A stretch of DNA of 53,457 nucleotides from a plasmid, in the sequence record NZ_CP011050.1. One strand, written 5' to 3'. Each line of letters opens with the position of its first letter. Position 1 is the first letter of the stretch. A model generated the notes under the pieces. The model searched no databases. It had not been told where the DNA came from and saw only the letters and a program-made list of their open reading frames with translations. A program made the position numbers and the translations under genes. Of the stretch, positions 1 through 53,457 are shown one piece after another.

Positions 1-66
1 TACCGGTGAGAACGGGCCAGGAGGAACATCGATGCCGGTCAGATAATTTTATCGGAGGGAAAGAGT

Positions 67-627
67 GTGAGAGAAGATGTTGAGTTTCGAGTCCGGGCTT
101 TTCGTAAGGCTCTGGAGCTGGCCCGGGACTGCCCGGAGGAGTGCCGTCACCTGGGACGATGGGAAACGGAGTTGCATAATTTTCCGCACGGCAGCTGCGA
201 TATGGCCAGTAATTGTCTTGCACAGTATCTCACGGATAATAAATGTGGCCATCCCTGCATTATTTACATGAATGGCAGCAGGCTGGAAAACTCGCCTGTT
301 CACGCCCATGTAATTGTCATGCTGGACGGTGAGTACATAGATTTGACGCTGGAGCAGTTTGAAGGATATCCGGACTACATCGTGAGTGAACCCATCGAGT
401 CGCAAGGGGTGATAGGCACCCTGTTACGAAGAATTGGGGAAGTCGAAGGACCCATAGAAACGCGTCCAATAAAACTCTCGTCGTCCAGGGAACGTGGAGA
501 TGATATGTACGTATGGCTCCGCGATAAGGCAGATCAAATCCTTGAGGAAGAGAAAAACAGAGCGGTCGACACGGAACCCGGGTGCCCCGTGGAAAAAATC
601 GTTATTGGATATACGGAACAAGATTAA
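67..627 (+). CDS. hypothetical protein (186 aa), GTG start
   Basis: Long ORF with GGAGGG RBS 8 nt upstream of GTG; no recognisable motif. Confidence 0.5.
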   Translation: MREDVEFRVRAFRKALELARDCPEECRHLGRWETELHNFPHGSCDMASNCLAQYLTDNKCGHPCIIYMNGSRLENSPVHAHVIVMLDGEYIDLTLEQFEGYPDYIVSEPIESQGVIGTLLRRIGEVEGPIETRPIKLSSSRERGDDMYVWLRDKADQILEEEKNRAVDTEPGCPVEKIVIGYTEQD

Positions 628-712
628 ATCAGTAACCGCCGTACGGCCTGTTACTGCTACGAAGATACAGCCCGTTTCCGGGCTGTATTCGCAGTCAGGA
701 GCCGCTGCCGGT

Positions 713-925
713 TTACTCTGCATCGATGGCCAGCAATACCATCAACAGTAACGCGATCGGGCACCTGACAGTCAACCGCCCCGGATACACTGCCCGGCAT
801 CCGAGAGCCAGGTACAGGTCCTCATAATTACGCCAGGCACTTTCGGTACCTTTTTCCCGGTACTCACTTCTTGCCACTTCCGTTCTGTATGCCAGCTGTG
901 CCAGCGGGATAATGTCATTAAACAT
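713..925 (-). CDS. small hypothetical protein (70 aa) with hydrophobic C-terminal tail
   Basis: AGGAG RBS 7 nt upstream of ATG; C-terminus PIALLLMVLLAIDA looks like a tail anchor. Confidence 0.4.
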   Translation of the reverse strand: MFNDIIPLAQLAYRTEVARSEYREKGTESAWRNYEDLYLALGCRAVYPGRLTVRCPIALLLMVLLAIDAE

Positions 926-1039
926 TTCAAAACTCCTGTCGGTATCGGGGAACTCCCCCCATTCAGGATCGCGTCACGACGGAGACGACTGCCAGAAATT
1001 AAAGCAAACAAAAAGGCATATGCTAGGCATATGCAAATC

Positions 1040-1090
1040 ATTTTCAACCTTGTATAATGCACCTGTACGGGCAGATCTGCCCGGGTATCC
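1040..1090 (+). promoter_or_regulatory. vapBC promoter/operator: TATAAT -10 overlapping perfect palindrome GGGCAGATCTGCCC
   Basis: TTGTATAATGCACC followed by 14-bp palindrome directly upstream of vapB RBS; typical autoregulated TA operator layout. Confidence 0.45.
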
Positions 1091-1104
1091 GAAGAGGAAA
1101 GAGT

Positions 1105-1335
1105 ATGCGTACTGTGTCTGTATTTAAAAATGGCCAGAACCGGGCTATCCGGCTGCCGCGGGATATGGATTTTGAGGGCGTCAGCGAGCTGGAAATCATC
1201 CGGGAAGGCGACAGTATCATCCTGCGTCCCGTCCGCCCGACGTGGGGCTCCTTCGCGCAGCTCGACAAAGCAGATCCGGACTTTATGGCGGAGCGCGCCG
1301 ACGTGGTCAGCGACGAAGGACGATTTGACCTGTGA
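1105..1335 (+). CDS. vapB: VapB antitoxin (SpoVT/AbrB-type)
   Basis: MRTVSVFKNGQNRAIRLPRDMDFEGVSELEIIREGDSIILRP matches VapB family; stop overlaps vapC start (GTGA). Confidence 0.85.
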   Translation: MRTVSVFKNGQNRAIRLPRDMDFEGVSELEIIREGDSIILRPVRPTWGSFAQLDKADPDFMAERADVVSDEGRFDL

Positions 1336-1748
1336 AAAAGACCTATATGCTCGATACCAATATCTGTTCATTCATCATGCGTGAACAGCCCGAAGCGGTA
1401 CTGAAGCAGCTGGAGCAGACGGTACTGCGGGGACACCGGATTGTCGTCTCAGCCATTACCTATGCCGAAATGCGGTTCGGTGCCATCGGCAAAAAAGCCT
1501 CCCCGCGTCACGCGGTGCTGGTTGAGGCATTCTGTGCGCGGCTTGATGCCGTTCTGGCGTGGGACCGGGCCGCGGTGGACGCGACCACAGAAATCAAGGC
1601 GGCGCTGACCGCGGCCGGCACCCCGATAGGTCCGAATGATACGGCGATTGCCGGGCATGCCATTGCAGCCGGCGCCGTACTGGTTACCAATAATGTGCGT
1701 GAATTTGAACGTGTTCCGGGACTGATGCTGGAAGACTGGACGAAATAA
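1332..1748 (+). CDS. vapC: VapC PIN-domain toxin
   Basis: YMLDTNICSFIM...VTNNVREFERVPGL is PIN-domain VapC; 4-nt overlap with vapB. Confidence 0.85.
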   Translation: MKKTYMLDTNICSFIMREQPEAVLKQLEQTVLRGHRIVVSAITYAEMRFGAIGKKASPRHAVLVEAFCARLDAVLAWDRAAVDATTEIKAALTAAGTPIGPNDTAIAGHAIAAGAVLVTNNVREFERVPGLMLEDWTK

Positions 1749-1796
1749 CCCGAGCTGCCGCTGAGGGCAGCCGGTAAATGAAAAGGACAGGCTGAT

Positions 1797-2294
1797 ATGG
1801 GCGTAAAACTCACGGAGACGCGGATTAACACGCTGCTCTCCACCCTCAATGATCTTATCTGTGAGGATGGTCTGCTGACGCGGGAACAGCGTGAAAATAT
1901 GGTCATGACCGTGGCCACGATCGGAGGTCTTAACGAGCGGATACGTCAGGCTACGGCAGAAAAAGAAGCACGCAAACAGGCGAAGGCCGAAAAGCCGCCT
2001 AAAAAACCACGTGAACCCGACCTGGTGTTTCCGCGTAGCGGAAAGCCCTGGGCCAGTGAAGATCTCGATTTGATACATGGCATCATCGATGGCATTCCGG
2101 ACGAAGAAATCGATAACCAGGTGCTGTGGCTGTCTGAGAAGCAGGGCCGCACGCCTTACGCCATCGCGTTGAAAATTGTGAGTGAAGGGCGTCTGGATGA
2201 AGAGTGGGCGAAACGCTGGCAGCCTGCCGCGAAGGAGATCCGTGAAAAACATGCACAGCAGCTGGAAAAGGTACAAACGTACCAGGAGAGCTGA
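1797..2294 (+). CDS. hypothetical protein (165 aa)
   Basis: ORF with lysine/glutamate-rich central linker; stop 3 nt before next ORF. Confidence 0.5.
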   Translation: MGVKLTETRINTLLSTLNDLICEDGLLTREQRENMVMTVATIGGLNERIRQATAEKEARKQAKAEKPPKKPREPDLVFPRSGKPWASEDLDLIHGIIDGIPDEEIDNQVLWLSEKQGRTPYAIALKIVSEGRLDEEWAKRWQPAAKEIREKHAQQLEKVQTYQES

Positions 2295-2297
2295 TGC

Positions 2298-2996
2298 GTG
2301 TGCCCGGCAACGGCTCGCGCATCGGTGGAATATGACATGGCCATACATCTCATCACGACGTGCAGCAGCAGTAAAGCAGCTGCGCCGGGAAGCAGGGTGT
2401 TTCCTTATCACAACACCGATCTCAGCGCCGCAATGGCAACCTGGCGGGCTCTGCTGAACAGTGAAAGCAGCGCCGCGAAATTCACAACCAGAGAACTCTA
2501 CCGCGGCACACACTGGAAACGGGCTGTGTCGGCAATGACATGCTGGCCAGAAACCGAGTTGTGGGTGATATCCGCAGGTCTGGGATTGCGGCATGCCACC
2601 GATCCGGCGTTGCCCTATGAGGCGACATTCCATGCCATGACGCATGCGCCTGCCGCCGTATGGAAAAGTCTGACGACGCAGCCACCGTTTCCCGGTCGCT
2701 GCGCCTCGATAGCGGAGCTGATGCACACATATCCGGGCGACAACTTTGTTATTGCCGGCTCGCCGGTGTATATCAGCGCAGCGGAGAAAGACATCGTTAC
2801 GGGGCTTGACGCTCTGGATTCTGCTCCGGTGCAGCTGACAGTGGTGACGTCAAAGAAGTATACCGGACCGCTGCAAACGTATGTTGCTGCAAGCAACGCT
2901 GGCATGCTGTCACAGTTGAACGCAAACATGACAACACTGAACATTAGTTATGCGTTAAATATTATCAAAGGTCTCATTACTGCCAGACAATATTAA
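2298..2996 (+). CDS. hypothetical protein (232 aa from GTG 2298, or 219 aa from ATG 2337)
   Basis: Coupled to the upstream gene (stop/start 3 nt apart); no recognisable motif. Confidence 0.45.
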   Translation: MCPATARASVEYDMAIHLITTCSSSKAAAPGSRVFPYHNTDLSAAMATWRALLNSESSAAKFTTRELYRGTHWKRAVSAMTCWPETELWVISAGLGLRHATDPALPYEATFHAMTHAPAAVWKSLTTQPPFPGRCASIAELMHTYPGDNFVIAGSPVYISAAEKDIVTGLDALDSAPVQLTVVTSKKYTGPLQTYVAASNAGMLSQLNANMTTLNISYALNIIKGLITARQY

Positions 2997-3499
2997 TTTT
3001 TTCATCGAACGATCGCTGCAAAAAAAAGAGACCGAATGATATTTACAATATACGTTCAGTGGAAAATGGAGCCTCATTATTACTCCTTCATACTGGCGGC
3101 GTTACCCGGCCAGCATTATGCACAAAAATAGATCGCCCGAACTTATTTGATGGTTTTATTGCGGTATTACCTGTAAAGTAAATAGTTCCATTGCCGATAA
3201 CAAGCAAAGCTCTTGTTAATTATTTTATCGGCTCCAGGTTATGAACGATTTTCATCTTTTCAGTATTTATCTTTCGCAGAAAAACAAAATTCAGGCTATG
3301 CTGATCCTTCGCGATAAATCAGAATTTGCGGCCAGAAAAATAATGGAAAAGGCATATATACGAGTGCCGGCATGCACCGGGCGGATATTCTGGAACTGGG
3401 TGCAGAGTTATATTTACACTGCCTGTCGCAGTGAGCAGGAGAATACGTTTGAAGGTACTGTCAACCATTCACAAAATTCCTTTCAGAGCACTGCAGCGA

Positions 3500-4225
3500 A
3501 TGACACTGCTGAATCCCGGAGCAGTGGATTTGGTGAAACTCCTGGCGATGCTGGCCATGCTCCTCGATCACTTCAACACGCTGTTTCTGAGCCCGCTGCG
3601 GCCGGAACTGTATGCGCTCGGCAGAGCGGCCTTCCCGTTGTTCAGTCTGATCTGGGCCATCAACGTAAACAGGAAGCCGGAACGTCTGCAGTTTCAGGCA
3701 AACCGGTTATGGCTGTGGGCAGTAGTAACCCAGCCGGTATTCATGCTGGCATTTCGCCAACTCGATCCGTGGTACGCGCTGAATATTCTCTTCGTATTTG
3801 CCGGCACAACACAACTCCTGGCCTGGCACCGACAGTCCGGAACCTGTGGCCTCGCCGCAGGTACAGCTCTGCTGGCGGTACTTGCCTGGCCATTGTCGCC
3901 GGCAAGCTATGGTCTGCAGGGCGAAATTCTGACGGTGGGGCTGGCTGTAATCGCCGGCAGCGCATCAGCGCAGGTTCGGTACTGTGCCGGCTGGGCAGTT
4001 TTCCTGTCGCTGGTAACCCTCAACGGCGCCTCACATCTTGCCACCATGCCTGTGGCGACACTTGTGTTTGCCACGTTACCGACGTGTCTTTTTCCCTGGA
4101 TGGTCGTGACTGCCGCACAGCAGCTCATGGCGGACAAACACCGGCGCTGGCTTCCGGCCCGGTTCTTTTATCCGGTTTATGCGGGGCATCTCCTGCTCGC
4201 CGGAACGATAGTGTATTTTGTTTAA
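3500..4225 (+). CDS. traX: TraX-like F-pilin acetylase (orphan, no other tra genes)
   Basis: LLDHFN...GRAAFPLFSLIWAINVNR...RLWLWAVVTQ...YALNILFVFAG parallels F TraX (VLDHAN...GRGAFPLFALVWGLNLSR...RLWGWGIIAQ...EGNILFAFA); multi-TM. Confidence 0.75.
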   Translation: MTLLNPGAVDLVKLLAMLAMLLDHFNTLFLSPLRPELYALGRAAFPLFSLIWAINVNRKPERLQFQANRLWLWAVVTQPVFMLAFRQLDPWYALNILFVFAGTTQLLAWHRQSGTCGLAAGTALLAVLAWPLSPASYGLQGEILTVGLAVIAGSASAQVRYCAGWAVFLSLVTLNGASHLATMPVATLVFATLPTCLFPWMVVTAAQQLMADKHRRWLPARFFYPVYAGHLLLAGTIVYFV

Positions 4226-4282
4226 ACAGAAGAGGTCTGCCTGTTCTCTACAGGCCTGATAAACCATTAAAAAGGCGATCTG

Positions 4283-4510
4283 ATGCGAAGCGATGACGTT
4301 GTCTTCACGTATGAAACAGTGACTAATGAAACCGAGCGGCTTATTACTGAATACGCAGCCTCAGTACGAGAATTGCCTGAGAAAAAGGAGGCATGTTATG
4401 CAGCGGCGTGTGGAACTCTTGAACTGTGGCTGAGCCTTACAAAACATCAAAATAATCCCGATGCAGCAAGACTTCTGCACCTCACGTCTGAGATATTAAA
4501 GCTACGATGA
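4283..4510 (+). CDS. small hypothetical protein (75 aa) in the position finO occupies in F; not FinO-like
   Basis: ORF only, weak RBS. Confidence 0.3.
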   Translation: MRSDDVVFTYETVTNETERLITEYAASVRELPEKKEACYAAACGTLELWLSLTKHQNNPDAARLLHLTSEILKLR

Positions 4511-4550
4511 TTGCCTGTCGGGATGTCTGAAGGTAAATGCTCTTACTTTA

Positions 4551-4588
4551 TTAATAAGTTAATAAGTTAATAAGTTAATAAGTTAATG
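4551..4588. repeat. tandem octamer (TTAATAAG) x4.75
   Basis: Directly visible perfect tandem repeats between convergent genes. Confidence 0.9.
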
Positions 4589-4710
4589 TGCATACTGATT
4601 GGGGTGCGTCAGCTTACCCTCCATCTCTTATGGGGTTGATGTGTGGCGGTTAGATATACCGTACCCCCTTCTCAGATCTGGCTTCTATCCCGGACAGACT
4701 GCATGTACAT

Positions 4711-5451
4711 TTACTTTCCGAATCTCTGATTAAGTCTTTTGGTCAGCACTTCTATGGATTCTTTACGCTTTGAGAAAATGTCGTTCACAACATACTCCAT
4801 TATCTCAAATGCATCCTCGATATCTCTTACTTTAACTTCGTCGAGTGTATGACTGCCGGCATTACCGAGAAATTTAATCGCCATTAACGGGCTGGCATAG
4901 TCTGAATAGTTGTCGGGCAGATGCTTTTCGAGTCGCTCATGTAGAACAATCCTTTTGCCTTTGTCATTCCGTTCAGGAACGCCGATAGCTGTCAGCAAAC
5001 GCTCGACAGTAATCCGAATCAGGTTGGCCGCCGAACCCGGCTGCGCCAGGTAAACCGAAAATGATGCAGCAAGCGGTTCTGAGATTTCTTCCGGACATTC
5101 AACTTTAATTGTGAAAGGGTTAAGCGCTGGCACAAAGTTGACGGGCTTGAATACCTGCCAGTATACCGTACCCTTTTCATGTTCCCAGCCAGATTCATAA
5201 CGGCTTATACCAGAGCAGCACACAACTTCCCGACATTGGGATCGCGAGCATTTTGCCATACAACAAAATACACCAGAATACATATCAGCCTCAAACCACA
5301 ACTCGTCCTGCATTCCCCGGTTCTCAGAGGTAGGTGCCTCATAGAGAGATTCTTGAATTATTTCCAGAGTCAGCTGCCCACAGGCCGGGCATGGCCATTC
5401 AACCTGTCCAGTCTTATCGAAAGCTTTCGAAAGTTTATGTATTCTCATCAT
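4711..5451 (-). CDS. hypothetical protein with N-terminal Cys-rich zinc-ribbon-like region and C-terminal DUF4145-like helical domain
   Basis: CPACG...CC..C....C..VVCC cysteine cluster; C-terminal ...IKFLGNAGSH... resembles the R..GN.aaH signature of DUF4145. Confidence 0.45.
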   Translation of the reverse strand: MMRIHKLSKAFDKTGQVEWPCPACGQLTLEIIQESLYEAPTSENRGMQDELWFEADMYSGVFCCMAKCSRSQCREVVCCSGISRYESGWEHEKGTVYWQVFKPVNFVPALNPFTIKVECPEEISEPLAASFSVYLAQPGSAANLIRITVERLLTAIGVPERNDKGKRIVLHERLEKHLPDNYSDYASPLMAIKFLGNAGSHTLDEVKVRDIEDAFEIMEYVVNDIFSKRKESIEVLTKRLNQRFGK

Positions 5452-5615
5452 TAATTACTTTTCATAAGATTAAATTCATACCTGTTAAGCTTTCTAACAG
5501 GCCAGCGTAATATGCACTAACCATACGACACGGGCTCGTTATGACAAAATGAAATAGTGAAAGTTACCGACATGTCGTGAACGCAGACAAACAAACAATT
5601 ATAAGGAAAGAAACA

Positions 5616-5759
5616 ATGTCAAAATCCGGCAATTCAGGCACAACGAAAACGGGTGGCCGCGGTCCATCAAGCCATCCGGGACAGGGCGGGAACTGGCCAA
5701 GCACAACAGGTAACCCCTCCGGTCGCGACAGAGGTAATGCGCCCCCGAAAAGAAAATAA
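5616..5759 (+). CDS. glycine-rich 47-aa protein resembling a colicin/klebicin N-terminal translocation segment
   Basis: AAGGAAAG RBS; MSKSGNSGTTKTGGRGPSSHPGQGGNWPSTTGNPSGRDRGNAPPKRK is Gly/Ser/Asn-rich like bacteriocin T-domains. Confidence 0.4.
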   Translation: MSKSGNSGTTKTGGRGPSSHPGQGGNWPSTTGNPSGRDRGNAPPKRK

Positions 5760-5804
5760 GTCAGCTGGTACATCTCATCCCCATGTTCAAACACCGGTTA
5801 TTAT

Positions 5805-5891
5805 CATGCCCGAAGGGCATAAAAGGCGGCTCATTTTCCCCCAGGAAGAAGCTGCCTTCAAACCACCGGGCCCTGCTTCATTTCATATGCC
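5805..5891 (+). repeat. ~87-bp direct repeat copy A (pairs with 7370-7456), contains hairpin ATGCCCGAAGGGCAT
   Basis: ~85% identity between the two copies over ~87 bp; internal stem-loops. Confidence 0.85.
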
Positions 5892-6140
5892 TTAGCCACT
5901 TAAGTTAGCAACTTATTATGTTAATAAGCATTATCCCGCTGAGCTGGCCTCTTACTACTCATCTTGATGGTTCCCGTGCATGCATTGGGTGTCCGGGTGA
6001 AAACTGGGTCAGAGTTTCATACAGCGCGGTCAAGAGTTCAGCCAGCTGCGGGCAGGGTGAGAAGCAAGGTAAACATTTACGGAATCCGTACCGTTACGCG
6101 TCAAGCCTGTATATAATTTTATCCGGAAAGGGAGAAGATT

Positions 6141-6464
6141 ATGATCATCAGTGAGAAAGACTTATATAACGCAGGCTTTAGTGAACGCGATGTTGAAAAC
6201 CTGAAGAGTCGGGTCTCTCATGGAGGAGGCACTATGGACGCGCTCATCTCTGCGCTTTCCCGTCGCTTTCGGGTTTCAGTATGGGTAACGGTGGGCCTGA
6301 TACTGGTAATGCTATGTGTACTGCTTGCCGGCAACCGTACCCATATTGTTTCAGGTGGTGTGAGTGCTGTTATAGCGCTGGTAATTGTATGGGCAACGTT
6401 TCCACCTTCTCTTGGTATGAAAGCCCGCCGGCTGGAGAAATTTATTTCTCGCCGGGATCGATAG
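6141..6464 (+). CDS. small 2-TM membrane protein (107 aa), candidate immunity/partner protein
   Basis: Two hydrophobic helices (VWVTVGLILVMLCVLLAG; VSAVIALVIVWATF); 3' end overlaps the convergent gene. Confidence 0.45.
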   Translation: MIISEKDLYNAGFSERDVENLKSRVSHGGGTMDALISALSRRFRVSVWVTVGLILVMLCVLLAGNRTHIVSGGVSAVIALVIVWATFPPSLGMKARRLEKFISRRDR

Positions 6465-7245
6465 ATAATAAATTTACCGCAACGCTGGCGGTAAGCCCCC
6501 ATCCAGCGATATTCAGAGCCATCATCGGACGTGAGGTTTTGGAGACCTTTCTGAAAAAGTCGGGTCTTGTCCAGTACCAGAGGCGCTGCACCTCTGGCCT
6601 TAATCGAAGCCCGTACATGCCATAAACGTCACTGACGAGAGTGACGGCTTTATAGGCACCCAGCCCCTGCTGACGACTGAACCCCAGGAACTCAGCAACT
6701 TCCATAGAGCCGTCAGCGAAAATACCTTCTGTCTTTTTATCATCAAGTAAAGTGCGGGCTGCTGCCTTGGTAATGGTGTTAACGCCATTCACAATAATGA
6801 TTGCCCCGGCAATCACGCCCATCGGTGTCATGGTGGCCATCATCGTAATCCCGCCGAAAATCGCAATACCGCCGATGACGACGTCCACCCCGGAAATGAT
6901 GTAACCGATGATTTTGTTTTCTTCCTTGACGACTTTTACCTCGGCATAGAGCTTTGCGTAACCAGATTTCAGCGCCCGGGATTGCTCAAGAAGGCTGTCA
7001 TTTTCTGCACGAAGCGTTTTAATGCAGGCCATACACTCATCATCTGTTTTTGCGCGTCTTGCCGCTTCAAACTGATTCATGATGACTGACTTGATCTCGT
7101 CAACAAACTGCAGCCGCGAAAGTCCGTCATGCAGATGCATGGACGCCACGGTATTTGCGGTATTAACGAGTTTCCGTGCTTCAAGGTTAATCATGGTATC
7201 AGACCATGCACGGCGGTTCTGACCGGGGAAAAGGAGCGTGTCCAT
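6442..7245 (-). CDS. hypothetical protein (267 aa) with central ~45-aa hydrophobic hairpin; candidate membrane-active toxin-like protein
   Basis: Soluble N-terminus, then IIGYIISGVDVVIGGIAIFGGITMMATMTPMGVIAGAIIIVNGV, then soluble C-terminus; convergent and overlapping with the 107-aa membrane protein. Confidence 0.45.
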   Translation of the reverse strand: MDTLLFPGQNRRAWSDTMINLEARKLVNTANTVASMHLHDGLSRLQFVDEIKSVIMNQFEAARRAKTDDECMACIKTLRAENDSLLEQSRALKSGYAKLYAEVKVVKEENKIIGYIISGVDVVIGGIAIFGGITMMATMTPMGVIAGAIIIVNGVNTITKAAARTLLDDKKTEGIFADGSMEVAEFLGFSRQQGLGAYKAVTLVSDVYGMYGLRLRPEVQRLWYWTRPDFFRKVSKTSRPMMALNIAGWGLTASVAVNLLSIDPGEK

Positions 7246-7369
7246 TTTATGTCCTTATTGATGCCTTCTCACAGCATATCCCCGGACATGAAATTTTCAA
7301 CTTTGCGCGATCTGAATCGTCTGGATGATCGAATTCTTCATGAAGACAGCGGCCTCTGCGCCCGATAAA

Positions 7370-7456
7370 CATGCCCGAAGGGCATAAAAGGCGGCTCACA
7401 GACCTTCCATATGGCGCTGCCTTCAAACCGCCGGGCCCTGCTTACTGTCATATGCC
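7370..7456 (+). repeat. ~87-bp direct repeat copy B
   Basis: See copy A. Confidence 0.85.
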
Positions 7457-7849
7457 ACAAGCCCCCCCCCGTCCTGCCAGGCCATAAACCCCTTTAAAAC
7501 CACGTAAACGCCTCCCTGCGCCTTCGGAGTGGGACGGACGTAGTCCGGCCGTATCTCCGGCTTGGCGGACCCGTCAGGGGCCGCTTAGCGGCGTAGTTAC
7601 AACATCCGCTAAAGCGGCTCCTGTTCCGGGCCTTCGGCCCGGGGCGGGCGCGGCTTTTTAGTGGGTGGATGCGGGCTCCCTGCGTTCAGGTACGGCGCGA
7701 GGGTTTCAGCGTGGCCGGACGTGGCACTCTGGCTTCAGAACGGCGATGGTGCCGCCGGGGCATAAACTACTTCAATTTTTTGTGTGTTGTAACTAAACCT
7801 GCTGCTGTGCACCGGCCCCGTGCCCGGCGCGGAGCGCAGGGAGCTACTT

Positions 7850-8060
7850 CTGGTTTTCCCCGTTATCCACGGGATAAGTGGGCTGAAATAAGGGTTCTCT
7901 TATGAATATAAGTAAGGGGTGAAACCCCTGATTGAATTGCGCCTAACACGAAGCTGGTTGCAGCTAAACCCTTTTTCCTGTTTGCGGATAAGTGTGGATA
8001 ACATCATCTGCGCGGCGGCCGGCGGGATAATTCCGCCGGAACGGGTAACGACGGCCATAA
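7850..8060 (-). promoter_or_regulatory. oriR: IncFII-type oriR region downstream of repA1, with DnaA boxes and inverted repeat
   Basis: TTATCCACG (7863-7871) and TGTGGATAA (7994-8002, perfect DnaA box on opposite strand); repeated GGATAAGTG; inverted repeat CCGGCGG-N7-CCGCCGG at ~8030. Confidence 0.55.
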
Positions 8061-8140
8061 CGTTCGGGTGTTTTTTGTGCAGTGAAAGTGTGCGGACGTG
8101 GGGAAGCCTCCGCAGCAAAGCGGAGAATCAAAAAACGGGG

Positions 8141-8908
8141 TCAGTGGAGAGGTGGCGCCGCGGCCGGTGCGTCCAGATTCACCAGTTCGAGCTGATAGAG
8201 CTGCTGCCAGACCATCTTTTCAAACTGCTGTGATGAAACCATGCCGGCACGCTCCCCGAGGCTGCGGTAGAGGCGCTCTGCCACCTGGCGCTTGCGCTCA
8301 TCGAACGGCAGCTGCTCCAGACGACGTCGCTGTTTGCCTTCCAGCGCACGCGTGCGGCGACTCAGGACAGTCCGGTTGCGGCAGCTTTCATACCAGCGGC
8401 GGCGGGCAGCCTTCAGGCTCAGGGTTTCGCCTGGCTGCAGCATACCGTCGCGGATGGCCTGCCGGCGCGCTTCCTGCTCGGCGCGAAGCCTGTCCATGTT
8501 AATGCCGGTCAGCTGCCAGCCCGCCTCGGTGAGCAGGACATGTTTCGGGAAACGGCAGCCGTTCATCAGGTCCCACTCGGTCGCCGGCGCATCGATGACG
8601 CCGAACAGGCAGAGCAGTCGGATGGCCCGGGACACACGGGAAACGGTCACCGCCTTTTCACGGATGATGGTGCCGTTCTCGTCACGCGGGCTCAGGGCTT
8701 CCGCCAGTCTGGAGACATTAAGGGTGATGATATCGGTGGCCAGGTCCGCCGCGTTAACGAACACCACGAACAGGGCATCGATCAGGCGGCGCATCTCCGG
8801 GCGAAGGGCGCGTTTGCGGCCGCAGGCATGGCGCAGTATCACAAAGCGAATATCGGCAGACACGCGACGGCGTACCTGCCAGTGACCCGTTTTACGATCG
8901 TGCAGCAT
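8141..8908 (-). CDS. repA1: IncFII-family replication initiator RepA1 (N-terminus may extend or be coupled to a leader peptide)
   Basis: RKRALRPEMRRLIDAL...VSRVSRAIRLLCLFGVIDA...basic Arg-rich C-terminus parallels R100 RepA1; ORF stays open upstream of the first ATG. Confidence 0.75.
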   Translation of the reverse strand: MLHDRKTGHWQVRRRVSADIRFVILRHACGRKRALRPEMRRLIDALFVVFVNAADLATDIITLNVSRLAEALSPRDENGTIIREKAVTVSRVSRAIRLLCLFGVIDAPATEWDLMNGCRFPKHVLLTEAGWQLTGINMDRLRAEQEARRQAIRDGMLQPGETLSLKAARRRWYESCRNRTVLSRRTRALEGKQRRRLEQLPFDERKRQVAERLYRSLGERAGMVSSQQFEKMVWQQLYQLELVNLDAPAAAPPLH

Positions 8909-9099
8909 GAGGTTACGCAGCGCGCGGCCGTGTTCACCACTCAGGGGTTTGTAGTGCGCCGGACGCAGGTAAACCGGGTCAGGGCATTTGCAGGCCGTGG
9001 AATGGATGCCACGGTGGCGCCGGTCGGCGGGGGGATCAGATTATCATTCACGCCGGCCTTTTCTTATGGCGGCCGGGTGTTGTGTTATGTAATGCATGC

Positions 9100-9197
9100 G
9101 TTATAATCCTTCACAGGCTACCAGCCTGCTTTTGGGCCCCCTGAATATCTGAAGATTCCGCCAAGTTTCTGTACAGATTTCAGGGGGTTTTTGCATT
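9100..9197 (+). ncRNA. copA: CopA-like antisense RNA of the IncFII replicon (hairpin 9137-9187 plus T-run)
   Basis: Plus-strand stem CCCCCTGAATATCTG/CAGATTTCAGGGGG with 22-nt loop followed by TTTTT, ~200 nt upstream of repA1 on the opposite strand. Confidence 0.45.
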
Positions 9198-9610
9198 CGG
9201 GCTCCGGCAACTGCCTTTCCCGCTCCTGAGCGTCTTACGGACGCGCCCAATCCTTTTGTCCTTCCTTCTCCGTCCGGTCGCATTAACGAACGCAGAAGTT
9301 TTTTCTGCCTTATCTGTCCGGCTTCAGCCTCACCACAGGCTTTCACCGCATCCGCTCATTTCCGGTCACCACACCAGTCCCGAGCGGGCAATTTCAGTTA
9401 AGTCAGAAATTTAAAATATATCAGCCAGATACCTCACCACAGGCGTCCCGGCTCGCAGAAGTCTACCGCTTTGCCTGCTAATTTTCTACCTGTCACCGCT
9501 CAGCAAGTGTGCGACTGCTGAAAATTTTCATGTTCCGGGAAAAATACCGTGACCGGCATCTCCTTTCAGGCTTCAGAAGGCGGTATCAAAACCTGTCGGA
9601 AAAAACCGGG

Positions 9611-9665
9611 AGGGCTCGCCGCAGACTCAGACCGTGAACGGTCTGAGCAAGGAAGCGCAGGGGAA
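9611..9665 (+). repeat. 55-bp direct repeat copy 1 with 22-bp palindrome CTCAGACCGTGAACGGTCTGAG
   Basis: 53/55 identity with 10626-10680; the two copies bracket the dsbA-like gene. Confidence 0.9.
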
Positions 9666-9752
9666 CTCAGGCTGCATGAGAGAGAAGGATGCACTGCGTT
9701 AAGAATGATGATTCTGGCGGAAATGCCATCATACGCAGTCTGACAGGTAAAA

Positions 9753-10541
9753 TTATTGCGACGTCTGTTCAGCTTTTCTGATGGCCAGCTGAATCTCTTC
9801 TGCGGTTTCGCCTCCTTCCAGCACGGTGATGTTGTCTGGCGTCGCGCCAGTCACCGGCATAATGATAAGAGCTGGCGCCCCGATAAGTCCCAGCTGCTTC
9901 GCCAGCGCGTCGTTGCGCGAAAGCGCGGCGCTGTTATCCGGTATGCTGTTTGCCACAAAGCCCGCGGCCATTGCTGCGTTATCAATATCCTCTGTGGTGA
10001 GTTCACCGTTCATGTGCATGGTGTTGAACAGTTTGTTGTGATACGTCATGTAAGCCTGTTCACCTTTCGCTTTCCACACTGCCAGGCCGCGCTGAGCCGC
10101 CTGTTCCGATGAAGGCCATTCCCCGGCATAAATGGTCCACGCCTTAAAGACGAAACGAACTCCCGGGTTCGTTTTCATTACCTTTTCGATTTCCCAGGTC
10201 ATTTTGTAGCAGTAGAGGCACTGGTAATCCAGGAACTCAATGACGGCTACTTTTGCCTTTTCCGGGCCATACGCCGGTGTGTCTGCATCATGCAGCAGCG
10301 CTTCCTGATTTGCCATAACGACCGGTACGGGGTTTTTTTGCTCCGGCAACTGCAGTTTCTGGCGGATCATCGCCTTAATCTCCTTAATCTTCGCTTCGTC
10401 GATTTTATTGTCGGCTCCTGTCTTTCCTGTGCGGGCTTCCTGCTCCGGTGTAAAAGTCTGTGCCGGTACAGCCGCGGCGCTGCCCGCGAATAATGAAAAA
10501 GCCGCGCCAAGCGCGGCCAGAGTGGTACGTGTCATAGTCAC
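9753..10541 (-). CDS. DsbA-like periplasmic thiol:disulfide oxidoreductase (thioredoxin fold, CxxC)
   Basis: Signal peptide MTMTRTTLAALGAAFSLFAGSAAA; active-site-like CLYC; DsbA-like length. Confidence 0.7.
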   Translation of the reverse strand: MTMTRTTLAALGAAFSLFAGSAAAVPAQTFTPEQEARTGKTGADNKIDEAKIKEIKAMIRQKLQLPEQKNPVPVVMANQEALLHDADTPAYGPEKAKVAVIEFLDYQCLYCYKMTWEIEKVMKTNPGVRFVFKAWTIYAGEWPSSEQAAQRGLAVWKAKGEQAYMTYHNKLFNTMHMNGELTTEDIDNAAMAAGFVANSIPDNSAALSRNDALAKQLGLIGAPALIIMPVTGATPDNITVLEGGETAEEIQLAIRKAEQTSQ

Positions 10542-10625
10542 TCCTCTGATCTACGTTCTTTCTGAATATGTCGATTATGCCCGAATTCTTCCCGCTCAGG
10601 CTGCAGGCTGTCTGAAAAAGCTGGC

Positions 10626-10680
10626 AGGGCTCGCCGCAGACTCAGACCGTGAACGGTCTGAGCGAGGAAGCGCAAGGGAA
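10626..10680 (+). repeat. 55-bp direct repeat copy 2 (palindrome at 10641-10662)
   Basis: See copy 1. Confidence 0.9.
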
Positions 10681-12178
10681 TCCGCTCTCCTACCTACCGG
10701 CTTCAAAAACGAAAAATATATTAAGCCCCTCAATTTTACTTGTTGATATAACAATCACGCTAACTATTCAGCCAATAGCTCCCGCATTAAAACCAGCTAC
10801 TTCAGCCAAAGATAAAAGGGTCTTATTCACCTTTAAATTTATATATAGCACAGGTTTCTTTATGCCAACTAATGAGCTTGCGTTCTATCAGTTCCTTTCA
10901 TCAAAAAAGCAGCGCGATGTAGAACACTAGAATAATAGCGCTTTACTGACGTTGAGTATGCCGCTTTGTGCCAGAAGATGATTAATACATATGTAACAAC
11001 CAAAATGCAAAAATGTAACAGGTAGCCACCTTTTTAAATCTGGAACATTCGCCTACACTTTATAAATAAAGCAGAACAGCGATATAAAAAACCAAAGAGA
11101 CACTAATAAAAAGGCTTATCAATCTTCGTCTTAACAAAGCTGTAAGACATCAGACTGCAGCATGCTAACATCTAAAGAACTAGACGATAAGATTTGCGTT
11201 ATCATCAGATTAGCTTGAATAATAAAACAATGACAAAGAGAATGAATACGTCGCGATATTTAAAAGTGGTTTTGCAGGTTCATACGGAGGATGCTTAGGC
11301 TTAAAACATTAACAATCTTGTATGAAGATTACCTGCCCAAAAAAAAACGGTGCTGAAAAAAAAGCTTTGCCGTGAAACAGTGAGGGCGCCTCATATAGTT
11401 TAATAGCCGAAATTTTCAGCCGTAGATAAATTTTTATCATTTTTCAAAAAATGATATTACTTTGCTTCATGTAAAGCTAACTTTATTCATAGTGAGAATA
11501 AAGCCCAGCGTTTACTCCAGTCGCCCTCCCCCTTCTTTGCCCATTATCTCTTAAATATATTTTTACGGTCAGTGTTGATATGATCATCATACATTCTCGC
11601 GAAGCTGTGGTTTTCCTGATCAGATTAAGCCGATAGTCCTCTAGATCAAAACCATCCTCTCTGCTCTCGTGTCTCGCGTCTATTTATAGATAAACACGCC
11701 TAGGCTAATTAATTGCAGCCTACAGAGATATTTTTATTTCCCGAAAAACTATTGTTCTGCATATCTTTAGAAAAAAGATGTTGTTCTTCTCGTTCAATTC
11801 TACTTATAAGGTAAATGCTAATCGCCCCAGATTTTATCTCTTTTAAAACGGTGTCGAAACCGACACTACATAAAGCTAACTGGTTGTGTAAGTTCTTTCT
11901 GGAGTCAGGCTGTGAGCATCGCACAATCCAACACTTTGGCATCTTATACAGTAGTACAATCCGGCTCTGTGATGTGCGACAGTGTGACACCATGCGACAA
12001 CCATCTCAATGAAAATTCTCGTCATCTACCTTTGTGTGATATGGGTGAGACATATCGACACTAACAGGTATCAGGATTGTGTTAACTTTTAGTGTCGGGT
12101 TGTGTGATAGTTTTAGCTTACACCTACCTACCGACGAAACTTTTTCACCATATGTAGCTGAAATTAAAGATTTAATCT

Positions 12179-12215
12179 GCAAGACAACGTCTTGCGTGGG
12201 GTGTGATGTTTTAAG
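12179..12215 (+). promoter_or_regulatory. oriT: F-like oriT nick-region relic: inverted repeat GCAAGAC-AAC-GTCTTGC followed by GTGGGGTGT|GATGTTTT
   Basis: F oriT nic is GCAAAAAC-TTG-TTTTTGC GTGGGGTGT|GGTGCTTTT; the inverted repeat position and GTGGGGTGT nonamer are identical here; the 5'->3' direction leads toward the hok/sok leading region as in F. Confidence 0.55.
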
Positions 12216-12240
12216 GGTGAGGTAAAGCGCGGCCTGATAT

Positions 12241-12280
12241 AATCTTTTGCTAGTGCAAAAGATTATTTTTGATATGATTA
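12241..12280 (+). terminator. rho-independent terminator hairpin ATAATCTTTTGC-TAGT-GCAAAAGATTAT plus T-run
   Basis: 12-bp perfect stem followed by TTTTT. Confidence 0.6.
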
Positions 12281-12629
12281 ACATCTGCATCTGAAGCGCC
12301 CCCTGCGTGTTTGTAAGGCGTTTCTTTTCTGATTAGGTTGTTTTCTTAGTGTTTTTTATGTAAGGCTCTACTGGCTTGATAAATACCACTCTGATTTCAG
12401 GCAGTCCCGCTCGTTTGTTCGTTCCAAACATATAATTTCCGCGAACGTATCCCACAACGAAAAGTAGAAAATTGGCAATATCTAATCGAAACAACAAAAG
12501 ATGCCCATCAGGATGAAGTTTGGCTGAGAAAATTAAGCTTTAGGAGTGGTCACATCAAAACTTTCAAACATACGATTAACTGCCATGTTTTTCTTGCCTT
12601 TTAAAGGGCAAGAGGATTATACTAAGTTT

Positions 12630-12688
12630 GTCACGCGTACAGATGGCCTCGTTGGTTAATTGAAAAGTTACCTTCGAGGCCTTTTTAT
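12630..12688 (+). ncRNA. sok: orphan sok-like antisense RNA (second, degenerate hok/sok locus lacking an intact hok CDS)
   Basis: Promoter TTGCCT-17-TATACT, then GGCCTCG...CGAGGCC hairpin plus TTTTT; homologous to the sok region at 13826-13887; the minus strand keeps the hok leader/SD, but the ATG is followed by an unrelated 17-codon frame. Confidence 0.5.
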
Positions 12689-13511
12689 TTATGCCTGATG
12701 ACGCTTCATACATCATATAAACGTCATGAAGCGAGAAATTACTTTAAAAAAGATTTCAATTTTCACATGCCATTTCCTCATAAATAACAACATAAATACA
12801 GACGTACACGATCACGACAAATAATTCACGCAAAAACAAATAAACGCATGGTGAAGCAAAAGACACAACCTATAAAATAACGATAATACCAACAATCACA
12901 CCGCAAAGAGTTCTTTTATAAAGACGCACCTTTTTTTAAACATACGCTCCCCCATAAAAAACACAAAAGTATAAAGTGAAAGTAGCAAAAATAAATACAA
13001 CAAAAGAACCTATAGACTTACAAAAAACTACTAATTATTTTCATTAAGTGCAAAAGACTATCAAGTGAGAAAAGTGTAAATTTAACCACGAAAGAAATTA
13101 TTATTACTTACCTGCCCCCCGATTATTGGATACAACCGTCAAATAGTAGTGTCGTTTTGTTAACCTTCTGGTTAGCGTTCTATTCAGCCTGCTGCAAAAA
13201 TTCAAAAGGCACATGATAATTCAACGAAGAATGAGGGTTTACTGATAAGCCGCCATCAATAACATTTTCCGACATACTGTTAATTGTAGGATTTACATCT
13301 ACTTATTGTTGTCGGGGACGCGCCAGTCAAGAACCTGATTAATGATGACTAGTTTATCTTCATCTTACACTGATATTTCAGCGTAGCCTGTACAAATAAT
13401 CGCTAAACGCCCGCAGGCAACATTAGAACTTTGATGGCGTAAATATTTTCATCAGCTTTATATAAACCCCTGCCTGCAGAGCCTGCCGACGGGCTTCACC
13501 GGCCTGTATGC

Positions 13512-13548
13512 AGAAAAAAGGGCTGCCAGCCTGAACTGACAGCCCCTT
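13512..13548 (-). terminator. rho-independent terminator (minus strand) GGGGCTG...CAGCCC plus TTTTTT
   Basis: Reverse complement shows GC stem followed by T6. Confidence 0.55.
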
Positions 13549-13585
13549 ATAAAGGCGCTCGTGGCAATGCAATCCAACATCTTCT

Positions 13586-13610
13586 CTGAAAAGGCGGGGT
13601 TTTCCCCGCC
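13586..13610 (-). terminator. hok terminator: GGCGGGG-AAAA-CCCCGCC plus TTTT (minus strand)
   Basis: Perfect 7-bp GC stem immediately 3' of the hok stop. Confidence 0.65.
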
Positions 13611-13618
13611 TCCAGATT

Positions 13619-13777
13619 GCTACTTACCGGATTCGTAAGCCAGAAACGCAGCGAACTCCCTTTGCCCGTCCTTCAGTCGTAATTCACAGAGCGAATTACG
13701 CGTCAGTAATGTGAATATCAACAGCGTTAAACATACGGTTAATACGCACCAGAACAGAGTGCTTCGCGGCAGTTTCA
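13619..13777 (-). CDS. hok: Hok/Gef-family type I toxin (52 aa)
   Basis: Reverse-strand translation [52 protein letters not shown] closely matches Hok ([52 protein letters not shown]); AGGAG SD. Confidence 0.9.
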
Positions 13778-13836
13778 TGGCCTTCTTCTCCTTGCCTTAC
13801 GGCGGGTAAGAGGCTATCCTGATGTTGTTCAAGCAT
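13697..13836 (-). CDS. mok: Mok (modulation of killing) overlapping reading frame
   Basis: [49 protein letters not shown] starts upstream of hok and overlaps it out of frame, as in hok/mok/sok. Confidence 0.6.
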
Positions 13837-13887
13837 GCAGATGGCCTCGTTGGTTAATTGAAAAATTACCTTCGGGGCTTTCTTCTT
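13826..13887 (+). ncRNA. sok: Sok antisense RNA
   Basis: Promoter TTGCCT(13791)-17-TATCCT(13814); transcript is complementary to the mok start region; hairpin GGCCTCG...CGGGGC plus T-rich run. Confidence 0.6.
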
Positions 13888-14599
13888 TCTGCCTCACAAC
13901 AATGTTACACACCACGTGAACGTCATGAGACAAAAAGCCTCAAGCGCCACGGGCATTATATCCCCATGTCGATTATCTGCCCAGGACTAACAGTCCTTAA
14001 GCCTGTATAAACGCTCACCATTTTCCTCGGTCATTCTTTTCCTAATATTCCCAGAACCTCATGAATCATAGCGGCGCGCTATTCACTTTAACGTAGGCTG
14101 CGGGCACGCAAAGGTGAAGCTGGTATTGTGTCGCCAAACACGGGTTCGAGAGGCGACCCAATCCAGATGCTCCGTATGAGCGTTAGATAAACCTACGTCA
14201 GGACACATCAAGGCTGGCTGTATCGTGTCGTGGTTGTAGATTTGTTCTCAGTAAGATTATCGGTTGGTTAATGCACTACAGATGACGGTGTAACTCCCAG
14301 TATGGCCGATCAGTTCAGAGTTCCACCCTTATGTAGGTGCTGACATAACTATCAATTTTCATCGTACGAAACTACATTACTCATCTACTCAAAAACTCAA
14401 ATGAGTTGAAATAATGATTTATAATGTTTCCGCAGATGCTCTATGGCTACAGTTGTAACCATGGGGCCTGTGTCGTCGTCTTCAGATACCCCTTAAGGCA
14501 CCATCGTCCCTTCACTGGCATAGCTAGTAGCCAAACATCGCTATGCGCGTTTCTATGGATATTGATTCTGTGTCCGACCGTAGGCGGATAAATTTGTAT

Positions 14600-14725
14600 C
14601 TAAGCCTCATACTCATATGAGTAAATACACATAATTTCATTTACACATTTTCCTTTATGCTTTAAACTGCTTACGTAAAAACTCATTACAGTAAATACTC
14701 ATAAACTCATATGAGTAAAATGTGA
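14600..14725. repeat. parC-like centromere/operator repeats (ACTCATATGAGTAAA variants) upstream of parA
   Basis: ACTCATATGAGTAAA at ~14609 and ~14704; related copies at 14388-14412, 15355-15390 and 15645-15670. Confidence 0.6.
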
Positions 14726-14732
14726 GGTATAA

Positions 14733-15350
14733 ATGAAAGTAATATCGTTTTTGAATCCAAAAGGTGGGAGCGGTAAAACTACTGTCACAATTAACGTCAG
14801 TACGAGCATTGCTAAGCGACATCGTGTGGCTGTTGTAGACACCGATCCGCAGCAAAGCCTTGCAAACTGGAACAAGGCTGAAAAAGCGAACTTTGACGTA
14901 TTCACTGCAGCATCAGAAAAGGATGTTTATACAATAAGAAAAGAACTTGCAGATTATGACTATGTCATCATTGATGGAGCAGGTGCGCTTTCTGTAATTA
15001 CTGCCGCTGCAGTTATGGTCAGCGATCTGGTTATCATTCCAGTGACACCGTCACCATTGGATTTTTCAGCTTCTGGTGCAGTTATAAGTGTGCTGGAAGC
15101 TCAGTCATATAGCAGACCTGTTGAGTGCCGTTTCCTTATTACACGCAAAATCGAGCAAGCTACGATGCTTAGTGTTCTGCGTGAGAGCATCGCTGCAACA
15201 GGAATTCCTTCTTTAAAAACGTCTATTACGCAAAGACAGAGCTATGTGAAATCTGTTCTTGATGGCGAAACGGTGTTTGATACTAATGACGGAGCTGCCA
15301 AAGGTGAGATAGAAGTGCTTGCAGGTGAGATCCTTAAATTAATTGATTAA
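14733..15350 (+). CDS. parA: ParA/ParF-like partition ATPase (small type Ib)
   Basis: Deviant Walker A KGGSGKTT; 205 aa; flanked by palindromic repeats. Confidence 0.85.
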   Translation: MKVISFLNPKGGSGKTTVTINVSTSIAKRHRVAVVDTDPQQSLANWNKAEKANFDVFTAASEKDVYTIRKELADYDYVIIDGAGALSVITAAAVMVSDLVIIPVTPSPLDFSASGAVISVLEAQSYSRPVECRFLITRKIEQATMLSVLRESIAATGIPSLKTSITQRQSYVKSVLDGETVFDTNDGAAKGEIEVLAGEILKLID

Positions 15351-15402
15351 ATACACATTTACACATAAACTCAAATGAGTAAATTTGTGCTGGAGTGTTG
15401 TT

Positions 15403-15642
15403 ATGAGCTTAGTAAAACAGAACCGTAATCAGACTGCCTCACCTCGGGTTATGACCTTCGGTGAAAACAGGGATTTAGATAAAGTTATATCAGCCCAACC
15501 ATCGGGCATACAGAAACGCGTCAATTTCAATATGGCAGAAGAAAAACATCAGAGATTAAAAGCCGCATGTGCCCGAAAAGGCGCTTCTATTTCAGATGTA
15601 ATGAATGATCTCGTTGATTCGTGGTTAAAAGATAATGAGTAA
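15403..15642 (+). CDS. parG: ParG-like ribbon-helix-helix centromere-binding protein
   Basis: Small basic protein immediately after parA with GGAG RBS; C-terminal RHH-like KRVNFNMAEEKHQRLKAACARKGASISDVMNDLV. Confidence 0.6.
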   Translation: MSLVKQNRNQTASPRVMTFGENRDLDKVISAQPSGIQKRVNFNMAEEKHQRLKAACARKGASISDVMNDLVDSWLKDNE

Positions 15643-15959
15643 GTGAGTTTTTACTCATTAACTCAAATGTTCTTTCTTAAGCGAATGATTACTTTAGTTG
15701 GCTAAATGAAACATCTATAGGTGATGGGCGTTTGGTTTGTAGGCTTGATACAAAGTGTAATCGTACTTGGCTGCTAACCAGTATAGGGCCTCAAGATAGG
15801 TGTTAGCGTGTACGCACGTAGCAAGATTTATAGCCATATGATCACGTAGTACTTTATCCACATATTCACCTGATAGATCAATTGATCAGATCATTATATA
15901 GATCATTACAGTTCAATAGAGATCACCTTATCTGTAACTCACTGTTTTATATTAAATAA

Positions 15960-16085
15960 ATAGCGATCACGGCGGTTATTTTCATAAGCCGGGCGGTTAC
16001 TTTCATAGTTAAGGCGTTTACTTTCATAACGTAGGCGGTTATTTTCATAAGTTAAATGCGGTTACTTTCATAAAGACAGCTGCTT
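15960..16085 (+). repeat. five upstream iterons (GCGGTTAyTTTCATAA) of the RepFIB-type replicon
   Basis: Directly repeated ~19-21-bp units visible upstream of the rep gene. Confidence 0.85.
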
Positions 16086-16106
16086 TTACTCACTGGATGT
16101 GGATAA

Positions 16107-16979
16107 ATGGAAAATTCTGAAGCGCAGCAAAGTCCTTTTGCGATCAAAAAGAAAGAGTCAGGGGAGAGTTATGAGCTGACGCCGAACAGTAACAAAACTG
16201 TTCAGCCTGTGGCTTTGTTACGCCTCAGTGTGTTCACTCCGGTATCTCCAAAAGAGAAGGGAAAACGTGATTTTCTTATTGATGCGTCGGAAGAACTTTC
16301 AAGCCTGGAAGTTGCGCGGCAGGAAGGGTACACCAATATCAAAATCCAGGGGGCTAAGCTCGGTATGTCAACCGACTTTAAGACTTGGATCGGGATTATT
16401 TCAGCGTTCTCCAAGTATGGTTATACCTCCGACAAAATTTGTCTACCTTTCTCAGAGTTCGCAAGGATGTGCGGTCTGAGACCAACCGACATCAATGGCC
16501 GAGCCAGAAATCGATTAAGCGAATCTCTTTTTAACCTGTCTAGCGTGACTCTTTCGTTTCGCAGCCAGGATGGCAAGCGCAGCCTTGTAACCCACCTTGT
16601 CCAACGTGCGCAACTTGATATGGAAACGAATGAAGTTGAGATAGTTGGAGATCCGAGTCTATGGGAGCTATATCGCTATGATCATAAGGTTTTACTCGGA
16701 CTGAAAGCGCTGTCAGCATTATCCCGTAAGGAATCAGCCCAATCCCTTTATGTCTATTTCGAAAGTATGCCTGCCGGTACGTTGTATGTCTCCATGAAGC
16801 GGCTGCGTGAAAGGCTTGCAATGGAATCTCAGGTAAAGGACCAGAATGCAACTATACGGCGCGCGATGAAGGATTTAAAAAGCATTGGTTATCTTGATTA
16901 CACAGAAACCAAAAAGGGTAGGGAAATCATGTTCATTGTTCACTCTCGATCGCCGCGCCTTACGTTGCCAGTAGCGTGA
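16107..16979 (+). CDS. repB: iteron-type replication initiator (Rep_3 / RepFIB-like)
   Basis: 290-aa ORF flanked on both sides by iterons; layout matches RepFIB of F-like plasmids. Confidence 0.75.
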   Translation: MENSEAQQSPFAIKKKESGESYELTPNSNKTVQPVALLRLSVFTPVSPKEKGKRDFLIDASEELSSLEVARQEGYTNIKIQGAKLGMSTDFKTWIGIISAFSKYGYTSDKICLPFSEFARMCGLRPTDINGRARNRLSESLFNLSSVTLSFRSQDGKRSLVTHLVQRAQLDMETNEVEIVGDPSLWELYRYDHKVLLGLKALSALSRKESAQSLYVYFESMPAGTLYVSMKRLRERLAMESQVKDQNATIRRAMKDLKSIGYLDYTETKKGREIMFIVHSRSPRLTLPVA

Positions 16980-17300
16980 AGGCGGTCACATTCATAAACT
17001 GTTTGAAAGCGGCTGCATTCATACTTTTGATTGTTTAAAAGCGGTTGCTTTCATAAGGTACTCATCTTTTGATAGCCTGAAGGCATTGATGACAAGGGGA
17101 TAGCCTAAATTTCATGAATAAAGAGGTGCCTGAAGTCAGGCGATCTTATGAAAGTAGCCGCTTGTTATGAACGCAGCGAGCTATTTATGAAAGTAACCAC
17201 CTTGTTGGAGGCTGAGTTAACGCCCAGCCAGAAGCCAAACCGTTCTGATCGTCAGGAGAGATATATAATAGCGGTTATATTCATAATGACATTGCGCTAG
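16980..17300. repeat. downstream iterons (direct and inverted GCGGyTrCATTCATAA-like units)
   Basis: At least 6 copies in both orientations. Confidence 0.75.
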
Positions 17301-17360
17301 ATGAAGTCTGGCCTGTTATACCGTCAAAGCCTTGTTTTGTTCACATAGCGCAAAATTTAG

Positions 17361-18149
17361 CTATCTGATTTTCAACATTGCAACAGCATCAGTTTCTGCC
17401 ATTGAAAATTGAACCCTATGCCGTGCGGCGACATCCAGCGCAAAAACTTTCGTGTATACCTCCGTCGAGCTTACCGATTTATGCCCCATCAGACTCTGTA
17501 GTACCTTCAGCGGAATGCCGGCGTACAGCATGTGCATGGCGTAGGAATGCCGGAACGTGTGCGGTGTCACCGGCACCGAGAACGTGACACCATCAGCGGC
17601 AGCGGCATCGACGGCCTCATTAATCCACGTGCGTACGGTGCGGTCGGTGATTTCCCAGATACGCGCTTTTTCAATTCTGCCGGTACGCTTGTTGCGGTGC
17701 TCTAGCGGAATTTTCAGGGTGGCCACCATCATCTGCAGTTGGCTGACGTAATGCTGATCTGACAGTGGCACCAGGCGATGCGCCTGGCTGCCGGCCGGTG
17801 CCCGACCTGCCGTCCGCGCAGCTTTCTCCGCGCGCTGTTTAAGGGTTGCCAGCTGAACGAAAGGCAGGGATGACGTCAGCGAGAAATCACTCCGGGTAAG
17901 CGCCAGCGCCTCGTTAATGCGCGCGCCGGTGTTCCAGAGGGTTGCCAGCAGCATCTTGCGGTGCAGATCCGGCACATAGTGGAGCAGGGCGCTGACCTCC
18001 GGTGCCAGCAGGTATTTCGGCAGTTCATCCTGAACGAGCGCCATCTGACGCAGCGCCAGCGCGGCCGGATAATCGATGGCGACGGGTAACGATACCGCCT
18101 GCGACGACAGGGCGGGATAGTTGTTCATGGTCACGTAGTTATCCTTCAT
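17361..18149 (-). CDS. tyrosine site-specific recombinase (ResD/Int-like plasmid resolvase)
   Basis: C-terminal HTFRHSYAMHML....GH.S...T..Y catalytic motifs of the phage-integrase family; RepFIB-adjacent as in F resD. Confidence 0.75.
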   Translation of the reverse strand: MKDNYVTMNNYPALSSQAVSLPVAIDYPAALALRQMALVQDELPKYLLAPEVSALLHYVPDLHRKMLLATLWNTGARINEALALTRSDFSLTSSLPFVQLATLKQRAEKAARTAGRAPAGSQAHRLVPLSDQHYVSQLQMMVATLKIPLEHRNKRTGRIEKARIWEITDRTVRTWINEAVDAAAADGVTFSVPVTPHTFRHSYAMHMLYAGIPLKVLQSLMGHKSVSSTEVYTKVFALDVAARHRVQFSMAETDAVAMLKIR

Positions 18150-18981
18150 GATCTTCTGAAAGGGGATGGTCTTTTTGCTTACGGAGCCTGCCTGCAGCGA
18201 TTGCCTTCGCCTGATGGACTAGCCTAGACAGCAGCGTAAACGGGGCGCGAATACCCCTTATAAGCAGCATATGGGGCTGCAGGCGGGTGAGACGTGCGAT
18301 CTCCTCTCTGCTGACCTTAAGGGCATTGTCTTTGGCCTCAATCGTCAGCCTGTACCGGTCAATGGCCTGAGTCAGTGTATGCACGCCCTTTTGCAGCAGA
18401 ACGACATCCGGCTTCGCACCACGGCCTGCCGGCAGTTGCAGTTCGTTCACGCTCAGGGGAAGCGACGTCCTGCTGCCGGGCGCAAAGCGGAAACCCAGAC
18501 CGTGCCAGAAGTGGTCACGCCGGGCGTGGTTTTCCACATCCTTCTCATCGACGGGTGCCGTCCTGATCGGTTTTACAGGCGTACCCGGTGGCAGGACTTT
18601 TGCCCAGCTGACCAGCTGCTGCATAACCCACGATCCGAGCCCGCGCCCCCGCAGTTCGAATGGCAGCATAAAGTCACTGTTGGTCAGGTTCAGCTCGGTG
18701 GTGTTGTCATAGGGATTGATGGTGTAACGCGCCAGAAAAGATTTTTCCTGATGCCAGCCACCTCCCCGCCAGTAGAGTTTCAGCTCACAGTCACAGTGCA
18801 CCAGGCGTCGGGGGCAGCGGTCATCCATGCCCGAGGGAAAATAGACGTCCTTTACGGTTCGGATAGCCACAAGAGTTAGGGGCCGGAACTGGTGCGTTCC
18901 GTCCTGCTTTGCCGGCAGGGTGATCAGCCAGGCATTTTCGTCTGCGCGGTATCGTGGTGTCGCGGAGGGCGAATCAATCAT
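18139..18981 (-). CDS. hypothetical protein (280 aa), possibly GNAT-like fold; translationally coupled to the recombinase
   Basis: 11-nt overlap with the downstream recombinase; RGRGLGSWVMQQLVSWA resembles a GNAT acetyl-CoA motif (weak). Confidence 0.45.
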   Translation of the reverse strand: MIDSPSATPRYRADENAWLITLPAKQDGTHQFRPLTLVAIRTVKDVYFPSGMDDRCPRRLVHCDCELKLYWRGGGWHQEKSFLARYTINPYDNTTELNLTNSDFMLPFELRGRGLGSWVMQQLVSWAKVLPPGTPVKPIRTAPVDEKDVENHARRDHFWHGLGFRFAPGSRTSLPLSVNELQLPAGRGAKPDVVLLQKGVHTLTQAIDRYRLTIEAKDNALKVSREEIARLTRLQPHMLLIRGIRAPFTLLSRLVHQAKAIAAGRLRKQKDHPLSEDHEG

Positions 18982-19068
18982 GATCAGGTATAATCCCGAT
19001 GGTTACTGAAGGCAGATATTTCCGGAATTAAAGCCGCCAGCCGCCAGCCGGAATGCGGCGGCACTGGA

Positions 19069-19260
19069 TTAAATCTTAATGGGCCTGCCATGGAGACGTT
19101 CCTGAGATTGTTTATCTTCTGCGGCGCGCTTTTCATTAAGAACCTTGTCGGCGGCCGCGTTGACTTCTCTTTTACGGGCCAGGGTATGGATCTGCCAGTT
19201 CGCAATTATGGCAACGGTGCCGCCAAGCACACCGCCCACCAATGAGGAGAGCAGGGGCAT
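19069..19260 (-). CDS. small membrane protein (63 aa; N-terminal TM, charged C-terminus)
   Basis: AGGGGA RBS; LLSSLVGGVLGGTVAIIANW TM segment. Confidence 0.45.
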   Translation of the reverse strand: MPLLSSLVGGVLGGTVAIIANWQIHTLARKREVNAAADKVLNEKRAAEDKQSQERLHGRPIKI

Positions 19261-19385
19261 CCATAGGGTAATCCCCTGAACGGTTGTGTTTGCTGTTTCT
19301 GCCGTACCTTATACATCCACCATGATTATGCTCCTTATCTTTCAGCCTGGCCCTGGAACATTAATTACTGTGCTGAACGGGCGCT

Positions 19386-19766
19386 TCAGAGGCGTTTCTT
19401 CTCGCTCTTTTTTATCGCAGTATTTTTAAGCTCTTTATCGAGGAAGGCCTTTTCCTGCCGGGCTCTTTGCTGGGCAATTGCACACATAAGACGATCGAGG
19501 CGTTCTTTAACCGGCTGATTAGCGAATGTCCCGCTGAGCGTCTTCGGCGGGGGGCCTCCCGGCTTTTGCCTGGCCTGGGGATTTTCATGTAGCTGCCCTT
19601 TCGAATTCACTCCGGCAAGCACGATACTGTCCCCGTTAACCACCACGCGATGAGATGCTCCTGTTTCTTTATCGGGGATATCGACGATCCAGACTTCGTC
19701 GGTATCGTAGTTCCCAGCAATCATCTCTCTAATCAGGACAACCGTCTCGTCCGTCAGTAAATTCAT
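19386..19766 (-). CDS. hypothetical protein (126 aa from MNLLTDE; the listed ORF extends to 20114 without support)
   Basis: Start chosen at an internal ATG; upstream extension is low-complexity and overlaps a plus-strand terminator-like hairpin. Confidence 0.4.
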   Translation of the reverse strand: MNLLTDETVVLIREMIAGNYDTDEVWIVDIPDKETGASHRVVVNGDSIVLAGVNSKGQLHENPQARQKPGGPPPKTLSGTFANQPVKERLDRLMCAIAQQRARQEKAFLDKELKNTAIKKSEKKRL

Positions 19767-20561
19767 ATTGTCCAACCAACCATGATGTTTACTATATAAA
19801 AGCAAATAGTAATCCAAGTTAATATAACATAGATAAATTACCGGACGGCCGTTCTTGTATGATCCGATTTTTTCCGTATTTACGCTTTTCCGGAAGTGTA
19901 CCACGTTCATTATCTTAACGCTGCGGCGGTATCTGCGGCTGCGCGCCGCGTCACGGAACGGGGGATAACACAACATATGGATTAAAAGGCAGCTGACGGA
20001 GAGGCATATCTTGTGTTTCCGGGCGTCTGCCCGGTGGGGCGGTGTGCGCAGATCCGCCTCTGCCTTTTTTCGGATCCCGGATGACAAAACGCATGATATT
20101 TCCTGTAAATGCAATTATTCATAACATTTATATTCATATATGTTAAAAGTGCGAAATTAGCATCAGTTGTTGGTTATTATTAAGATTTCAGCAACAAACC
20201 GTATCCCACCCGCTTCGTTAAAAAAACCGAAGGTCATCAGAAGCGCTCACTGATCGTTCCGGGCTGAGACGGTGGCAGCGTCACGGGTAATGTCTCTATT
20301 TTATTGGTCGTGAGGAAGGCCGGATAATGGCCAAACTAAGAAGCCATAGCATTGGGGGCAGCCTGCTGATCTGGTATGATCGAGCAGAGGCTCATCTCAA
20401 TGAGCAATCCCCGCAACAAATTTTTTCGGGGTGCAACAGACCCTTTAGTGCCCAGGCCTGAAAAAAAAGAAAGCACGGTCTCTGAGAGACTACGGTCCTT
20501 ACGCAACCATACCGGTTAGCGAGCTTTATATTTTCATTATGACTATCTGTATAACAGGGGA

Positions 20562-21476
20562 ATGAATGTGATTAAAAAAATATGCGAAGTGATTGATGGA
20601 GAGTATGTCTGTGACATTGATATCAGTGTGGAAGAATGGAAAACTTTATTAACAAATGATAAAGTTTTTGACACAAAAAGTATTGCAGCGTTAAAAAAAT
20701 GGTTTATTGAGCCAAATCATTCCTGCACATGCTTCGATATTGGTAAGAAGTACGACCTGCACAGCATGAGTGCTAATGGAGTCATAAACGGACTGGGTGG
20801 CAGAGTTCAAAAAGAACTTGGTAGATTCGAGGTTAAAGGTGTCGGAAATATCGCATCCGGTACAAAATTCATTACCGTAATGAAGAGTAAAGAAATCGGC
20901 GGAAAACCCAAAAGAAACTTATGGACAATTCGTGAGGAACTTGTTCAGGCAATTAACGAACTGGATTTTTTTGGTACAACAGAAATGGCCAGCAGTGAGT
21001 ATTACTCTGACGATGAGTTGATCAATGCCATAGAGAAAAGCAATATCTTTGACAACGTTCAGACGTTTGAATATACAGGGGAAGCCAAACCAAAGAAAAA
21101 TGCAATAGAAGTAAAAAATGGCCTCTCGTATCCCAGGAGTAAAGGCGTATCCCAAAATGCGCTGAATAAAGCAGGTTACAGATGTGAAGTCGATAGTGAC
21201 CACCCAACATTCAGAAGGCGAAATTCATCCTTAAATTACACAGAACCTCATCACATTGTACCTATGTCCAGGCAAGATGCTTTTGACACATCTCTTGATG
21301 TTGAAGAAAATATCATATCTCTGTGTTGCAATTGCCATAAACAAATTCACCTTGGTCAGGGTTATGAAGATATGCTGAAAGAAATATACACTGCGCGAAA
21401 AAGGTTATTAAAAAAAGTTGGTATTGATATATCACTGGAAAACTTGATTCTTTATTACAAAATGGAAAGTAAGTGA
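20562..21476 (+). CDS. HNH endonuclease with ~230-aa N-terminal domain (McrA-like architecture; putative type IV restriction/defence nuclease)
   Basis: C-terminal C..C....HHIVPMS....ENIISLCCNCHKQIH is an HNH motif with zinc ligands; strongly AT-rich versus flanks; ACAGGGG RBS. Confidence 0.65.
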   Translation: MNVIKKICEVIDGEYVCDIDISVEEWKTLLTNDKVFDTKSIAALKKWFIEPNHSCTCFDIGKKYDLHSMSANGVINGLGGRVQKELGRFEVKGVGNIASGTKFITVMKSKEIGGKPKRNLWTIREELVQAINELDFFGTTEMASSEYYSDDELINAIEKSNIFDNVQTFEYTGEAKPKKNAIEVKNGLSYPRSKGVSQNALNKAGYRCEVDSDHPTFRRRNSSLNYTEPHHIVPMSRQDAFDTSLDVEENIISLCCNCHKQIHLGQGYEDMLKEIYTARKRLLKKVGIDISLENLILYYKMESK

Positions 21477-21785
21477 GATTCAAACGAGAGTGATACCTTC
21501 GTTTTATTGGTCGGGATGAACAGCAGATGATGTTTCCGGCAAGTATCGGGTCCAGAAACTTTCTGTTAAAAAAGAGGTAAAAGTAGTCTTGAGCCCTGAC
21601 TGCGAATTGCCATTGCGCATGACCAGAGAACAGGACGAACCCCTGCCAAACCCAGGCATGAGAAACACCTTTAAAACATAGACTTAATTAAAATCAGCAA
21701 TTCCCATCGAAATAATAAGCAAGCAGAATTGGCTCAGGTGAATTTCACTCGGTGCAGTGCATGCGTTGGGGGGGGTAAAAGGAAA

Positions 21786-21806
21786 AACCCGAAATGAATC
21801 GGGTTT
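21786..21806. terminator. bidirectional terminator hairpin AACCCGAAATGAATCGGGTT with flanking T/A runs
   Basis: Stem-loop with T-run on both strands between the HNH gene and the DUF305 gene. Confidence 0.45.
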
Positions 21807-21883
21807 TGATTAATTAACGATTAACAGGTTCCCGTGCCCGGGAACACTCTGACTGTACGCGCAATATATTATTTCCGCAATCA

Positions 21884-22234
21884 TTATTTTTGATTACCAA
21901 GCCATTTATTCATCTGCTCAATTTCACCTTTTTGAGCTTTAATGATGTCCTGCGCGAGCTTTCTCATTTCCGGATCTTTTCCGTATTTTAGCTCGGTCTC
22001 AGCCATTGCTATTGCCCCTTCATGGTGTGCTACCATGCCTTTCGCAAAAGCCTTGTCGGGATCGGACTCTTTTACAGCGGCCATCATTTTGTCATGCATA
22101 CCTTTCATGCCGGACATATATTCCTGTGACGATGCCGATGAGGATATATCTGACATTTTCATTTCTGAATGTTCTGCGGAAATCGCTGGCAGGGATAACA
22201 TCAGTATAACAAAAAGCGAATTTGTGATTTTCAT
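21884..22234 (-). CDS. DUF305-family periplasmic protein (copper-resistance associated)
   Basis: Signal peptide; paired-His motifs (GMVAHHEGAIAMA) as in DUF305. Confidence 0.6.
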   Translation of the reverse strand: MKITNSLFVILMLSLPAISAEHSEMKMSDISSSASSQEYMSGMKGMHDKMMAAVKESDPDKAFAKGMVAHHEGAIAMAETELKYGKDPEMRKLAQDIIKAQKGEIEQMNKWLGNQK

Positions 22235-22379
22235 ATAATAAACCCTTTCAGATGGTTACCGGATAAGTTTAGCTGAGTCAGACAAAAAAGCCCCCTGAAG
22301 GGGGCAAAAAATAACAACATATCCGTATAAGGGACAATCTATCAAGGAAAGGGTAACCGCACGGAAACTTCAGTTGTCA

Positions 22380-22811
22380 TCAGCCCGCATTGATCATGCG
22401 GCGGTGTGCATCAGCCATAGCCTGATGGGGGCCGGACTGACCGTTATTCGTAAATTCATGGGCAACAGCTGCTCTTTCATGTTCATTCATCGCCGCAAAC
22501 GAAGTCGCCGGACGGGAAGCGTTAACGGTGCCAGCTCCCATCATCTTCTGATGACTTTCCGCCATTTTTTTATGTGCATCTGCTGAACCATTGTTCATGG
22601 TTTCATGAACAATAATAGCCTGTTCATGCTGATCCATACCGGCCATCCGTGGAGCTGCCCCCTGGATGGCGGCTGGAGTTGAAGAAGACTGCATCTGATG
22701 GGCCGGAGCCTGAGCATTATTGACACGCTCATGGATATTTACAGTTTCAGTGGCCCAGGCCGTAGAAATTAAGCTCAAACCTAACACTGATGCTAAGACG
22801 ATATTTTTCAT
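22380..22811 (-). CDS. silE: SilE periplasmic silver-binding protein
   Basis: MKNIVLASVLGLSLISTAWATETVNIHERVNNAQAPAHQMQ... near-identical to SilE; repeated HExxM/HQxM motifs. Confidence 0.9.
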   Translation of the reverse strand: MKNIVLASVLGLSLISTAWATETVNIHERVNNAQAPAHQMQSSSTPAAIQGAAPRMAGMDQHEQAIIVHETMNNGSADAHKKMAESHQKMMGAGTVNASRPATSFAAMNEHERAAVAHEFTNNGQSGPHQAMADAHRRMINAG

Positions 22812-23031
22812 GGTAACTCTCCATTTCTGAATTAGTGATGTCCGTGAATTTCGATCTGTGTCCTCAGTAGTACAACTGACAACTCTACAGACCTTATTCC
22901 GCCGGGATGAGGCTTTAATACAACTCCTGGCTTGTGCTGATGCCGTGTATGGATGAAGTAATAATGCCTTCCTGATAAGTTGCACTAATTATATCGAATG
23001 GCTTCTGTTTGCTGCATGACAGGCTAATGAC

Positions 23032-23049
23032 ATCTTTGTCATTTAAATC
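23032..23049. promoter_or_regulatory. SilR/CusR box (AATGACATCTTTGTCATT) upstream of silE
   Basis: Palindrome matching the CusR box (AAAATGACAAnnTTGTCATTTT) ~220 bp upstream of silE. Confidence 0.55.
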
Positions 23050-23056
23050 TTTATTC

Positions 23057-24532
23057 TCAGTACTGGGTTTCCGGAATCATTTTCTCCAGTCTGGGCACGG
23101 ATAGGATAAAACGAGTTGAACGTACGTCCGATTCCACCTGCACTCTTCCGTGATGTGCTTCCACGATGGACTTCACAATCGCAAGGCCGATGCCGCTGCC
23201 TTCTCCTTTTCGTTGTCTGGACGGATCTACCCGATAAAAACGGTCAAACAGCCTTGATAAATGCTCTTCAGGGATTGGTTTCCCCGGATTTTCAATCACA
23301 AGGTCAAAAAAGCTCTCCTGCTCTCTTATTGAGACGGTGATTGCCTGTCCCTCCGGGGTATAACGCAGGGCATTGGATAACAGATTATTGATCGCCCTTC
23401 TGAACATTTGTGGATCTCCCTCAACCAGGCAGGGCATCCCGTTAAATTTGAGCGTGATATTGCGTTCTTCGGCCCAGGCTTCGAAAAACTCGAAGACTTT
23501 CATGACTTCCGCTCTGAGGTCAAACATGACCCTGTCAGGTATCAGCTGATTATTATCTGCCTGTGCCAGGAACAGCATATCGCTGACCATTTTGGTCATC
23601 CGGTTATACTCTTCAAGACTGGAATAGAGGACATCCTCAAGTTCCCTCTGTGTTCGATCCTGACTCAGTGCGATTTCAGTCTGCGTCACCAGATTGGTGA
23701 TGGGCGTTCTGATCTCATGCGCGATATCGGCAGAGAAATTGGCCTGGCGGGTAAAGACATCCTCAATCTTTCCAATCATATGATTGAACGAGATAACCAG
23801 TTGCTCCAGCTCAATGGGAACGCGTGTCGGTTCCAGTCGCGCATCAAGATTCTCGGAGGTGATGTTTTTAATGGCATTGCTGACATTACGAAGGGGCAGG
23901 TGCCCCTGACGGACAGCGATTCGAATGATCAGAACAATCAACAGGCTTATCACGACGGCAATCGCAATCAGGTTCTTTTTCAGCGCATCGAGGTAATGGA
24001 GATGGAAATTAATGGATAGGCCAGTCAGCATGACATAGTTCTGCTGTTTGCCCTGAAATATCGCCTGACCAGAGGAGGCGATAATCCTGTATGTTTCCAT
24101 CTTCATTTCGGACCCGGTATCCATCGGTCCCGCAGGATCCTCCACCGTCCAGAGAAAGACATCCCGTGCGCGGCTGTGCTCGCTAAAATCTGCTGAATTC
24201 ACTGCCGGGCGTAGTGCCGCCCCCTGAGCTGAGCTAAAGAGCACTTCACCCCTGGGATTGAGGAGCAAAAGGGCAACGTTGCGGTAGCTGGCAATTGATT
24301 CCTTTATTTTGCTTATTTTTTTATCATCCGGATCCACCGGGGACTGCAGTATACGGTTCAGTGTGGTGCTGATTTGTTGAAGATCGCTGACATCCTGCTC
24401 GGCAAAATGATTTTCAACAGAATGCAGCATAAACCAGGTGAAGGCGATAAAAGCCAGTATCGTGGACAGGCTGATAAAAAAGGTCAGCCGCAGAGCGAGT
24501 GAGAAAGGGCGTCTGGAAGGTTTGCTATGCAT
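23057..24532 (-). CDS. silS: SilS sensor histidine kinase
   Basis: 2-TM sensor, H-box HEIRTP, ATPase G-boxes; overlaps silR stop; sil context. Confidence 0.9.
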
Positions 24533-25205
24533 CCGGGACCTCCAGCATGTAGCCCACGCCCCGGACTGTCTGGATCAGCTTTGTCTCGTAATCGTTGTCT
24601 ATTTTAGCGCGGAGTCGCTTTACTGCGACATCGATTGCATTAGTGTCGCTGTCAAAATTCATGTCCCAGACCTGAGAGGCAATCAGGGAGCGGGGAAGAA
24701 CCTCTCCCTGATGGCGAATGAAGAATTCCAGCAGGCTGAACTCTTTACTGGTGAGCACAATGCGGTTTCCGGCGCGACTGACTTTTCTGGATACGAGATC
24801 AATCGAGAGGTCAGCCACCTTAAACTGGCTTTCCGTGATCATCGTGTTTCCCCGCCTCAGAAGGGTTCTCACCCGGGCGAGCAGTTCGGCAAACGCAAAG
24901 GGTTTAACCAGATAATCGTCCGCACCCAGTTCCAGTCCTTTGACCCTATGTTCGATCGTGCCGAGGGCTGTCAGCAGTAAGACCGGCATACCCTTTCCGG
25001 CAGTGCGCAGCATGCGGATGATATCCCAGCCGTTCACATCAGGTAGCATGATATCCAGAATGACTAAATCATACTCGGCTGTCATGGCGAGATGATATCC
25101 GGTAAGACCATTATCAGCGTGATCCACTACGAACCCTGCCTCTGTAAGCCCTTTGCTGAGATATTCACCTGTTTTAATTTCGTCTTCGACGATCAATATT
25201 TTCAT
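24525..25205 (-). CDS. silR: SilR OmpR-family response regulator
   Basis: MKILIVEDE...receiver plus winged-helix domain; 8-nt overlap with silS. Confidence 0.9.
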
Positions 25206-25272
25206 CTTGCTCCCCGGCTGGCTGCTAATGTCATTCTATTGCGCCCACGATCGTTATCAACGGATTACAGCA

Positions 25273-25292
25273 AAAATGACAACATTGTCATT
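25273..25292. promoter_or_regulatory. SilR/CusR box AAAATGACAACATTGTCATT in the silR-silC divergent promoter region
   Basis: Near-perfect CusR-box palindrome. Confidence 0.65.
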
Positions 25293-25394
25293 ATCCTGTC
25301 ACTCGGCAAACAGAGAGCGTTAGGTAAAGTACCCCTATCAATACTCTGGACTTCATTTGAACCATTTACCAGGTCTGCCTGGACGAGAAGCGTT

Positions 25395-26780
25395 ATGTTC
25401 AAATTAAAATTACTCAGCATTAGCACGATATTCATCCTGGCAGGCTGCGTGTCGCTTGCGCCTGAATATCAGCGGCCCGCAGCACCGGTACCCCAGCAGT
25501 TTTCACTGTCCCATAACAGCCTGACGCCAGCGGTAAATGGCTATCAGGATACGGGCTGGCGTAACTTTTTTGTCGATCCCCAGGTTACCCGGTTGATCGG
25601 TGAAGCTCTGACTAATAACCGTGATTTGAGAATGGCTGCCCTGAAGGTTGAAGAGGCCCGAGCCCAGTTCAACGTCACGGATGCAGATCGTTATCCCCAG
25701 CTGAATGCCTCATCCGGGATAACATACAGCGGTGGTCTGAAAGGTGACAAGCCGACCACACAGGAGTACGACGCGAGACTGGAGCTCAGCTATGAGCTCG
25801 ATTTTTTCGGCAAACTTAAGAACATGAGTGATGCTGACCGCCAGAACTACTTTGCCAGCGAAGAAGCCCGTCGGGCCGTACACATCCTGCTGGTCTCCAA
25901 CGTTTCACAGAGCTATTTCAGCCAGCAACTGGCGTACGAACAACTCCGTATTGCGCGGGAAACGCTGAAAAATTATGAACAGTCCTATGCTTTCGTTGAG
26001 CAACAGCTCGTGACCGGGAGTACGAACGTTCTGGCACTTGAACAGGCGAGAGGACAAATCGAAAGTACCCGCGCCGAAATAGCCAAACGAGAAGGCGATC
26101 TGGCTCAGGCAAACAATGCCCTGCAACTGGTGCTGGGAACGTACCGCGCACTTCCGTCAGAAAAAGGGATGAAAGGCGGGGAGATCGCACCAGTAAAATT
26201 GCCACCAAATCTATCTTCACAAATTTTGCTGCAGCGACCGGATATTATGGAAGCGGAATATCAGCTGAAAGCGGCTGATGCCAATATTGGCGCAGCGCGA
26301 GCGGCCTTTTTCCCCTCAATTACCCTGACCAGTGGTCTTTCCGCAAGCAGTACGGAGCTGTCAAGCCTGTTTACGTCAGGAAGTGGAATGTGGAATTTTA
26401 TCCCTAAAATTGAAATTCCTATTTTTAATGCTGGCAGGAATAAAGCCAATCTGAAGCTGGCTGAAATTCGCCAGCAACAATCGGTGGTTAATTACGAACA
26501 AAAAATTCAGTCAGCCTTTAAGGATGTTTCCGACACGCTTGCGCTGCGCGACAGCCTTAGCCAGCAACTTGAGTCACAGCAGCGTTATCTTGATTCACTT
26601 CAGATAACTCTCCAGCGTGCCAGAGGATTATATGCAAGTGGTGCTGTCAGTTACATCGAAGTGCTGGATGCAGAACGTTCCCTCTTCGCTACGCAGCAAA
26701 CCATTCTCGATCTTACCTATTCCCGACAGGTTAACGAAATTAATCTGTTTACCGCGCTGGGTGGCGGTTGGGTAGAGTAA
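25395..26780 (+). CDS. silC: SilC outer-membrane efflux protein (CusC-like)
   Basis: Lipoprotein signal LAGC; OEP family; start reset to ATG 25395. Confidence 0.9.
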   Translation: MFKLKLLSISTIFILAGCVSLAPEYQRPAAPVPQQFSLSHNSLTPAVNGYQDTGWRNFFVDPQVTRLIGEALTNNRDLRMAALKVEEARAQFNVTDADRYPQLNASSGITYSGGLKGDKPTTQEYDARLELSYELDFFGKLKNMSDADRQNYFASEEARRAVHILLVSNVSQSYFSQQLAYEQLRIARETLKNYEQSYAFVEQQLVTGSTNVLALEQARGQIESTRAEIAKREGDLAQANNALQLVLGTYRALPSEKGMKGGEIAPVKLPPNLSSQILLQRPDIMEAEYQLKAADANIGAARAAFFPSITLTSGLSASSTELSSLFTSGSGMWNFIPKIEIPIFNAGRNKANLKLAEIRQQQSVVNYEQKIQSAFKDVSDTLALRDSLSQQLESQQRYLDSLQITLQRARGLYASGAVSYIEVLDAERSLFATQQTILDLTYSRQVNEINLFTALGGGWVE

Positions 26781-26808
26781 ATTTATTTAATTAATCAGGA
26801 AATTAAAA

Positions 26809-27162
26809 ATGCGTAATTCACTTAAAGCCGTTTTATTTGGTGCCTTCTCTGTCATGTTTTCTGCCGGTCTTCATGCTGAAACACATCAGCATGGCGATAT
26901 GAATGCTGCCAGTGATGCTTCGGTACAGCAGGTTATCAAGGGCACCGGTGTCGTTAAAGACATTGATATGAATAGTAAAAAGATTACCATTTCGCACGAA
27001 GCAATCCCTGCTGTGGGCTGGCCTGCAATGACCATGCGCTTCACTTTTGTTAATGCAGACGACGCTATCAATGCCCTGAAAACCGGCAACCATGTCGATT
27101 TCTCGTTTATTCAGCAGGGCAATATCTCCTTACTCAAAAGCATTAACGTTACGCAATCCTGA
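26809..27162 (+). CDS. silF: SilF periplasmic metallochaperone (CusF-like)
   Basis: 117 aa, signal peptide, ...MTMRF... Met/His metal site. Confidence 0.9.
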   Translation: MRNSLKAVLFGAFSVMFSAGLHAETHQHGDMNAASDASVQQVIKGTGVVKDIDMNSKKITISHEAIPAVGWPAMTMRFTFVNADDAINALKTGNHVDFSFIQQGNISLLKSINVTQS

Positions 27163-27275
27163 TTATCAGTCCGGAGCGAATACATCCAGTGCGCCTGAAC
27201 ATTCATTAAGGGATTACTGTGAATGAATGATCGGGCGCATATGCCAGGTGTTTTGATTTTTCAGCGAGAAATTGT

Positions 27276-28568
27276 ATGGCTTCTTTAAAGATAAAATATG
27301 CTGCAATAATTATCAGCAGCCTCATAGCAGGAGGGCTGATATCGGTTACTGCCTGGCAGTATGTAAACTCATCACAAAAAACAGTACAAACCGAACAAAA
27401 GGCACCGGAGCGAAAGGTACTTTTCTGGTATGACCCGATGAAACCGGATACCAAATTTGATAAACCCGGAAAATCTCCCTTTATGGATATGGACCTGGTG
27501 CCAAAATATGCTGATGAAAGCGGCGATAAAAGCAGTGGCGGGATCCGTATCGATCCAACGCAGGTTCAGAATCTGGGATTAAAAACGCAAAAAGTCACGC
27601 GAGGAATGCTGAATTATTCTCAGACAATCCCGGCTAATGTCAGTTACAACGAGTATCAGTTTGTCATTGTGCAGGCGCGCTCTGACGGTTTCGTCGAAAA
27701 AGTGTATCCCCTGACGATTGGCGATCATGTGAAGAAAGGCACTCCGCTTATCGATATCACCATTCCTGAATGGGTTGAGGCACAAAGTGAGTTCCTGCTG
27801 TTATCCGGTACAGGCGGTACGTCAACCCAGATAAAAGGGGTTCTGGAGCGACTTCGTCTAGCTGGTATGCCGGAAGAGGATATTCAAAGGCTGCGTTCAA
27901 CCCGCACAATCCAGACCCGTTTTACCATTAAAGCACCTATTGATGGTGTCATTACTGCGTTTGACCTGCGCACCGGAATGAATATTTCGAAAGATAAAGT
28001 AGTGGCTCAGATTCAGGGGATGGACCCGGTCTGGATCAGCGCTGCAGTGCCAGAATCTATCGCATATCTGCTGAAAGATACGTCGCAGTTTGAAATTTCG
28101 GTACCGGCTTATCCGGATAAAACATTCCATGTCGAAAAATGGAACATTCTTCCCAGCGTGGATCAGACAACCCGTACGCTTCAGGTCCGTCTCCAGGTTT
28201 CTAATAAGGATGAGTTTCTCAAGCCGGGCATGAATGCCTATCTGAAACTGAATACCAAGAGCCAGGAGATGCTGCTGATACCAAGCCAGGCCGTTATCGA
28301 TACCGGCAAAGAACAGCGCGTGATTACTGTTGATGATGAAGGCAAGTTTGTGCCGAAACAGATCCACGTTCTGCATGAATCACAGCAACAGTCCGGCATT
28401 GGCTCCGGCCTGAATGAAGGCGATACCGTGGTGGTCAGTGGCCTGTTCCTCATTGACTCCGAAGCCAATATTACGGGCGCGCTGGAACGTATGCGCCACC
28501 CTGAAAAAACAGAAAACAGTATGCCAGCAATGTCTGAGCAGCCTGTAAATATGCATTCAGGGCACTGA
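27276..28568 (+). CDS. silB: SilB membrane fusion protein (CusB-like)
   Basis: 430 aa HlyD/RND-MFP family in sil operon. Confidence 0.9.
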
Positions 28569-28578
28569 GGAGACGACG

Positions 28579-31500
28579 ATGATTGAATGGATTATCCGGC
28601 GCTCTGTCGCCAACCGTTTCCTGGTCATGATGGGCGCACTGTTTCTCAGCATCTGGGGCACATGGACGATAATTAACACGCCGGTCGATGCGCTGCCTGA
28701 CCTGTCAGATGTGCAGGTCATTATTAAAACCAGCTATCCCGGACAGGCCCCGCAGATTGTAGAAAACCAGGTCACCTATCCGCTTACCACCACCATGCTG
28801 TCCGTACCTGGCGCAAAAACCGTGCGTGGCTTTTCACAGTTCGGTGATTCGTATGTGTATGTCATTTTTGAAGACGGCACCGATCTGTACTGGGCCCGTT
28901 CGCGCGTGCTGGAATACCTGAATCAGGTTCAGGGCAAACTGCCTGCGGGTGTGAGCTCTGAAATCGGCCCGGACGCCACGGGAGTGGGCTGGATATTTGA
29001 ATATGCCCTTGTCGATCGCAACGGAAAACACGACCTTTCAGAACTGCGCTCTCTGCAGGACTGGTTCCTGAAATTTGAGCTGAAAACCATCCCGAACGTG
29101 GCTGAGGTCGCTTCGGTTGGCGGCGTGGTGAAACAGTACCAGATTCAGGTCAATCCGGTAAAACTGTCCCAGTACGGTATCAGCCTGCCCGAAGTGAAAC
29201 AGGCACTTGAATCGTCTAACCAGGAGGCCGGTGGCTCATCCGTTGAAATGGCCGAAGCGGAGTATATGGTCCGTGCCAGCGGTTATCTTCAGAGCATTGA
29301 TGATTTTAATAACATCGTCCTGAAAACAGGTGAGAACGGCGTGCCGGTTTATCTGCGGGATGTTGCCCGCGTGCAGACCGGGCCCGAAATGAGGCGTGGT
29401 ATTGCCGAGCTGAACGGCCAGGGAGAAGTCGCTGGCGGCGTGGTGATCCTGCGGTCGGGTAAAAATGCGCGCGACGTTATCACGGCAGTGAGGGATAAAC
29501 TGGAGACGCTGAAGGCCAGCCTGCCGGAAGGCGTTGAAATCGTGACCACCTACGATCGCAGCCAGTTAATCGACCGGGCGATTGATAACCTCAGTTCCAA
29601 ACTTCTGGAAGAGTTTATCGTGGTGGCCATCGTCTGTGCTCTGTTCCTGTGGCACGTACGTTCTGCCCTGGTGGCGATTATCTCTCTGCCGCTTGGCCTG
29701 TGTATCGCCTTTATCGTCATGCACTTCCAGGGACTGAACGCCAATATCATGTCGCTGGGAGGGATAGCGATTGCCGTCGGTGCGATGGTGGATGCCGCCA
29801 TTGTGATGATTGAAAATGCGCACAAACGGCTTGAGGAGTGGGATCATCAGCATCCGGGTGAGCAGATTGACAACGCCACCCGCTGGAAGGTGATTACCGA
29901 CGCCTCCGTGGAAGTGGGACCCGCGTTGTTCATTAGCCTGCTGATCATCACCCTGTCCTTTATTCCTATCTTTACCCTGGAAGGGCAGGAAGGTCGTCTG
30001 TTTGGCCCGCTGGCATTCACGAAAACGTACTCCATGGCGGGAGCGGCCGCACTGGCCATCATCGTCATTCCTATTCTGATGGGATTCTGGATCCGGGGGA
30101 AAATTCCTGCCGAGACAAGTAACCCCCTGAACCGGGTGCTGATCAAAGCGTATCATCCTTTGCTGCTGCGGGTCCTCCACTGGCCAAAAACAACTCTGCT
30201 GGTTGCGGCCTTGTCCATTTTCACGGTTATCTGGCCACTGAGTCAGGTGGGCGGTGAATTTCTGCCGAAGATTAACGAGGGCGATCTGCTGTATATGCCG
30301 TCGACCTTGCCTGGCGTCTCTCCGGCAGAAGCTGCAGCGCTCCTGCAGACAACAGACAAGTTAATCAAAAGCGTTCCTGAAGTGGCTTCTGTATTTGGCA
30401 AGACCGGTAAAGCAGAGACCGCAACGGATTCCGCGCCGCTCGAAATGGTGGAAACCACGATCCAGCTCAAACCTGAGGATCAGTGGCGTCCCGGCATGAC
30501 AATTGACAAGATTATTGATGAACTCGACAGGACAGTCCGTTTACCGGGTCTGGCAAACCTCTGGGTGCCGCCTATCCGTAACCGTATTGATATGCTCTCA
30601 ACCGGGATCAAAAGCCCGATAGGTATCAAAGTGTCCGGGACTGTTCTGTCCGATATCGACGCGACGGCGCAGAGTATCGAGGCGGTAGCCAAAACCGTGC
30701 CTGGCGTGGTGTCTGTCCTGGCTGAGCGACTTGAGGGCGGGCGCTACATCGATATCGATATCAACCGGGAGAAAGCCTCCCGCTACGGGATGACGGTAGG
30801 TGATGTCCAGCTGTTCGTCTCTTCAGCAATCGGAGGTGCTATGGTGGGTGAGACGGTTGAAGGGGTGGCCCGGTACCCTATTAACATTCGCTACCCGCAG
30901 GATTACCGGAACAGTCCGCAGGCGCTGAAACAGATGCCGATCCTGACCCCGATGAAGCAGCAGATCACGCTGGGCGATGTCGCGGATATTAACGTCGTTT
31001 CTGGACCAACCATGCTGAAAACCGAAAATGCCCGGCCAGCCAGCTGGATTTATGTTGATGCCCGCGGCAGGGACATGGTGTCGGTGGTTAACGACATTAA
31101 GACGGCCATCAGCGAGAAAGTGAAACTGAGACCGGGAACCAGTGTGGCATTCTCCGGACAGTTTGAACTGCTTGAGCATGCCAACAAGAAACTGAAGCTG
31201 ATGGTGCCGATGACGGTGATGATCATTTTCATCCTGTTGTATCTGGCATTCCGCCGGGTTGACGAAGCCCTGCTGATCCTGATGAGCCTGCCGTTCGCCC
31301 TGGTTGGCGGAATATGGTTCCTGTACTGGCAGGGCTTCCATATGTCAGTGGCGACCGGAACCGGGTTTATCGCCCTGGCCGGGGTGGCAGCAGAGTTTGG
31401 CGTGGTCATGCTGATGTATCTGCGTCATGCCATTGAAGCGCACCCGGAATTGTCCCGTAAAGAGACGTTCACACCGGAAGGTCTTGATGAAGCCCTCTAT

Positions 31501-31725
31501 CATGGTGCCGTACTGCGTGTCCGGCCGAAAGCCATGACCGTGGCGGTGATCATTGCGGGTCTGCTGCCAATACTCTGGGGAACCGGCGCAGGTTCAGAAG
31601 TCATGAGCCGTATTGCTGCGCCAATGATTGGTGGGATGATCACGGCTCCGCTGCTGTCCCTGTTCATTATTCCTGCCGCCTACAAATTAATCTGGCTGCG
31701 CAGACATAAAAAAAGCGTGTCATAA
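28579..31725 (+). CDS. silA: SilA RND heavy-metal efflux pump (CusA-like)
   Basis: 1048 aa, 12-TM RND transporter. Confidence 0.95.
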
Positions 31726-31811
31726 CCCTGAAAGGGCGCCCCCAGTGGGCGTCCTTCTGCACTGATTCACCCTGACGTCAGGGTTTATATCGATAATATA
31801 CAGAGGTGAGT

Positions 31812-32252
31812 ATGAAAAAAGTGGTTCTAATGGCCCTGGCTCTCGGCCTGTCACTGCCTGCAATGGCGAGTGAAAAAGTCATTGATATGTACAAATCTGA
31901 AAACTGTGGCTGTTGTTCCCTGTGGGGCAAAGCGATGGAAAAAGACAGGTTCGAAGTGCGAACTCACGTCATGAATGATCAGGCGCTGTCAGCCCTGAAA
32001 GAAAAGCATGCTGTTCCTGCTGGACTACGAAGTTGTCATACCGCGGTTGTAGGTAATTTGATCATTGAAGGCCATGTGCCTGCGGCAACGATACATAAGG
32101 CCATGCAGTCTGGTTCGGGTATATACGGTCTCGCCACCCCCGGTATGCCAGCAGGAAGTCCGGGAATGGAGATGGGGGCCCGAAAAGAGGCTTACGATGT
32201 TATCGCATTCTCACCGGAGGGCAGTAAAAAAGTCTTCCAGCGAATCGAATAG
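31812..32252 (+). CDS. DUF411 periplasmic protein (sil ORF105/SilG-like)
   Basis: Signal peptide, CGCC motif, conserved position between silA and silP. Confidence 0.7.
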   Translation: MKKVVLMALALGLSLPAMASEKVIDMYKSENCGCCSLWGKAMEKDRFEVRTHVMNDQALSALKEKHAVPAGLRSCHTAVVGNLIIEGHVPAATIHKAMQSGSGIYGLATPGMPAGSPGMEMGARKEAYDVIAFSPEGSKKVFQRIE

Positions 32253-32379
32253 TCAGCGGAACGGCTGATAACGGGACGCCGGCAGCAGGCACTCTTATGC
32301 CGGCGGCATTCGTGGTAATCGCATCCATGACATATCCTGAAGACAGAAAATGCTTCAGATATGCATAAGGAGAGTTACT

Positions 32380-34821
32380 GTGAAAAATGACAATGCAGTG
32401 GAACATAACAACCAGACTGCTTCTGAGCAGACATCATCCCCGGACGAGAGTCACGCATTGCATAAGGTGAGAGATCCCGTGTGCGGGATGGTCATCCTGC
32501 CTGACAAGGCGCACAGCAGCATTCGATACCAGGACCATCAGCTTTATTTCTGCTCCGCCAGCTGTGAGAGCAAATTTAAAGCCCATCCCGATCATTATTT
32601 TACCGAAGATGCCAGTGAACATCACCATCACCACGACCACCATGAAGTCAGCCCTGATAAGATAAAACAGTCTCACCGCCAGGCGGAGAAAGAGATTTCT
32701 GAAGGTGTGTGGACATGTCCGATGCATCCGGAGATACGCCGTAGTAGTCCCGGAAGCTGTCCTGTCTGTGGAATGGCACTGGAGCCGCTCGTAGCTACGG
32801 CATCCACGGGGACGAGTGATGAACTTCGCGACATGACAAGACGCTTCTGGCTGGGGTTGTTGCTGGCGTTTCCGGTTCTGATACTCGAAATGGGTTCTCA
32901 TCTGTTTCCCGCTTTGAGGAATACAGTACCGCCACAGTACAACACATGGCTGCAGTTACTTCTGGCCTCTCCTGTCGTTTTGTGGTGTGGCTGGCCATTC
33001 TTCGCCCGGGCCGGAATGTCGTTACGTAACCGCTCCCTGAATATGTTTACCCTTGTTGCAATGGGGACCGGCGTAGCCTGGGTTTACAGCGTCATTGCAA
33101 CCGTCTTCCCCTCCTGGTTTCCTGCATCGTTCAGAAACATGGATGGCCTGGTGGCCATTTATTTTGAAGCCGCAGCTGTTATTACGGTGCTTGTTCTGCT
33201 GGGACAGGTCCTTGAATTGCGGGCAAGGGAACAAACCTCAGGTGCCATTACTGCGCTTCTTAACCTTGCCCCCAAAACCGCCAGGCGGCTGGATCAAGAC
33301 GGTCATGAAACGGATATTAATGCGGAAGATGTCCTGCCTGGCGATAAGCTCCGCATCAGACCTGGAGAGAGTATTCCGGTCGACGGTATCGTGGTCGAAG
33401 GCAAAACAACCGTTGATGAATCGATGGTGACCGGGGAATCTATGCCTGTTACCAAAACGGAGGGTGACCCTGTCATCGGGGGGACCATTAATCAGACAGG
33501 TAGTCTTATCATCCGTGCAGAGAAAGTCGGTGATGAAACGATGCTCTCACGAATTGTTCAGATGGTCGCTGATGCACAGCGTTCGCGGGCCCCCATCCAG
33601 AGAATGGCTGACAGCGTTTCAGGCTGGTTTGTTCCTCTGGTGATACTTATCGCGGTTGTTGCTTTCATGATCTGGTCTGTCTGGGGGCCCGAGCCCAGGA
33701 TGGCGCACGGTCTCATTGCGGCTGTGTCGGTCCTGATTATTGCCTGTCCCTGCGCGCTGGGGCTGGCCACGCCGATGTCGATAATGGTGGGGGTGGGCAA
33801 AGGAGCCCAGGCCGGGGTGTTAATCAAGAATGCCGAAGCCCTTGAGCGTCTTGAAAAAGTGGACACGCTGGTTGTCGACAAAACAGGCACGCTCACGGAA
33901 GGTTCGCCGACGGTGACAGGGATTATCAGTCTCAATCCGGGTGGGGAAACATCTCTTTTGCGTGTAACGGCCGCAGTGGAAAAAGGCTCGCAGCATCCGC
34001 TGGGTATGGCAGTAGTTAAAGCAGCACAGGAAAAGGGGATCGCAATACCCGCAGTCACTCATTTCAATGCGCCGTCGGGTAAAGGTGTCTCAGGCGATGT
34101 CGAAGGTCAACGGGTTGTTATTGGTAATGAACTGGCTATGCAGGAAAACAGTATCGTTATTGATAATCAAAAGGCCGTTGCGGATACGTTGCGGATGGAA
34201 GGCGCTACCGTTATCTATGTGGCCACAGACGGGCACCTTGCAGGCCTGATAGCTATCTCGGATCCCGTGAAAGCAACCACGCCGGATGCGCTTAAAGCTT
34301 TGCGTCAGGCGGGGATCCGCATCGTTATGCTCACCGGGGATAACCAGCTTACCGCTGAAGCAGTCGCACGGAAACTGGGAATAGATGAGGTTGAAGCCGG
34401 GATTCTGCCGGATGGCAAAAAAGCAGTGATAACCCGACTGAAAGCGTCTGGCCATGTGGTTGCGATGGCCGGAGACGGTGTGAATGATGCCCCGGCGCTG
34501 GCAGCGGCTGACGTGGGTATAGCCATGGGAACGGGTACAGATGTGGCAATTGAAAGTGCCGGAGTCACCCTTCTCAAAGGCGACTTGATGATACTGAACA
34601 GGGCCCGTCATCTGTCAGAAATCACCATGAAAAATATCCGACAGAATCTGTTTTTTGCATTTATCTACAACGCACTTGGCGTGCCTGTGGCTGCAGGTCT
34701 GCTTTATCCTGTGTATGGAATACTGCTGTCGCCAGTTATTGCGGCGGCGGCCATGGCTCTTTCCTCCGTCAGCGTCATTGTGAATGCGTTGCGTCTGAAA
34801 AGTGTCAGGCTCGGGAAATAA
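32380..34821 (+). CDS. silP: SilP P1B-type Ag+/Cu+ exporting ATPase (GTG start after AAGGAGAG RBS)
   Basis: [16 protein letters not shown] motifs; His-rich N-terminus. Confidence 0.9.
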
Positions 34822-34861
34822 CACTGAGTGAAGGGGCTGTTACGAACAGAAGGAGTCCAGT

Positions 34862-35059
34862 ATGAAAAGTACCACCTATGCGCTTATTGCTGTCGCCGCG
34901 ATCGCGGCATTTGCCCTCCTGCGCGAACACTGGTCACATGTGGCAGGTTACTGGCCATATCTGTTATTGCTGGTCTGCCCGCTAATGCATCTTTTCCACG
35001 GCCACGGAGGGCATGGAGATCATCAACATCAAGGAAGTGAAAACGATAAAAAAAATTAA
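34862..35059 (+). CDS. DUF2933 small membrane protein with His-rich tail
   Basis: 65 aa, HGHGGHGDHQHQ tail, conserved downstream of silP. Confidence 0.6.
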   Translation: MKSTTYALIAVAAIAAFALLREHWSHVAGYWPYLLLLVCPLMHLFHGHGGHGDHQHQGSENDKKN

Positions 35060-35068
35060 TCCGGCAGA

Positions 35069-35092
35069 CGGGGCCGCGTCGCGGCCCCGTTA
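35069..35092. terminator. bidirectional GC hairpin GGGGCCGCG-TC-GCGGCCCC between convergent genes
   Basis: Perfect 9-bp stem. Confidence 0.5.
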
Positions 35093-35443
35093 TCAGTCCA
35101 GGTATCGTTCGTAGTCTCTGGCATGCGCAAAGGCATGCTGTTCAAGTTTGTTATCAGCGGGTGCCGCTGCCCGGAACGCCAGTGAGTTAACAGGATTGTT
35201 ATTGATGACCAGCTCGTAATGCAGATGAGGACCGGATGAACGTCCGCTGTTACCGGATAACGCAATAGCGTCTCCCCGGGTAACCCTGGCCCCTTTAGTA
35301 ACGAGTATTTTATTGAGGTGGAGATAGCGAGTTTTAACACCGGCTTTTCCCGTTACTTCAACAAAATATCCCATGGTACTGTTGTATTCGGCCCGGGTGA
35401 TTTTTCCGTCGATGACGCTGACTATTTTCGTGTTCATGGGCAT
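35093..35443 (-). CDS. M23-family peptidase domain protein
   Basis: HLHYE and SGNSGRSSGPH motifs typical of M23/LytM; start set at an internal Met to avoid overlap with the upstream gene. Confidence 0.65.
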   Translation of the reverse strand: MPMNTKIVSVIDGKITRAEYNSTMGYFVEVTGKAGVKTRYLHLNKILVTKGARVTRGDAIALSGNSGRSSGPHLHYELVINNNPVNSLAFRAAAPADNKLEQHAFAHARDYERYLD

Positions 35444-35459
35444 GGAATAATCAATGCCA

Positions 35460-35897
35460 TTACAGCCCGCGAAGCTTTCTTGCCTGCGTCTGATGTGCTT
35501 CCGCACCGGCATTATTGACCTGCTCATGCACGAGAGCGGCTTTTTCTCCGGCATTCAGTTCGTTAAAAGAAGAAGACGAGGTCTTTGAATTTGCATCACT
35601 GCCGGACAGCATTTTTTTATGTTCCTCAATCATTTTCTGATGCGCATAGGACGCGCTGTTGTTCATAAATGAATGAGCAACAATGGCCCTTTCATGTTCA
35701 TTCATTTCAGAGAATGAGGGCGTGTTGTTTTTATTAACCCTGTCCGGTAAGTTTTCATGCGTCGAGGAGTTCACATGACTGACGGCTGAGGCATTATTAA
35801 CAAATCGATGTGCTTCATGGGCAATATCACTGGACTGAGCAAAAGCTGCCCCACAAAATAAAGCTGTAAACGCAGTGGTCGTGATTAATATATTCAT
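35460..35897 (-). CDS. SilE/PcoE-family periplasmic metal-binding protein (paralogue)
   Basis: Signal peptide; repeated NEHERA / HxxM motifs as in SilE/PcoE. Confidence 0.75.
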   Translation of the reverse strand: MNILITTTAFTALFCGAAFAQSSDIAHEAHRFVNNASAVSHVNSSTHENLPDRVNKNNTPSFSEMNEHERAIVAHSFMNNSASYAHQKMIEEHKKMLSGSDANSKTSSSSFNELNAGEKAALVHEQVNNAGAEAHQTQARKLRGL

Positions 35898-35980
35898 GTG
35901 TAATTACCTTCTGAGGTACATAAAAGATGTCCTTATGATCATATATAAAAATAATCAACCTGTGGGGAAGATGACGTAAA

Positions 35981-36004
35981 TGTAATACAGCTATGTACAT
36001 TACA
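35981..36004. promoter_or_regulatory. candidate copper box: palindrome TGTAAT-N12-ATTACA upstream of pcoA
   Basis: Inverted hexamers ~130 bp upstream of pcoA; a further TGTAAT at 36008. Confidence 0.4.
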
Positions 36005-36131
36005 CGATTGTAATGAATTTGTTTCTTAAGGTGTGCTAGATTCATTTCATTGTAAGTGGATGAACCAGTAATTTAATTTAAATCGGTTCTCGAATTCTGT
36101 CAGTAACCATACTTTAAATAAGGGAATGCGC

Positions 36132-37949
36132 ATGCTGTTGAAAACGTCTCGACGAACTTTCCTGAAGGGGTTAACCCTCTCTGGCGTAGCCGGAAGTCTT
36201 GGCGTATGGAGTTTCAATGCGCGTTCCAGTCTGAGCCTGCCAGTTGCCGCATCCCTGCAGGGTACTCAGTTTGACCTGACCATTGGTGAAACGGCCGTCA
36301 ATATCACGGGCAGTGAGCGTCAGGCCAAAACAATCAATGGAGGCCTGCCGGGGCCCGTTCTTCGCTGGAAAGAAGGTGACACCATTACCCTGAAGGTCAA
36401 AAACCGTCTTAATGAACAGACGTCCATTCACTGGCACGGCATTATTCTTCCGGCCAATATGGATGGTGTTCCGGGGCTGAGTTTTATGGGCATAGAGCCT
36501 GATGATACCTACGTTTACACCTTTAAGGTTAAGCAGAACGGGACTTACTGGTACCACAGCCATTCCGGTCTGCAGGAACAGGAGGGGGTATACGGTGCCA
36601 TTATCATCGATGCCAGGGAGCCAGAACCGTTTGCTTACGATCGTGAGCATGTGGTCATGTTGTCTGACTGGACCGATGAAAATCCTCACAGCCTGCTGAA
36701 AAAATTAAAAAAACAGTCGGATTACTACAATTTCAATAAACCAACCGTTGGCTCTTTTTTCCGCGACGTGAATACCAGGGGGCTGTCAGCCACCATTGCC
36801 GATCGGAAAATGTGGGCTGAAATGAAAATGAATCCGACTGACCTCGCGGATGTCAGTGGCTACACCTACACCTATCTCATGAACGGGCAGGCCCCGCTGA
36901 AAAACTGGACCGGACTGTTCCGTCCCGGTGAAAAGATACGCTTACGGTTTATCAACGGCTCGGCAATGACCTATTTCGATATCCGTATCCCCGGGCTGAA
37001 AATGACGGTCGTGGCTGCAGATGGCCAGTATGTAAACCCGGTTACCGTTGACGAATTCAGGATTGCCGTTGCCGAAACCTATGATGTCATTGTGGAGCCT
37101 CAGGGTGAGGCCTATACCATCTTCGCACAATCCATGGACAGGACCGGTTACGCTCGAGGGACACTGGCCACGAGAGAGGGGTTAAGTGCTGCCGTTCCCC
37201 CCCTCGATCCCCGTCCTCTGTTGACCATGGAAGATATGGGTATGGGGGGAATGGGACATGATATGGCAGGAATGGACCACAGCCAGATGGGAGGCATGGA
37301 TAACAGCGGAGAGATGATGTCTATGGACGGTGCTGACCTTCCGGATAGCGGGACATCCTCCGCGCCCATGGATCACAGCAGCATGGCCGGTATGGATCAT
37401 TCCCGGATGGCCGGAATGCCGGGTATGCAAAGTCATCCTGCGTCAGAAACGGATAACCCACTGGTTGATATGCAGGCGATGAGCGTCTCTCCGAAATTAA
37501 ATGATCCGGGTATTGGTCTTCGAAATAACGGAAGAAAGGTTCTCACGTACGCGGATTTGAAAAGCCGCTTTGAGGATCCTGACGGACGTGAACCTGGCCG
37601 TACCATAGAACTGCATTTAACCGGCCACATGGAAAAGTTTGCCTGGTCATTTAACGGAATCAAGTTTTCAGATGCCGCACCGGTGCTGCTGAAATACGGT
37701 GAGCGGCTCAGGATCACGCTGATCAACGATACCATGATGACTCACCCCATTCACCTGCATGGTATGTGGAGCGATCTGGAAGATGAAAACGGTAATTTCA
37801 TGGTTCGTAAACACACAATAGATGTTCCCCCTGGTACAAAACGCAGTTACAGAGTGACAGCAGATGCGCTTGGCCGCTGGGCGTATCACTGCCATTTGCT
37901 CTATCACATGGAAATGGGAATGTTTCGTGAAGTCCGGGTGGAGGAATGA
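36132..37949 (+). CDS. pcoA: PcoA multicopper oxidase (Tat signal SRRTFLKG)
   Basis: HWHG, HSH, Hx[13 protein letters not shown] copper sites; Met-rich insert. Confidence 0.95.
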
Positions 37950-37954
37950 TGCGA

Positions 37955-38845
37955 ATGAAGAGAAATTTGAAGGCCATACCTGTTCTGGTCGCCGGTTTGT
38001 TTACCTCACAGCTTTCTATTGCGGCGGGCTCCGTCTCTGCAGATCCCCACGCCGGGCACGACATGTCTGCCATGCAGATGCCAGCAGATGAGAATTTCAC
38101 TGAGATGACGTCAATGGAGCCCATTGTAACTGAGAGCAGAACGCCAATTCCGCCTGTTACCGATGCCGACCGGAAGGCTGCATTCGGCAATTTACAGGGG
38201 CATGCGATTCACGACAGTGCGATTAATTATCTGGTTCTGCTGGATCAACTGGAATGGCAACGGTCGGATAACACCAACAATTTCAGCTGGAGTGTTAACA
38301 GCTGGATTGGAGGCGACACAGATCGGATTTGGCTAAAGAGTGAAGGTGAACGAAGCAATGGGGAAACGGAGGCGGCTGAAGCGCAGTTACTCTGGGGACA
38401 TGCGGTTGGCCCATGGTGGGATTTGGTTGCGGGTGTCAGGCAGGATTTCAGACCTGCTTCTGCCCGGACCTGGGCTGCTGTCGGTTTTCAGGGGCTGGCA
38501 CTCTATAATTTTGAGTCTGAAATTACGGGTTTTGTCAGTAATGGCGGAAAAGCAGCCCTTCGTCTGGGAGGAGAATACGACGTTTTACTGACTAACCGGC
38601 TCATACTCCAGCCATCCTATGAGGTGAATTTCTACAGTCAGGATGATGAATCGCGGGGTCGCGGCAGGGGACTGACTGACACAGAGCTGGGGCTCCGGCT
38701 GCGCTATGAAATACGCCGTGAGTTTGCACCCTATATAGGCGTTTCCTGGAATCAACTTTACGGGAAAACATCCGATATGGCGAAAAGAGAAGGTGAGAAA
38801 GACCATCAGGTAGTATTCCTGGCGGGAGCCAGAATCTGGTTTTAA
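37955..38845 (+). CDS. pcoB: PcoB outer-membrane copper resistance protein
   Basis: [11 protein letters not shown]... start overlaps the pcoA end; CopB family. Confidence 0.9.
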
Positions 38846-38884
38846 CGCACTGATATAAAACACTCAACTAAACAGGTAAATAAA

Positions 38885-39265
38885 ATGTCGATTTTAAATA
38901 AAGCCATTCTTACAGGTGGCCTCGTTATGGGCGTTGCTTTCTCTGCTATGGCCCATCCGGAATTAAAAAGCTCTGTGCCACAGGCTGATTCAGCCGTAGC
39001 GGCCCCGGAAAAGATTCAGCTTAATTTCTCGGAAAATCTGACCGTGAAATTCTCAGGTGCAAAATTAACGATGACGGGTATGAAAGGCATGTCATCACAT
39101 TCTCCGATGCCGGTCGCGGCAAAAGTGGCGCCAGGCGCTGACCCTAAATCGATGGTCATTATTCCGCGAGAGCCTTTACCCGCTGGCACTTATCGTGTTG
39201 ACTGGCGCGCGGTTTCTTCAGATACGCACCCTATTACCGGTAATTACACCTTTACAGTGAAGTAA
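38885..39265 (+). CDS. pcoC: PcoC periplasmic copper chaperone
   Basis: 126 aa CopC family, Met-rich loop [13 protein letters not shown]. Confidence 0.9.
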
Positions 39266-39269
39266 TATT

Positions 39270-40199
39270 ATGAACGACCTGATTATGATTGTTATTCGTT
39301 TTCTTCTTTATCTGGATTTGATGGTAATATTTGGATTGCCATTTTTTCAGATATATGGAATAAGCGGTGTCAGACATGAAACCTATAACCTGACTAATTT
39401 CAGGTCGTTTATAACCTTTGCTGTTGTTACAGGCATCATTCTTACTGGCATTAATATGCTCCTGGTATCTAATGCCATGAGTGGAGTAACTGACCTCAGA
39501 GAATTATCCATCCATGTTATCGAGATGGTGATAGAAGAAACTGATGTGGGTATTAGCTGGATTGTCAGGCTCTGTGCCCTGTTTACCACACTCGGTGCTT
39601 TGTTCCTTTACACTAATAAGAGAGTATTGTCCTGCCTGCTGATGACGATGAGTGGAGGCGTGGCGCTGGCTACACTTGCCTGGGGAGGACACGCCGTTAT
39701 GCATGACGGTCTGCATTACTATCTCCATTTACTGAGCGATCTGACCCATCTCGGCGCTGCAGGTGCCTGGACAGGTGCTCTGGTTGCATTTGCTATCCTG
39801 CTGATGCGCAGAAACGAGCATAATGCACAGAGCGTCATTGTGATATCTGACTCCCTGGCAAAATTTGCCACGGCAGGAACGGTGATTGTTGTAGCCCTGA
39901 TCCTGAGTGCGCTGGTCAACTATCTGTATATTGCTGAGGGTAACTTAACTCCCTTATTCAACAGTTCCTGGGGGAGGATATTGCTTGCCAAGACGGCTCT
40001 GTTTGTTCTGATGCTTCTTCTGGCTGCAGCAAACCGGTTTCACCTGGGTCCCCGGCTTGAAGTTATGGTCAGGGAAGGGAATTATGATCGCAGCGTTGCC
40101 CTGATGCGAAACAGCATCCTGACAGAATTCGTTGTTGCGATTATCATTCTGGGCGCCGTAGCGTGGCTCGGAATGCTTGCTCCGTCTCAGGTCAGCTAG
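39270..40199 (+). CDS. pcoD: PcoD inner-membrane copper transport protein
   Basis: 8-TM CopD family immediately after pcoC. Confidence 0.9.
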
Positions 40200-40253
40200 G
40201 GGACAGCCAAAGCTCATGCGTGAGATTTTTACTTTCATATCAGCGAGTTGACC

Positions 40254-40934
40254 ATGCAGCGTATTTTAATCGTTGAAGACGAACAAAAAACAGGTCGTTA
40301 CCTGCAGCAGGGACTGGTTGAGGAAGGCTATCAGGCCGATCTCTTTAATAATGGCCGCGATGGTCTCGGGGCCGCGTCGAAGGGACAGTATGATTTGATA
40401 ATACTGGACGTGATGCTGCCTTTCCTCGACGGGTGGCAAATCATCAGCGCACTGAGGGAGTCCGGGCACGAAGAACCGGTCCTGTTTTTAACCGCAAAGG
40501 ACAACGTGCGGGACAAAGTGAAAGGACTGGAGCTTGGCGCAGATGACTACCTGATTAAGCCCTTTGATTTTACGGAGCTGGTTGCACGTGTAAGAACCCT
40601 ACTGCGCCGGGCACGCTCGCAGGCCGCAACAGTCTGCACCATCGCCGATATGACCGTTGATATGGTGCGCCGGACCGTGATCCGTTCGGGGAAGAAGATC
40701 CATCTCACCGGTAAAGAATACGTTCTGCTTGAGTTGCTGCTGCAACGCACCGGAGAAGTGTTACCCAGGAGTCTTATCTCGTCCCTGGTCTGGAACATGA
40801 ATTTTGACAGTGATACGAATGTGATTGATGTCGCCGTGAGACGTCTGAGAAGTAAAATTGATGATGACTTTGAGCCAAAACTGATCCATACCGTTCGCGG
40901 TGCCGGATATGTCCTGGAGATCAGAGAAGAGTGA
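40254..40934 (+). CDS. pcoR: PcoR response regulator
   Basis: [17 protein letters not shown] OmpR family. Confidence 0.9.
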
Positions 40935-42331
40935 GGTTCAAAATTTCCCTGACCACACGCCTGAGCCTGATTTTTTCTGCGGTGATGCTTACGGTATGGT
41001 GGTTATCAAGTTTTATCCTGATTAGCACCCTTAATGGCTATTTCGATAATCAGGACCGCGATTTTCTGACAGGTAAACTTCAGCTCACCGAAGAGTTTCT
41101 TAAAACAGAGACGTTCAGGAACAAAACGGATATTAAGTCATTATCAGAAAAAATAAACGATGCGATGGTGGGGCACAATGGCTTATTCATTTCTATAAAA
41201 AACATGGAAAATGAAAAAATTGTTGAACTCTATGCCAAAAATTCTGTTGTTCCAGCGGTCCTGCTTAATAAGTCGGGTGATATTCTCGACTATATGATCC
41301 AGACGGAAGAAAATAACACCGTGTACCGCAGTATCTCGCGGCGGGTTGCCGTGACGCCGGAACAGGGTAAAAGCAAACATGTCATCATTACGGTTGCCAC
41401 GGATACTGGGTATCACACCCTGTTTATGGACAAACTCAGTACCTGGCTGTTCTGGTTCAATATCGGTCTGGTCTTTATTTCTGTTTTTCTGGGCTGGCTG
41501 ACCACACGTATTGGTCTGAAACCGCTACGGGAAATGACCAGTCTGGCTTCCTCCATGACCGTACACAGCCTGGATCAGCGTCTAAATCCCGATCTGGCTC
41601 CGCCGGAAATCTCTGAGACCATGCAGGAGTTCAATAATATGTTTGATCGCCTGGAGGGGGCATTCCGGAAACTGTCAGATTTCTCGTCTGACATCGCGCA
41701 TGAGCTGCGCACACCAGTCAGTAATCTGATGATGCAGACGCAGTTTGCACTGGCTAAGGAAAGGGATGTTTCGCATTACCGCGAAATTTTATTCGCTAAC
41801 CTGGAAGAACTGAAAAGGTTGTCACGAATGACCAGTGACATGCTTTTTCTGGCACGTTCAGAGCATGGTCTGCTGCGGCTGGATAAACATGATGTGGATC
41901 TGGCAGCCGAACTGAATGAATTACGTGAGTTGTTCGAGCCCCTGGCAGACGAAACAGGAAAGACAATCACGGTTGAAGGAGAGGGCGTTGTTGCCGGAGA
42001 CAGCGATATGCTCCGACGTGCTTTCAGTAACCTGCTTTCCAATGCAATCAAGTATTCTCCCGATAACACCTGTACAGCGATACACCTTGAGCGTGACAGT
42101 GACTGTGTGAACGTGATGATTACGAATACGATGTCCGGCCAGGTTCCCGCTAATCTGGAACGTTTGTTTGACCGGTTCTATCGCGCAGACTCATCAAGGT
42201 TCTACAACACGGAAGGCGCGGGGCTGGGATTATCAATTACAAGGTCGATCATTCATGCTCACGGCGGCGAGCTGTCAGCAGAACAGCAGGGGCGGGAAAT
42301 TGTGTTCAGTGTGCGTCTGTTAATGGATTAA
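40931..42331 (+). CDS. pcoS: PcoS sensor histidine kinase
   Basis: HELRTP H-box, G-boxes, 4-nt overlap with pcoR. Confidence 0.9.
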
Positions 42332-42358
42332 TACCGTTATTCAGGAGAAACCCGGAAG

Positions 42359-42374
42359 GTGACAAAAATGTCAT
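42359..42374. promoter_or_regulatory. PcoR/CusR-type box GTGACAAAAATGTCAT upstream of pcoE
   Basis: TGACA-N5-TGTCA palindrome in pcoS-pcoE spacer. Confidence 0.45.
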
Positions 42375-42546
42375 CGTTCAGTCACGCGATAAACAGAGGC
42401 GGTTTTTTATAATCAGCCATAAATCAGGACAGCGTGATAATTCAATCGCCCGGTTCCTGGCGTGATGATCAACCAGCCCTGAGATCAAATGCTTTCTCTG
42501 TTATAAGCATTGATTGTTCGGGTATGAAAACACCGGAGACCCAACC

Positions 42547-42981
42547 ATGAAAAAGATCCTTGTATCCTTTATTGCCATGATGGCTGTCGCTTCATCTGCC
42601 TGGGCTGCAGAGACAATGAACATGCATGACCAGGTAAATAATGCCCAGGCGCCTGCCCATCAGATGCAATCATCCGCTGAAAAAAGTGCAGTTCAGGGGG
42701 AGAGCATGAAAATGATGGATATGAGCGGTCACGATCAGGCCGCAATGTCCCATGAAATGATGCAAAACGGCAATTCTGCTGCCCATCAGGACATGGCTGA
42801 AATGCATAAAAAAATGATGAAATCCAAGCCAGCAGCTTCTAACGAAACAGCAAAATCATTTTCCGAAATGAACGAGCATGAGAAAGCCGCTGTTGTGCAT
42901 GAGAAGGCGAATAATGGTCAATCTTCCGTTATTCATCAGCAGCAGGCGGAAAAGCATCGCAGCCAGATCACCCAGAATTAA
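42547..42981 (+). CDS. pcoE: PcoE periplasmic copper-binding protein
   Basis: MKKILVSFIAMMAVASSAWAAETMNMHDQVNNAQAPAHQMQ... SilE/PcoE family. Confidence 0.9.
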   Translation: MKKILVSFIAMMAVASSAWAAETMNMHDQVNNAQAPAHQMQSSAEKSAVQGESMKMMDMSGHDQAAMSHEMMQNGNSAAHQDMAEMHKKMMKSKPAASNETAKSFSEMNEHEKAAVVHEKANNGQSSVIHQQQAEKHRSQITQN

Positions 42982-43022
42982 CCCGCAGCTCCACTTGTCA
43001 GACCCTCATTTGACGCCGAAGT

Positions 43023-43048
43023 CACTGGCTTACGCTCCCGTCCGGGAG
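43023..43048 (+). terminator. rho-independent terminator after pcoE: CGCTCCCG-TC-CGGGAGCG plus T8
   Basis: Perfect 8-bp stem plus TTTTTTTT. Confidence 0.75.
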
Positions 43049-43131
43049 CGTTTTTTTTATAAGCGAAATGAATAATAATGAAAGAGTCCATACACAATGT
43101 TTTTTTTGGTCATGTCGACCTCACAATTAAC

Positions 43132-43458
43132 TTATATTGTTTGAGAATCCTGTTCCCCGGTCATCTCCAGGGTGCATGTCGCGCCGTATCCTGAGACTGG
43201 CTGAGAATACGAATGACCGTAACCATAGAATGTGATGATACAAAATAGATCGTATGCCGGTTCTACCGGCAGTGTGCAGATATCGTCTCCCAGCTCTGCA
43301 CAATGCGTGCCGATATCATGCATGGCCAGCACATCAAATACTGCAGCTATACGACCGATCTATGCATCCGCCTGAACAACCCCGATCTGTCTGAAGCTGT
43401 AGTCCCAGATGGCCTCCAGATCCTCTTCTGCTTTGGGTGTCAGCTCAATCTCTTTCAT
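43132..43458 (-). pseudogene. parE: parE-like toxin pseudogene (in-frame TAG after codon 30)
   Basis: N-terminus MKEIELTPKAEEDLEAIWDYSFRQIGVVQADA* is a typical ParE start; the frame continues after the stop into the 66-aa ORF 43132-43332. Confidence 0.5.
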
Positions 43459-43570
43459 TTGCCACCCTGGCCCTGACATTCCTCAGGAATGCATTCTTGT
43501 TCCATGGTTTCGCCTCGCCGCTGCTGATCCCTTCGGCCAGCAGATCGCGCAGTTCCTGAAGTCTGGATTA
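43455..43570 (-). pseudogene. parD: parD antitoxin 3' fragment (TGA overlaps parE ATG)
   Basis: ...LQELRDLLAEGISSGEAKPWNKNAFLRNVRARVANERD* matches a ParD/CC2985 C-terminus; 5' part missing. Confidence 0.5.
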
Positions 43571-43812
43571 TGAGCATCCTCACGACCAGAAACCCCGCGA
43601 TTATCAGCATTGCTGTTTTTCTTGATGCTTTTATTGGCGGGCCGCTGACGGGGGCAAGCATGAACCCGGCCCGTAGCTTCGGGCCGGCATTGGCCATGGG
43701 ATACTGGGATAATCAGTGGCTGTACTGGGCCGCTCCGCTGTCTGGCGGGCTTGCAGCTGTTGCGTGCTGCCAGCTGTTTATGCCGCAACTGAAGTCACCC
43801 TCACCGGAATAA
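43570..43812 (+). pseudogene. aquaglyceroporin (MIP family) 3' fragment
   Basis: Contains the second NPA box GASMNPARSFGPA and final TM helix only; no N-terminal half. Confidence 0.65.
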
Positions 43813-43861
43813 AGTCCCTTCCAGGACAGAATGCCTCTGATGAACAGAGGCATTCTTTTTT

Positions 43862-44389
43862 TCAGCAACCCACTGTCCGGCTACGCCTTTCCAGAATGAG
43901 AACATCTCTCCATTTTCCGTTCATTTCACCCACTTTTTCCCGGCAGCCGACTTCCCTGAATCCCTGGCTGCGATGTAAAGCAACACTGGCCTGGTTTTCC
44001 GGAAAGATGCCAGCAAGTAGCGTCCAGAAACCCGCATCTTCCGAGCCCTTTATCAGCCCGGAGAGCAAAGCCCTGCCTGCGCCTTTTCCCTGAAAATGAG
44101 TACTGACATAAATGCTCAGCTCTGCGACACCGCGGTATGCATGCCGGCGGGAAAAAGGAGATAGCGCAGCCCATCCCACCACTCTGTTATCAACAGTGGC
44201 GACGTAGCGGCAGTCCTGAAGATGCCCTTCATTCCATTCCAGCCACTCAGGTGCTGCGGTCTGAAAGGTGGCGTTCCTTGTTGCAATTCCTTCCTGATAA
44301 ATTTCCCTGACTGCACACCAGTCCTCTTCGTGCATTTTTCTAATGATGATCTCTGCCATTTCTCTGTACCGTATGTTTGCTGTATTCAT
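43862..44389 (-). CDS. arsN: GNAT N-acetyltransferase (phosphinothricin-acetyltransferase/ArsN1-like)
   Basis: IIIRKMHEEDWCAVREIYQEGIATRNATFQT ... QGKGAGRALL PAT-family motifs; ars context. Confidence 0.7.
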   Translation of the reverse strand: MNTANIRYREMAEIIIRKMHEEDWCAVREIYQEGIATRNATFQTAAPEWLEWNEGHLQDCRYVATVDNRVVGWAALSPFSRRHAYRGVAELSIYVSTHFQGKGAGRALLSGLIKGSEDAGFWTLLAGIFPENQASVALHRSQGFREVGCREKVGEMNGKWRDVLILERRSRTVGC

Positions 44390-44599
44390 AGGCAGTCAGA
44401 AAACGAGCCTGCCTGGGCTTCCCGGCGGCGGGACATAATGCGCCCGTCAGCAAAGGATGAAGGTCATTTCATTTTTAGCGGGAATCGGTTTCTACTGTGA
44501 CGGATTCATATGCATTTTTCCATATATATTGTGACGTACCTCATTTCTGAGAGGTATAAACACCGATCATGTTTTCTCCATGCCGCGTAAATGGTGCGC

Positions 44600-44944
44600 C
44601 AGATGGGGCAGGCTCACGATCACGTGATAACGCCAATGATGCAGCTGCAGGATCCGGAGAAGACCAGAGTCATTATCGTGACGCTTGCCGAAACCACGCC
44701 GGTACTGGAAGCGGCCGGGCTGCAGCAGGACTTACGCCGGGCCGGGATTGAACCCTGGGCGTGGGTCATCAATAACAGCCTCGCGGCCGCGAAGCCGTCC
44801 TCCCCGTTCCTGGTCACCCGTGCCCGTCGCGAACTGCCGCTGATCGACGACGTTGCCGGGCATTATGCACAGCGCATTGCCCTGACGCCACTGCTGAAGG
44901 ACGACCCGGTAGGCGTGGACCTGCTGGCTGAAATGGCGGGCTGA
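44600..44944 (+). pseudogene. arsA: arsA 3' fragment (last ~110 codons only)
   Basis: TPMMQLQDPEKTRVIIVTLAETTPVLEAAGLQQDLRRAGIEPWAWVINNSL parallels the C-terminus of the intact ArsA at 47303-49054. Confidence 0.8.
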
Positions 44945-45065
44945 CAGGTGGGACGACGCCCCACCTCCACTTAAAACATTTCCTTATACAGGTCATAAGA
45001 TGAAGCGCTTAATCTGCCGTCGCGAATTCCGGTAGTGTGTCAGTCAACGTCACAGGAGTTATACA

Positions 45066-45495
45066 ATGCACATTATCAATGCTGAAGAGCAGCACATTCC
45101 CGCCATACGCCGCTTTTACGCCCATCATGTCCTGCACGGCACAGGCAGCTTCGAGACGGCCCCCCCCGAACACGCAGGAAATGCTTGCCCGGGTGAAAAA
45201 CGTTCAGTCACGTGGATTTCCCTGGTATATCGCCCTGCAGGGGGGGGGAAAAGCCTTACTCGATCATGCCTTAACATGGGCCCGGTCTCAGGGATACCGC
45301 CAGATGATAGCGGTTGTGGGGGACTGTGCGAACGTCGCGTCTGTAGCGCTGCATCTTCGCTCCGGATTTACTGAAATCGGCACGCTGAAGGACATCGGTT
45401 TCAAGCATGGCCGCTGGCTGGACACGGTGTTGCTGCAGTGTCAGCTGGGAAAAGGGAGCTGTACGCTGCCGGACAGTCCGGTACCCGGACGCTGA
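45066..45495 (+). pseudogene. second PAT/GNAT acetyltransferase, disrupted by frameshift at a C9 run (45159-45167) and internal deletion near a G9 run (45241-45249)
   Basis: N-terminus MHIINAEEQHIPAIRRFYAHHVLHGTGSFETAPP in one frame, NTQEMLARVKNVQSRGFPWYIA...GFKHGRWLDTVLLQ in another; middle GxGxG acetyl-CoA segment missing. Confidence 0.65.
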
Positions 45496-45527
45496 GGCAG
45501 GAGAAAGGGGGCATCGCCCCCTTTCGG

Positions 45528-45953
45528 TTATTTCAGCCGTTTCCCTGCCTCATCTACTACTTTCTCGCCGTCTTCCTTAGCAAATGCGCCTTTTTGCGCA
45601 TCCGGAAGAATATCCAGTACCACTTCGGAAGGGCGGCACAGACGCGTTCCCAACGGTGTCACCACAATCGGACGGTTAATCAGGATCGGATGCTGAAGCA
45701 TAAAATCGATTAACTGATCGTCAGTAAACTTATCTTCCGCAAGCCCCAGTTCTTCATAAGGCTCGACGTTTTTGCGCAGCAAAGCCCGGACTGAAATGCC
45801 CATATCTGCAATGAGTTTGACCAGCTCATCGCGTGACGGTGGATTTTCAAGGTAATGAATAACGGTCGGTTCATTACCACTGTTGCGGATCATCTCCAGC
45901 GTATTACGCGACGTGCCGCAGGCCGGGTTGTGATAAATGGTGATGTTGCTCAT
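45528..45953 (-). CDS. arsC: ArsC arsenate reductase (glutaredoxin-coupled)
   Basis: MSNITIYHNPACGTSRNTLEMIR catalytic Cys12; 141 aa. Confidence 0.95.
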   Translation of the reverse strand: MSNITIYHNPACGTSRNTLEMIRNSGNEPTVIHYLENPPSRDELVKLIADMGISVRALLRKNVEPYEELGLAEDKFTDDQLIDFMLQHPILINRPIVVTPLGTRLCRPSEVVLDILPDAQKGAFAKEDGEKVVDEAGKRLK

Positions 45954-45965
45954 ATCAGTATCTCA

Positions 45966-47255
45966 TTACAAAGTGAAAGAGAGACGTAACGCCAGCGCTG
46001 CCAGCGTTACAAACAGCACAGGCAGAGTCATAACGATCCCGGTGCGGAAATAGTATCCCCAGGTGATGGTCATATTCTTCTGTGAAAGGACATGCAGCCA
46101 GAGCAGCGTTGCCAGGCTACCAATAGGTGTAATTTTAGGTCCCAGATCGCAGCCAATCACGTTGGCGTAGATCATCGCTTCTTTGATAACGCCTGTTGCG
46201 GTGCTTCCATCGATAGAAAGAGCGCCAACCAGCACGGTAGGCATGTTGTTCATGATGGAAGACAGGAAGGCCGTCAGGAAGCCAGTACCCAGCGTCGCAG
46301 CCCAGAGTCCTTTATCCGCCAGTACATTCAGCACACCTGAAAGGTATTCGGTTAGCCCGGCGTTGCGCAGACCGTAGACCACCAGGTACATCCCCAATGA
46401 GAAGATGACGATCTGCCATGGCGCGCCGCGCAGCACTTTGCCAGTGTTAATGGCATGGCCTCGTTTAGCTACTGCAAACAGGATCACAGCGCCAACAGCC
46501 GCAATCGCGCTAACGGGAATACCGAGCGGCTCAAGGACAAAGAACCCAACCAGCAGAAGTATTAAAACTATCCAGCCGGTTCTGAAGGTTGCCAGATCTT
46601 TAATCGCTTTTGCCGGTGCTTTCAGAAGAGACAGGTCGTAAGTCGGTGGGATATTCTTGCGGAAGAACAGATGCAGCATAACCAGCGTGGCAACAATGGC
46701 TGCAATATCCACCGGCACCATTACCGACGCATACTCGGTGAAGCCCAGTCCAAAGAAGTCTGCAGAAACGATGTTAACCAGGTTGGACACGATAAGCGGC
46801 AGGCTGGATGTATCGGCAATAAACCCGGCAGCCATGACGAATGCCAGTGTCGTGCCTTTGCTGAACCCTAATGCCAGCAGCATGGCGATGACTATCGGCG
46901 TCAGAATAAGTGCCGCACCATCGTTGGCAAACAGTGCCGCCACCGCTGCACCAAGCAGAACGATATACGTAAAGAGCAAACGGCCACGACCGTTACCCCA
47001 GCGCGAAACATGCAATGCCGCCCATTCGAAAAAGCCGGACTCATCAAGCAGCAGGCTGATAATAATTACGGCAATAAAGGTCGCCGTCGCGTTCCAGACG
47101 ATATTCCACACCACCGGAATATCGCCCACATGCACAACGCCAGATATCAGAGCCAGTCCCGCGCCCAGCATTGCACTCCAGCCGATCCCTAATCCCTTTG
47201 GTTGCCAGATAACCAAAACAATGGTCAGGACAAAAATAGCGCCTGCCAGTAACAT
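45966..47255 (-). CDS. arsB: ArsB arsenite efflux permease
   Basis: 429 aa 12-TM ArsB family. Confidence 0.95.
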
Positions 47256-47302
47256 AAAACCTCCTGACAGGGCGACTTTGTCGCCCTGTATATGTCAAAA
47301 AA

Positions 47303-49054
47303 TTAGCTCATCAACTCTCTGAGCTTTTCAATACCGGCGGGCTCTGACGCCAGCACCGGAACAAGCGCTATACGGTCAGCATGCTGATCCTTAACAGCCT
47401 CAATCTGAGGCAATTCCTGATGAGCACGCTGACAAAGCAACGGAGAACGCGTATCCGCAATGGAAAGGCTGTTATTGATAATCCAGCCCCACGGATGAAT
47501 CCCCGCTCTTTCAAGGTCAGCCTGCAGGTTTGCCGCTTCCAGGACCGGTGTGGTTTCAGGAAGCGTAACCAGCAGAACTTTGGTTCTATCCGGGTCCTGA
47601 AGCTGCATCATGGGGGTAGTAAAATGACCTTTACTCCCCATTTTTTTGGCAATCTCTCGGTGGTAAGCCCCGGTCGCATCCAGCAACAGCAGCGTGTGTC
47701 CGGTAGGGGCGGTATCCATGACAACAAAGCGCTTACCCGCTTCACGAATTACACGGGAGAAGGCCTGAAACACGGCAATTTCTTCTGTACAGGGAGAGCG
47801 TAAATCCTCTTCCAGTAACCGTTTCCCTGCTTCGTCCAGATCTCTTCCCTTCGTCTCAAGAACATGCTGGCGATAGCGTTCGGTTTCATCGTGAGAGTTG
47901 ATGCGGCTGACCTGCAGGTTTTTGAGGCTGCCGTTCAGCGTTGTACTCAGGTGCGCAGCAGGATCAGAGGTCGTGAGATGCACGTCAAATCCCATGTCTG
48001 CCAGCCTGACGGCGATGGCAGCAGCCATCGTGGTTTTCCCTACACCACCTTTGCCCATCAGCATAATCAGGCCGTGTTCACTGCGAGCGATATCATCGAC
48101 CAGGCCAGAGAGAGATAAGTTTTCAGGCGTGTACAGGATATTCGTTACCGGGAGCGGTAATGCCTCAGAACGGGTATCCAGCAGTCCCTTCAATGCTGAA
48201 ACACCAACCATATTGACTGGCTGGAGTAACAGGGTATCTGTCGGTAGCTCAGATAAACCGGCAGGAAGATTTGCCAGTGCCTCCTGCTCACGTTGCCATA
48301 TCGCCGCGGCCAGGGCGTCATGTTCAGCTTCGGCTTCAGGCAGCACACCATTAATCACAAGATATTGATTTTTCAGGCCAATCTCAGCCAGTTCCTCATG
48401 AGTGCGGGCGACTTCCTGCAGCGTAGAATTTTGCAGTCGTGCAACCAGAACCAGGCGGGTACGTTCAGGATCGGACAAAGCCTCTACCGCATGAGCATAC
48501 TGCTCACGCTGCTTTTCCAGCCCGGCCATTGGGCCAAGACAGGAAGCACCATCTGGATTACTTTCAATGAAGCTACTCCAGGCACCGGGAAGCTGGAGCA
48601 GACGAATCGTGTGGCCCGTCGGCGCTGTATCAAAAATGATGTGATCAAAGCGGGTCAGCAGGGAAGCGTCTGTTAGTAAGCCCGTGAATTCATCGAACGC
48701 AGCAATCTCAGTCGTACAGGCTCCTGAAAGCTGCTCGCTGATACTGTTAACAACGTCATCAGGCAAAAGACCTTTGATAGGATCAACGATTCTGGCCCGA
48801 TATTGCCGGGCGGCTTCCTGCGGGTCAATCTCCAGTGCGGAAATTGCAGGAACTGCTGTCACAGGGCGAATCGTGTTACCGATAGCCTGATCGAATACCT
48901 GACCGACATTGGAGGCCGGGTCGGTACTGACCAGCAAAACCCGCTTACCCTGTTCGGCAAGGCGGATAGCCGTCGCGCAGGAAATGGAAGTTTTTCCTAC
49001 ACCTCCCTTGCCAGTAAAAAACAGGTAAGGCGGGATATTCTGTAAGAATTTCAT
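47303..49054 (-). CDS. arsA: ArsA arsenite-stimulated ATPase (two P-loop halves)
   Basis: MKFLQNIPPYLFFTGKGGVGKTS and second GKGGVGKTT Walker A; start set at MKFLQ by analogy with R773 ArsA. Confidence 0.95.
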   Translation of the reverse strand: MKFLQNIPPYLFFTGKGGVGKTSISCATAIRLAEQGKRVLLVSTDPASNVGQVFDQAIGNTIRPVTAVPAISALEIDPQEAARQYRARIVDPIKGLLPDDVVNSISEQLSGACTTEIAAFDEFTGLLTDASLLTRFDHIIFDTAPTGHTIRLLQLPGAWSSFIESNPDGASCLGPMAGLEKQREQYAHAVEALSDPERTRLVLVARLQNSTLQEVARTHEELAEIGLKNQYLVINGVLPEAEAEHDALAAAIWQREQEALANLPAGLSELPTDTLLLQPVNMVGVSALKGLLDTRSEALPLPVTNILYTPENLSLSGLVDDIARSEHGLIMLMGKGGVGKTTMAAAIAVRLADMGFDVHLTTSDPAAHLSTTLNGSLKNLQVSRINSHDETERYRQHVLETKGRDLDEAGKRLLEEDLRSPCTEEIAVFQAFSRVIREAGKRFVVMDTAPTGHTLLLLDATGAYHREIAKKMGSKGHFTTPMMQLQDPDRTKVLLVTLPETTPVLEAANLQADLERAGIHPWGWIINNSLSIADTRSPLLCQRAHQELPQIEAVKDQHADRIALVPVLASEPAGIEKLRELMS

Positions 49055-49071
49055 ATGTCCTCCTGACATAT

Positions 49072-49434
49072 TCAGCAACAGGAAGTATTACCACCACAGC
49101 AACTGGTGGGAGCTAACCCTACCTTCTCCAGCGGAATACCGAACCAGCGAGCCAGCTCAGCGCGTTTTGGGTATCGCCCAGCCATCACCGTTTCGCCGTC
49201 CAGCAACAGCAGCGGAAGCCCTTCTGCGCCGGATGCGTCGAGGAAGGATTTCGCTTTCTCATTGTGAACAAAGCTCATGGGCTGCTGCGCCAGGTTGTAA
49301 CGTTCAACCTGTACACCACGTTCTTTCAGCCACTGCACATCAGCAGAAAAATCAACCAGAACCTGATCGACATCTGAACCACATACACCGGTACTGCAGC
49401 ACATTGCCGGGTCAAACACCGTTAACGTCTTCAT
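49072..49434 (-). CDS. arsD: ArsD metallochaperone/repressor
   Basis: MKTLTVFDPAMCCSTGVCG...CCGGNTSCC matches ArsD. Confidence 0.95.
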   Translation of the reverse strand: MKTLTVFDPAMCCSTGVCGSDVDQVLVDFSADVQWLKERGVQVERYNLAQQPMSFVHNEKAKSFLDASGAEGLPLLLLDGETVMAGRYPKRAELARWFGIPLEKVGLAPTSCCGGNTSCC

Positions 49435-49485
49435 TCTGAATACCTCATACATTCGAAAAAACACATATGTTCAGGCAAATTTTTT

Positions 49486-49836
49486 TTAGATGCAAACAGC
49501 CTTACCGCTACCAGAGCAGTTTGCCGATGCCAGCTTACGGGCGATGGCCTGTACGTCGTCCTGTTGGCTTAACCAGGCCTGCTCAATCACCTGAGCAGCC
49601 CAGGAAGGAATATGCGGGGATAAGCGATAATGAACCCATTTCCCCTGCTTGCGATCCAGCAATAGACCGCTTTCCCGGAGCATTGCCAGATGACGGGAAA
49701 TCTTGGGCTGGGACTCATCCAACGCCGTGCAGAAATCGCAGACGCACAGTTCTCCCATCTCCCTGAGCAGCAGGACAATACCCAGACGGGTTTCATCGGA
49801 CAGGTTTTTGAAAAGCTTAAGGGCTGTAAGGGTCAT
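49486..49836 (-). CDS. arsR: ArsR metalloregulator
   Basis: ELCVCDFC metal site, HTH; 117 aa from MTLTALKLF. Confidence 0.9.
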   Translation of the reverse strand: MTLTALKLFKNLSDETRLGIVLLLREMGELCVCDFCTALDESQPKISRHLAMLRESGLLLDRKQGKWVHYRLSPHIPSWAAQVIEQAWLSQQDDVQAIARKLASANCSGSGKAVCI

Positions 49837-49898
49837 TATTCCTCCTGTTCGGTTGCGTAAAGCATACGCCCGGAGACAAAAAAAACAACCATACATTC

Positions 49899-49917
49899 GG
49901 AAAATCGAATGTGTGAA
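49899..49917. promoter_or_regulatory. candidate ArsR operator palindrome CATTCG-N7-CGAATG
   Basis: Perfect 6-bp inverted repeats ~60 bp upstream of arsR. Confidence 0.4.
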
Positions 49918-50175
49918 AGTGTCAGATGACGCTGTCACGCTGGTATACGTCCGTTACTTTCCGGGGAAAATACATGTGTGTTACAGAGATCCGACTTTAC
50001 CTTTTTTCGGATCTCAGCAGGAAAAATCAATAGCCGGTGTGATGAAAGATAATGTCTCAAAGCATGCAGAACTCTTCGCCGCATCACACAATGCTTAAAA
50101 ATAAGCTTATAATAAATACATAAGCAAGCTAAGTGCTATGATAGCATCAATTATCTTTTCTATATGGAGTCTCCC

Positions 50176-51261
50176 ATGCTGAGCCAGCTGAACCTGCGTT
50201 TTCCCAAAAAACTGATCGAGAGCCTCAAGTCCCGTGCGTCCGCCGAGGCCACGTCCGTTAATGCCCTTGCGGGCCGCTTCATCGAGGAGAAGCTCATGTC
50301 TGCGGCGCCGGGCGACGATTCGCTGGCGCTGAACGCCGATCCTGCCGGCACACGTGAATCGCTCTACAGGAAAATCGTCCGCGGCGAGTTCTTCGGACGC
50401 CAGACCCTCAGACATGCAGAGCTGCGCTGGCTCTTTGACCATGCTCACCGGGCCTGCCTGTACGGCAGCGGCTACGTGAGCTGGCCGGTCATTGAGGCTC
50501 TCATGAACATCACCTTTGACGCGCTGCTTTATGCCGAAGCGCATAAGATTGAGGTGGACACCTTTTACATCAACCGGACCTTCGATTTTCCGGGGAAGAA
50601 CTACCCGGAAGAAACGCAGCGCTTTATGGCCGTCATGCCCCGACATGTGGATCCCTCCTGGGCAGAGTACCTGCTTCGCCCGCTCTCCTCCGGGGCGCTT
50701 GAGCTGCAGAACTTTCCCGATGAGGCTCTGGCGCAGATTTGCAGCCCTGACCGGCTCCGGCTGATATTTCCGCTGGTCGTGAAGGCGCAGGCCCTGGATG
50801 AACAGGAGATGAAGGCCTGGGTGGCCGCGACCGGACTGGTCACTGAGGATCTGAATCTGACGGCTGAGGTCGGTGATATCCGTCTGCATGTTCAGGTAAG
50901 CGGTAACCGCGCGCCACAGCTGCCCGGCAGGGAGTGGGAGGCGCCCACTTTTGGTCTTATTGTGTCGGCAGGGTGCGTGGTGACGGCGATGGGCTGGGAG
51001 GTGTTCAGCGCACTGGTTCGCCAGCTGCAGGCACGGGCGGCGCAACCGGTGCTGCACGGCTGGCACAGCCGGGATAAGCACGTGTCGGTGTATATTCCGC
51101 GCGCGGAAGGCACTGATGTCATCCTCGGTCTGAGCGGCATCCATATCTCGATGACGGCCGACAACTATCTGGCGCTGGAAACGGCATTTCTGGCCGAAGT
51201 GAACGCGCCGGCCGCTGCCCCTGTGCTGGCAGAGCTGCGCGCCCTGTACGGGGATTTATAA
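50176..51261 (+). CDS. hypothetical protein with N-terminal ribbon-helix-helix (Arc/CopG-like) segment and ~300-aa unknown C-terminal domain
   Basis: GGAG RBS 7 nt upstream; LNLRFPKKLIESLKSRASAEATSVNALAGRFIEEKL has the beta-alpha-alpha RHH pattern; stop abuts the KAP gene's ATG. Confidence 0.55.
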   Translation: MLSQLNLRFPKKLIESLKSRASAEATSVNALAGRFIEEKLMSAAPGDDSLALNADPAGTRESLYRKIVRGEFFGRQTLRHAELRWLFDHAHRACLYGSGYVSWPVIEALMNITFDALLYAEAHKIEVDTFYINRTFDFPGKNYPEETQRFMAVMPRHVDPSWAEYLLRPLSSGALELQNFPDEALAQICSPDRLRLIFPLVVKAQALDEQEMKAWVAATGLVTEDLNLTAEVGDIRLHVQVSGNRAPQLPGREWEAPTFGLIVSAGCVVTAMGWEVFSALVRQLQARAAQPVLHGWHSRDKHVSVYIPRAEGTDVILGLSGIHISMTADNYLALETAFLAEVNAPAAAPVLAELRALYGDL

Positions 51262-53457
51262 ATGGCTGCCGGAACAGAACTTTCACGTGCCGGTTTTGAG
51301 GGGCCGGTTATAAAAGCTGAAGATGACCGCTATGGTTTTTCAGCCATTGCGGACGGGCTGGCCCGGAGCATTTGCGAACTGGATGAAAATATCAGCACCG
51401 TTATCGGTATCGAGGGCAAATGGGGATCAGGGAAAACGAGTCTCCTTAACCTGCTGACTGCCCGGCTCAGACAGAAGGCTCCGGCTGCTACCGAAATCGT
51501 GCCGTTTTCACCGTGGCTTATTTCTCCGGACGAGAGTCCGGTAACGTCGTTGTTGCTGACCATTGCGGGCAGGCTGGCGAAGTATGAAACCGCGGCTCAG
51601 GCGGATATACGTAACGTGACGACGGTAACCGGTACGCTGGTTAACTATGCGCAGCAGACCTCCCGCAGGCTTGCCCCGGTTGCTCGTCTGGCCGGTAAAT
51701 TAGGCGTGCCCGGATTGGGGATTGCCGCCGATGTGATGGAGACGCTGGGAGAGACAGACCTGCAACAACGGCAGAAAACGGCAGCAGAACTGCGCGCAGA
51801 GCTTGAAAATAAAATCACAGGCCTTGGGATCAGTTTTATCATCGTTATTGACGATCTGGACAGACTGGAGCCCGCCCAGGCGGTCGAAATATTACGTATG
51901 GTTCGTTCAGTGGCTGATTTCTCCAGGTTTCGCTATGTCATGTGTTATGACAGGGAGGTGCTGGCACATGCTGTTGAACACGGGCTGGGGGTACCGGACG
52001 GACGGCTTTATCTGCAGAAAATAATCCCGCTGTCATTTGCTCTTCCCCGACCGGAGAGCTTTACCCTGCGTCGGCAGTTTCGTGAAAGCGCCCTCCTAAT
52101 ATGGCGCGAGGTCAGCGGGCGTGAGCCTGATGCACACAGTGAGCGGTTGCTGGCGCTATTTGTCGAGGTCTACGGAGAGCGGCTTTCCACCCCACGGGAA
52201 GTAAACCATGCACTCAATGCCATACGTTTCCGGTACCACGGACTGCGGGATTATGTGTATTTTCCTGATTTGTGTCTTCTGCAGCTTATTAATACCGTAA
52301 ATCCTGAGTTTGCCGCCTGGACTGAAGATTACCTGACCGCGTGGTCAGTGGTTGTCAGTCGTGACGGTTCGGTTGGGGAGGAAGAGACGAAGGTACTGAC
52401 CGACAGGCTTTTCACCGCACTGGAGAAGTTCGGAGCATCCAGGGCCGCTTCTCCGTGGGAACTGCTTACGTGGCTGCCAGGCATTACCGGATTTGACAGA
52501 GAGCACCTGCGGATGTTTGAAAGCCAGCGTCCGGCCGAGGCGGAGCAGGCCACAAATCAGCGCCGGCTGGGGAGCAGTACCTACTGGCGCTATTATTTTT
52601 CATTTTCAGCTCCTCAGAACGTGATGTCTGACGCCGATATTCAGCAGATTATTGAGCTTGCGGCCAGTGATTATTCTGCGCTGGAAGCACGCCTTTTGGA
52701 TAGCGTTACGGATAACGGCATATCCTCCCGAACCTGGTTTGAGCATATCCTGACGCGCCTCACTCCTGGGCTCACAGAAAATTCAGGTGACATGGTTCAG
52801 CGCAATCTTCTGACGTTCTTTTTCCGCTGTAGCGATCGCATCCTGCCCTTTTATCGTGAAAGAAATCTTTTTTTTCGTCAGGAAGACATCGGTATCGACT
52901 CACTCGTCACGCAGCTGATACAACAGCTGATGTCAGGGAGACGCAGGGAGACGGTACGTTTTATTTCCCGTCTTTTCCGTAAGGCAGAAGCCTTTGCATG
53001 GGCCGCATTATATCTGCGTGATTTTCTGCGGAAGCACAGCGCACAAGGCACGAATAAGACAGAACCTTTTACTGCCGAGGAGGCAGAGCAGCTACGCCTG
53101 GCGTTAACTACACGGCTTAAAGAAACGCGGATCCGGAAAGAACTGTCACAAGTTCCTTACCTGTCAATTTTCCTGTCAGCATGGGCCGAGCTTGCGGGCG
53201 ATGAAGTTGTCAGAGAGTGGGCCTGCGAAATCAGTCTGACCGACAGGGCTTTTCTGCAGATGTTGCTTAACCTCAGAACGCCTGTCAGCAGCAGCAACCG
53301 GGGTCAGTACCTGAAGCTTAACCTTGATCATGTGAGCCGTTTTTTAGGTGTGCCTGTGCGGGAAAGATTACGCGACATAAAAGCGCAGCAAATACCGGCT
53401 TTATCCGGAATGACAGCAGCAATTGAGGATGCCATCCGGATGAATGAGGAACACTGA
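51262..53457 (+). CDS. KAP-family P-loop NTPase (731 aa)
   Basis: GIEGKWGSGKTS (GxWGxGKT/S KAP P-loop) and ISFIIVIDDLDRL (KAP DDLDR Walker B signature); long helical C-terminal region; ATG 1 nt after upstream stop. Confidence 0.8.
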   Translation: MAAGTELSRAGFEGPVIKAEDDRYGFSAIADGLARSICELDENISTVIGIEGKWGSGKTSLLNLLTARLRQKAPAATEIVPFSPWLISPDESPVTSLLLTIAGRLAKYETAAQADIRNVTTVTGTLVNYAQQTSRRLAPVARLAGKLGVPGLGIAADVMETLGETDLQQRQKTAAELRAELENKITGLGISFIIVIDDLDRLEPAQAVEILRMVRSVADFSRFRYVMCYDREVLAHAVEHGLGVPDGRLYLQKIIPLSFALPRPESFTLRRQFRESALLIWREVSGREPDAHSERLLALFVEVYGERLSTPREVNHALNAIRFRYHGLRDYVYFPDLCLLQLINTVNPEFAAWTEDYLTAWSVVVSRDGSVGEEETKVLTDRLFTALEKFGASRAASPWELLTWLPGITGFDREHLRMFESQRPAEAEQATNQRRLGSSTYWRYYFSFSAPQNVMSDADIQQIIELAASDYSALEARLLDSVTDNGISSRTWFEHILTRLTPGLTENSGDMVQRNLLTFFFRCSDRILPFYRERNLFFRQEDIGIDSLVTQLIQQLMSGRRRETVRFISRLFRKAEAFAWAALYLRDFLRKHSAQGTNKTEPFTAEEAEQLRLALTTRLKETRIRKELSQVPYLSIFLSAWAELAGDEVVREWACEISLTDRAFLQMLLNLRTPVSSSNRGQYLKLNLDHVSRFLGVPVRERLRDIKAQQIPALSGMTAAIEDAIRMNEEH

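Follow-up and report, generated by a model that had tools for sequence, protein, structure and literature searches.

In the plasmids R1 and R100, a primase G-site is reportedly located about 400 bp downstream of oriR, and a single-strand initiation signal (ssi) is said to be present near the origin of ColIb. Pore-forming colicin loci, as another kind of plasmid-borne system, carry the immunity gene on the strand opposite to the toxin gene and at the 3' end of the latter.

DUF4225 was shown experimentally to be an antibacterial effector toxin domain of type VI secretion systems (T6SS), which is neutralized by an adjacent small multi-transmembrane (multi-TM) protein (PMC9765294). The characterized DUF4225 protein is delivered by a T6SS, is toxic and induces lysis in the periplasm but is harmless in the cytoplasm, and fusions of the domain to the delivery domains PAAR, VgrG, Hcp, Rhs, and CDI are known (PMC9765294). 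It is also present in the Ssp-Rap T6SS effector locus of Serratia. CUP (conserved upstream) repeats are described for the leading regions of IncN plasmids (Delver and Belogurov 1997, as cited in PMC6289460).

The stretch of plasmid DNA analyzed here, termed the window, comprises 53,457 nucleotides (NZ_CP011050.1) and contains a convergent gene pair between two direct repeats. Taken as a whole, this locus is probably best explained by a DUF4225 toxin/immunity module that adjoins a separate, ssi-like element of the replicon, with the outer repeat copy as a relic of that element. The locus is thus mostly ordinary and composed of parts of known kinds, a DUF4225 toxin/immunity module and an IncFII replicon element.

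Repeat finding, an ungapped comparison, and BLAST agreed on two direct copies on the plus strand, R1 (5800-5891) and R2 (7365-7456), which are 1,565 bp apart, align with a BLAST E-value of 3.6e-17 within the window, and are the only two copies in these 53 kb. Two direct repeats of about 87 bp had been claimed in a preliminary description and are real, but their identity is slightly lower than the approximately 85% given there, with 71 of 87 positions (81.6%) between 5805-5891 and 7370-7456. A block with 29 of 29 identical positions (CATGCCCGAAGGGCATAAAAGGCGGCTCA) is separated by about 17 nt of divergent sequence from a block with 37 of 41 identities. The perfect hairpin ATGCCC-GAA-GGGCAT begins at position 5806 in R1 and 7371 in R2, and both copies can also form the stem AAGGCGGC/GCTGCCTT, so that the hairpin and the further stems described before were recovered. 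R2 is composed of this hairpin A (7371-7385), a long-range stem B (GGCGGC...ACCGCC), and then the CTG of a TACTG motif (7443-7447).

A search of 72,556 plasmid records for further copies yielded matches in only 15 to 16 of them, at one or two places each, and these places were always beside an IncFII-like origin or in a duplicate of that region. A dispersed repeat of the REP/ERIC/MITE type was considered and rejected, with two copies in 53 kb and plasmid matches that are linked to replicons; of the earlier caveat that the repeats might be a REP/ERIC-type element unrelated to the genes, only the missing relation to the genes was borne out. A blastn comparison of the repeat with phages gave no meaningful similarity.

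In the replicon in question, an IncFII-family repA (8141-8908, minus strand, listed from the first ATG) has a PK-repBA regulatory pseudoknot upstream (9065-9189, minus strand; Rfam RF01089, 90.9 bits); in pCMA2, a near-identical plasmid, the repA homologue begins with a GTG that corresponds to about window position 9052, but the window does not have this start in frame. Beyond repA follow the DnaA box of an oriR-like origin (7993-8001, minus strand; TTATCCACA), two inverted Ter (Tus-binding)-like sites at 7782-7802 (plus strand; GTGTGTTGTAACTAAAC) and at 7593-7612 (GGATGTTGTAACTA in minus-strand reading), and the element, with R2 as the outermost conserved piece. From 8124 to 7381, the window is collinear with the region downstream of repA in R100, the replicon of which was located at 88 to 90.6 kb, and this collinearity includes the CIS region, the DnaA box, the two inverted Ter sites (Ter-like sites around 10086 and 10217 of the R100 segment L016, respectively), and the element. 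R100 and ColIb-P9 share the corresponding block at 85% identity, and it is conserved at 90% or more in at least 5,000 IncFII plasmids. The DnaA box is separated from TACTG by 554 to 558 bp in the window (R2) versus 585 to 589 bp in R100, and the element is found 685 to 750 bp past the repA stop codon in Cronobacter and Pantoea plasmids and about 950 bp past it in Kosakonia; an IncFII replicon of Enterobacter hormaechei (L122) contained no recognizable element. Backbone homology to four related plasmids starts at 7367 to 7383, which is the left edge of R2, and that to four more at 7357. By these alignments, R2 is the outermost conserved component of an IncFII-like basic replicon and appears to be the resident copy. 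The repeats are part of the replication origin region and flank the toxin/immunity pair only by chance.

The position of the element in R100 and ColIb-P9 is presumably that of the reported primase G-site. By the presumed oriR coordinates, the TACTG of R100 is situated 398 bp beyond the end of the oriR interval, and it was by this position and by the reports mentioned above that the R100/ColIb-P9 sequence was equated with the published G-site. The Cronobacter element and the presumed G-site element of R1/R100 and ColIb-P9 occupy equivalent places in replicons that are collinear from repA through the DnaA box and the inverted Ter pair, are on the same strand relative to repA, share the blocks hairpin plus RRAAGGCGGC ... 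AAACCGCCG, and have TACTG at similar distances from the DnaA box. R2 is located a few hundred bp past oriR, and its plus strand is the predicted leading-strand template, the reported G-site position being the standard of this comparison. Differences also exist. TACTG comes directly after a hairpin in R100 and ColIb-P9, similar to stem-loop I and CTACTG in oric of phage G4, whereas in R2 hairpin A and stem B are followed by CCCTGCTTACTG, and the Cronobacter version is without this third hairpin immediately 5' of TACTG. Some homologues (Kluyvera and Kosakonia) have TACG or TCCG in place of CTG, and oric of phage G4 had no blastn similarity to any plasmid. Moreover, the window contains a second, degenerate copy 1.5 kb further on. 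R2 is homologous to the element that R100 and ColIb-P9 have in the presumed G-site (ssi) position and is a predicted priming signal. Once the origin is open, hairpins would be expected to form in the plus strand, DnaG would set a leading-strand primer at the CTG just 3' of them (7443-7447), and synthesis from there would run leftwards, away from repA.

The secondary structure of the element is visible in the pairing across homologues. Hairpin A is 95.7% paired and includes one compensatory change; pair 5 of stem B, a G-C pair in 8 sequences and an A-T pair in 16, is broken in none; and pairing of stem B dropped from 91% to 26 to 37% when the partners were slid against each other. Structure prediction folded the stems in both copies, but the z-scores were unremarkable except for the plus strand of R1, with values for R2 of -0.27 (RNA) and +0.53 (DNA). 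Since only the R1 plus strand folded better than its shuffles and R2 did not, thermodynamics alone gives no support for a structure.

These data also bear on an unlikely alternative, in which the repeats act in RNA, either as a small RNA or as a terminator or insulator formed by stem B of the minus strand and UUUUAU. R2 would then stop read-through from repA and the origin into the toxin gene, and R1 would end the toxin transcript after its antisense run through the immunity gene. The minus strand of R2 can indeed fold into an 8-bp stem (GGCGGUUU/GAGCCGCC) followed by UUUUAUG, the element of a Rosenbergiella plasmid ends in a canonical hairpin with a T-run on the plus strand, and copies in other plasmids are situated upstream of genes, inside longer repeats. 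Nevertheless, the terminator scan called neither R1 nor R2, Rfam had no match at the repeats (gathering threshold for the whole window, permissive threshold for 5500-8200), the fold z-scores were as described, and the element keeps its place relative to the origin in different replicons, irrespective of the neighboring gene.

In comparison to R2, the R1 copy has degenerated. Stem B carries a C.A mismatch (CCACC) in all R1-type copies, and TACTG is lost in R1; the copy of pA14_a has a mismatch in hairpin A. The origin-proximal copy of pA137-2 has lost hairpin A, and this hairpin is therefore not indispensable. R1 is part of a duplicated replicon-edge segment (5604-5891) that also contains an open reading frame (ORF) for a Gly/Ser/Pro-rich product of 47 amino acids (aa) with a ribosome-binding site (5617-5759, plus strand). 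This ORF is conserved beside the element in related plasmids, with one frameshifted copy, and is linked to the repeat and the replicon edge; it is absent from the other DUF4225 loci and had no Pfam or NCBIfam match, to colicins or otherwise. Its reading as a KGG-type stress protein was dropped for lack of a family match, and that as a colicin T-domain additionally because the ORF travels with the replicon edge, so that it no longer supports a bacteriocin locus as initially proposed. R1 is probably a decaying second copy, a relic that arrived jointly with the left flank and its Gly-rich ORF. Related plasmids would have recombined at the replicon edge and thereby introduced R1 and this 200-bp left flank; the edge would be a recurrent breakpoint at which toxin/immunity genes and other cargo are swapped.

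A recombinational role of a different kind would follow from the mobilizable cassette suggested before, if the repeats were attC-, Xer/dif-, or res-like sites that bound the toxin/immunity pair. Five of 12 Cronobacter plasmids possess two direct copies with differing cargo of 1.5, 3.0, 3.2, or 4.5 kb between them, breakpoints are concentrated in a span of about 25 bp at the element's left edge (7357, 7367-7370, and 7383), and a hairpin with a variable center superficially resembles attC. On the other hand, the length of the repeated sequence differs between plasmids (87, 201, or 630 bp) and reaches into flanking genes or the origin side, a pattern that homologous or illegitimate recombination would be expected to leave, unlike a fixed site. 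R1 and R2 have diverged by 18%, with stem-breaking changes in R1, and the element belongs to the conserved replicon of R100 and ColIb-P9. Neither an integron integrase nor another recombinase is encoded close by; the only annotated integrase of pCMA2 is about 9 kb off, beside a RepB replicon, and no GTTRRRY-type core site was seen when the sequence was read by eye. Finally, the two-gene module (6088-7306) occurs at about 75% nucleotide identity without the repeat in five other loci, in unrelated chromosomal and plasmid contexts, and the repeat is found elsewhere without the module. Module and repeats are independent, two unrelated things in juxtaposition, and the mobilizable cassette, which we consider quite improbable, was abandoned in favor of a resident replicon element beside a toxin/immunity module.

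The module itself is composed of a gene for a standalone DUF4225 protein of 267 aa (6442-7245, minus strand) and a gene for a protein of 107 aa with two TM segments by hydropathy (6141-6464, plus strand). Both converge and overlap by 23 bp, as had been noticed at first sight. Residues 77 to 237 of the 267-aa protein, a predicted antibacterial effector toxin, matched PF13988 with an E-value of 1.2e-31 and 109.8 bits (cutoff, 25.9 bits), covering positions 2 to 164 of the 165 in the model, and PF13988 was present in all of the approximately 100 full-length homologue clusters. The N-terminus is helical and conserved, no N-terminal delivery domain was found in a profile search, and hydropathy confirmed a hydrophobic hairpin at about residues 111 to 156, in agreement with the layout of soluble ends around such a hairpin that had been proposed. 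An AlphaFold2 model had a mean pLDDT of 56, with three N-terminal helices as the only confident part; a Foldseek comparison of this model with the PDB yielded no match at an E-value of 0.001 or below, and phmmer found nothing significant among PDB sequences. A fold kinship to NheB or AopB was rejected, the matches being below threshold and limited to the hydrophobic hairpin. Upstream of the toxin gene, one plausible -35/-10 pair exists (7300-7273, minus strand); the counts of the promoter and terminator scans were no higher than in shuffled sequences.

The 107-aa product represents a conserved partner family for which no Pfam or NCBIfam model exists, with homologues in 17 protein clusters down to 64% identity. 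A convergent gene for a two-TM partner of about 106 to 109 aa follows the DUF4225 gene in nine of nine distinct loci on chromosomes and plasmids (the window, a second pair in L003, L011, L012, L013-15, L121, L122/123, L124/125, and L126/127), so that the pair indeed co-occurs elsewhere; outside the window, these loci are devoid of the repeats. These partners are homologous across loci at 19 to 28% identity, with length, motifs, and two TM segments in common. In pA14-2 and pA137-2, the 107-aa gene is intact and the DUF4225 gene truncated (the match ends at window positions 7024 and 6706, respectively), a pattern that seems to fit orphan immunity.

The experimentally described pair from Vibrio parahaemolyticus CFSAN018764, DUF4225/Imm4225 (Jana et al. 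2022, mSystems; PMC9765294), agrees with that of the window in the PF13988 domain, a similar protein size, the position of the domain in the C-terminal two-thirds, a small multi-TM partner directly adjacent, and common mobile or orphan contexts. In contrast, the window pair has no hcp, vgrG, or PAAR neighbor, and its partner gene runs towards the toxin gene, with a 23-bp overlap of the 3' ends, whereas that for Imm4225 is co-directional and downstream. Imm4225 has three predicted TM segments and 89 aa, the window partner two and 107 aa, a comparison of the immunity families by their descriptions. The earlier toxin/immunity-like interpretation of the layout was upheld in the sense of a DUF4225 module with a conserved convergent partner, with toxicity and immunity predicted by analogy; its colicin-like part was not. 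Delivery by a T6SS is proposed by analogy only because no Hcp, VgrG, PAAR, or adaptor gene was annotated in pCMA2 or located within 6 kb in the four divergent standalone DUF4225 loci sampled; such linkage is documented only for other members of the family. The standalone toxin is predicted to be an antibacterial effector of the orphan type. It would be delivered to target cells, most likely through a T6SS with genes at another site of the host genome, and would attack their envelope or membrane, and the 107-aa product would be the cognate inner membrane immunity protein. Transcribed alone from the opposite strand, the immunity gene need not rely on transcription of the toxin gene.

The absence of secretion genes near every sampled locus could also mean that the pair acts inside the producer cell, unsecreted, as a toxin-antitoxin-like module for plasmid maintenance or abortive infection. 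The location among vapBC, hok/sok, and relE-type modules beside replicons, a hydrophobic hairpin in the toxin that could insert from the inside, and a convergent, separately transcribed partner that is unlike the typical co-transcribed effector/immunity operons are compatible with this function, which we regard as rather unlikely. The characterized DUF4225 protein, after all, does no harm in the cytoplasm, kills from the periplasm, is T6SS-delivered, and has relatives fused to delivery domains (PMC9765294). Related Cronobacter plasmids contain Rhs/EagR (DUF1795), SMI1/KNR4, and DUF1493 genes in the same array, which is a typical polymorphic-toxin/immunity neighborhood and argues against a producer-cell module, and truncated toxins beside intact partners match orphan immunity.

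The bacteriocin-like locus proposed initially could be pictured as a degenerate or novel relative of pore-forming colicin loci in which the Gly-rich ORF is what remains of a translocation domain. Like the operons for the colicins A, E1, and Ia, the window locus is plasmid-borne and combines a membrane-active toxin with a small membrane immunity gene on the opposite strand at the toxin 3' end, and the hydrophobic hairpin weakly matched the pore-forming toxin NheB, although below threshold (E-value 0.006, 15.7 bits at a cutoff of 500). In contrast to these operons, the toxin has 267 aa with a central hydrophobic hairpin, receptor and translocation domains are missing, and no kinship in sequence or domains is apparent. 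None of the three ORFs matched a colicin or bacteriocin family in Pfam or NCBIfam, no LexA box (CTG-N10-CAG) as SOS box was found in either upstream region, nor was a lysis gene noticed, and the Gly-rich ORF goes with the replicon edge instead of the toxin and is absent from all other DUF4225 loci. This makes a colicin-like locus highly improbable, in agreement with the earlier remark that the 267-aa protein is not a canonical colicin, and leaves the DUF4225 toxin/immunity module as the preferred assignment.

The element may have relatives outside the replicons considered so far. A core of about 60 nt, ATGCCC-loop-GGGCAT-GGAAGGCGAC ... AATCGCCGG, is also present in IncN-like and Serratia plasmid contigs, where its copies form direct repeats of 200 to 670 bp in front of genes of the leading region, including antirestriction genes, without extended similarity to the window outside the core. 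The underlying contig search demanded AAWCGCCG and missed the R100/Cronobacter subtype (AAACCGCCG) for this reason; about 70 chance matches in unrelated phyla were obtained as well, and only those in Enterobacterales with an ATGC...GCAT hairpin were kept. We take these repeats to be candidates for the published CUP repeats. They share the core of about 60 nt with the window element but precede genes in the leading region of transfer, whereas the window element follows an origin. It is a speculative and not very likely possibility that all of them belong to a wider, undescribed plasmid family of single-strand-active elements (hairpin plus RRAAGGCGR ... CGCCG) at IncFII/IncI origins and in leading regions, the ends of which are recombination hot spots. 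Such elements would prime or initiate on single-stranded DNA at the origins and would be reiterated in conjugative leading regions upstream of antirestriction genes. Their ends may be hot spots because the 5' ends of nascent leading strands arise there; the end of R1, 9 nt past the predicted primer start position, would fit an origin by end joining. Arrays of toxin/immunity and antidefense cargo would thereby be assembled at the replicon edge.

For the biology of these plasmids, the apparent cassette is sorted into two explained parts, and no novel bacteriocin or mobile element needs to be chased. Standalone DUF4225 toxins of Enterobacterales have a conserved, unannotated, and often uncalled convergent partner of about 107 aa, which allows annotation as effector/immunity pairs and of orphan immunity genes. 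The region just outside the IncFII-type ssi-like element appears as a recurrent breakpoint of cargo exchange and is relevant to the comparative genomics of plasmids, and the core shared with leading-region repeats may be of interest for work on single-stranded DNA promoters and priming sites.

Two direct repeats of approximately 87 bp, 1565 bp apart, are located at 5800-5891 (R1, plus strand) and 7365-7456 (R2, plus strand). They are composed of a block with 29 of 29 identical positions, a divergent center of about 17 nucleotides, and a block with 37 of 41 identical positions; over the 87 bp delimited in a preliminary description the identity is 71/87 (81.6%), slightly below the roughly 85% estimated there, and the E value of this match in a BLAST search within the window was 3.6e-17. 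The perfect hairpin ATGCCC-GAA-GGGCAT (hairpin A) and a second stem are present in both, as had been reported. BLAST and repeat comparison yielded no third copy in the window. Between the repeats reside two convergent genes, and this two-gene module (6088-7306) recurs in five loci without the repeat, at a nucleotide identity of about 75%, while the repeat element also recurs without the module, indicating that the repeats are not part of the module.

R2 marks the edge of a replicon. Homology to the replicon backbone starts at 7367-7383 for four related plasmids and at 7357 for another four, and the element is situated 685 to 750 bp past the repA stop codon in Cronobacter and Pantoea plasmids, or about 950 bp in a Kosakonia plasmid. 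Going outwards from repA, the window and R100 are collinear, with a post-repA (CIS) region, a DnaA box (TTATCCACA, 8001-7993, minus strand), an inverted pair of sites resembling Tus-binding Ter sites, and the element. These Ter-like sites, with the core GTTGTAAC, lie between the DnaA box and R2 at 7782-7802 (plus strand) and 7593-7612 (minus strand), corresponding to sites at about 10086 and 10217 in L016, the contig with the R100 replicon; ColIb-P9 has one such site, at 2028. On the strand equivalent to the plus strand of the window, the R100 counterpart of the element reads ATGCCGC-ATCA-GCGGCAT-GGAAGGCGGC...AAAACCGCCG-AAG-CCCGGC-GTAA-GCCGG-TACTG. Hairpin A and the long-range stem B (GGCGGC...ACCGCC) are common to both versions, but R100 has a third hairpin directly followed by TACTG, which the Cronobacter version lacks, and this hairpin plus TACTG matches stem-loop I and CTACTG of the phage G4 complementary-strand origin. 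CTG is absent from some homologues of the element. At least 5000 IncFII plasmids carry the R100 version with 90% conservation or more. ColIb-P9 contains the same element inside a 539-bp block with 85% identity to R100, while the remaining parts of these two replicons are barely similar at the nucleotide level.

If oriR, which we take to be 188 bp long, begins at the DnaA box, the TACTG of R100 is positioned 398 bp beyond the end of oriR. Masai and Arai in 1989 and Bernander et al. in 1992 are said to have located a primase-dependent G-site, the start of leading-strand synthesis of the IncFII plasmid R1, about 400 bp downstream of oriR, a position that, on this assumption, matches that of the R100 TACTG. 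A G4-type single-strand initiation signal (ssi) was reportedly found near the ColIb-P9 origin by Tanaka et al. in 1991. Replication of plasmid R1 is unidirectional, and Ter/Tus sites are found near its oriR (PMC4999828). The distance from the DnaA box to TACTG is 554 to 558 bp in the window, with TACTG at 7443-7447, compared to 585 to 589 bp in R100, and the TACTG of the window is on the plus strand, the predicted template of a leading strand heading away from repA. We assign the element to the G-site/ssi class, with a putative role in priming; caveats are the third hairpin and the CTG, missing from the Cronobacter version and from some homologues, respectively, and the folding of R2 described below.

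An alignment of 24 distinct copies of the element from eleven genera lends modest support to this structure. CAT, AAGGCG, and C-CCG were invariant, hairpin A was 95.7% paired with one compensatory change in Pantoea (ATGCGC/GCGCAT), and one pair of stem B was G-C in 8 and A-T in 16 sequences and broken in none. Sliding the partners decreased pairing from 91% to 26 to 37%. The folding of R2 was no better than that of shuffled sequences. By sequence comparison, the repeats are securely two copies of a hairpin element associated with the origin, which has homology to the R100 and ColIb-P9 sequence at the presumed G-site position.

To its left, R1 runs on into a 200-bp flank (5604-5804) that holds a Gly-rich open reading frame (5617-5759, plus strand, 47 amino acids [aa], good ribosome-binding site), and a homologous segment (86% identity) directly adjoins the origin in the Cronobacter plasmids pA14-2 and pA84-2. 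A site-specific cassette system, as implied by the view of the repeats as borders of a mobilizable unit, does not fit these data. The duplication comprises 630 bp in pA14-2 (a DUF1493 gene, the Gly-rich frame, and the element), 201 bp in pA84-2 (the element and 115 bp of the origin side), and 87 bp in the window; the cargo between the copies differs from plasmid to plasmid; and the R1-type copies are decayed, all with a C.A mismatch in stem B (CCACC), pA14_a with a mismatch in hairpin A as well, and R1 of the window with a loss of TACTG. This agrees instead with repeated recombination. Related plasmids would recombine repeatedly at the replicon edge and thereby gain additional copies that decay, such as R1, probably a relic, while the resident copy R2 may be functional. 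The element itself may be recombinogenic, given the tight clustering of breakpoints at its ends. The Gly-rich frame is kept in four plasmid copies, frameshifted in one more, and had no match in Pfam or NCBIfam. This frame is part of the segment at the replicon edge rather than of the toxin module, and therefore adds no weight to a bacteriocin interpretation, contrary to what had been proposed. Adjoining it is a gene for a DUF4145 protein (4711-5451, minus strand, Pfam E value of 1.4e-10) with a Cys-rich N-terminal region. A tandem 8-bp repeat, TAAGTTAA, with about 5 units (4539-4598) is located between this gene and a 75-aa frame, and an imperfect inverted copy (79%) directly to the right of R1 (5900-5927).

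The core motif was also found as ATGCCC-GTCA-GGGCAT-GGAAGGCGAC...AATCGCCGG in IncN-like contigs (L044, L063, L065, L099) and Serratia contigs (L075, L108), in two direct copies within repeats of 200 to 670 bp. These repeats, which resemble the IncN CUP repeats, bracket or precede genes for antirestriction (PF03230), DUF3560, LPD29, and MucA-like proteins, which are typical of plasmid leading regions.

The window represents a Cronobacter metal resistance plasmid, with 99.7 to 99.8% identity in the tested region to pCTU3 (FN543096) and pCMA2 (NZ_CP013942); the annotation of pCMA2 lists ars, pco, and sil operons and two replicons. In the IncFII-like repA at about 9030-9052 (minus strand), a run of C residues is 1 base shorter, CCCCCCGCC versus CCCCCGCGCC in pCMA2, so that the GTG start codon of pCMA2 is not in frame; the first ATG, GTG, or TTG in frame is at 8908. 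The missing base reflects a sequencing error or else damage to the replicon; a RepB replicon is also present on the plasmid. Other repeats are a 73-bp direct repeat upstream of repA (9593-9665 and 10608-10680, 92%), also found in related plasmids; a second sok-like segment (12582-12729 versus 13780-13928) with 75% identity to the Rfam sok match (13776-13949); and inverted repeats in the sil/pco region (44630-44781 versus 47617-47466).

The two convergent genes, for proteins of 267 aa (6442-7245, minus strand) and 107 aa (6141-6464, plus strand), overlap by 23 bp, and hydropathy confirmed a hydrophobic hairpin at about residues 111-156 of the former and two transmembrane segments in the latter. 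The 267-aa protein matches DUF4225 (PF13988, E value of 1.2e-31). A DUF4225 protein of Vibrio parahaemolyticus is an antibacterial type VI secretion system (T6SS) effector that causes lysis, shows toxicity only upon targeting to the periplasm, and is neutralized by a neighboring 89-aa protein with three transmembrane segments, so that the function of DUF4225 is no longer unknown (Jana et al. 2022, PMC9765294). The domain is fused to PAAR, VgrG, Hcp, Rhs, or CDI delivery domains, with most homologues being standalone (PMC9765294), and it also occurs in the Serratia Ssp-Rap T6SS effector locus. The protein of the window belongs to a large standalone subfamily of Enterobacterales with about 267 aa and 37 to 92% full-length identity. 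Neither near the sampled DUF4225 loci nor on the plasmid itself, as judged by the annotation of pCMA2, were hcp, vgrG, or PAAR genes found, so that delivery by a T6SS is inferred from the family. An AlphaFold2 model of the toxin, with a mean pLDDT of 56 and no match in Foldseek, was uninformative. Similarity of the hydrophobic hairpin of the toxin (6445-7245, minus strand, residues 100-165) to the pore-forming or translocator proteins NheB (NCBIfam E value of 0.006) and AopB (PDB E value of 0.43) was below threshold and too weak to serve as evidence. Another hairpin, TTACCGCAACGCTGGCGGTAA, at 6474-6494, just past the stop codon of the 107-aa gene and within the last 17 codons of the DUF4225 gene, scores terminator-like on the minus strand.

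The proposal of a bacteriocin and immunity locus was right in kind, as a toxin/immunity pair, but not in its colicin flavor. The opposite-strand immunity gene is indeed shared with the operons of pore-forming colicins; nothing else is colicin-like, with no match to colicin families and no LexA box in the upstream regions searched. The 107-aa frame is a real gene. It had 17 homologue clusters, down to 64% identity, and a convergent gene for about 106 to 109 aa was present at the 3' end of the toxin gene in 9 of 9 distinct DUF4225 loci examined; in two of them it had been left uncalled by annotators. The spacing varied between an overlap of 26 bp and a gap of 134 bp, and the contexts included a 309-kb chromosomal contig, a nar/TraX region, a Klebsiella aerogenes flagellar region, integrated plasmid DNA in Erwinia, an Enterobacter hormaechei IncFII plasmid, and a second pair on the Cronobacter plasmid pA137-2. 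The partners align over their full length with 19 to 28% identity, common motifs, and two transmembrane segments, and diverge faster than the toxins (37 to 56% identity), a usual trait of immunity proteins. Plasmids pA14-2 and pA137-2 keep an intact 107-aa gene next to toxin genes truncated to differing extents, the classical orphan-immunity pattern, in an array with Rhs/DUF1795, SMI1/KNR4, and DUF1493 genes. Polymorphic-toxin-type arrays reside beside the same origin on the C. dublinensis plasmids pA14-2 (L002, 1-8400), pA137-2 (L003), and pA84-2 (L004), with Rhs and DUF1795/EagR, SMI1/KNR4, duplicated DUF1493, the truncated DUF4225 gene with its intact partner, and a second complete DUF4225 pair. 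The composite explanation of a DUF4225 pair next to repeats of an origin element is, as a whole, moderately probable; its family and homology assignments are secure, and its statements on priming, delivery route, and recombination history are inferred. The pair combines a member of the DUF4225 effector family with a conserved convergent partner, predicted to confer immunity, and this partner family appears to be undescribed so far.
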